A stretch of 13,120 bases of DNA, taken from contig CAYJUQ010000019.1 in assembly GCA_964373425.1 (NCBI GenBank), positions 1 through 13,120 of the forward strand. The letters run 5' to 3'. A model generated the notes under the pieces. The model was not told where the DNA came from. It worked only from the letters and a program-made list of their open reading frames with translations, and searched no databases. Positions 1-13,120 of this stretch are shown piece after piece. Positions within the stretch are counted from its first letter, which is position 1. Each line of letters opens with the position of its first letter. Source of the stretch: an uncultured Candidatus Saccharibacteria bacterium. GTDB taxonomy: Bacteria > Patescibacteriota > Minisyncoccia > JAHCSD01 > CAYJUQ01. The translations under genes were made by a program, and so were the position numbers.

Positions 1-1
1 C

Positions 2-30
2 TTGACACATTGTAACTGCCATGTTAGTAT
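2..30 (+). promoter_or_regulatory. Putative sigma-70 promoter TTGACA-17-TAGTAT upstream of the SPFH gene
   Basis: TTGACA at 2-7, a 17-nt spacer, TAGTAT at 25-30. This lies about 110 nt upstream of the ATG at 142. Confidence 0.4.
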
Positions 31-141
31 TGGAAGTTATGATCATCGTACTTTGAAAAAAGGAGGGAAAGGATGCGCTAGGGCATAAACCATCAATCCT
101 AAAACCAAACAATCGGAAAGTGTTCTTAAAAGGAGGAACAC

Positions 142-2193
142 ATGATATATGGGCTTATCGCAGTTGGTGCGGTCGCAGGGATTTTGATTCTCTTGTTCGT
201 GTTGCCTGGTTTTAGTCTGATTCGCGACCACCAAGTCGGCGTGCTTACCCGAAAAATGTTCGGGAAGAAAATGCCGCAAGGTCAGATCGTCGCGCGAAAT
301 AATGAGATCGGTATTCAGGCGCATACGCTCATGCCCGGTCTTTACTGGCGCTTGCCTATCGTATGGAAAATTGAGAAGGTTCAAGTAACTGACATCAATC
401 CCGATGAGATTGGTGTTGTCGAATCAGTTGACGGCAAACCAATTCCCACTGGACGGTTCCTCGCTGATGAAGTTGAGTGCAATTCATTCCAGGACGCAAA
501 GAAATTTCTTGATGACGGCGGGATGAAAGGGCCACAAGTTGCGATCCTTCGTCCCGGTACCTACCGAATCAACACAAAGGTTTTTACGGTAACGAAACAT
601 CCGGCAAGGAACGTTCCGAAAGAGCAAATGGGGGTTGTGGTTGCACTCGATGGCACACCGCTCCCGCCCGGCTTCATAGTGGCGCCCAAGCCACCCGAGA
701 TTTCTAGTAATGCACAACCGAATGCCAAGCCGCACAAGTTCTTTCAAGACGGTCAGGCATTCCTTGAGAGCGGGGGGTACCGTGGGCCGCAGCTCGATAC
801 GCTTCAGCCGGGCCAGTACTACGTAAATCCGCTGCTCTTCAGGGTTGATCTTTTCCCCGTGCAGGATGTTCCGCCCGGCTATGTTGCCGTGCTTCGTTCA
901 AACGTCGGCAAGGAACTCGATCAGAGCCACAAGACGCCGGCTGAGACAAGCCTCAAACCAGATCTCGGACAGCCGGTCCACGAATCAATCGAGACAATCT
1001 TGATTATGGATCGCGACACGCGGGGTATTTGGAATCAGCCGGTTGCGCCGGGTAAGTATAACTTGAACCCGGTTGCATTTACGCCGTACCTCGTGCCTAC
1101 AAGCGCAGTCACCATTGACTGGGCCCGCGGGAAGCGCGATCAGGAGGCGGAGCATGCAAACCCCGTCGATGAACGTACGTATGTTCATCGTGATACATCT
1201 GAGCACGACAAAGCCACAGAATTTTTCAAGTTCAGTCAGCTGCGCGTGACTTCGAAAGACGGATTCCAGCTCGATGTGGATGTTCGAATGGTAATTCGCA
1301 TCAGGCCCGAGAATGCCGCGTTCATCATCGCGCGGTTCGGTTCGGTGCGAAACCTCATCGAGCAGATTGTGCATCCCATGATCGATTCGTCCTTCCGCAA
1401 CAAGGCGGGCGAGAAGAAAGCAATCGATTTCGTGCAGACTCGTTCTGAACTCCAGAAAGAGGCGCTCGAGAAGGCACGTGAAGAGTTTCAACTGTACCAC
1501 GTTGAAGCGCAAAACCTCCTCATCGCCTATATCGCCGTTGATCAGGCACTTCTTGACACACAGACACTAAGAGAGATTGCGCTCCAGCAGCAGGAGCAGT
1601 ACCGCGAGCAAACAAGGGCAGAACAAGAACGGATCACGGTCCAGGAGCAAAGAGCACGTGCTGAAAAGCAGCCCGAGGTTGTTGCGGCAGAACTCGCAAT
1701 CAATATTGCAAGAAACAGGGCTTCTGCAGCTCGCGAAGAGGCGAATGGTATCCGTGACGCGACGAAAACCAAAGCTGATGGTGATGCATACCAACAGCGT
1801 GCGGTGGGTCGTGGCACTGCCGATGCATACCAAGCTCAGGCGAATGTACTTGGTTCTCAAGCTACCGCGATTCTTAAGGCGCTCGCTGAAGTTGCAAGCG
1901 GAAGCGTGAAGATCGTTCCCGACGTACTCGTTACGGGTAACCAAGGACAGCAGGGTAATCTCTTCAACGCATGGCTTGCAAACATGATGCGTAATCCCCA
2001 GGGTCCTTCCGGCGCCACGTTCACTTCTCGTGATGCGGCAACGGATGACCCCTCGTCACCAGCGGAGAGCCCTTCGGCGCAAGGTCAAGATGTAGATGCG
2101 CCGTCATCCGTCGCCAAGGCAAGCGGCAGATCTCGAAGACGAAATAGTGGTAGAGGCAAGGAGATAGAAAGTTCGGCTCCCCACTACGAGTAA
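142..2193 (+). CDS. SPFH/band-7 (flotillin-like) membrane protein with an N-terminal TM anchor, an internally repeated N-terminal segment, a coiled-coil/flotillin-like C-terminal region and a disordered acidic/basic tail
   Basis: 683-aa ORF. Strong RBS AGGAGG at 131-136, 5 nt before the ATG. A hydrophobic helix spans aa 4-26. Band-7 core motifs are present (RVTSKDGFQLDVDVRMVIRIRPENAA...IEQIVHPMIDSSFRNKAG). The C-terminal region is rich in E/A/Q/R (AEQERITVQEQRARAEKQ...AYQQRAVGRGTADAYQAQANVLG), as is typical of HflK/C-flotillin family proteins. Confidence 0.85.
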   Translation: MIYGLIAVGAVAGILILLFVLPGFSLIRDHQVGVLTRKMFGKKMPQGQIVARNNEIGIQAHTLMPGLYWRLPIVWKIEKVQVTDINPDEIGVVESVDGKPIPTGRFLADEVECNSFQDAKKFLDDGGMKGPQVAILRPGTYRINTKVFTVTKHPARNVPKEQMGVVVALDGTPLPPGFIVAPKPPEISSNAQPNAKPHKFFQDGQAFLESGGYRGPQLDTLQPGQYYVNPLLFRVDLFPVQDVPPGYVAVLRSNVGKELDQSHKTPAETSLKPDLGQPVHESIETILIMDRDTRGIWNQPVAPGKYNLNPVAFTPYLVPTSAVTIDWARGKRDQEAEHANPVDERTYVHRDTSEHDKATEFFKFSQLRVTSKDGFQLDVDVRMVIRIRPENAAFIIARFGSVRNLIEQIVHPMIDSSFRNKAGEKKAIDFVQTRSELQKEALEKAREEFQLYHVEAQNLLIAYIAVDQALLDTQTLREIALQQQEQYREQTRAEQERITVQEQRARAEKQPEVVAAELAINIARNRASAAREEANGIRDATKTKADGDAYQQRAVGRGTADAYQAQANVLGSQATAILKALAEVASGSVKIVPDVLVTGNQGQQGNLFNAWLANMMRNPQGPSGATFTSRDAATDDPSSPAESPSAQGQDVDAPSSVAKASGRSRRRNSGRGKEIESSAPHYE

Positions 2194-2202
2194 TAATTAT
2201 CC

Positions 2203-2238
2203 AAAGACTGCATGGGATCATGCAGTCTTTTTATTTCC
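2203..2238 (+). terminator. Rho-independent terminator (12-bp perfect stem, 4-nt loop, T-run)
   Basis: AAAGACTGCATG-GGAT-CATGCAGTCTTT followed by TTATTTCC. It sits 10 nt after the SPFH stop codon. Confidence 0.8.
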
Positions 2239-2309
2239 ATAGGAATGTTTTTTGTGGCGGGCTCATCCTTGATCCATCCAAGCTTCTTGAGGAGAAGTAA
2301 CGGTCAATA

Positions 2310-2340
2310 GGCGAAGTGCATAACTTCGCCTTTTCTTTTA
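2310..2340 (+). terminator. Second intrinsic terminator-like hairpin with a T-run
   Basis: GGCGAAGT-GCATA-ACTTCGCC followed by TTTTCTTTTATT. It is about 70 nt downstream of the first terminator. Confidence 0.55.
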
Positions 2341-2348
2341 TTCCACTC

Positions 2349-2377
2349 TTGATAAAATAGAAGTAGCGTGCTATACT
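2349..2377 (+). promoter_or_regulatory. Sigma-70 promoter TTGATA-17-TATACT driving clpB
   Basis: TTGATA at 2349-2354, a 17-nt spacer, TATACT at 2372-2377. A CIRCE element lies immediately downstream, which is the classic layout of HrcA-regulated promoters. Confidence 0.7.
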
Positions 2378-2382
2378 TGCCA

Positions 2383-2409
2383 TTAGCACTCTCATAAGAA
2401 GAGTGCTAA
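2383..2409 (+). promoter_or_regulatory. CIRCE element (HrcA operator), a perfect match to the consensus TTAGCACTC-N9-GAGTGCTAA
   Basis: TTAGCACTC at 2383-2391, the 9-nt spacer tcataagaa, GAGTGCTAA at 2401-2409. It starts 6 nt after the -10 hexamer and is upstream of clpB. Confidence 0.9.
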
Positions 2410-2431
2410 CCCCCATCTCTACTTGATTCTT

Positions 2432-2475
2432 TCGAGGGTCAATCCATCGTTTCGAAATAATGGATTGGCCCTCGA
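2432..2475 (+). other. 16-bp inverted repeat (one G-U/mismatch) forming a hairpin across the annotated ATG at 2460, in the clpB leader
   Basis: TCGAGGGTCAATCCAT at 2432-2447, a 12-nt loop, ATGGATTGGCCCTCGA at 2460-2475. Confidence 0.5.
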
Positions 2476-5165
2476 ACAGACTACTTCATTCTATGGATTT
2501 AAGTAAATTTACCGTAAAAGCACAAGAGGCGTTACGGAACGCCCAAGGGGTTGCGGGCGAGCGAGGTCATCAGCAAATTGATGCACTCCATCTTCTTGCG
2601 GCGCTCGTTCGCGAAGAGGATGGGATTGTTGCTTCAATCCTCGATCACCTCGGCCTCGATAAAATGGCGCTCATTGAGCGAACCTCCATTGCCATAAATC
2701 GTCTCCCGCGAATCGTGGGAGATTTACCGTTTGGGCAGGTGTATATCACTCAAGATCTCGGGCGCGTTCTTGATACGGCCGCAAAAGAAGCAAAAAACAT
2801 GACCGACGAGTTTATCAGCACCGAACATTTACTTCTTTCTCTTACCGACGTTCCCACGCGCGCGAAAGAGGTGATTGATGAGTTTAATGTCTCGGGGCCG
2901 CAACTCGTTGGGGTTGGCGGCAAAAAGGGACGTGAGAAATTAAATCGGGATATTATCCTCAAGGTGCTTGCAGAGCTTCGCGGCGGTACGCGCGTCTCCG
3001 ATGAGAACCCGGAATCGAAGTATCAGGTGCTTGAGAAGTATGCGCGAAACATCACAAAAATGGCACGGGGGCAGAAGCTTGATCCCGTGATCGGCCGCGA
3101 GAATGAAATTCGTAGAGTCATGCAAGTTTTGTCGCGCCGCACGAAGAATAACCCCGTACTTATTGGAGAGGCAGGCGTGGGGAAGACGGCCATTGTCGAG
3201 GGGCTTGCCCAGCGCATCGCATCGGGCGATGTCCCGGAAAGCCTCAAGGGGAAGGAGGTGATCGCCATGGACCTTGGGGCAATGGTTGCAGGTACCAAGT
3301 ATCGGGGTGAATTTGAAGATCGTCTCAAGGCGTTTGTCCGCGAGATTGAGAGAGCCGCAGGGAAAATCATACTTTTTATTGACGAGCTTCATATGCTTGT
3401 GGGGGCGGGCGCTGCTGAAGGCGCAATTGACGCATCAAATCTTTTAAAACCGGCACTTGCTCGCGGGGAGCTCCACGCCATTGGCGCAACTACGTTCAAA
3501 GAGTACCAGAAATATGTGGAACGGGATCCGGCGCTTGAACGCCGCTTCCAACCGGTCTATGTGAAAGAGCCGAGTATCGACGATACGATCGCGATCCTCC
3601 GCGGTATTAAGGAAAAATATGAAGTCTTCCATGGTGTTCGCATTACCGATCCTGCCATTCTTGGCGCGGTGAACCTCTCGGCGCGGTATATCTCCGACAG
3701 GTTCCTACCCGATAAAGCCGTAGACCTTATTGATGAAGCATGCTCTGCCCTTCGTATGGATATTGAAAGTCAACCGCAGGAGCTCGACGCGTTGAGTCGC
3801 GAAATCACGCGTCTTGAGGTTGAAAAACAGGCACTCAAAAAAGAAAGCGACAAGAAGAGTAAAGAGCGGCTGAGGCTTACCACAAAGATTCTCGAGGAGG
3901 AGAAAGAGAAGGCGAAAAGTTTGGAGCTTCGTTGGAAGAGTGAGCGGGATGTGATCAGCGCGATCAACAATACGAAAAAAGAATTGGACACTCTGCGAGA
4001 ACAGGCGGATATCTTTGAACGAAAGGGAGACCTTGAAAAGGTGGCAGAAGTTCGCTACGCGAAAGTCCCCGAGCTTGAAAAAGAGCTCCGTAGAAAACAG
4101 CGCGAACTTGCCAAACTCCAAAAAACAAAGGCGATCGTCAAAGAAGAGGTCACGGAAGAGGATATCGCCAAAGTGGTTTCCCGCTGGACGGGTATTCCTG
4201 TTGCAAAAATGCTTCAGGAAGAAGTGGTAAAACTTGCTTCAATGGAGGTGGAACTTCACAAACGCGTTATCGGGCAGGATGAAGCGATCGAGGCCGTTTC
4301 GAACGCGGTACGAAGATCACGCGCAGGGATCGGCGAGGAGCGAAAACCCATCGGTACCTTTATCTTTCTTGGCCCCACGGGTGTCGGGAAAACCGAGCTT
4401 GCAAAGGCCCTTGCCGAGTTTATGTTCAACGATGAAAATGCGCTCGTCCGTGTTGATATGTCGGAGTACATGGAATCGCACACCGTATCAAAGTTCATTG
4501 GCTCACCCCCAGGATACATTGGCTATGAGGAAGGAGGACAGCTTACCGAGATGGTGCGACGTCGCCCCTATAGCGTTGTCCTTTTCGATGAGATCGAAAA
4601 AGCGCATGCCGAAGTTTTCAATATTCTCCTTCAGATACTTGACGAGGGAAGGCTTACCGATGCGAAAGGGCGGGCAGTGAACTTTAAAAATACCATCGTT
4701 ATCATGACCTCAAACATCGGCACCGAACTTACCCGACGTCTTGCGCATCTCGGCTTTTCTGCGAAAGACGAGGATCATGAAAAGGAAGAAGATATTAAAC
4801 AAAAAATTCGCGATGCCCTGCACCACCACTTCAAACCGGAATTTTTGAACCGGCTTGATGAGATCATCGTCTTCGACAGCCTAAAAGAGAAAGATATTCG
4901 CGCGATAGTTGATCTCCAGCTTGCCCAGGTTTCAAAACGGCTCCAGGCAAAAGGCATTCGGATCGAGTTTAAGGAACAAGTGAAAAAGGTGCTTGCCCAA
5001 AAGGGGTTCGATCCTGATTTTGGCGCACGACCCTTGAAACGCGTCATCCAACAGTTGGTACTCGATGCCGCCGCAAAACTCATCATTGCCGGGAAGATCA
5101 AAGAAGGAGGAGGCGTGGTTGTTGATGTGAAAGGCGATGAAGTCATCATAAGGGCCGCGCCGTAA
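2460..5165 (+). CDS. clpB: ClpB disaggregase chaperone (class I AAA+, two NBDs plus a coiled-coil M-domain). The true start is probably the in-frame ATG at 2493 ([14 protein letters not shown]...).
   Basis: Walker A of NBD1 is [18 protein letters not shown] and Walker A of NBD2 is [18 protein letters not shown] long coiled-coil middle domain and a C-terminal GARPLKR motif are present. The length (about 890-901 aa) fits ClpB and not ClpA or ClpC. The canonical ClpB N-terminus MDL.KFT begins at codon 12. Confidence 0.95.
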
Positions 5166-5188
5166 ATGTACGCTTCTTTTGTCATTTC

Positions 5189-5890
5189 ATGTTTTCACTT
5201 TTCATCCCCTCTTTTCTTTTTTTCGTGGTGCTTGAGATAGCACGCGCGAACCCCTCTTCTTTTTTTATTTTTGCGCCTCTTACCATTTTCGCCCAGATAC
5301 TCATCGGGCTTTTTGGTTTGAAAAAGCCATCGCGTTACCTTCTCCCCGCGTTCTATGTTGTCTCGGGGCTTCTTGTCACGCTCGCACCCCCCCCTACGCC
5401 GCAGCACCACCTCCTCTTTATTCTTATCAGTGTGGGGTATGCGTTTCTCGTCTTCGCCCTGCGTCATATGGGCGAATCTTCCCGTGATGAGGAGCGTTTT
5501 CATCTTCTTTCGCTTGCATGTCTTTTTATATTTTTTGTGAGCATCTTTTACCTTGCCGCGTTCTTTAACGTATCGTTCACCGCGATGCTTTTTGCGATTG
5601 CGCTTGGTGCAGGGTGGATAACATTCATCACCATCCCTCGCTCACCCTACTCGTTTCTTTCAAGCCTCCTCGGCGCGCTCCTTATGTCTGAGACAGGTTG
5701 GGCCATATCGTTTTTCCCCTTTAGCTATTTAACCATTGCCTCTTTCCTTTTTATCATCTACTATACCCTGTGGAAGCTCCTTCGGGCATCGCTCACCCAG
5801 ACGCTTACACGACGTGTGCTTATCGCCAATCTCCTTTTCTTGTTGGCGGGCGGCGCGGTGATCGCAGTTCTTACTCCTTGGCTTCCCTAA
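5189..5890 (+). CDS. Hypothetical polytopic membrane protein (about 6-7 predicted TM helices)
   Basis: 233-aa ORF consisting of repeated hydrophobic stretches (LLPAFYVVSGLLVTL, LFILISVGYAFLVFAL, LACLFIFFVSIFYLAAFF, AMLFAIALGAGWITFITI and others). It is tightly packed between clpB and the next gene (7-nt gap). No SD is visible and the start codon is uncertain. Confidence 0.5.
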   Translation: MFSLFIPSFLFFVVLEIARANPSSFFIFAPLTIFAQILIGLFGLKKPSRYLLPAFYVVSGLLVTLAPPPTPQHHLLFILISVGYAFLVFALRHMGESSRDEERFHLLSLACLFIFFVSIFYLAAFFNVSFTAMLFAIALGAGWITFITIPRSPYSFLSSLLGALLMSETGWAISFFPFSYLTIASFLFIIYYTLWKLLRASLTQTLTRRVLIANLLFLLAGGAVIAVLTPWLP

Positions 5891-5896
5891 CTTTAT

Positions 5897-6652
5897 ATGG
5901 GGCGTACGCAAAAGCTTTTTTTCTTTCTTTTCGTGTGTGCGATTGGCGCTCTCGGCGGGATCGTTGGTGAGCGCGTTGTGTTTCCTTACCTTGCATCATT
6001 CGAGACGCTTGCAAAGTTTCGATTTATTAGGAGCTACGGAACCACTATTATCAGGCAGGAACCTAGAGTGGTGATCCAGGAAAATGAATCCATCCAAAAC
6101 GCAATAAGCGAGGTGAGGCGACAAGTGATAGGTGTTGCAGGGGTGGCGAGCGACGGCACGTTCGACCGATGGGCAACAGGCGTTGTGGTGACTGCAGACG
6201 GTCTTATTCTCACCTCCGATAACGTTCTTGGAGAGGGGCTCACCTACAGGGTGTACTTTGAGGGCGAGAATGTGAGCGCCGCGTTCCGCATCCGTGATTC
6301 ACATACCGGGCTTGCCCTTTTCCGTGTAGAGAAATCTGATCTTCCTATTGTTTCGTTTGCGGCACGCGATAGTATCCGGCTTGGAGAGCCAATTTTTCTC
6401 CTTGGCCGTGAGCCTGCAAGCGGAGGGAACCTCCCCCCGCCATTTATCTCTTTCGGGATTTTGAGCTTTCTTGCCGAAAGCCGGACATTTCGCACAGAGT
6501 TTCCCACCGGCGTACGAACCGGCAGAGAAGGCGCACCGCTCTTTGACGTGGAGGGAAAGCTCATCGGACTTGTTTCGGCAAAGAGCGACGGCGAACTCAT
6601 CCCCGCCAATATTGAAGCAATTACCACCCTTATTGATCTTTCGCGTAACTAA
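5897..6652 (+). CDS. Membrane-anchored HtrA/DegP-like (S1C trypsin-fold) domain protein lacking a PDZ domain. It appears catalytically dead because the triad residues are substituted.
   Basis: N-terminal hydrophobic anchor (LFFFLFVCAIGALGGIVG). The trypsin-fold blocks can be aligned to DegP as follows. TGVVVTADGLILTSDNVL aligns with GSGVII..GYVVTNNHVV. RIRDSHTGLALFRV aligns with VGKDPRSDIALIQI. RLGEPIFLLGRE aligns with RVGDYTVAIGNP. PTGVRTGREGAPLFDVEGKLIGL aligns with TDAAINRGNSGGALVNLNGELIGI. His becomes Asn, Asp becomes Gly and Ser becomes Glu. Confidence 0.65.
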   Translation: MGRTQKLFFFLFVCAIGALGGIVGERVVFPYLASFETLAKFRFIRSYGTTIIRQEPRVVIQENESIQNAISEVRRQVIGVAGVASDGTFDRWATGVVVTADGLILTSDNVLGEGLTYRVYFEGENVSAAFRIRDSHTGLALFRVEKSDLPIVSFAARDSIRLGEPIFLLGREPASGGNLPPPFISFGILSFLAESRTFRTEFPTGVRTGREGAPLFDVEGKLIGLVSAKSDGELIPANIEAITTLIDLSRN

Positions 6653-6681
6653 CAAAGAGGGACAGTCTTTCTTCTTTTCTT

Positions 6682-7719
6682 ATGAACCTTCTCATTACCG
6701 GCGGTGCCGGATTCATCGGCTCAAACTTCATACGTCACATCCTCTTCACCTATCCAGACTATCGCATTATTAATCTTGATAAGCTCACTTACGCAGGGAA
6801 TCTTGAAAACCTTAAGGATATTGAGAATTATCCGCGGTATGGGTTTGTGAAAGGCGATATCTGTGATCGTGAGCTTGTCGATAGGCTTGTTTCGCGTCGG
6901 CCCGATGCTATTATTAACTTCGCGGCGCATTCGCACGTGGATCGCTCCATTCTTGATCCGACTGCGTTCATTCATGATAATTTCATTGGCGTTCAAATCC
7001 TGCTTGAAGCGGCAAAAAAGCATAAAGTTGAACGATTTGTTCAGGTGAGCACCGACGAGGTTTACGGCTCGGTTGACGAGGGGTACTGTGATGAAGGCGC
7101 GAAGCTTGACCCCCGAAATCCCTATTCAGTGTCTAAAGCAGCAGCCGATCTCCTTTCGCTTTCGTACTCGAAAACCCACGGTGTCCCCGTTATTATTACT
7201 CGTTCATCCAATAATTTCGGCCCCCATCAATTTCCGGAAAAACTTATTCCGCTTTTCATCACGAATCTTCTTGAGGGCAAAAAAGTTCCCCTCTATGGAG
7301 ACGGGATGAACCTTCGCGATTGGCTGCATGTCGCTGATAACTGCGAAGCGATTGATCGCGTGCTCCACGAAGGGAACGCGGGGGAGATTTATAACATCGC
7401 GGGAGCGAACGAACGGACCAACCGTGAAATTACCGAGGTCATTCTTGAGGAGCTGGGGAAAGACGAAAGCTCGATTACATACGTTGAGGATCGGCCGGGA
7501 CATGACAGACGCTACGCGATAAGCGCAGCAAAAATACAAAGTCTTGGCTGGGAGCCGAAGTACCGCTTCAAAGAGGCGCTTCGCGACACCATCGCGTGGT
7601 ACAGGAACAACGAGGAGTGGTGGCGGCGTATAAAATCAGGTGCGTACCAGGATTACTACCAAAAGCAGTATGGCGGGCGGAAGGTTTTGCATGACGCATC
7701 GGCACTTCCGATCGCATAA
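6682..7719 (+). CDS. rmlB: NDP-glucose 4,6-dehydratase of the RmlB/RfbB family (extended SDR)
   Basis: TGGAGFIGS Rossmann motif. The family-specific blocks are present: LDKLTYAGNLENL, AAHSHVDRSI, STDEVYG, YSVSKAAAD (YxxxK), NNFGPHQFPEKLIP, PLYGDGMNLRDWLHVAD and RPGHDRRYAI. Length is 345 aa. Confidence 0.9.
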   Translation: MNLLITGGAGFIGSNFIRHILFTYPDYRIINLDKLTYAGNLENLKDIENYPRYGFVKGDICDRELVDRLVSRRPDAIINFAAHSHVDRSILDPTAFIHDNFIGVQILLEAAKKHKVERFVQVSTDEVYGSVDEGYCDEGAKLDPRNPYSVSKAAADLLSLSYSKTHGVPVIITRSSNNFGPHQFPEKLIPLFITNLLEGKKVPLYGDGMNLRDWLHVADNCEAIDRVLHEGNAGEIYNIAGANERTNREITEVILEELGKDESSITYVEDRPGHDRRYAISAAKIQSLGWEPKYRFKEALRDTIAWYRNNEEWWRRIKSGAYQDYYQKQYGGRKVLHDASALPIA

Positions 7720-7725
7720 CGTGTG

Positions 7726-7764
7726 CGGAGGTCTCGCCCCCTTCTCACGAGGGCGAGACCTCCG
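7726..7764 (+). other. GC-rich 14-bp perfect hairpin between the rmlB stop and the galU start, with no trailing T-run
   Basis: CGGAGGTCTCGCCC at 7726-7739, an 11-nt loop, GGGCGAGACCTCCG at 7751-7764. The GTG at 7723 that the ORF track uses as a start lies inside this stem. Confidence 0.5.
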
Positions 7765-7770
7765 TGTACT

Positions 7771-8652
7771 ATGACGTCTTGGAAGGTAAAAAAAGTTGTT
7801 ATTCCCGTTGCAGGGCTTGGCACACGGTTCTTGCCGGCAACAAAAGCAGTCCCCAAGGAACTTCTTCCCATTGTTGATACGCCAGTGGTGCAGTATCTTG
7901 TCGAAGAAGCAGTGGCCTCTGGTATCCAAGAGGTTATTTTTGTTATTTCTCCTGACAAGGAAACTATCCGCCACCACTTTTCAAAACATCACGCACTTGA
8001 ACGGCAGCTCCTTTCACGAAAAAAGCACGATCTGGTTGAGATCGTGCGGGATGTTGCTCGTCTTGCATCATTTTCGTTCGTCTATCAGCATGAGCCAAGG
8101 GGCGATGCCCATGCGATACTTTGCGCAAAGCGTATGGTGGGAGATGAGCCGTTCGCCGTGCTCTACGGCGATGACGTGGTAGATGCAAAAACCCCCGTTT
8201 TAAAACAGCTCCTTCGGGCGTTTGAGAAATACCGTGCACCCATTATGGCGCTTGAGCGTTTACCTCGCGAGGTGCTCCACCGCTACGGCGTCGTAGGCGC
8301 AACGCGCGTTAGAGAGCGAACGTACCGCATTGCAGGCGTTGTGGAAAAGCCATCACCCCGGGAGGCGCCCTCCAATCTTACGATTGTAGGGAAGTACGTT
8401 CTTCCTCCACGCAGTATGGGAACGTTAGAGAAAGTGATTCGCCGGGGGCAATCCTTTCCGTTTGAAACACGACTTACCGATTTTTTCCTTTCATGGCTTG
8501 CCGAAGGAAAACCACTTTACGGCGTTGAATTTAGGGGAGAGCGTTTTGACTGCGGCGACAAACTTGGCTATGTGAAGGCGCAAATCCACTTCGCGATGAA
8601 GCGAAAAGACCTTAGCGCCGAGCTCCGATCATATCTTAAAAAGATTAAATAG
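7771..8652 (+). CDS. galU: UTP--glucose-1-phosphate uridylyltransferase (GalU). ATG start at 7771 (the ORF track begins at an upstream GTG at 7723).
   Basis: The nucleotidyltransferase motifs are present: KVVIPVAGLGTRFLPATKAVPKELLP; VEKPSPREAPSNLTIVGKYVL, which corresponds to GalU [21 protein letters not shown]; and DCGDKLGYVKAQ, which corresponds to DCGNKLGYMQA. Length is about 293 aa from 7771. Confidence 0.9.
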   Translation: MTSWKVKKVVIPVAGLGTRFLPATKAVPKELLPIVDTPVVQYLVEEAVASGIQEVIFVISPDKETIRHHFSKHHALERQLLSRKKHDLVEIVRDVARLASFSFVYQHEPRGDAHAILCAKRMVGDEPFAVLYGDDVVDAKTPVLKQLLRAFEKYRAPIMALERLPREVLHRYGVVGATRVRERTYRIAGVVEKPSPREAPSNLTIVGKYVLPPRSMGTLEKVIRRGQSFPFETRLTDFFLSWLAEGKPLYGVEFRGERFDCGDKLGYVKAQIHFAMKRKDLSAELRSYLKKIK

Positions 8653-8686
8653 AACGGGGGGGCAGACCCCTACGGTTGCGCTATGT

Positions 8687-8718
8687 AAAATGCCACGCGG
8701 TTCTTTGCGTGGCATTTT
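8687..8718. terminator. Bidirectional intrinsic terminator between convergent genes
   Basis: AAAATGCCACGC-GGTTCTTT-GCGTGGCATTTT followed by GTTT. An A-run and a T-run flank a 12-bp stem. It lies between the galU stop (8652) and the stop of the minus-strand ORF (8722). Confidence 0.75.
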
Positions 8719-8721
8719 GTT

Positions 8722-9069
8722 TCACTTTCTTTTTAGTATCTCGAATGATTCCACCTCGCCCGTACTCAATGTTGCACTACCACCCTCAAGACCGAATTCG
8801 AGTCGCAGCCCCCTGATAATCCATCCGGCCTTGAGCACGTTGTCGGTTCCTTTCGATCCGCGGAACCAGACCTCCTCCCCATTTTTGGTAAAGTGTTTTC
8901 CTCCATTGAGGAATACCCTTCTCTTTTTAGGGTCAAGGACGATGAGCTCATACGAGGTCGGTGTCGAGGGGTTTCTTGTGATAACACGGATTACGGTCCT
9001 TCGAGAGAGCCTTTCAATACAGAGTCGGTTATCTGACTCGTCTTTAAGTGATTCAGTTCTTCGCTTCAA
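8722..9069 (-). CDS. Hypothetical small protein (115 aa) with a TTG start
   Basis: Strong SD GGGAGGT 5 nt upstream of the TTG at 9067-9069 (minus strand). It has its own promoter and is convergent with galU. The basic N-terminus and the core SYELIVLDPKKRRVFLNGGKHFTKNGEEVWFRGSKGTDNVLKAGWIIRGL show no motif I can assign. Confidence 0.6.
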   Translation of the reverse strand: MKRRTESLKDESDNRLCIERLSRRTVIRVITRNPSTPTSYELIVLDPKKRRVFLNGGKHFTKNGEEVWFRGSKGTDNVLKAGWIIRGLRLEFGLEGGSATLSTGEVESFEILKRK

Positions 9070-9123
9070 CTTATACCTCCCATCTCTTGTTTTGTCTTGG
9101 CGGGTGGGCTAAGCGATGTGGGT

Positions 9124-9152
9124 ATGATAGCAAAATTTTTCTCTCGTGTCAA
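9124..9152 (-). promoter_or_regulatory. Putative sigma-70 promoter TTGACA-17-TATCAT (minus strand) for the 115-aa gene
   Basis: Minus-strand TTGACA corresponds to plus 9147-9152. There is a 17-nt spacer, then TATCAT at plus 9124-9129. Confidence 0.45.
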
Positions 9153-9186
9153 GATTTCTTGAAGAACATACTGCGGGTGAAAACAA

Positions 9187-9212
9187 AAAGCGGCTTTTTG
9201 TGGCGCCGCTTT
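9187..9212 (-). terminator. Intrinsic terminator for the small membrane-protein gene (minus strand)
   Basis: On the minus strand this reads AAAGCGGC-GCCACAAAAA-GCCGCTTT followed by TTGTTTTC. Confidence 0.5.
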
Positions 9213-9260
9213 GTATGTTGCACGGGAGATTTTTACCTTCGATTTTAGAGTGAGTGTGGA

Positions 9261-9506
9261 TTACCGATCGCCAAGAGAGGCGATGGCAAGACCCCAGAAG
9301 ACGCCGATAAGGGCAAGGGCACCCCCTGCCATTTCTGCGAAGAGGATTTTCACAATATTCCAGCCGACGTCGCTTCCATCAATCGGAGTGCTTGTGAGGG
9401 CTTCTGCAAGCCCCACAATCCCGGTGATGAACATGAAGGACCATACCGCGATACCGCCAAGAATTGCCGCAATGCAGATGAGAACTCCGATAACTTTGGA
9501 GAACAC
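9261..9506 (-). CDS. Small two-TM membrane protein (81 aa) with a GTG start
   Basis: SD AGGGGGT 6 nt upstream of the GTG at 9504-9506 (minus strand). Two hydrophobic helices are present (VIGVLICIAAILGGIAVWSFMFITGIVGL and GGALALIGVFWGLAIASL). A terminator follows downstream. Confidence 0.55.
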   Translation of the reverse strand: MFSKVIGVLICIAAILGGIAVWSFMFITGIVGLAEALTSTPIDGSDVGWNIVKILFAEMAGGALALIGVFWGLAIASLGDR

Positions 9507-9554
9507 GGTTTACCCCCTTTCAAGGAACAGCATGTGTCCTGCATAGACACATCA

Positions 9555-9583
9555 TATTTAGCAAAATTGATTTATATTGTCAA
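9555..9583 (-). promoter_or_regulatory. Possible promoter TTGACA-17-TAAATA (minus strand) for the small membrane-protein gene
   Basis: Minus-strand TTGACA corresponds to plus 9578-9583, and TAAATA to plus 9555-9560. The -10 hexamer is weak. Confidence 0.3.
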
Positions 9584-9604
9584 CATTCTGGGTAGTTTAA
9601 TAAT

Positions 9605-9636
9605 AAAAGCCCACGGCAAGATGCCATAGGCTTTTT
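9605..9636 (-). terminator. Terminator-like hairpin downstream of the NDT-Nudix gene (minus strand), with T-runs on both sides
   Basis: AAAAGCC-CAC-GGCA-AGA-TGCC-ATA-GGCTTTT followed by TGATGG. On the minus strand a TTATTATT run follows the stem. Confidence 0.5.
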
Positions 9637-9651
9637 GATGGTTTTGAATGT

Positions 9652-10821
9652 TCATACATCAGGTTTCATAATAACCGAGAGAATCATACCAACCGTACTC
9701 CAGTCAGCAAGATTTTCGAGGAGCAATTCTTTAAGAGATCGGATTTCAACATAGGTTCTCTCGCCCGTGGGATTATCCTTGCTTAGCCCATGGACAATCC
9801 CTTCTTGTTGATGCAGCCACTCAAGTTCTTTCTGCGTAAGCTTCACAGAAAATACATGGGCCGTGTGGGTCGAAAAAGTTCCAACAAGCTGCCGCCTGCC
9901 GTGTGACTTAAGGCGTTCTTTCTCTACCGAGAATCCGGTTTCTTCGTTTACTTCTTCGGAAGCGACTTCGAGAGGATCAGTATTTGGTGTAAACGATGAA
10001 CCTCCGGGAAGTTCCCAGATGAATCCATCGGGAGTTCGGGCAGGACTCCGAAATTCACGGACAAGCACAACTTTTGATTCCAGAATCTTGCTCTCGGGGT
10101 AGTACATGACCACCGTAGAGATGTCGGGCCGAGAGAGGATAACCTCGTTTGTTTTGTTTCGGTTTTCTTTGGCCACATGGACGTTTACATGCAGGGCCCA
10201 ACAGTAAACATTATTGCGTTTCGGGCCAACGCGGAATACCCATTTTACTGCGGCGCCATCAAGACGATTTCCTGCTCCTTGCTGGGTTTGATACCACGAC
10301 TGGAATTGAGATGTATTCCAGATCATGAGAGGAACATACCGTTCGCCTTCCGCGCGAAGAGCTCCATTGCCAACCATTTGAAGCGCATACGCAATGGTTT
10401 CCCGTAACGTATGGGCTTCTGGGATACCTGTTTTTTCAGCTACAACGCGTAGGTAGTTAGTCTTCGGTGCCTTTTGGGGAGCACCAAAGACAACCTTTGC
10501 CGATTCGGCCCAAAGACCAAACTCGACATTTGTGGTAAAGGCGGGCATCGTCTTCAGATTCCTTGGTACCCAGAATACGATGCAATCTGCGATTCCGAGC
10601 ATTCGATGTTCCCAATCGATTTGTGAGCGGTATGACCAGGTCATTTTTCCATCTCTGCTTTCGGGGACAAATACTACCCCGTCGTAGCCACACTTCGTAA
10701 GAATGCGCAGGGCTCGAGGCCGCCACGATGCAACCGTTGCTGATCGAGGAGTTGGTCCGGCAAGAAAAAGAGATTTGGTAAATGAACTCGGGGGTTCTTC
10801 CATCGAATACACCACGTGCAT
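9652..10821 (-). CDS. Two-domain fusion protein: an N-terminal DNPH1/Rcl- or nucleoside 2-deoxyribosyltransferase-like domain and a C-terminal Nudix hydrolase domain
   Basis: SD GGAGGG 5 nt upstream of the ATG. The N-terminal region (FLAGPTPRS...GVVFVPE...IDWEHRMLGIADCIVFWVP...TNVEFGLWAES) follows the DNPH1/NDT fold pattern (FCGSIRGG...LTEHV...DLEWLQQADVVVAEV...GVGYELGRA), including the catalytic Glu. The C-terminal region carries a degenerate Nudix box (GGSSFTPNTDPLEVASEEVNEETGF) flanked by beta-rich segments. Confidence 0.75.
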   Translation of the reverse strand: MHVVYSMEEPPSSFTKSLFLAGPTPRSATVASWRPRALRILTKCGYDGVVFVPESRDGKMTWSYRSQIDWEHRMLGIADCIVFWVPRNLKTMPAFTTNVEFGLWAESAKVVFGAPQKAPKTNYLRVVAEKTGIPEAHTLRETIAYALQMVGNGALRAEGERYVPLMIWNTSQFQSWYQTQQGAGNRLDGAAVKWVFRVGPKRNNVYCWALHVNVHVAKENRNKTNEVILSRPDISTVVMYYPESKILESKVVLVREFRSPARTPDGFIWELPGGSSFTPNTDPLEVASEEVNEETGFSVEKERLKSHGRRQLVGTFSTHTAHVFSVKLTQKELEWLHQQEGIVHGLSKDNPTGERTYVEIRSLKELLLENLADWSTVGMILSVIMKPDV

Positions 10822-10860
10822 GGTATCCCTCCAGTAATTATCAATGTACTATGACCTAGG

Positions 10861-10889
10861 ATTATAGCTTATGATGGAGACTATGTCCA
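10861..10889 (-). promoter_or_regulatory. Sigma-70 promoter TGGACA-17-TATAAT (minus strand) for the NDT-Nudix gene
   Basis: Minus-strand TATAAT corresponds to plus 10861-10866. There is a 17-nt spacer, then TGGACA at plus 10884-10889. Confidence 0.5.
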
Positions 10890-10908
10890 CCCCTTGAACA
10901 CATATTTT

Positions 10909-10940
10909 AAAAAGCCGTTTTAGCGACGGCTTTTAAAAAC
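10909..10940 (-). terminator. Terminator hairpin downstream of the M50 protease gene (minus strand)
   Basis: AAAAAGCCGT-TTTAGCG-ACGGCTTTT, with A/T runs on both flanks. Confidence 0.5.
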
Positions 10941-10944
10941 TAAT

Positions 10945-11766
10945 CTACAAAAATCGATTAATGTCTCCTGCGAAGATAAGGAAGATAAGCGTTACAATTG
11001 CAACTATCGAGACGAGTCCAAAGAGCGGCAGCGCTTGTTTTCCGAGCACCCGTTCGATAATCATCCCGAAAATCCTGCCACCATCAAGCGGCAGAAGCGG
11101 CAGCATGTTGAAAATGCCGATTCCGAAGGAGATAGCCACCGCAAGGCGGAACACCTCGATCGCCGTCTTCAACGTCGTTGCTTCATGCGTGATGCCGATG
11201 GGGCCGATCAGTATCGGATCTTTGTCTGCCGGAGCACCGCCGTGGAGCGCTGATTCCTGAAAGTTTTCTATAAGTCCTGGAATCAGGGTGTAGAGGAGGA
11301 GGCCCACAAACGCAAGGCCGAGTATCGGAATACCGATGCTGCAGAATAGTTTCGAAAATCGCACGATGACAAGGGCAATCGCAGTCATGGCGATAAGACG
11401 AATGTAGACCGCCGGTTCACCAAGATCTTTGAAAATAAAGAGCGCGATGATCGTAAGGAGACTCCCCACAAGGACGTTTCCGAGCACTCCCGCGCCGAAA
11501 ATCAAAGCGCGCTCGCGGTAGGGGAGGGCATTTGTTTGTTGATTGCCTCGCGGTGTTGGCTCAACATAAGCACCGAGGAAGATGGGGGAGAGGGTTAAGG
11601 GGAACGAGAGCCATGGTACTCGAAACCGAAATATAAATCCCGGAATCGGGATGCCGAGCCCCGCTTCTTTAATCTCTACACCATACCTTCGCATCGCAAT
11701 CGCATGCGCAGCTTCATGAATTACAAGGTTCAAAATCAAAAACACAAAGATGAACGCGATATTCAT
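10945..11766 (-). CDS. M50 family site-2 protease (zinc metalloprotease), minimal type without a PDZ domain
   Basis: HExxH motif within a TM helix (VIHEAAHAIAMRRYGV). A second conserved motif is NMLPLLPLDGGRIFGMI (the LDG motif). About 6 TM segments are predicted. Length is 273 aa. Confidence 0.85.
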   Translation of the reverse strand: MNIAFIFVFLILNLVIHEAAHAIAMRRYGVEIKEAGLGIPIPGFIFRFRVPWLSFPLTLSPIFLGAYVEPTPRGNQQTNALPYRERALIFGAGVLGNVLVGSLLTIIALFIFKDLGEPAVYIRLIAMTAIALVIVRFSKLFCSIGIPILGLAFVGLLLYTLIPGLIENFQESALHGGAPADKDPILIGPIGITHEATTLKTAIEVFRLAVAISFGIGIFNMLPLLPLDGGRIFGMIIERVLGKQALPLFGLVSIVAIVTLIFLIFAGDINRFL

Positions 11767-11812
11767 CCAACAGCCGCCTTTCTGGGTACATTTTCAAAGT
11801 GCGGAATGGTTG

Positions 11813-11841
11813 ATATTACCACACGGATGTACATACCGCAA
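11813..11841 (-). promoter_or_regulatory. Putative promoter TTGCGG-17-TGgTAATAT (extended -10, minus strand) for the M50 gene
   Basis: Minus-strand TAATAT corresponds to plus 11813-11818 and is preceded by TGG. The -35 hexamer TTGCGG corresponds to plus 11836-11841. Confidence 0.3.
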
Positions 11842-11970
11842 GCGTTTTATCATAGTTCAAAACCCGGGAATAATCCTACAGCGAAAAATCTAACCATCCC
11901 ACCAAGTATAAAATTGACAATCTTCGCGACAAGCCCCCCAATGCTTGGCATTGAGGATACCCCTGCGTTT

Positions 11971-12047
11971 GACAGACGGTATAAGAACTGCTAGACAGAT
12001 CTATATTGTTAGACAGACCCATACTGCGAGACAGATTTATATTGTAT
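11971..12047 (+). repeat. Four tandem direct repeats of (A)GACAGA-N3/4-ATA-N-TG with an 18-22 bp period (iteron/operator-like)
   Basis: GACAGAcggtATAag at 11971, AGACAGAtctATAtTG at 11993, AGACAGAcccATAcTG at 12011, AGACAGAtttATAtTG at 12030. The run ends in TTGTATAAT (a -10-like sequence at 12045-12050), immediately before palindrome copy 1. Confidence 0.6.
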
Positions 12048-12051
12048 AATT

Positions 12052-12106
12052 CCCATCCGGCAAATACTTCCATGCTTTTAAGCATGGAAGTATTTGCCGG
12101 GATGGG
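12052..12106 (+). repeat. Long palindromic element, copy 1 (about a 27-bp stem with a 1-nt bulge), overlapping the start of the TrpR-like gene
   Basis: CCCATCCGGCAAATACTTCCATGCTT-tt-AAGCATGGAAGTATTTGCCGGgATGGGG. A related copy is found at 12709-12757. Confidence 0.7.
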
Positions 12107-12633
12107 GTCACGCATTAATGGCGAGATCAAGATTATCAAAACCACTCACGAAAGAAGACGAAGAGTTACTTGTAGAGTTTTGTGAAGCACTCGTTGCCTT
12201 GAGTACTCCGGAAGAGGCAGGAAAGTTTTTATCGGATCTCCTTTCGAATGTTGAGGCGCGTATGTTTGCGCGTCGTCTTAAAATTGCAAAGTTTCTTTTG
12301 GCTGGCTGGACATTCAGTGAAATCGAAAACAGTCTGAAGGTTGGCCCCGCTACCATCGCGAGGGTAGGTGAATGGCTGAAAATATACGGTGACGGATACC
12401 GACTTGTGGAGCAACGAACGAAAAGAAAGCTAAAGCAACCCTCGCTTGCGCGGGATCACCTTTGGCGAAACCTCAAACGACGCGCTCCATTAGCTTTTTG
12501 GCCAGAAATGCTTATCGAAGATCTCGTCCGGAATGCGAATAAGAAACAAAGAGAACGGATGACGCGTGTGTTGAGAGCGATGGATCAGAAGTCAGAACTT
12601 TATAAACGAATAGATCAACTTCTGAAACAATAA
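12094..12633 (+). CDS. TrpR/YerC-YecD family helix-turn-helix DNA-binding protein with a basic C-terminal extension. The ORF track starts at TTG 12094; the in-frame ATG at 12118 (MARSRLSKPL...) is the likelier start.
   Basis: Trp-repressor-like fold signature: LSTPEEAGKFLSDLLSNVEARMFARRLKIAKFLLAGWTFSEIENSLKVGPATIARVGEWLK (the TP-E...R..I...LL.G.T..EI...LGV..ATI.R pattern). The K/R-rich C-terminal region is about 80 aa. Confidence 0.7.
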   Translation: MPGWGHALMARSRLSKPLTKEDEELLVEFCEALVALSTPEEAGKFLSDLLSNVEARMFARRLKIAKFLLAGWTFSEIENSLKVGPATIARVGEWLKIYGDGYRLVEQRTKRKLKQPSLARDHLWRNLKRRAPLAFWPEMLIEDLVRNANKKQRERMTRVLRAMDQKSELYKRIDQLLKQ

Positions 12634-12666
12634 ATAATCCATTCCGGATTTCATAATTATCTCATA

Positions 12667-12700
12667 GTTTTTTTCTCGCCAAGTTTTTTTTCTCGTCAAA
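12667..12700 (+). repeat. Tandem T-rich direct repeat (GTTTTTTTCTCGCCAA / GTTTTTTTTCTCGTCAAA)
   Basis: Two adjacent copies, 16 and 18 nt long, 34 nt after the stop of the TrpR-like gene and just before palindrome copy 2. Confidence 0.5.
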
Positions 12701-12708
12701 TTGAAATC

Positions 12709-12757
12709 AGACAAATACTTCCACGCTTAAAAGCGTGGAAGTATTTGCCGGGATAGG
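12709..12757 (+). repeat. Palindromic element, copy 2 (17-bp perfect stem), 42/49 identical to copy 1 with a compensatory T>C/A>G change in the stem
   Basis: CAAATACTTCCACGCTT-aa-AAGCGTGGAAGTATTTG followed by CCGGGATAGG. The right-hand 30 nt is nearly identical to copy 1 (AAGC[A/G]TGGAAGTATTTGCCGGGAT[G/A]GG). Confidence 0.7.
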
Positions 12758-12787
12758 TAAATCGGGGGTGAATCGTGTTGGTGGGAA

Positions 12788-12817
12788 TTGACAGGAAAGA
12801 TGAAGAGATAGTACATT
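12788..12817 (+). promoter_or_regulatory. Putative promoter TTGACA-18-TACATT for the downstream partial gene
   Basis: TTGACA at 12788-12793 and TACATT at 12812-12817. Confidence 0.3.
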
Positions 12818-12861
12818 AGAGAACATGACCCTCGAGTCGTTTTGTGTTTCATTCAACTAGT

Positions 12862-13120
12862 ATGGGGTTTCACCTACTCAAGAGCGATAAATTCAAGTAC
12901 ATCATTACCCCCGCCATCGGTTTCGGCCTCGCCGGCGCCCTGTGGGGTTTAGACATTTATCGGGGTGCTGTGGGGAGTGACGAAGCATTTATCAATCCAT
13001 TCTCCTATATTTCAGGAGCTTTTTTATTTGGCATTTTGGGCAGTTTATCCCTCGTGGTCTTTTCAGGAGATGTGAAACGGATATTGAAGGTAGTAGGGCT
13101 TGGCCTTGTTGGGTGGATCG
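12862..13120 (+). CDS. Partial CDS (5' end only; it runs off the window): hypothetical membrane protein
   Basis: The ATG at 12862 opens a frame with no stop before the window ends. The translation MGFHLLKSDKFKYIITPAIGFGLAGALWGLDIYRG...FLFGILGSLSLVVFSG...VVGLGLVGW has helix-like hydrophobic segments. Confidence 0.4.
   Translation, partial: MGFHLLKSDKFKYIITPAIGFGLAGALWGLDIYRGAVGSDEAFINPFSYISGAFLFGILGSLSLVVFSGDVKRILKVVGLGLVGWI

Follow-up and report, generated by a model that had tools for sequence, protein, structure and literature searches.

A clpB-linked family of PDZ-less, triad-deficient HtrA paralogs in Patescibacteria

The gene at positions 5897..6652 (+ strand) of the window, a 13,120-nt contig from an uncultured Candidatus Saccharibacteria bacterium that was analyzed over its whole length, encodes a signal-anchored homolog of the HtrA protease domain in which the catalytic triad and the PDZ domain are both missing. 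This 251-aa protein, which starts with ATG and which we call pseudo-HtrA, belongs to a family of dead HtrA paralogs and is not a local accident. The family is found mainly in Patescibacteria, evolves under purifying selection, and is encoded almost invariably behind clpB.

The Pfam domain Trypsin_2 matched residues 93–225 of pseudo-HtrA (6173..6571, + strand) over profile positions 1–144 of 144 (E = 2.7e-18; 67.5 bits, with a cut-off of 27.6), and the NCBIfam models for HtrA, DegS, and MarP gave weak scores of 17–37 bits, with cut-offs of 200–800. A phmmer search against all PDB sequences retrieved DegP-like, DegQ, DegS, AlgW, and HTRA1/2 chains (best E = 2e-9). In the alignment to the DegP-like chain 5y28, ILTSDNVL is paired with IVTNNHVI, SHTGLAL with SESDLAV, and TGREGAPL with PGNSGGAL. 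An identical register was obtained in a MAFFT alignment with genuine HtrAs of related loci and in the comparison of the family profile with HTRA1. These three concordant alignments place Asn109 (codon AAC, 6221..6223), Gly138 (GGG, 6308..6310), and Glu211 (GAA, 6527..6529; all on the + strand) at the positions of the catalytic His, Asp, and Ser, respectively. The initial annotation had proposed precisely these substitutions, and the profile alignments agree with it in putting no His, Asp, or Ser at the catalytic positions. With all three triad residues replaced, pseudo-HtrA is predicted to be incapable of cutting peptide bonds. The only His in the protein is H136, which falls in a column that is not conserved in the family, and the regions of loops LA and L3 are missing from the short pseudo-HtrA in the MAFFT alignment with genuine HtrAs. 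The lack of a PDZ domain, also claimed previously, holds as well: there is no Pfam match, the protein extends for just 26 residues past the Trypsin_2 match, to residue 251, and a new gene begins 29 nt after the stop codon.

AlphaFold modeling with a 102-sequence alignment yielded a model (pLDDT 91.3, pTM 0.76) in which a short linker joins a long N-terminal helix (residues 3–33) to a domain of two barrels, the chymotrypsin-like double beta-barrel of the HtrA type. A Foldseek search of the PDB with this model retrieved the protease domains of HTRA1, DegS, and DegQ (E of about 1e-14, target TM-scores of about 0.8). Structural comparison of the model scored 22.8 for DegQ, 22.7 for Deg5 (a natural PDZ-less HtrA), 21.5 for the S1C ectodomain of RsgI9, 20.3 for MamO, and 18 or lower for trypsin-fold proteases outside the HtrA group.

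In a word-indexed homolog search, P0002 (238 aa, 31% identical) was the only relative that shared the architecture of pseudo-HtrA. When 1.84 billion representatives were searched exhaustively with a profile, 98 scored below E = 1e-30 and 643 below E = 1e-10. Distinct representatives of the family, each about 240 aa long, number at least 150; among the matches listed, nearly all are 225–260 aa long and are matched end to end. In an alignment of 151 representatives, the position of the catalytic His is taken by Ser (39), Asp (33), Glu (29), and Asn (15), and also by Thr, Gly, Lys, and Ala, with His present in 1/151. The Asp column contains Asn (95), Gly (30), and Asp (12), and the Ser column accommodates 19 residue types, including Ser (25), Asn (22), Gln (15), Lys (13), Ala (13), Glu (12), and Leu (12). 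A complete H-D-S triad occurs in none of the 151 representatives and in none of the 79 short copies from genome loci; among the latter, the individual residues are retained in 0/79 (His), 5/79 (Asp), and 18/79 (Ser). Full-length HtrAs encoded in the same loci (Trypsin_2 plus PDZ) served as an alignment control and have His in 53/53, Asp in 53/53, and Ser in 52/53. Thus, the orthologs share the triad loss seen in the window, whereas the neighboring true HtrAs retain the triad. No alternative catalytic set is visible in the conservation pattern of the family: the conserved positions are glycines and structural blocks common to real HtrAs.

Pairwise dN/dS values for pseudo-HtrA (0.07–0.25) are similar to those for true HtrA (0.05–0.26), with clpB at 0.03–0.12, indicating that the pseudo-HtrA gene is under purifying selection. 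Restoration of Asp at Gly138 or of Ser at Glu211 would take at least two base changes each, and an independent assembly (Logan ERR3478686) encodes the same protein at 100% identity. The identical assembly, the multi-base codon differences, the family-wide conservation, and the low dN/dS together rule out a sequencing error or a pseudogene.

The locus scan (one genome per species), run with a six-sequence query subset that represents the main clade only, gave 410 loci, 80 of which were kept. Nearly all of these 80 are labeled Patescibacteria, mainly Paceibacteria, Nealsonbacteria, and Parcubacteria. In 77 of the 80 loci, clpB lies directly upstream on the same strand, and the remaining three have no upstream DNA, so that the linkage is seen in 77/77 informative loci. 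The association with clpB that the initial annotation had drawn from one locus is thus stronger than a single locus could show. Apart from a single spacer of 383 nt, the distances between clpB and the pseudo-HtrA gene fall between -31 and +88 nt. Many are overlaps of -1, -4, or -8 nt, and in the P0002 loci the two genes overlap by 17 nt; such frequent stop/start overlaps indicate coupled expression. The pairing with clpB is kept among pseudo-HtrAs that are as little as 25–30% identical. Sequence upstream of clpB extends for 2.5 kb or more in 52 loci; a true htrA precedes clpB in 48 of them, within 200 nt in 25 of the 48, which defines htrA-clpB-pseudo-htrA as the conserved core. Recurrent upstream genes encode a GT2 glycosyltransferase (40 loci) and a glycosidase-like protein (28 loci). 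No downstream gene is conserved across the genome loci; a conserved downstream partner was dismissed, given that the downstream neighbors vary freely. The window protein shares the traits of the family, namely an anchor helix with G-x-x-G-G, an HtrA barrel, no PDZ domain, no His at the catalytic position, and a gene located downstream of clpB.

In the window, two terminator hairpins (2203–2230 and 2309–2331) close the upstream SPFH gene and are followed by a sigma-70-like promoter (2349..2377, + strand; TTGATA-17 nt-TATACT with TG before the -10 hexamer, 10/12 in a consensus scan). A CIRCE element, the consensus operator of HrcA, lies at 2383..2409 (+ strand), 5 nt after the -10 hexamer and ahead of clpB, the first gene; it reads TTAGCACTC TCATAAGAA GAGTGCTAA (9-N9-9), and its TTAGCACTC-N9-GAGTGCTAA pattern has 0 mismatches and 0 matches in 200 shuffles. 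The clpB gene (2460..5165, + strand) is a 901-aa open reading frame with Pfam domains Clp_N, AAA, AAA_lid_9, AAA_2, and ClpB_D2-small, although translation may really begin at the ATG at 2494; the encoded ClpB is 57–66% identical to ClpB of related loci. Next comes a gene for a 233-aa polytopic membrane protein (5189..5890, + strand) that contains seven hydrophobic segments and matches DUF5656 (PF18900; 24.3 bits, cut-off 23.3), and with this gene in between, the pseudo-HtrA gene begins 731 nt past the end of clpB. Downstream of it are an rmlB-like gene for a dTDP-glucose dehydratase homolog (6682–7719, + strand; Pfam GDP_Man_Dehyd/Epimerase), 29 nt away, and an rmlA-like gene (7723–8652, + strand; Pfam NTP_transferase). 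The first strong terminator-like hairpin downstream of clpB, a 16-bp stem with a T-rich tail, is at 8685..8720 (+ strand), and no comparable hairpin is present in the intergenic spacers from 5165 to 8652. Given this and the short spacers (23 and 6 nt), co-transcription of clpB, the DUF5656 gene, and the pseudo-HtrA gene appears plausible, and the rmlB-like and rmlA-like genes possibly belong to the same unit. Here, the initial annotation was right about the operator in front of clpB, the seven transmembrane segments of the intervening protein, and the 23-nt spacer between clpB and DUF5656; the spacer between DUF5656 and the pseudo-HtrA gene, which it gave as 7 nt, is 6 nt. CIRCE-like sites (up to five mismatches) are found upstream of clpB in only three other related loci, so any HrcA control would be a local trait, and CIRCE was ruled out as a family-wide element. 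Pfam detected no hrcA on the 13-kb contig, and neither Rfam nor a tRNA scan gave a match in the window.

The nearest relative of the window protein is P0008 (40% identical), encoded in a locus (L088) with the order clpB-DUF5656-pseudo-htrA-rmlC-rmlB-rmlD-rmlA, which resembles the clpB-DUF5656-pseudo-htrA-rmlB-rmlA order of the window. A metagenome scan with the subclade of the window yielded two loci, and a homolog search with the DUF5656 protein returned only itself. A DUF5656 gene also separates clpB from the pseudo-HtrA gene in L090, a more distant metagenomic locus that has the order htrA-clpB-DUF5656 followed by a pseudo-HtrA with a PDZ domain. The full protein, of 387 aa, is found in L089 (Pfam Trypsin_2 and PDZ_2) and has Gly in place of the catalytic His, Asn in place of the Asp, and Leu in place of the Ser. 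In P0120 (397 aa), another form with a PDZ domain, Gln replaces the His and Asn the Asp, and the NSGGP loop is intact. PDZ-bearing and short forms have the anchor-helix motif IIGGxxGI ... FPYLA in common. Together, these sequences document a path on which an HtrA paralog became a dead protease that kept its PDZ domain (L089/L090, P0120) and then gave rise to the short form.

The N-terminal membrane anchor, another element of the initial annotation, is backed by hydropathy and by the helix in the model. Residues 7–25 (5915..5971, + strand) form the transmembrane signal-anchor, with a Kyte-Doolittle mean of 2.16 over 19 residues, and are embraced by the model helix at residues 3–33. Within the anchor, G17, G20, and G21 are 86–89% conserved over the 151 representatives, and the window protein carries IGALGG (G-x-x-G-G). 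In short pseudo-HtrAs, a tail of about seven residues with two K/R precedes the hydrophobic helix, and the K/R balance gives a modest signal, being higher on the N side in 27 sequences and on the C side in seven, with the others tied. PDZ-bearing relatives with a homologous helix have long, strongly K/R-rich N tails, and true HtrAs average 4.7 K+R on the N side vs 1.3 on the C side. Based on this K/R distribution, the barrel is most likely extracytoplasmic, like that of monoderm HtrA; the signal-anchor topology supports the previously suggested location in the cell envelope. Direct contact of pseudo-HtrA with the cytoplasmic ClpB is unlikely.

HtrA-fold pseudoproteases are already a known kind of protein, although the examples are few and specialized (MamO, RsgI9, and the second domain of DEG7). 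What appears to be new here is the PDZ-less, clpB-coupled family of Patescibacteria, with its DUF5656 subclade and PDZ-bearing intermediates. Compared to HtrA, DegP, DegQ, and DegS (MEROPS S1C, including membrane-anchored monoderm HtrA), pseudo-HtrA lacks the PDZ domain, the LA and L3 loops, and, in all three alignments, the His-Asp-Ser triad of the S1C endopeptidases; hence, it is not an S1C member in the enzymatic sense. DegP S210A has a proteolysis-independent chaperone activity. For HTRA1, the isolated protease domain can both suppress aggregation and reverse it, and needs no proteolysis to do so (PMC10948756). HTRA1 and DegP S210A provide a mechanistic model for a PDZ-less dead HtrA barrel, but these are active enzymes that were studied as engineered mutants, whereas in pseudo-HtrA the predicted inactivity is the natural, conserved state.

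MamO, an HtrA-fold pseudoprotease of magnetotactic bacteria, activates MamE non-catalytically (PMC4794232). Pseudo-HtrA differs from MamO in that Trypsin_2 is its sole domain, with no fused TauE-like transporter domain, and in that it is linked to clpB outside any magnetosome context; it comes from another phylum and is of independent origin. The di-histidine motif of MamO is absent as well, and with H136 as the single His, a metal site of this type is impossible. The degenerate protease domain of plant DEG7 mediates trimerization (PMC3194040). Like pseudo-HtrA, it is a duplicated HtrA protease domain without activity, in this case kept for protein-protein interaction; in DEG7, however, an active and a dead domain share one eukaryotic polypeptide, whereas pseudo-HtrA is a separate membrane-anchored bacterial protein. 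RsgI9 of Clostridium thermocellum is an anti-sigma factor with an S1C-like ectodomain (PDB 7sjy; PMC12203970). It additionally contains cytoplasmic anti-sigma and NTF2-like domains, whereas pseudo-HtrA has only six residues before its hydrophobic helix, too few for an RsgI-type cytoplasmic anti-sigma domain, and nothing after the barrel. The S1C domain of RsgI9 is reportedly inactive and is said to bind cellulose.

The sequence-level facts are solid, and on this basis, we put forward a hypothesis on function. We consider it probable that pseudo-HtrA is a non-catalytic HtrA paralog that acts non-proteolytically in the quality control of envelope proteins, and the version that we favor is a holdase. 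The N-terminal signal-anchor helix would tether the double beta-barrel of the HtrA type to the cytoplasmic membrane from outside, and the protein would be produced jointly with ClpB, the disaggregase of the cytoplasm; in the window, clpB, DUF5656, and pseudo-htrA would all be expressed from the CIRCE/HrcA-type heat-shock promoter. As a holdase, pseudo-HtrA would bind unfolded exported polypeptides in the remnant substrate cleft and prevent their aggregation, making it an ATP-independent counterpart of ClpB outside the membrane. Substrate binding and a holdase or partner activity are what we infer, as is the role of regulator or adaptor that the initial annotation had suggested. One observation fits the holdase version poorly: the Ser position and the cleft-lining loops vary widely over the family, which a conserved peptide-binding site would not predict. 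A more far-reaching and rather speculative extension, which we hold to be improbable, is a two-compartment module in which an outer-face, ATP-independent holdase/disaggregase is produced in a fixed ratio with the cytoplasmic, ATP-driven ClpB and, in some lineages, cooperates with the DUF5656 membrane protein.

The second-ranked reading, which we find possible though on balance unlikely, is that pseudo-HtrA does not act on substrates itself but is a non-catalytic subunit or regulator of a genuine HtrA. By forming mixed trimers through the protease-domain interface, or by packing of the GxxGG helix, it would set the membrane localization, oligomeric state, or activity of HtrA, tuning or scaffolding the enzyme. 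There are precedents for such a role in the degenerate domain of DEG7 (PMC3194040) and the effect of MamO on MamE (PMC4794232). However, true HtrA and pseudo-HtrA do not have the same anchor-helix motif, and no true HtrA was found on the 13-kb contig of the window (Pfam), in L088, or in the sequenced part of L001-type contigs. The correlation between the distance matrices of pseudo-HtrA and the neighboring HtrA is weak (partial r given ClpB of 0.24, below the other partial correlations) and neither supports nor excludes a partnership.

The remaining alternatives concern what the clpB neighborhood and the altered active site mean. If the adjacency to clpB were simply inherited synteny, pseudo-HtrA could have another role in the envelope, for example, binding cell-wall polysaccharides or other ligands in the manner of RsgI9. 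This appears doubtful, considering that the clpB pairing outlasts the divergence of the pseudo-HtrAs while the downstream neighbors vary, that stop/start overlaps are frequent, and that about six cytoplasmic residues leave no room for anti-sigma-type signaling. We deem it very improbable that pseudo-HtrA is an enzyme with a non-canonical catalytic set, such as a Ser at the nucleophile+2 position combined with an acidic residue at the His position. The main clade does have Ser at nucleophile+2 in 79/79 sequences and Glu or Asp at the His position in 62/79, but the window protein has Ala213 and Asn109, respectively, and a single, non-conserved His. Moreover, such a mechanism is hard to reconcile with the residue range of the His column, with the 19 residue types of the Ser column in the 151 representatives, and with the lack of any conserved polar residue outside the structural blocks common to real HtrAs.

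We found no curated model for this family beyond the generic Trypsin_2 in Pfam or NCBIfam and no description of it in full-text searches of the searchable literature; one database source names a relative "S1-C subfamily serine protease." In public databases, the family carries the label of a serine protease, and recognition of pseudo-HtrA corrects this systematic mis-annotation in genomes of Patescibacteria. The family is distributed over hundreds of species-level genomes of these reduced-genome bacteria and is maintained by purifying selection. The nearly fixed position of its gene downstream of clpB, which in most loci is itself preceded by a real htrA, points to a conserved three-gene proteostasis module. 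If pseudo-HtrA does function in nature as an HtrA chaperone without protease activity, it would show that selection has acted on the non-proteolytic function of the barrel in its own right, and the family would provide a simple system in which the chaperone side of HtrA can be studied apart from the protease side. To our knowledge, Patescibacteria lack most envelope chaperones; should the two-compartment module prove true, these bacteria would handle misfolded exported proteins without degrading them.

The pseudo-HtrA forms that carry a PDZ domain appear to be intermediate, in evolutionary terms, between true HtrA (full-length Trypsin_2 and PDZ protein with the catalytic triad) and the short family. 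These proteins, encoded at two other loci (L089, 96-1259; L090, 4979 to the contig end) and represented also by the 397-aa homolog P0120, still contain the PDZ domain together with the L3 loop region, and both the catalytic His and the catalytic Asp are missing. In the main clade of the family (loci L008-L087), the column two residues after the canonical Ser, which is occupied by Gly in true HtrAs, contains Ser in 79 of 79 pseudo-HtrA proteins, so that the motif reads G-S-P-L-F-D. In the window protein and in a few others, Ala occupies the position of this clade-specific Ser.

In three divergent loci, the interval between clpB and the pseudo-HtrA gene holds a gene encoding a polytopic DUF5656 membrane protein with seven hydrophobic segments (window, 5189-5890; L088, the locus of the nearest relative of the window protein, 1461-2222; L090, 3955-4695). 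These three proteins share 28-32% pairwise identity and a conserved C-terminal motif, SE(T/A)GWAI..PFSYLT. The DUF5656 gene was not found in the 7-kb flanks of the 80 main-clade loci, and no mention of this domain was found in the literature. The pseudo-protease may have a second partner in the DUF5656 protein.

Directly 3' of the rmlA-like gene, a hairpin with a 16-bp stem and a T-rich tail (8685-8720) is probably the terminator of the unit that extends from clpB to rmlA. A 140-aa ORF (8690-9112) with no match in Pfam or NCBIfam begins within this hairpin; the start of this ORF, or the entire ORF, is doubtful. Immediately 5' of the heat-shock promoter that precedes clpB lies a separate plus-strand unit (142-2193), ending at two hairpin terminators (2203-2230 and 2309-2331) and encoding a 683-aa protein in which SPFH/Band 7 (residues 303-495) is the sole recognizable domain. 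SPFH proteins are often linked to membrane protein quality control.

The minus strand encodes a 389-aa protein (9652-10821) in which a nucleoside 2-deoxyribosyltransferase-like domain (PF15891) is fused to a NUDIX hydrolase domain, an unusual nucleotide-salvage architecture. A short (273 aa) M50/RseP-like site-2 metalloprotease lacking PDZ (10945-11766) is encoded on the same strand, opposite to the pseudo-protease gene and a few kilobases from it.

Among the main-clade loci, several genes are found repeatedly upstream of htrA: one for a GT2 glycosyltransferase (40 loci), one for a 331-aa glycoside-hydrolase-like protein (28 loci) and, in some cases, one for a diacylglycerol kinase. Their recurrence suggests that htrA-clpB-pseudo-htrA is part of a wider envelope-related gene neighborhood.

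Follow-up and report, generated by a model that had tools for sequence, protein, structure and literature searches.

An N-glycosidase-like/Nudix fusion protein associated with NAD metabolism genes in Patescibacteria-type bacteria

What is the role of a protein that joins an N-glycosidase-like domain to a Nudix hydrolase in a Candidatus Saccharibacteria genome? We addressed this question for a gene in a 13,120-nucleotide stretch of DNA from an uncultured member of this lineage (GenBank assembly GCA_964373425.1, contig CAYJUQ010000019.1), hereafter the window. A sequence-only reading of the window had suggested an accessory gene, in a region of orphan small genes, whose product may act in two steps on an unusual nucleotide, with sanitation of modified deoxynucleotides, processing of ADP-ribose-like molecules and phage defence or anti-defence among the possible roles.

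A free-standing gene in the window

The fusion gene lies on the minus strand at positions 9652-10821 (stop codon 9652-9654) and encodes a 389-aa protein from an ATG start. These boundaries are given by the list of open reading frames, by a database record whose protein is identical to the window fusion and by homologue alignments that begin at M1. An independent assembly contig carries the same gene call.

As the sequence-only reading held, the gene has its own promoter-like site, ribosome-binding site and terminator, and each could be located. A consensus scan identified a promoter-like TGGACA-17-TATAAT element (10861-10889, minus strand) that agrees with the consensus at 11 of 12 positions. 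It is followed by a GGAGGG ribosome-binding site read from the sequence (10827-10832, minus strand), with the ATG 5 nt further. RNA folding revealed an intrinsic-terminator-like hairpin 3' of the stop codon (9597-9635, minus strand), with a 14-bp stem, a 3-nt loop and a T-rich tract (-20.8 kcal/mol, z=-6.1; none of 200 shuffles was equally stable). A second hairpin followed by a T-tract (10904-10940, minus strand; -13.2 kcal/mol, z=-3.3) marks the end of the upstream M50 protease gene and keeps the M50 transcript apart from the fusion gene. The fusion gene in the window is a monocistronic unit that stands alone.

The M50 protease gene (10945-11766, minus strand) adjoins the fusion gene, and a functional tie between the two is not supported. 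The M50 gene neighbours the fusion in none of 80 related loci, and the adjacency is incidental. More broadly, tblastn searches of each window neighbour against these 80 loci revealed no conserved neighbour, and the window itself contains no NAD genes.

Domain architecture and predicted catalytic residues

Pfam matches for both halves bear out the proposed architecture of a DNPH1/NDT-like domain followed by a Nudix domain. Pfam, the predicted model and Foldseek delimit an NDT/DNPH1-like Rossmann-like domain of the 'DrHyd' superfamily at residues 1-150 (10372-10821, minus strand); it reaches approximately residue 150, beyond the 110 aa first assigned to it. Nuc_deoxyri_tr2 (Pfam accession PF15891) matches residues 16-117 (E=7.9e-14, 52.3 bits, cutoff 30) and the match spans profile positions 2-104 of 105. 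In the predicted model (pLDDT 93.4 for this domain), the N-domain shares the Rossmann-like alpha/beta fold common to NDTs, DNPH1 and MilB, and its best Foldseek matches are 4MCJ (TM 0.77), MilB (0.62), CtNDT (0.59) and DNPH1 (0.55). The nearest matches are N-glycosidases of NMPs or nucleosides. Cyclases are not among them, and TIR domains appear further down, among the distant fold matches (TM ~0.46-0.49).

The nearest solved relative, PDB 4MCJ, is BDI_0649 of Parabacteroides distasonis, a structural genomics target annotated as a putative nucleoside deoxyribosyltransferase. It matches the N-domain in sequence (E=5.7e-6) as well as fold, and has the FLAG, WE, AD and ExG motifs in common with it. 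4MCJ is a stand-alone 154-aa protein without known function that lacks the Nudix module and the Arg, Thr and Asn residues specific to the fusion family.

D79 and E100 are the predicted catalytic pair of the N-domain, with E100 (codon 10522-10524) as the candidate nucleophile and D79 as the candidate general acid. Among 142 family representatives, D79 is conserved in 142, E71 in 138 and E100 in 137. A weak hhalign alignment with DNPH1 (E=0.03) pairs D79 with D80 and E100 with E104, which are the general acid and the nucleophile of DNPH1 (PMC10603095). The Asp acid and Glu nucleophile of DNPH1 (Rcl), MilB/BlsM and the NDTs are in register with D79 and E100. E54 (123 of 142) falls, by motif register only, at the position of the water-activating E55 of DNPH1. 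MilB is a ribonucleoside-5'-monophosphate N-glycosidase, so the fold can accommodate a ribonucleoside 5'-monophosphate.

We do not file the fusion as DNPH1 proper because an invariant Phe, F19, appears to occupy the Tyr position of the Tyr-Asp-Glu triad (Y24/D80/E104), which would leave the triad incomplete. F19 precedes a conserved Gly by three residues, and its register is given by motif and strand position without a significant alignment. Published data conflict on whether a Tyr-to-Phe change signals that ribose is accepted, and we therefore used the change only to exclude DNPH1 membership. In contrast to DNPH1, MilB and the NDTs, the fusion family has invariant R26, W33, R34, R87 and T96-T97-N98, and its genes occur in the setting of NAD metabolism instead of dNMP sanitation or antibiotic synthesis. 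DNPH1 is specific for 2'-deoxy substrates and binds their phosphate through S98/S128'; in the fusion, the conserved R26, R34 and R87 suggest that the N-domain probably binds an anionic group.

A conserved helical linker (residues 151-184; 10270-10371, minus strand), recognized from conservation and the secondary structure of the model, connects the two halves. It lies outside both Pfam models, and contains an invariant R156 and near-invariant P164, F173 and W176.

The C-terminal Nudix-type module comprises approximately 200 residues, more than the 160 aa first supposed. It begins with a beta-sheet subdomain (residues 185-245; 10087-10269, minus strand) of the type that precedes the Nudix fold in ADP-ribose and NDP-sugar pyrophosphatases. 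This subdomain is supported by Foldseek, conservation and a partial TIGR00052 match, and contains the conserved motif E219-x-R221-x-K223-x-N225-E226 together with R231. The Nudix fold itself (residues 246-389; 9655-10086, minus strand) is supported by Pfam, PDB sequence matches, fold matches and conservation. NUDIX (Pfam accession PF00293) matches residues 249-327 with a marginal pass (E=2e-4, 21.8 bits, cutoff 21.1), and PDB sequence searches return weak matches to ADP-ribose pyrophosphatases.

In the full-length predicted model (pLDDT 90.5, pTM 0.83), residues ~185-389 superpose on whole two-domain ADP-ribose pyrophosphatases (Foldseek, 200-210 columns, E~1e-10; target-normalised TM 0.63-0.74). 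The targets include E. coli and Klebsiella ADP-ribose pyrophosphatase (NudF), NudK/YffH, NUDT5 and NUDT14. The fusion shares with NudF, NUDT5, NudK and NUDT14 a two-subdomain architecture, the three glutamates of the Nudix box and, ahead of that box, an EFRxP-type motif. It differs from them in its low identity (12-17%), in a box Arg that is not conserved, in a loop containing His319 and in its match to TIGR00052 (YffH/AdpP), which is partial (residues 214-301) and falls far under the cutoff (17.2 bits, cutoff 79.55). The module thus appears to be ADP-ribose pyrophosphatase-like by its modelled fold and not a sequence-level member of the subfamily.

The Nudix box spans residues 274-297 (9931-10002, minus strand). 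Compared with the canonical box (GX5EX7REUXEEXGU), G274 and G296 are conserved and the distance from the first Gly to the glutamates is one to two residues longer. The RE position reads E289-E290 in the window protein, as had been noticed. Among the 142 representatives, the residue at the Arg position varies (E in 45, D in 23, H in 16, K in 13, S in 10). The sequence-only reading had raised the prospect of substitutions that abolish metal binding. The Arg substitution does not indicate a dead Nudix domain, because the metal-ligand glutamates are kept (E290 in 141 of 142, E293 in 130 and E294 in 141). By alignment, the invariant-like His319 probably replaces the usual acidic residue in the loop expected to hold the catalytic base. 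ADP-ribose pyrophosphatases usually have a Pro 16 residues past the Nudix box; this Pro is missing in the fusion. Both catalytic centres are near-invariant across the family.

Family distribution, NAD gene neighbourhoods and a putative NrtR operator

We identified 2913 homologues of the fusion, the top 120 of which are full-length and 52-63% identical to it. Clustering at 50% identity yields 512 clusters with E<=1e-30, almost all of ~380-400 aa, and the family is carried by at least 589 GTDB species. It is found chiefly in Patescibacteria/CPR and has a patchy distribution in Actinomycetota, Myxococcota, Planctomycetota, Streptomyces plasmids and jumbo phages. Our literature searches found no paper that mentions PF15891/Nuc_deoxyri_tr2 and no report of the fusion in NAD metabolism or in CPR; the family is widespread yet uncharacterised, and its substrates are inferred.

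Core NAD genes lie within 8 kb of the fusion in 27 of ~48 low-GC (CPR-type) loci, which belong to related CPR lineages of common ancestry and are not fully independent. These 27 loci encode PncB (19 loci), PncA (17), NadK (16), NadD (16), NrtR (14), NadE (12), an ADP-ribosylglycohydrolase (ARH, 8), NadA (8) and Prs (7), with identities checked against curated models. PncA and PncB are the most frequent immediate neighbours (six loci each). Gene order differs among loci, and the fusion remains beside NAD genes, often overlapping or tightly spaced. For example, locus L023 has the order ARH, fusion, PncA with spacings of -4 and -11, and L008 has the order PncB, fusion, NadA with spacings of 18 and 20. 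A rough tree places the window protein in a clade in which nearly every other member is encoded within an NAD cluster. In high-GC phyla we found no conserved neighbours, as GC3-aware gene calling and clustering gave singletons outside close relatives.

An unbiased palindrome search of the related loci recovered a 21-bp palindrome, TAGTGTA-N5-TACACTA, with the core GT-N7-AC. The published NrtR operator has the same 21-bp symmetry and GT-N7-AC core (PMC2330246). A matrix built from 33 seed sites gives 43 hits across 1.16 Mb; almost all of them fall between genes and 5' of NAD genes. A predicted operator precedes the fusion in 10 loci: it lies directly 5' of the gene in L002, L019 (two sites), L055 and L074, and at the head of the operon in six more.

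Scanning the window with this matrix gave its top score at a degenerate NrtR-operator-like palindrome, TATAGCTTATGATGGAGACTATG, located between the -35 and -10 elements of the promoter-like site (10863-10885, no strand assigned). It scores 5.1 bits, compared with 12-28 for confident sites, and chance would place ~0.0014 sites of this kind in the 123 bp upstream of the gene. The resemblance of this palindrome to an NrtR operator is suggestive only. The matrix identified no strong sites on the phage, plasmid and Variovorax loci, and we could make no link between the fusion family and nrtX/nrtY of Rodionov et al. (an undefined two-gene operon).

A related association is found outside CPR. In Variovorax, a stand-alone N-domain homologue shares an operon with NAD kinase; an NrtR gene runs divergently from this operon, and the intergenic region contains two palindromes. 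A 'cysteine hydrolase' annotation at this locus was unconfirmed by Pfam or NCBIfam.

With more than 2900 homologues and CPR copies tied to housekeeping NAD metabolism and NrtR-type operators, the idea that the fusion is an orphan accessory gene is not supported. The sequence-only reading had weighed against its own proposal a fusion common in core genomes with a LOG/SLOG-type N-domain. The first part stands, as the fusion is frequent in genomes and linked to housekeeping genes; the second does not, as the N-domain is PF15891 and NDT/DNPH1-like instead.

A proposed role in NAD turnover and its alternatives

We consider it fairly probable that the fusion is a bifunctional NAD-turnover enzyme in an NrtR (ADP-ribose-responsive) regulon of Patescibacteria-type bacteria. 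The C-terminal two-domain Nudix module would hydrolyse free ADP-ribose, generated by NAD-consuming enzymes and the neighbouring ADP-ribosylglycohydrolase, to AMP and ribose 5-phosphate. This hydrolysis would remove the NrtR effector, and ribose 5-phosphate could be converted to PRPP by the neighbouring Prs. The N-domain, using E100 as nucleophile and D79 as acid, would cleave the N-glycosidic bond of a ribonucleoside 5'-phosphate. Its likeliest substrate would be NMN, a by-product of NAD-dependent DNA ligase, which would yield nicotinamide and ribose 5-phosphate. Nicotinamide could then return to NAD through the adjacent PncA, followed by PncB, NadD and NadE.

We infer substrates throughout the family, and the gene context fits NMN, AMP, NAD+ or nicotinamide riboside alike as the substrate of the N-domain. 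NAD+ cleavage by the N-domain would be wasteful inside a biosynthetic operon. Several observations count against the proposed role: the window has no NAD gene and only a weak operator-like site, high-GC phyla show no conserved neighbours, the Nudix and TIGR00052 scores are low, the usual Pro is missing, and the 27 loci are not fully independent. The broader notion in the sequence-only reading, one enzyme with two activities on a nucleotide, is supported, and of the options listed there ADP-ribose-like processing fits the evidence.

Fusions between ADP-ribose pyrophosphatases and enzymes of NMN recycling occur repeatedly, and NAD-dependent ligase is inhibited by NMN (PMC3680494). The fusion would be a third such case, by analogy with NadM-Nudix and COG1058-PncC. 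NadM-Nudix (NMN adenylyltransferase/ADP-ribose pyrophosphatase) of cyanobacteria, Francisella and phages likewise joins a Nudix domain covalently to an enzyme acting on a pyridine by-product of NAD consumption. Each is connected to NAD salvage under NrtR control, and the ribose 5-phosphate is proposed to go into PRPP synthesis (PMC3680494, PMC2330246). The partner in the fusion has an NDT/DNPH1-like N-glycosidase fold instead of a HIGH-motif adenylyltransferase, and its predicted route passes through nicotinamide and PncA/PncB, whereas NadM converts NMN directly to NAD. COG1058-PncC (ADP-ribose pyrophosphatase and NMN deamidase) follows the same logic, with an NMN-scavenging partner that directs NMN to the deamidated (NaMN) route (PMC3680494). 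Both of its folds are unrelated to those of the fusion: COG1058 takes the place of Nudix, and NMN is deamidated where the fusion is predicted to deglycosylate it.

A more far-reaching proposal, which we offer tentatively and would not yet bet on, is that the N-domain is the missing bacterial NMN N-glycohydrolase, or a nicotinamide/nicotinate base-exchange enzyme that replaces NMN deamidase together with PncA. With an ADP-ribose pyrophosphatase as fusion partner and NrtR as regulator, it would constitute a third, unrecognised route for the recycling of NAD by-products in hundreds of Patescibacteria species, borrowed by jumbo phages. The NMN N-glycohydrolase activity in question is one that we take to be EC 3.2.2.14. 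A 2005 E. coli paper described its gene as 'not yet identified' (PMC1249556).

A different division of labour would have the two domains dismantle ADP-ribose sequentially, which we judge unlikely. The Nudix module would release AMP and ribose 5-phosphate, and the N-domain, acting as an AMP (purine NMP) nucleosidase, would release adenine and a second ribose 5-phosphate, maximising PRPP for PncB. A fusion suits a pathway in which the product of one domain feeds the other, Prs is encoded within NAD clusters, and DNPH1 and MilB are NMP/dNMP N-glycosidases. Stand-alone N-domain genes on Streptomyces plasmids also point in this direction, as they overlap a HIT-domain gene by 4 bp and lie near Nudix genes, enzyme types that release nucleoside monophosphates. 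However, loss of AMP would be counter-productive, as NadD, NadE, PncB and Prs consume ATP. PncA and PncB are the commonest immediate neighbours, which ties the fusion to nicotinamide and nicotinate handling no less strongly than to Prs, and no purine-salvage genes recur in the NAD clusters.

Less likely still is two-step catabolism of NAD+, in which the N-domain would act as an NAD+ glycohydrolase (like CD38 or TIR-type enzymes), release nicotinamide and pass ADP-ribose to the Nudix module, degrading scavenged or surplus NAD. NAD N-glycosidases belong to the DrHyd superfamily, and true NADases are found in the DrHyd/TIR class (PMC9503650). CD38/ADP-ribosyl cyclase and the TIR NADases share this higher-order Rossmann-like class with the N-domain and use a catalytic Glu on the nicotinamide-ribose bond (PMC9503650). 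TIR domains are among the distant fold matches, the product of the first step would be the substrate of the second, and the end products would supply PncA, PncB and Prs. Yet an NADase expressed together with NAD synthesis genes, under a repressor lifted by ADP-ribose, would create a futile, self-amplifying cycle. We found no recurrent transporter or toxin-immunity partner near the fusion in CPR loci. The fold likeness of CD38 and TIR proteins to the N-domain is distant, the best matches being NMP/nucleoside N-glycosidases, and CD38 and TIR proteins are signalling or immune effectors, not partners in NAD-synthesis operons.

Base exchange as the actual reaction of the N-domain is a doubtful proposition. 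A ribosyl-enzyme intermediate would convert NMN and nicotinate to NaMN and nicotinamide, which together with PncA would replace PncC without PRPP or ATP cost. The NDT mechanism does pass through a covalent Glu intermediate, and PncA lies directly 3' of the fusion gene in L009, L014, L023, L028 and L036. CD38 also exchanges nicotinamide and nicotinate, and does so in exactly this way on NMN (PMC11903787). The conservation of E54 at the DNPH1 E55 position, a motif register only, favours a hydrolase instead.

Phage and plasmid copies of the family are also found. In a 485-kb phage, a full-length fusion has a Nudix and a Macro-domain gene nearby, a setting that also accords with NAD turnover. Another lies among replication and nucleotide-metabolism genes, including DNA polymerase and RNR, in Bacillus phage G, which speaks against NAD turnover. 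The stand-alone N-domains on Streptomyces plasmids are also near a Pycsar effector gene. PHROG matches to the fusion are weak and generic. A viral fold library gave mostly Nudix-only matches; a 412-aa Klosneuvirus protein aligned to the fusion over its whole length with a poor superposition. PADLOC-DB contained no match for the fusion protein or its window neighbours, and no defence genes are recurrent neighbours of the fusion in related loci. A DNPH1-like sanitiser of modified deoxynucleotides, or an enzyme that works alone in phage defence or anti-defence by degrading nucleotide signals, would accord with the NDT/DNPH1 superfamily, these phage and plasmid contexts and the variable gene location in large-genome phyla, but we regard it as the least likely reading and neither as the primary role, given conserved neighbours that are NAD genes with NrtR operators, the absence of any context pointing to dNMPs, the invariant Phe at the triad Tyr position (motif register) and an identity of 50-60% over hundreds of species that bespeaks a conserved metabolic role and not arms-race turnover.

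If the fusion is indeed a bifunctional NAD-turnover enzyme, it would represent a new bacterial NAD-recycling enzyme, and its gene would be a candidate for an N-glycohydrolase whose activity biochemists have recognised for decades but to which no gene has been assigned. It would also extend the NrtR regulon, with its operator, to Patescibacteria, and the jumbo-phage copies near Macro and Nudix genes may be relevant to the way phages cope with NAD depletion in the host. Such an enzyme would help explain how ultra-small, host-dependent CPR bacteria maintain NAD, and would bear on their metabolic reconstruction and cultivation.

A widespread two-domain protein family

The fusion gene appears in the ORF list as a 389-residue frame (9652-10821, minus strand). 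It encodes an N-terminal Nuc_deoxyri_tr2 domain (PF15891, residues 16-117, Pfam E=7.9e-14) and a C-terminal NUDIX domain (residues 249-327) that lies barely above its Pfam threshold (21.8 bits vs a cutoff of 21.1). The gene carries its own expression signals: a promoter-like site (TGGACA-17-TATAAT, 11/12 consensus positions), a ribosome-binding site (GGAGGG) and, past the stop codon, a strong hairpin with a T-tract (−20.8 kcal/mol, z=−6.1). A second hairpin terminates the upstream M50 gene (z=−3.3). The sequence-only reading had thus described the ORF, its domains and its signals correctly. Public data hold an identical protein, and an independent assembly contig has the identical gene call between the same neighbours.

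That reading had placed the gene among orphans, a view countered by the 2,913 homologues found in a public protein search and by relatives in at least 589 species in a scan of one genome per species. The best 120 of the 2,913 are full-length (52-63% identity), and the source names of the top homologues indicate Patescibacteria (CPR). A search of 50%-identity representatives returned 512 clusters at E≤1e-30; among the 150 listed, nearly all are ~380-400 aa and give a single end-to-end match. Outside CPR, cultured Glycomyces, Spirillospora, Actinomadura, Shimazuella and Enhygromyxa carry copies with ~50% identity, as do MAGs of Planctomycetota and Myxococcota. The only database label for the family is ‘NUDIX hydrolase’, and our literature search turned up neither a described function for the family nor a connection with NAD.

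The protein is conserved over its whole length, including residues 118-245, which have no Pfam model. Among 142 diverse representatives, the predicted catalytic residues of the N-terminal domain (N-domain) are D79 (142/142), E100 (137/142) and E71 (138/142), and the Nudix box retains E290 and E294 (141/142 each) and E293 (130/142). The canonical arginine position of the box varies, and the EE in place of RE is a genuine trait common to the family. With the three glutamates near-invariant, this variant is no sign of lost metal binding.

The full-length model is confident (pLDDT 90.5, pTM 0.83). Its C-terminal ~200-210 residues superpose on complete solved chains (E~1e-10), namely the Escherichia coli (NudF) and Klebsiella ADP-ribose pyrophosphatases, the GDP-mannose hydrolase NudK/YffH, NUDT5 and NUDT14. 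Because the superposition spans whole ADP-ribose pyrophosphatase-type chains, residues 185-245 are modelled as the beta-sheet subdomain typical of the two-domain Nudix group. The fold resembles that of the ADP-ribose pyrophosphatases, but the TIGR00052 score (17.2 vs a cutoff of 79.55) places the fusion outside that curated family by sequence.

Modelled alone (pLDDT 93.4), the N-domain most closely matches 4MCJ (TM 0.77), an uncharacterised structural-genomics protein and the sole significant match in a sequence-profile search. MilB, a CMP/hydroxymethyl-CMP N-glycosidase, follows, then nucleoside deoxyribosyltransferases, YtoQ, TIR domains and DNPH1. A weak profile alignment to DNPH1 (query sequence validated against PDB entries) puts D79 on D80 and E100 on E104. 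The modelled fold is NDT/DNPH1-like, and the chemistry is probably so too. The DNPH1 catalytic triad includes a tyrosine (PMC10603095). By motif register, an invariant phenylalanine replaces it in the fusion family, and we rejected an assignment as DNPH1 itself.

NAD gene clusters and a shared palindrome in CPR

Gene calling and clustering across 80 related loci gave a set of recurrent neighbours, which we tested with curated models. These neighbours are nicotinate phosphoribosyltransferase PncB and NAD synthase NadE (both above cutoff), nicotinamidase PncA (slightly under cutoff), a NadD-like adenylyltransferase, NAD kinase, quinolinate synthase NadA, PRPP synthase (Prs), an NrtR-like Nudix regulator, an ADP-ribosylglycohydrolase-family protein (ARH), a histidine phosphatase and a radical SAM protein. 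In a gene-call-free tblastn census, 27 loci, every one low-GC and CPR-type, have core NAD genes no more than 8 kb from the fusion; PncB alone is present in 19. By our own estimate, the chance that a given single-copy gene of a ~1-Mb genome lies inside such a 16-kb span is ~1.6%, although the loci are not wholly independent. Gene order varies, and the fusion still adjoins co-directional NAD genes, often overlapping them, as in L023 (NrtR > ARH >(−4) fusion >(−11) PncA > PncB) and L008 (PncB >(18) fusion >(20) NadA > NadD). The high-GC phyla have no conserved fusion neighbourhood.

An unbiased palindrome search of promoter regions recovered TAGTGTA-N5-TACACTA upstream of NAD genes. Of the 27 loci, 16 contain the half-site pair AGTGT-N7-ACACT, vs 4 in a larger control set, and 33 seed sites yield a clean 21-bp palindrome. 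Both its GT-N7-AC core and its symmetry agree with published NrtR operators (PMC2330246). We found no account of this palindrome as a Patescibacteria NrtR operator in the literature searched. Scanned over 1.16 Mb, the derived weight matrix gives 43 sites, almost all intergenic, upstream of the NadK/NadE divergon, PncA, NadA, NrtR, PncB and the fusion gene. The fusion has one site immediately in front of it in L002, L055 and L074 and two in L019; in six further loci, among them L013 and L036 with their ARH-fusion operons, a site heads its operon. We therefore predict that the fusion family belongs to the NrtR regulon. The predicted operator is commonest in the short NadK<>NadE divergent region, and carriers include L002, L008, L011, L013, L028, L034 and L040.

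Other recurrent genes of these clusters have no assigned NAD role. A radical SAM protein of ~295 aa is present in 8 loci and a histidine-phosphatase-family protein, often adjoining the fusion, in 5; the others encode an HD-domain protein and one of ~330 aa whose domain is of the ATP-dependent DNA-ligase type. Examples are L008 3856-4749, L034 5137-6009, L005 9320-10138, L013 5820-6806 and L014 3694-5211, and some such genes lie downstream of predicted NrtR operators. In certain clusters a second, divergent type-II phosphoribosyltransferase replaces or joins canonical PncB, either a QRPTase_N-like 410-aa protein or an NAPRTase_N/C 483-aa protein (L009 1939-3171, L030; L026 10206-11657, L036, L010). 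NadA is present; NadB and NadC were not noticed.

The window's own gene and contexts outside CPR

The window contains no NAD genes. In a rough neighbour-joining tree, its protein and the closest relative (L001) nest within one clade in which virtually every other member sits inside an NAD cluster. The top operator-matrix score of the entire 13 kb falls at 10863-10885, between the −35 and −10 boxes of the fusion promoter; the score is only 5.1 bits, and shuffles give an expectation of ~0.0014 such sites in the 123-bp upstream region. This position is a suggestive candidate NrtR operator.

None of the window fusion's neighbours recurs in the 80 related loci, and the proposed link to the adjoining M50 gene fails with them (0/80). 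That gene (10945-11766, minus strand) encodes a 273-aa membrane metalloprotease without a PDZ domain, whose N-terminal HExxH region weakly matches RiPP-maturation intramembrane proteases (daptide, YydH/LiaK), far under cutoff. Downstream of the fusion, also on the minus strand, an 81-aa hydrophobic protein (9261-9506) and a 115-aa ORF (8722-9069) have no match in Pfam, NCBIfam, PHROG or PADLOC, and none of the 80 loci has a counterpart of either close to the fusion. Elsewhere, a near-perfect inverted repeat, GGCGAAGT-GCATA-ACTTCGCC (2310-2330, plus strand), sits between an SPFH-domain gene (end 2193) and ClpB (start 2460) and could be a terminator or a heat-shock operator.

The majority of contexts outside CPR relate to NAD or ADP-ribose. 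On a Variovorax megaplasmid, a stand-alone N-domain homologue (PF15891, 44% identity) immediately precedes NAD kinase in an operon divergent from a genuine NrtR-family gene (NrtR_WHD E=3.6e-19), accompanied by Nudix and Macro genes. Between the divergent genes lie two copies of GTTAGT-N11-ACTAAC, a palindrome that has its outer half-sites and spacing in common with the CPR motif and is absent elsewhere in the fetched DNA. In this betaproteobacterial divergon (L087, Variovorax sp. SRS16 plasmid 2, 2261-7395; palindromes 3444-3466 and 3555-3577), the operon comprises two hypothetical proteins, the PF15891 protein and NAD kinase, with Nudix, RecX and Macro genes upstream.

Full-length fusions occur in Bacillus phage G (gp334, L082 8974-10164, 46.5% identity), amid replication and RNR genes, and in an uncultured 485-kb phage (L084 14989-16206, 50% identity), near a second Nudix and a Macro-domain gene. 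Both jumbo-phage copies fall among CPR sequences in a rough tree, which suggests transfer between phages and bacteria. A Klosneuvirus KNV1 ‘Nudix hydrolase’ (BFVD A0A1V0SJZ7, 412 aa) aligns with the full-length model over 442 columns (E=2.4e-15) and superposes poorly (rmsd 12); its architecture may be that of the fusion with the two domains oriented differently.

Three Streptomyces plasmids carry full-length fusions, and stand-alone N-domains sit inside HIT/NDT-like/Nudix arrays. In these linear-plasmid arrays of small nucleotide-processing genes (L086, Streptomyces virginiae plasmid, 3706-7892; L089, 5621-6492), a HIT-domain gene and a stand-alone NDT-like gene overlap by 4 bp, and Nudix genes flank the pair. 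One such Nudix gene shares 44% identity with the Nudix portion of CPR NrtR, and a gene annotated as a Pycsar effector lies ~5 kb from the array.

A proposed role in NAD recycling

The observed part of the case comprises architecture, catalytic-residue conservation, NAD-cluster embedding and shared operators. The Nudix module would hydrolyse ADP-ribose to AMP and ribose 5-phosphate. ADP-ribose is the published NrtR effector (PMC2330246), and its hydrolysis would complete a regulatory feedback on NrtR while providing substrate for Prs, in line with the proposal made for NadM-Nudix (PMC3680494). The N-domain would cleave an N-ribosidic bond via a covalent glutamate intermediate.

We favour NMN as the N-domain substrate, since both known ADP-ribose pyrophosphatase fusions have NMN-processing partners (NadM, PncC), NMN has to be cleared as an inhibitor of NAD-dependent DNA ligase (PMC3680494), and the nicotinamide released would be the substrate of adjacent PncA. 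Instead of NMN, the N-domain may act on AMP or on NAD+ itself, or may perform nicotinamide/nicotinate base exchange by analogy with CD38, which catalyses this reaction (PMC11903787). The sequence-only proposal of a two-activity nucleotide enzyme, with ADP-ribose as an option, fits the NAD clusters and the fold, whereas its dNMP-sanitising and phage-defence readings, like the M50 link, fall away: conserved neighbours are NAD genes, and no context, the Variovorax, jumbo-phage and Streptomyces plasmid loci included, points to deoxynucleotide sanitation.

With NMN as substrate, the protein would be another fusion of an ADP-ribose pyrophosphatase with an NAD-recycling enzyme. The E. coli pyridine nucleotide cycle has been drawn with an NMN glycohydrolase step whose gene was ‘not yet identified’ as of 2005 (PMC1249556). 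The fusion is a directly testable candidate for a missing NAD-recycling step.

Follow-up and report, generated by a model that had tools for sequence, protein, structure and literature searches.

A tandem array of short direct repeats lies between the gene for a TrpR-like protein and a divergently transcribed M50 protease gene (10945-11766, minus strand), and it raises the question of whether repeats that end directly at a perfect -10 hexamer represent a replication origin, a regulatory site or a remnant of the promoter itself. The array was analysed within a stretch of 13,120 nucleotides from an uncultured Candidatus Saccharibacteria bacterium, which is referred to as the window. A sequence-only reading of this DNA had proposed either an iteron-type origin or a set of operator sites for a regulator that binds cooperatively, at a promoter that might be occluded by the repeats. 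The features concerned are the following:

11905-11932, minus strand: candidate promoter of the M50 gene, TTGTCG-16-TATACT (9/12 match), outside the array.
11969-11974, plus strand: perfect -35 hexamer TTGACA, also the first 6 nt of unit 0, now 70 nt from the -10 hexamer.
11969-11990, plus strand: unit 0, TTGACAGACGGTATAAGAACTG, 22 nt, consisting of the -35 hexamer and a 16-nt spacer, as read from the sequence.
11991-12044, plus strand: 54-nt array of three 18-nt tandem units, cTAGACAGATCTATATTG, tTAGACAGACCCATACTG and cGAGACAGATTTATATTG; the TRF call begins one base later.
12045-12050, plus strand: perfect -10 hexamer TATAAT, 6 nt before the core of the palindrome and one of two TATAAT in the window.
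12052-12106, no strand: palindrome copy 1, whose perfect 21-bp arms (12057-12077 and 12080-12100) can be extended if one bulge is allowed; candidate operator for the TrpR-like protein.
12118-12633, plus strand: gene for a 171-aa protein of the TrpR/YerC family that has, in addition, a C-terminal domain of about 70 aa with four helices.
12712-12747, no strand: palindrome copy 2, located 79 nt downstream of the stop codon; it differs from copy 1 by a symmetric T/A to C/G change.

The pattern AGACAGANNNATANTG is matched exactly by three units (11993-12008, 12011-12026 and 12029-12044) that recur every 18 bp exactly, compared with 0.05 matches expected by chance and none of 200 shuffles that reached three. 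TRF delimited the same tract (11992-12045, period 18, 3.0 copies, score 66) as the sole array of its kind in the window, and no further copy of the motif (of the AGACAGAnnnATAnTG type) was found in the 13 kb even when three mismatches were allowed. Of the four direct repeats with a period of 18-22 bp that had been described, three are thus exact, while the fourth, unit 0, is degenerate: it is 22 nt long, differs by a 4-nt indel and does not fit AGACAGANNNATANTG even with one mismatch. It nevertheless has GACAGAC, ATA and CTG in common with unit 2, in register (compare TAGACAGACCCATA----CTG). Neither inspection of the sequence nor TRF revealed an internal repeat of 10-11 bp within the units.

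The array is identical, with three units each, in three conspecific assemblies from different samples, namely the window and the Logan assemblies L001 and L002. Both Logan contigs encode the same TrpR-like protein, and the nearby differences are confined to one SNP and a change in the length of a poly-C tract. As two independent assemblies reproduce it, the array is no assembly artefact and must be regarded as real and stable. It is also old and tolerated, because the units have diverged from one another at 2-6 of 18 positions (11-33%) while the conspecific contigs are about 99.8% identical and the gene is intact. All three units agree in 12 of the 18 columns and vary in six; the longest invariant run of seven columns is at chance level (P = 0.18 for random placement of the six variable columns), and 10 of the 12 pairwise differences are transitions. 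The variation among the units therefore looks neutral and is compatible with drift.

Two open reading frames cross the array, and neither was retained. The plus-strand frame that would start at the TTG of the -35 hexamer (RQIYIV/RQTHTA/RQIYIV) has no ribosome-binding site and no conservation and was judged spurious, and translation of an 89-aa minus-strand frame across array and palindrome (11876-12145) is implausible. At the RNA level, the array has only a trivial TATA self-complementarity, and the palindrome dominates the fold of 11960-12125.

The TATAAT hexamer that had been noted at the end of the repeats is indeed present, and it was correctly observed that no -35 hexamer lies at a proper spacing of 16-18 bp from it; the best candidate on the plus strand is CTGCGA-15-TATAAT, with a 9/12 match. 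The -35-like hexamers in and next to the array (TTGACA, TAGACA, TAGACA and GAGACA) likewise have no -10-like hexamer at 16-18 bp, the spacers being 4, 5, 11, 22, 27, 29 bp and larger. Yet a perfect TTGACA is located exactly 16 + 54 nt upstream of TATAAT, so that the repeats split a consensus promoter, and the idea of a repeat-occluded promoter was borne out in this sense. The actual spacing is 70 bp, whereas in silico removal of exactly 54 nt (11991-12044) creates TTGACA-16-TATAAT, a 12/12 match to the sigma-70 consensus with a spacing in the normal range. The probability of such a pairing by chance is only about 1e-3, because the window contains, on both strands, seven TTGACA and two TATAAT, and no other pair is separated by a multiple of 18 nt.

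The comparison with other promoters points in the same direction. Six promoter matches in the window are near-consensus (10-11/12), all of them intergenic and four upstream of the gene that they point toward; by these matches, the organism is one that uses near-consensus sigma-70 promoters. The TrpR-like gene departs from this pattern as long as the array is in place. The reconstructed promoter adjoins the palindrome, which would begin at about its +1 position, and the same layout is found in an ortholog (L003), where TTGACA-16-TATATT precedes the homologous palindrome by 17 nt and no array is present.

On balance, we favour, by a modest degree, the view that the array arose by a lineage-specific amplification in which the -35/spacer segment of the TrpR-like promoter itself was multiplied in tandem (3 x 18 bp); the units are paralogs of that segment, since unit 0 shares GACAGAC, ATA and CTG with them in register. 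The ancestral state would have been a consensus sigma-70 promoter, TTGACA-16-TATAAT, that fired into a palindromic operator about 6 nt downstream. Slipped-strand duplication of the -35/spacer segment, favoured by the adjacent long palindrome, would have produced the units, and the array would now uncouple the -35 from the -10 hexamer, promoter use being judged here from consensus matches. The TrpR-like gene might be weakly transcribed at present, for example from CTGCGA-15-TATAAT. The units would be bound by no dedicated protein, and the recurring AGACAGA would be a decayed -35 hexamer TTGACA plus two bases and not a recognition motif. It should be noted that the array cannot simply kill the promoter, because the intact gene must be expressed, and a functional role for the array, such as activator sites, is possible. 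The main interest of the array is as a clean example of a consensus promoter that can be dismantled when its own -35/spacer segment is amplified.

The downstream gene encodes a TrpR domain of the YerC/YecD type (residues 16-100 of 171), as indicated by matches to Pfam PF01371 (E = 6e-14), to NCBIfam TIGR02531 (above its cutoff) and to the PDB entries 3frw, 3g1c and 3kor (E = 1e-17 to 1e-19), as well as by a structure model (pLDDT 87.8) with TM scores of 0.82-0.91 to 3frw. The conserved four-helix C-terminal extension had no match among solved structures. Translation most likely starts at ATG 12118 (MARS...) and not at TTG 12094 inside the palindrome, because the N-termini of relatives match the former, and therefore the gap between the M50 and TrpR-like genes is 351 nt and not 327 nt, as it had been given. 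HMMER retrieved 169 family representatives below 1e-10, typically of 170-190 aa, and nearly all relatives are on Patescibacteria MAG contigs (by title or sequence family). A DUF5656 protein and the housekeeping genes likewise mark the genome of the window as of Patescibacteria type. When the neighbours of the gene were clustered, they proved not to be conserved, and no target gene common to the loci was found.

For the conservation of the array, 54 loci were compared, comprising the conspecific L001 and L002 and 52 non-conspecific loci, namely L003 (P0002), with 64% identity, and about 51 distant ones; the loci were retrieved with a 6-sequence alignment, a 40-sequence alignment being too diverse. 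Conservation of motif and spacing in orthologous gaps had been expected of a functional array, but the motif is absent from 52/52 non-conspecific loci, including L003, the sole moderately close ortholog, and within the 54 loci it occurs only in L001 and L002. Non-conservation is a weak test at such a distance, because there is one informative ortholog and its upstream neighbour gene differs. Further searches were negative as well: single-protein scans of genome and metagenome contigs found no relatives, a scan of viral contigs for the array pattern found no match, and BLAST of the 181-nt region of array and palindrome (11940-12120) found no match in 72,556 plasmids and 50,697 phages. The next best match to the M50 protease is only 39% identical, indicating that the lineage is poorly sampled.

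Iterons of theta-replicating plasmids such as R6K, RK2, P1 and pPS10 are arrays of at least three direct repeats of about 17-22 bp, spaced by about two helical turns (21-23 bp). The array resembles them in the number and length of its repeats, three to four of 18-22 bp, but in little else, and an iteron-type origin is extremely improbable. The period of 18 bp is about 1.7 helical turns and thus out of helical phase, only three units are good and the fourth is degenerate. The ten main ORFs of the window include no Rep, DnaA or other initiator gene (Pfam matches are SPFH, ClpB, DUF5656, trypsin-like protease, RmlB-like, nucleotidyl transferase, deoxyribosyltransferase/NUDIX, M50 and TrpR-like), no DnaA box TTATCCACA with up to one mismatch occurs in 11767-12117 (five one-mismatch matches occur elsewhere in the window), GC contents of 35-52% in 60-nt windows around the array leave no AT-rich stretch for unwinding, and the GC skew does not turn. 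The context is chromosomal, with housekeeping genes on a Patescibacteria genome; the relatives are Patescibacteria MAG contigs, with no similarity to plasmids or phages, and the orthologous loci lack the array. A more serious alternative, although still unlikely, is that the units are sites for a regulator that recognizes direct repeats and acts as activator or repressor on the TrpR-like promoter, the M50 promoter or both. Pho boxes and other direct-repeat sites of the OmpR/PhoB type can replace a -35 element. The array likewise abuts a good -10 hexamer that has no -35 hexamer at proper spacing, its proximal unit stands where the -35 element would be, it lies between two divergent genes, 12 of 18 columns are common to the units, it is stable in three assemblies, and some promoter must work because the gene is intact; moreover, the minus strand of the units, TCTGTCT, is reminiscent of the Pho-box CTGTCAT. 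However, sites of response regulators repeat at 10-11 or 21 bp, those of the OmpR/PhoB type being direct repeats of 6-7 bp with a 10-11-bp period, while the period of 18 bp puts successive units on different faces of the helix, and their orientation would be opposite to the TrpR-like gene. There is no response regulator nearby, the TrpR-like gene being the sole regulator gene of the window, the conservation among units is no better than chance placement of variable columns, and neither another locus nor the rest of the window contains the motif. That the regulator is the TrpR-like protein itself, with the units as extra degenerate half-sites of a cooperative multi-site operator, is very unlikely. 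The sites of TrpR and HisR (YerC) proteins are palindromes of about 20 bp, with half-sites of the ACT type, and not direct repeats, and the proteins often autoregulate (PMC9413887). The array shares with such operators the vicinity of the promoter of a gene for a YerC-type TrpR-family protein (PMC9413887), it adjoins the palindrome, and tandem binding is possible for TrpR (PDB 1trr; PMC9413887). In addition, unit 2 contains CAGACCCATACT, which is similar to the arm edge CAGACAAATACT and takes rank 11 among 26,218 positions with an outer-arm matrix. With the family arm matrix, in contrast, the best match in the array has rank 12 (6.7 bits) and the others rank 19 or lower, which is background. 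Palindrome copy 2 does have the AGACA at its edge that had been pointed out, but gapped alignment of the array with the palindrome arms gave p = 0.24-0.96, so that the similarity is within chance. The units are direct and not inverted repeats and do not resemble the half-site of the family, and conservation across orthologs is a property of the palindrome and not of the array; an operator role fits the 44-55-bp palindrome at 12052-12106 and not the repeats, for which the proposal of a multi-site operator is not supported.

A further alternative requires no binding protein at all, in that gain or loss of units could alter the spacing between -35 and -10 and switch the TrpR-like gene heritably on or off. 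Phase-variable promoters with repeats in the spacer include those with the TA repeats of Haemophilus hif and the poly-G of Neisseria porA. As in these cases, the tract lies between the two hexamers, and spacing and promoter strength would depend on it, with zero units yielding the 12/12 promoter; a poly-C tract nearby also varies among conspecific contigs (6 versus 8 C). Nevertheless, a switch of this kind is distinctly improbable. The hif and porA tracts have identical units of 1-7 bp, whereas the array has diverged units of 18 bp, and their divergence of 11-33% disfavours frequent slippage; the copy number is three in 3/3 assemblies, without any polymorphism. No attainable copy number except zero would restore a working spacing, the -35-like hexamers within the units being 11, 29 and 47 bp from the -10, and zero cannot be reached by slippage between units, while exact excision would have only a 2-nt microhomology (TG) to rely on. 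The array looks like a lineage-specific duplication and not like a replication origin or a conserved protein-binding array. For this reason, the finding as such is fairly ordinary. The array alone carries little weight; it does, however, point to a palindrome-bracketed TrpR/YerC-like gene that is present in many Patescibacteria.

The TrpR-like protein has its candidate operator in this palindrome rather than in the direct repeats, because it is conserved in the family and because sites of TrpR and HisR are palindromic (PMC9413887). With a family arm matrix that was built without the window, the four arms of the window rank 1st, 2nd, 4th and 6th of 26,198 positions (1st and 4th for copy 1, 2nd and 6th for copy 2), and the arms of the family align to about ACAAATACTnCnATACT-N4-AGTATnGnAGTATTTGT. 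In L003 the same palindrome is found on both sides of the gene (651-706 and 1367-1414), with symmetric changes. Throughout the family, a long palindrome lies just upstream and another just downstream of the gene, and the two copies resemble each other in any one genome but differ from those of other genomes; the similarity of upstream and downstream flanks exceeded the 99th percentile of between-genome controls in 24/46 loci. Two MAGs contain two paralogs each (L015/L017 and L005/L040), and every paralog has its separate palindrome. Metagenome contigs that were scanned for the palindrome pattern yielded no match, and no description of a palindrome-bracketed TrpR/YerC-like cassette was found in the literature searched. 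To our knowledge, regulators of candidate-phyla bacteria are almost unstudied.

In four loci the upstream palindrome itself contains a promoter (L011 1432-1460, L014 1425-1453, L024 1205-1233 and L032 1409-1437): the left arm supplies the -35 hexamer TTGACA at its outer edge, the right arm supplies the -10 hexamer (TAGTAT or TATGAT) in its core, and the spacer is 17 bp. The presence of a promoter in the upstream palindromes of several distant loci argues for an action of the palindrome at the DNA level, as an operator, and against one as an RNA hairpin. A sequence that matches the outer palindrome arm GACAAATACT and has the top score with the outer-arm matrix, GGGACAAATACTACCCCG, occurs at 10664-10681 inside the 9652-10821 gene; as this is coding DNA, the match is probably due to chance.

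Tandem repeats beside the palindrome are not restricted to the window. In 41 loci, 24 short tandem direct repeats were found within 120 nt of the palindromes, about sixfold more than the 4.0 +/- 1.6 in dinucleotide shuffles, whereas other intergenic DNA of the same loci contains 11 arrays versus 3.9 in shuffles. The raw densities are 4.6 per kb beside palindromes and 0.7 per kb in other intergenic DNA, although the latter is an imperfect control, since it was defined by the absence of ORFs of at least 90 aa and may contain small genes. The sequences of the repeats differ from genome to genome. The excess of repeats fits local slippage beside a long palindrome, as palindromes can stimulate slippage, and the array probably arose in this way. 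The cassette together with the unstable DNA beside it is thus of greater interest than the array. It is also conceivable, although improbable, that the repeats are not debris but a selected device that keeps split the promoter of a TrpR-like autoregulator found throughout Patescibacteria, and that the excess of repeats by the palindromes is a functional or mechanistic property of the cassette. If this were true, the split promoter could be re-joined when, on rare occasions, repeats are lost or when some factor binds the three units or wraps them, and the property of the cassette could be recombinogenic palindromes or a rapid rewiring of promoter spacing.

Several of the flanking repeats in other loci repeat -35-like TTGA elements (L006 569-613, L013 1288-1309 and L044 1380-1407). 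In the window, a second tandem repeat of two copies, AGTTTTTTTCTCGCCA and AGTTTTTTTTCTCGTCA, lies just before the downstream palindrome (12667-12699), and L003 has a 16-nt two-copy repeat at the same place, where TTTTCTCGTC is common to both genomes (1298-1329 and 1338-1347 of L003 for these features).

A few observations concern the remainder of the window. The poly-C tract (11934-11939) is located directly upstream of the -35 hexamer of the candidate M50 promoter and has 6 C in the window and L001 and 8 C in L002, which may be a polymorphism of homopolymer length beside a promoter; in L001, position 11943 is in addition changed from G to A. Neither tRNA nor tmRNA genes were found in the window, and Rfam gave no match at gathering thresholds and, at E <= 1, generic hairpins only, far below the cutoffs. 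A strong promoter-like site on the minus strand, TTGACA-17-TATCAT (9124-9152, 11/12), points into 8722-9069, which suggests that the real gene may be the 115-aa minus-strand ORF; the competing plus-strand ORF of 140 aa at 8690-9112 is without a Pfam match. At 8685-8720 there is a 16-bp hairpin followed by a T-rich tail.

Follow-up and report, generated by a model that had tools for sequence, protein, structure and literature searches.

Paired palindromes around a TrpR/YerC-family gene of Patescibacteria: candidate operators of an autoregulated repressor

Background

Patescibacteria (CPR) have very few transcription factors and are mostly unculturable, and to our knowledge almost nothing is known about the regulation of their genes. 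In a 13,120-nt stretch of DNA from an uncultured Candidatus Saccharibacteria bacterium (hereafter the window), a gene for a putative regulator of the TrpR/YerC family is found between two copies of a long palindrome. The question raised by this locus is what the palindromes do: whether they are sites for the protein encoded between them or for another protein, act as folded nucleic acid, or mark the ends of a mobile unit. A literature search found no publication on this family or motif in Patescibacteria.

Results and discussion

The palindromes in the window

The first-pass annotation had reported that two copies of one palindrome bracket the TrpR/YerC-family gene, and this was borne out, with the gene lying between an upstream copy 1 and a downstream copy 2, the only two copies in the window (Table 1). 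Copy 1 has perfect arms of 21 bp (12057–12077 and 12080–12100) with the dyad between 12078 and 12079; if one bulged G is allowed, the arms reach 26 bp, the outer pairs being CCCAT/(G)ATGGG, and 10 nt separate its right end from the ATG of the regulator gene. Copy 2, which begins 75 nt past the stop codon (12631–12633) as had been described, has perfect arms of 17 bp (12712–12728 and 12731–12747) with the dyad between 12729 and 12730, and its right flank, GCCGGGATAGG, repeats that of copy 1. Copy 1 has TTTA as its 4-nt centre and copy 2 has TAAA, so that the loop is inverted between the copies. An identity of 42/49 between the copies, also reported earlier, was found for 12058–12106 versus 12709–12757 (spacing 651); copy 1 had been placed one base off, a register in which 18/49 positions agree. 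The stem-preserving paired change is real, with T12073/A12084 (ATGCT/AGCAT) in copy 1 corresponding to C12724/G12735 (ACGCT/AGCGT) in copy 2.

When up to 3 mismatches are allowed, the 15-mer GGAAGTATTTGCCGG has 4 matches in the window, all inside the two elements, versus a chance expectation of 0.41, and this number was reached in 0 of 200 shuffles. Predicted folding of the single strand gave -45 kcal/mol (z = -11.6) for copy 1 and -27 kcal/mol (z = -6.1) for copy 2. The flanks of the two elements are GGGGTCACG and CCGGGATAGG, without a U-run, and neither palindrome was flagged by a terminator scan of 11700–13120, in agreement with the absence of a T-run noted previously.

Table 1. Features of the regulator locus (positions in the window)
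Feature	Position	Strand	Basis or remark
TATAAT hexamer, putative -10 box of the regulator promoter	12045..12050	+	Sequence; abuts the left edge of copy 1
Copy 1, upstream palindrome	12052..12107	.	Sequence, self-complementarity, folding; half-site register from family alignment
Copy 1 half-sites	ATACT 12064–12068; ATGCT 12072–12076; AGCAT 12081–12085; AGTAT 12089–12093		
Regulator gene, 171-aa long-form TrpR/YerC-family protein	12118..12633	+	PF01371, TIGR02531, AlphaFold, Foldseek, family alignment
Copy 2, downstream palindrome	12709..12757	.	Sequence, self-complementarity, folding
Copy 2 half-sites	ATACT 12715–12719; ACGCT 12723–12727; AGCGT 12732–12736; AGTAT 12740–12744		
Promoter-like TTGACA-18-TACATT	12788..12817	+	Consensus prediction; 31–41 nt past copy 2, depending on the palindrome edge chosen

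The regulator and its family

The start of the regulator gene was assigned to ATG 12118 because the resulting N-terminus, MA(R/K)FS, is kept in at least 40 homologues. Copy 1 had been thought to overlap the translation start; this was an error, as TTG 12094 is only a mechanical ORF start. Residues ~16–105 make up the TrpR/YerC helix-turn-helix domain, with TIARV as the recognition helix, and are followed by a helical, conserved C-terminal extension of ~70 aa with the motif (F/Y)WPxLL(L/I)E(E/D), in which W128-P129 is invariant. The protein scores above the cut-offs of Pfam PF01371 (52.0 vs 27 bits) and TIGR02531 yecD_yerC (51.3 vs 42.2 bits) and below that of the TrpR equivalog TIGR01321 (20.2 vs 67.25 bits). 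Its AlphaFold model (pLDDT 87.9) matched 3KOR, 3FRW, 3G1C and 1TRR in a Foldseek search with probability 1.00 and target TM-scores of 0.72–0.89, over residues ~10–105 only; the C-terminal extension had no structural match in this search. No his or trp genes are located near the regulator gene in the window.

A homologue search with the single sequence gave 2 matches, and a profile search of cluster representatives was used instead, yielding 1945 representatives at E≤1e-3. Judged by the source names, the family is apparently confined to Patescibacteria. The homologues are mostly 163–200 aa long and possess the conserved C-terminal extension. Conservation of the recognition helix, TIAR(V/I), goes together with that of the ACT core of the palindromes (see below), and where the helix reads TIAK, the inner half-sites are altered in 5 cases out of 6.

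Conservation of the two-copy layout

Further copies, for which the first-pass annotation had proposed a search, were indeed found: dozens of uncultured Patescibacteria have similar pairs at homologues of the gene. Among 56 non-redundant homologue loci (30–64% identity, Patescibacteria/CPR), retrieved by a protein motif alone, 40 have a similar element on either side of the gene, one ahead of the start and one at or past the stop, the criterion being at least 24/30 bases common to the upstream 150 nt and the stop region (null maximum 23). An orthologue with 64% identity (L003) is flanked by perfect palindromes without spacer, one of 56 bp before the gene and one of 48 bp after it. A 46% homologue (L004) has the 22-bp TACAATACTA-CA-TAGTATTGTA twice, just past a TTGACA-17-TAGAGT promoter and over the stop codon, and two copies also accompany a Doudnabacteria homologue with 30% identity and 163 aa (L104). 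The copy-to-copy spacing is 546–826 bp in 34 loci.

Searching with the pattern of four ACT/AGT cores alone detected 61 sites. In regulator-encoding loci these sites directly precede the gene or lie at its stop, with two exceptions (L073 and L094) that fall within the regulator gene, ~90 nt from its called 3' end; no core-pattern site was detected elsewhere in the ±2.5-kb flanks of these loci (~400 kb of related loci). Copy 2 goes with the regulator gene and not with its neighbour: it persists at or over the stop codon although what follows varies (tRNA-Tyr/Thr, uppP, mutM, glycosyltransferase or convergent genes). Copy 1 is marked by GGCAAA and copy 2 by GACAAA in the window and in L003 alike. 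The sequence of the palindrome varies with the lineage of the protein flanked: most contain ATACT, and other types are GTGCT in L059, AACGATTC in L078, ATGGTAC in L102 and that of L104.

Positions relative to predicted promoters

All promoter positions given here are consensus predictions. If the TATAAT next to copy 1 is the -10 box, the dyad of copy 1 lies at about +21 from the inferred transcription start; a promoter scan called no full promoter here, and no good -35 box is present. The same spacing between -10 box and dyad was found in five other loci (L055, L056, L057, L088 and L089), and where the arrangement is of the window's type, the dyad is at about +14 to +21 from the inferred start. 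A -10 hexamer of the TATAAT type, with the exact sequence in eight cases, is located 6–8 nt before the ATG in ~10 loci, and a leaderless mRNA is therefore implied; the upstream palindrome, lying upstream of this hexamer, would thus not be transcribed. In the seven leaderless-type loci that were mapped, the upstream dyad coincides with the -35 box or precedes it (-43 to -71). Both dyad positions (-43 to -71 and +14 to +21) are classical operator positions. The palindrome was also considered as a promoter itself; TAGTAT in its core is similar to a -10 box, yet the distance from it to -35-like hexamers is not consistent. The gene following the predicted promoter downstream of copy 2 starts at ATG 12862 and encodes a small membrane protein; the N-terminus of this protein is also found after the L003 homologue.

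Consensus sequence and covariation of the arms

The family consensus is CAAATACTnnCATACT-N4-AGTATGnnAGTATTTG, a palindrome of 36–40 bp with four half-sites. Each arm contains two (A/G)TACT-type half-sites 8 bp apart, the inner inverted pair being 4 bp apart, and in the outer arms A predominates on the left and T on the right. When palindromes were collected by symmetry alone, the two ACT cores of each arm were the most conserved positions, with the T at offset 11 invariant (52/52).

The arms covary, with 143 double-changed cells versus 48.5±5.1 in shuffles. Comparing the two copies within each locus, 16 symmetry-preserving double changes were found versus 2.9 expected by chance (0 of 5000 permutations), along with 54 single-arm differences. 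At the low-information offsets 8–10 and 14, 81–87% of the pairs are complementary versus 30–52% expected. Tolerance of both variants by a protein does not on its own explain the compensatory excess within loci, which points to an added hairpin or cruciform constraint or to templated correction from arm to arm. Mismatches between the arms comprise 22 G/T, 23 A/C and 70 others. Several results place the probable constraint on DNA and not on sense RNA, namely the near-equal numbers of G·T and A·C mismatches, the excess of single-arm differences and the sites upstream of leaderless-type -10 boxes. The covariation seen in the window by the first-pass annotation thus generalizes across the family; it does not point to RNA structure in particular, there being no G·U bias, mostly one-arm differences, and sites upstream of predicted promoters in several homologous loci.

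Function of the palindromes

We suggest that the palindromes are probably twin four-half-site operators of an autoregulated repressor encoded between them, which may loop across its own gene. Such an operator pair, for autoregulation or looping, was among the roles put forward in the first-pass annotation, and the comparative data appear to favour it: the two-copy layout recurs down to 30% identity, with four half-sites at fixed spacing. Co-location and half-site resemblance suggest that the protein bound would be the regulator itself. Each operator would hold two dimers or one tetramer, and binding at copy 1, directly past the -10 box, would repress transcription of the regulator's own gene. 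Serving the same gene, copy 2 would be bound as well, ~650 bp off at its far end; this copy could loop to copy 1 via protein-protein contacts, possibly those of the family-specific C-terminal domain, or else serve as a roadblock of bound protein, and it could additionally gate the adjacent downstream promoter in some lineages. Against the operator fit is the arrangement of ATACT-N4-AGTAT with outer sites 8 bp beyond, since a standard TrpR-type dimer has no obvious fit to the outer sites. The symmetry kept at low-information offsets, the compensatory excess within loci and the solo palindromes described below also count against it.

It is rather unlikely that the palindromes act as hairpins in RNA or as DNA cruciforms, i.e. 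as insulating or terminating stem-loops or 5'/3' stabilizers bracketing the regulator transcript, conserved through a structure-specific partner. The great stability of the predicted hairpins, the strong covariation of the arms and the compensatory excess within loci would all suit such a role, as would the downstream copy usually beginning at the stop codon, where terminators sit, the A-rich left and T-rich right outer arms, like those of bidirectional terminators, and the perfect, spacerless palindromes of L003. However, a stem alone needs none of the four ACT cores, which are conserved with fixed spacing at ~40% identity; the mismatches show no G·U excess, single-arm differences outnumber compensatory ones 54 to 16, and the upstream copy is predicted to be outside the mRNA in ~10 loci. 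Furthermore, neither copy in the window is followed by a U-run, and a permissive Rfam scan of 11700–13120 assigned no family, the best match being a sub-threshold one to miRNA-like hairpins (21.5 bits vs a gathering score of 70). Quite unlikely, in our view, is that the palindromes are genome-wide sites of another Patescibacteria protein, either a global regulator or an organizer of the parS/NBS/matS kind, with the TrpR-like gene being merely a conserved target. A genome-wide DNA scan did detect this 36-bp core in 9 Patescibacteria loci where a profile search of up to 8 kb per locus gave no TrpR-like gene, and two MAGs have two sites each, on different contigs. Such solo sites are located upstream of secA, between atpC and the gene after it, in a divergent region by a putative infA, after a putative radA and between glycosyltransferase genes. 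In all, the scan gave 18 matches, not including the window's genome, and about half of them (Bacillus, Marinobacter, Streptococcus, Bacteroidota and others) appear to be hairpins unrelated to the element that match its symmetry by chance. What stands against this explanation is that the palindrome tracks the lineage of the flanked protein, and that sites are lacking elsewhere within ±2.5 kb in the regulator-encoding loci; moreover, the site upstream of secA (L017) is of the same lineage-specific variant as the flanks of the L003 gene, as expected of the regulon of the flanked protein.

The first-pass annotation had also proposed recombination or processing sites bounding a mobile single-gene cassette, or a REP/MITE-like repeat family. 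The neighbours of the regulator differ widely among loci, the palindrome-gene-palindrome unit of Doudnabacteria lies tightly between glycosyltransferase genes, a direct repeat of ~130 bp flanks the unit in L023, and one of the solo palindromes is inside a glycosyltransferase ORF. Nevertheless, we regard this proposal as very improbable and found it unsupported: the window contains two copies only and no integrase, transposase or RAYT gene, and in ~400 kb of related regulator loci the sites are all at the regulator gene. Neither element has an attC-type R'/R'' core, and an integron attC cassette was rejected as there are no RYYYAAC...GTTRRRY cores in the elements and no integrase among the genes of the window. 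The pair is kept across ~30–64% protein identity and its copy-specific marks (GGCAAA and GACAAA) are common to orthologues, arguing for long vertical co-inheritance instead of recent insertion.

A broader hypothesis, unlikely as a whole, would join several of these elements: a Patescibacteria-wide regulator would enclose its own gene in a protein-bridged loop, the palindromes would also need hairpin or cruciform geometry, and the same protein would control a small growth/envelope regulon (tRNA-Tyr/Thr, secA, an atp-adjacent gene and glycosyltransferase operons). Symmetry would then be kept at protein-tolerated positions because palindrome function depends on that geometry. If this were true, the regulator would rank among the few that act globally in these reduced genomes.

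The analysis yields a testable candidate regulator-operator pair, with a defined protein family, a 36–40-bp consensus and an unusual layout of one site at each end of the gene. Prediction of the regulon by scanning MAGs with the motif becomes possible, as do direct in-vitro tests, and the loci form a natural data set on the upkeep of symmetry in long palindromic operators.

Relation to known regulatory systems

In common with bidirectional terminators and REP palindromes, the elements are intergenic, are predicted to fold into stable hairpins, and have edges rich in A on the left and in T on the right; the downstream one is typically found at the stop codon. They differ in keeping base-specific cores over deep divergence, in lacking a U-run in the window, in having one copy often upstream of the promoter, and in showing no multi-copy dispersal near the loci.

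The half-site of TrpR is GNACT, and in the E. coli trp operator the ACT cores are spaced by 8 bp (PMC9413887). HisR (YerC) recognizes the 20-bp motif cacTTTA-N6-TAAAgtg, whereas TrpR uses GNACT-N8-AGTNC (PMC9413887). The regulator described here shares with HisR and TrpR the DNA-binding fold (3KOR, 3FRW, 3G1C and 1TRR, with PF01371 and TIGR02531 above their cut-offs), a palindromic putative target and a site ahead of its own gene; the half-site core (A/G)TACT resembles that of TrpR, and its ACT cores repeat every 8 bp as in the trp operator. In contrast to TrpR and HisR, which are single-domain proteins of under about 110 aa, the proteins of this family have 163–200 aa with the ~70-aa extension. 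Their palindromes, at 36–40 bp with four half-sites and an N4 centre, are neither of the 20-bp HisR type nor of the TrpR type TGTACTnGTnnACnAGTACA; a second copy is present at the 3' end of the gene, and no his/trp genes are nearby.

In layout, the locus recalls OR/OL of lambda CI, and also OE/OI of gal and O1/O2 of lac. The protein family is unrelated, and the likeness here comes from the sequence layout. The helical phasing of the copy spacing has its maximum at 10.5 bp (Rayleigh R = 0.29, p ~0.06 before correction), which is not significant after correction for the period scan. As with lambda CI, multi-site operators would flank the gene of the very repressor that binds them, separated by a few hundred bp, and each operator is predicted to be able to hold more than one dimer.

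Regulator gene and its two palindromes

Domain match, family cut-offs and fold all place the protein encoded between the two palindromes in the TrpR/YerC superfamily. It scores 51.3 bits against NCBIfam TIGR02531 (YerC/YecD family; cut-off 42.2), and its AlphaFold model, built with 40 homologues in the alignment, has a pLDDT of 87.9 and ten helices. The YerC/HisR-type structures 3KOR, 3FRW and 3G1C superpose on residues ~10-105, as does E. coli TrpR, with the tandem-binding complex 1TRR among its matching structures. The last ~70 residues had no match in the PDB; they are conserved family-wide and include the motif (F/Y)WPxLL(L/I)E(E/D). Searching 1.84 billion cluster representatives by profile gave 1945 relatives at E<=1e-3, of which 341 reach E<=1e-10; most of the best 150 listed are 160-200 aa long, and the entries whose source names an organism are all from Patescibacteria/CPR (Portnoybacteria, Doudnabacteria, Chisholmbacteria or "Patescibacteria group"). 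Elsewhere in the window lie clpB and genes for an SPFH protein, for rfbB-like and rfbA-like enzymes of sugar-nucleotide metabolism, for an M50 peptidase and for a DUF5656 protein; no his genes, trp genes or recombinase were found among the window's genes. The regulator is not a typical HisR or TrpR.

Two copies of one palindrome do flank the gene, as the first-pass annotation had proposed. An arm 15-mer (up to 3 mismatches) has 4 occurrences in the window, all inside the two elements (0.41 expected by chance), and the folding of both is far better than that of shuffled sequence (z = -11.6 for copy 1 and -6.1 for copy 2). The reported identity of 42/49 holds for 12058-12106 against 12709-12757, the original coordinates of copy 1 being one base off. 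The stem-preserving paired difference is likewise present: the inner half-site ATGCT, paired with AGCAT in copy 1, is ACGCT, paired with AGCGT, in copy 2, and the position described as compensatory is the second base of this half-site. Copy 1 had also been thought to overlap the translation start; however, the gene begins at ATG 12118 and not at the mechanical TTG 12094, so that copy 1 ends 10 nt upstream of it.

The 4-nt centres of the copies are reverse complements whereas their right flanks match in direct orientation, and the loop therefore appears flipped between them, a pattern known from template switching or recombination within hairpins. Two of the four GACAGA repeats next to copy 1 have the form AGACAGAt(c/t)TATATTGT; these repeats, none of which was found in the orthologous upstream region of the related locus L003, could be sites of a second regulator or tandem promoter-like elements.

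Features in the window and at related loci (L numbers)
Feature	Position or loci	Description
GACAGA repeats	window 11968-12051; starts 11971, 11994, 12012, 12030	four direct repeats, roughly 18-23 nt, directly 5' of copy 1, running into TATAAT 12045-12050
Copy 1	window 12057-12077 + 12080-12100	perfect 21-bp arms; extends to 12052-12107 with one bulged G; centre TTTA, 12077-12080
Regulator gene	window 12118-12633	171 aa; Pfam Trp_repressor 52 bits, cut-off 27
Copy 2	window 12712-12728 + 12731-12747	perfect 17-bp arms; centre TAAA, 12728-12731
Single-palindrome subclade	L039, L044, L046, L047, L048, L054, L073, L077, L086, L092	slightly longer homologues
tRNA-pair subclade	L055, L056, L060, L064, L075, L088, L089, L100	confirmed; L100 by sequence only
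Solo site	L008	after putative radA
Solo site	L011	directly before TTGACA-17-TAAGAT promoter
Solo site	L015, 1868-1903	36-bp family-type palindrome CAAACACTTCAATACTGCGAAGTATTGAAGTGTTTG, in frame within ORF
Solo site	L017	79 nt before ATG of putative secA
Solo site	L019	between two putative glycosyltransferase genes
Solo site	L020	between putative atpC and next gene
Solo site	L022	divergent region beside putative infA
Direct repeat	L023, about 2213-2340 and 3146-3275 (also L024, L025)	~130 bp, 90 bp identical

Conservation and anatomy of the element

The only close homologue (L003, 64% identity) is flanked by perfect palindromes, one of 56 bp, 13 nt before the ATG, and one of 48 bp, 115 nt past the stop, both of the window's sequence type with several both-arm changes (AAATAC to AAACAC, TTCCAT to TTCTAC). 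In L004 (46% homologue), a shorter palindrome, TACAATACTA-CA-TAGTATTGTA, is present twice, directly after a TTGACA-17-TAGAGT promoter and over the stop codon. Eighty metagenome loci were fetched by protein motifs alone and were thus picked independently of the DNA element. Of 56 non-redundant loci whose flanks were long enough, 40 have the pair, with at least 24 of 30 bases shared between the 150 nt upstream and the stop region (null maximum 23); in two further loci the pair lies outside the searched range. About ten of the remaining 14 loci form one subclade with a single 26-bp palindrome (ccatcaATACTAG followed by ATAGTATTGATGG) centred 10-23 nt 5' of the ATG, and no recognisable downstream copy was found in this subclade. 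A Doudnabacteria member (163 aa, 30% identical) also has two flanking copies. A pattern of the four ACT/AGT cores only matched 61 sites across the DNA searched; in regulator-encoding loci all but two are found either directly ahead of the gene or at its stop; the exceptions (L073 and L094) lie some 90 nt within the called 3' end, and no site was found elsewhere in the ±2.5 kb flanks.

The family consensus, nCAAATACTnnCATACTnn followed by nnAGTATGnnAGTATTTGn, describes an element of 36-40 bp with an N4 centre. Each arm contains a pair of ACT cores with 8-bp spacing (offsets 13-11 and 5-3, counted from the dyad); among palindromes detected purely by symmetry, no positions are better conserved (T at offset 11 in 52/52). 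The inner pair, ATACT-N4-AGTAT, is the entire site in L004. TIAR(V/I), the recognition helix, hardly varies, which fits the conservation of the ACT core. Inner half-sites are altered in 5 of 6 TIAK variants; since these loci are related, the association is suggestive only.

Position of the copies

Promoters, called from consensus, occur in two configurations. In a leaderless-type set of about ten loci (L038, L049, L053, L061, L062, L072, L078, L079, L083, and L104), a TATAAT-type -10 hexamer (exact in 8/10) lies 6-8 nt before the ATG, which predicts leaderless mRNA in several Patescibacteria lineages. In the seven of them where the upstream dyad was mapped, it precedes the ATG by 43-71 bp, at the -35 box or farther upstream; TTGCAG, 17 bp from TATAAT, comes from the right arm in L104. 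In the abutting type (the window, L055, L056, L057, L088, and L089), a -10-like hexamer adjoins the left arm and the inferred start puts the dyad at about +14 to +21. Either position is standard for an operator; the abutting configuration alone, if the predicted promoters are correct, would place the element in mRNA.

The downstream dyad usually falls 6-25 bp past the stop, and in some cases 4 bp ahead of it, near enough that the left arm often includes the stop codon; exceptions are the window (+96) and L003 (+138). In eight loci it is followed by a tRNA-Tyr(GTA)/tRNA-Thr(GGT) pair 100-200 nt past the stop, whose promoter (TTGAA-N17-TATnAT) starts right 3' of the palindrome, so that the site could also gate stable-RNA transcription. 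Other neighbours are glycosyltransferase genes, a putative mutM gene and a putative uppP gene that follows after 12 nt, and the genes are convergent in L026, L028, L034 and L072. Since this copy is kept where a downstream promoter is absent, the role for which it is conserved must relate to the regulator gene. Dyad-to-dyad distances are 546-826 bp (34 loci), and a Rayleigh scan peaked at a period of 10.4-10.5 bp (R = 0.29; p about 0.06 for 10.5 bp alone among the periods scanned), a hint of helical phasing and no more.

Selection on symmetry

Sites for this analysis were detected by their ACT/AGT cores only, which leaves detection blind to the remaining positions. At the low-information offsets 8, 9, 10 and 14, the arms match as complements in 81-87% of the 54 sites, whereas column composition predicts 30-52%. 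In the same alignment 89.2% of cells are paired (72.5% in shuffles), 143 cells are double-changed (48.5±5.1 in shuffles) and the covariation score is 0.432 (0.148 shuffled and 0.06-0.14 for slid partners), all figures that relatedness of the sites inflates. The comparison of the two copies beside one gene, which both see the same protein, is sharper: across 23 loci, 54 of the changes between them affect a single arm and 27 are double changes at the same offset, 16 of the latter leaving both copies complementary. Permutation predicts 13.5 double changes and 2.9 compensatory ones (observed values reached in 0/5000). The tendency to keep the dyad is thus family-wide and real, and the T-A to C-G change in the window is one case of it.

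Sites away from the regulator gene

A scan for CAAAYACTTC-N16-GAAGTRTTTG in one genome per species, a set outside which the window's own genome falls, gave 18 loci against roughly 4 by chance (our estimate from pattern degeneracy and database size). Nine of the 18 are Patescibacteria with a family-type palindromic interior, and none of these nine has a TrpR-like gene in up to 8 kb of sequence each. Genes at these solo sites were named from ORF N-termini and not from profile matches. The right arm of the L017 site carries a lineage-specific variant, CACTTCTACGCT, shared with the sites flanking the L003 gene, as would be expected of the regulon of the L003 protein. The ORF around the L015 palindrome (379 aa, Saccharibacteria MAG) reads like a family-1 glycosyltransferase. 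In the Portnoybacteria-type locus L023, a direct repeat holding the start of a truncated glycosyltransferase-like ORF brackets the whole palindrome-regulator-palindrome unit, which suggests local duplication or insertion by recombination.

Interpretation and comparison with known regulators

The palindromes are probably duplex-DNA operators of the regulator that they flank. Four half-sites would leave room for two dimers or one tetramer; copy 1 would repress the regulator's own promoter, and copy 2 would give the gene a second linked site, whose most plausible role is that of looping partner or roadblock. What the operator reading leaves unexplained is that symmetry is kept where two copies in one locus differ. 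One possibility is that function depends in part on hairpin or cruciform geometry, the other that arms are corrected from one another by templating without selection; quasipalindrome template switching is a known mutational process that restores symmetry between the arms of long palindromes. The first-pass annotation had taken covariation as selection on structure, and the arms do co-vary family-wide. Sense-strand RNA is disfavoured, however, because mismatches show no G·U preference (22 G/T, 23 A/C, 70 others), single-arm differences outnumber compensatory ones by >3:1 and the placement of the upstream copy relative to the promoter varies between loci. Functional hairpins or terminators are unlikely.

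Somewhat less likely still are sites for another conserved protein, and mobile-cassette or REP-like elements seem very improbable.

Operators of the flanked regulator, the reading that we prefer, would provide a clean, testable putative regulator-operator pair in a bacterial group whose gene regulation is almost unknown. Full-text literature searches found no description of this regulator family or motif in Patescibacteria, the closest paper being a HisR study (PMC9413887). The (A/G)TACT core resembles the TrpR half-site GNACT (PMC9413887), and the 8-bp spacing of ACT cores is shared with the trp operator of E. coli (PMC9413887 and TrpR background), whereas the overall geometry, 36-40 bp with an N4 centre, fits neither TrpR nor the 20-bp HisR motif. 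The regulator further differs from HisR and TrpR in its extra conserved domain, in lacking an amino-acid biosynthesis context and in having a second operator, if such it is, at the 3' end of its gene. Operators flanking the repressor gene recall lambda CI with OR and OL, a likeness in arrangement alone.
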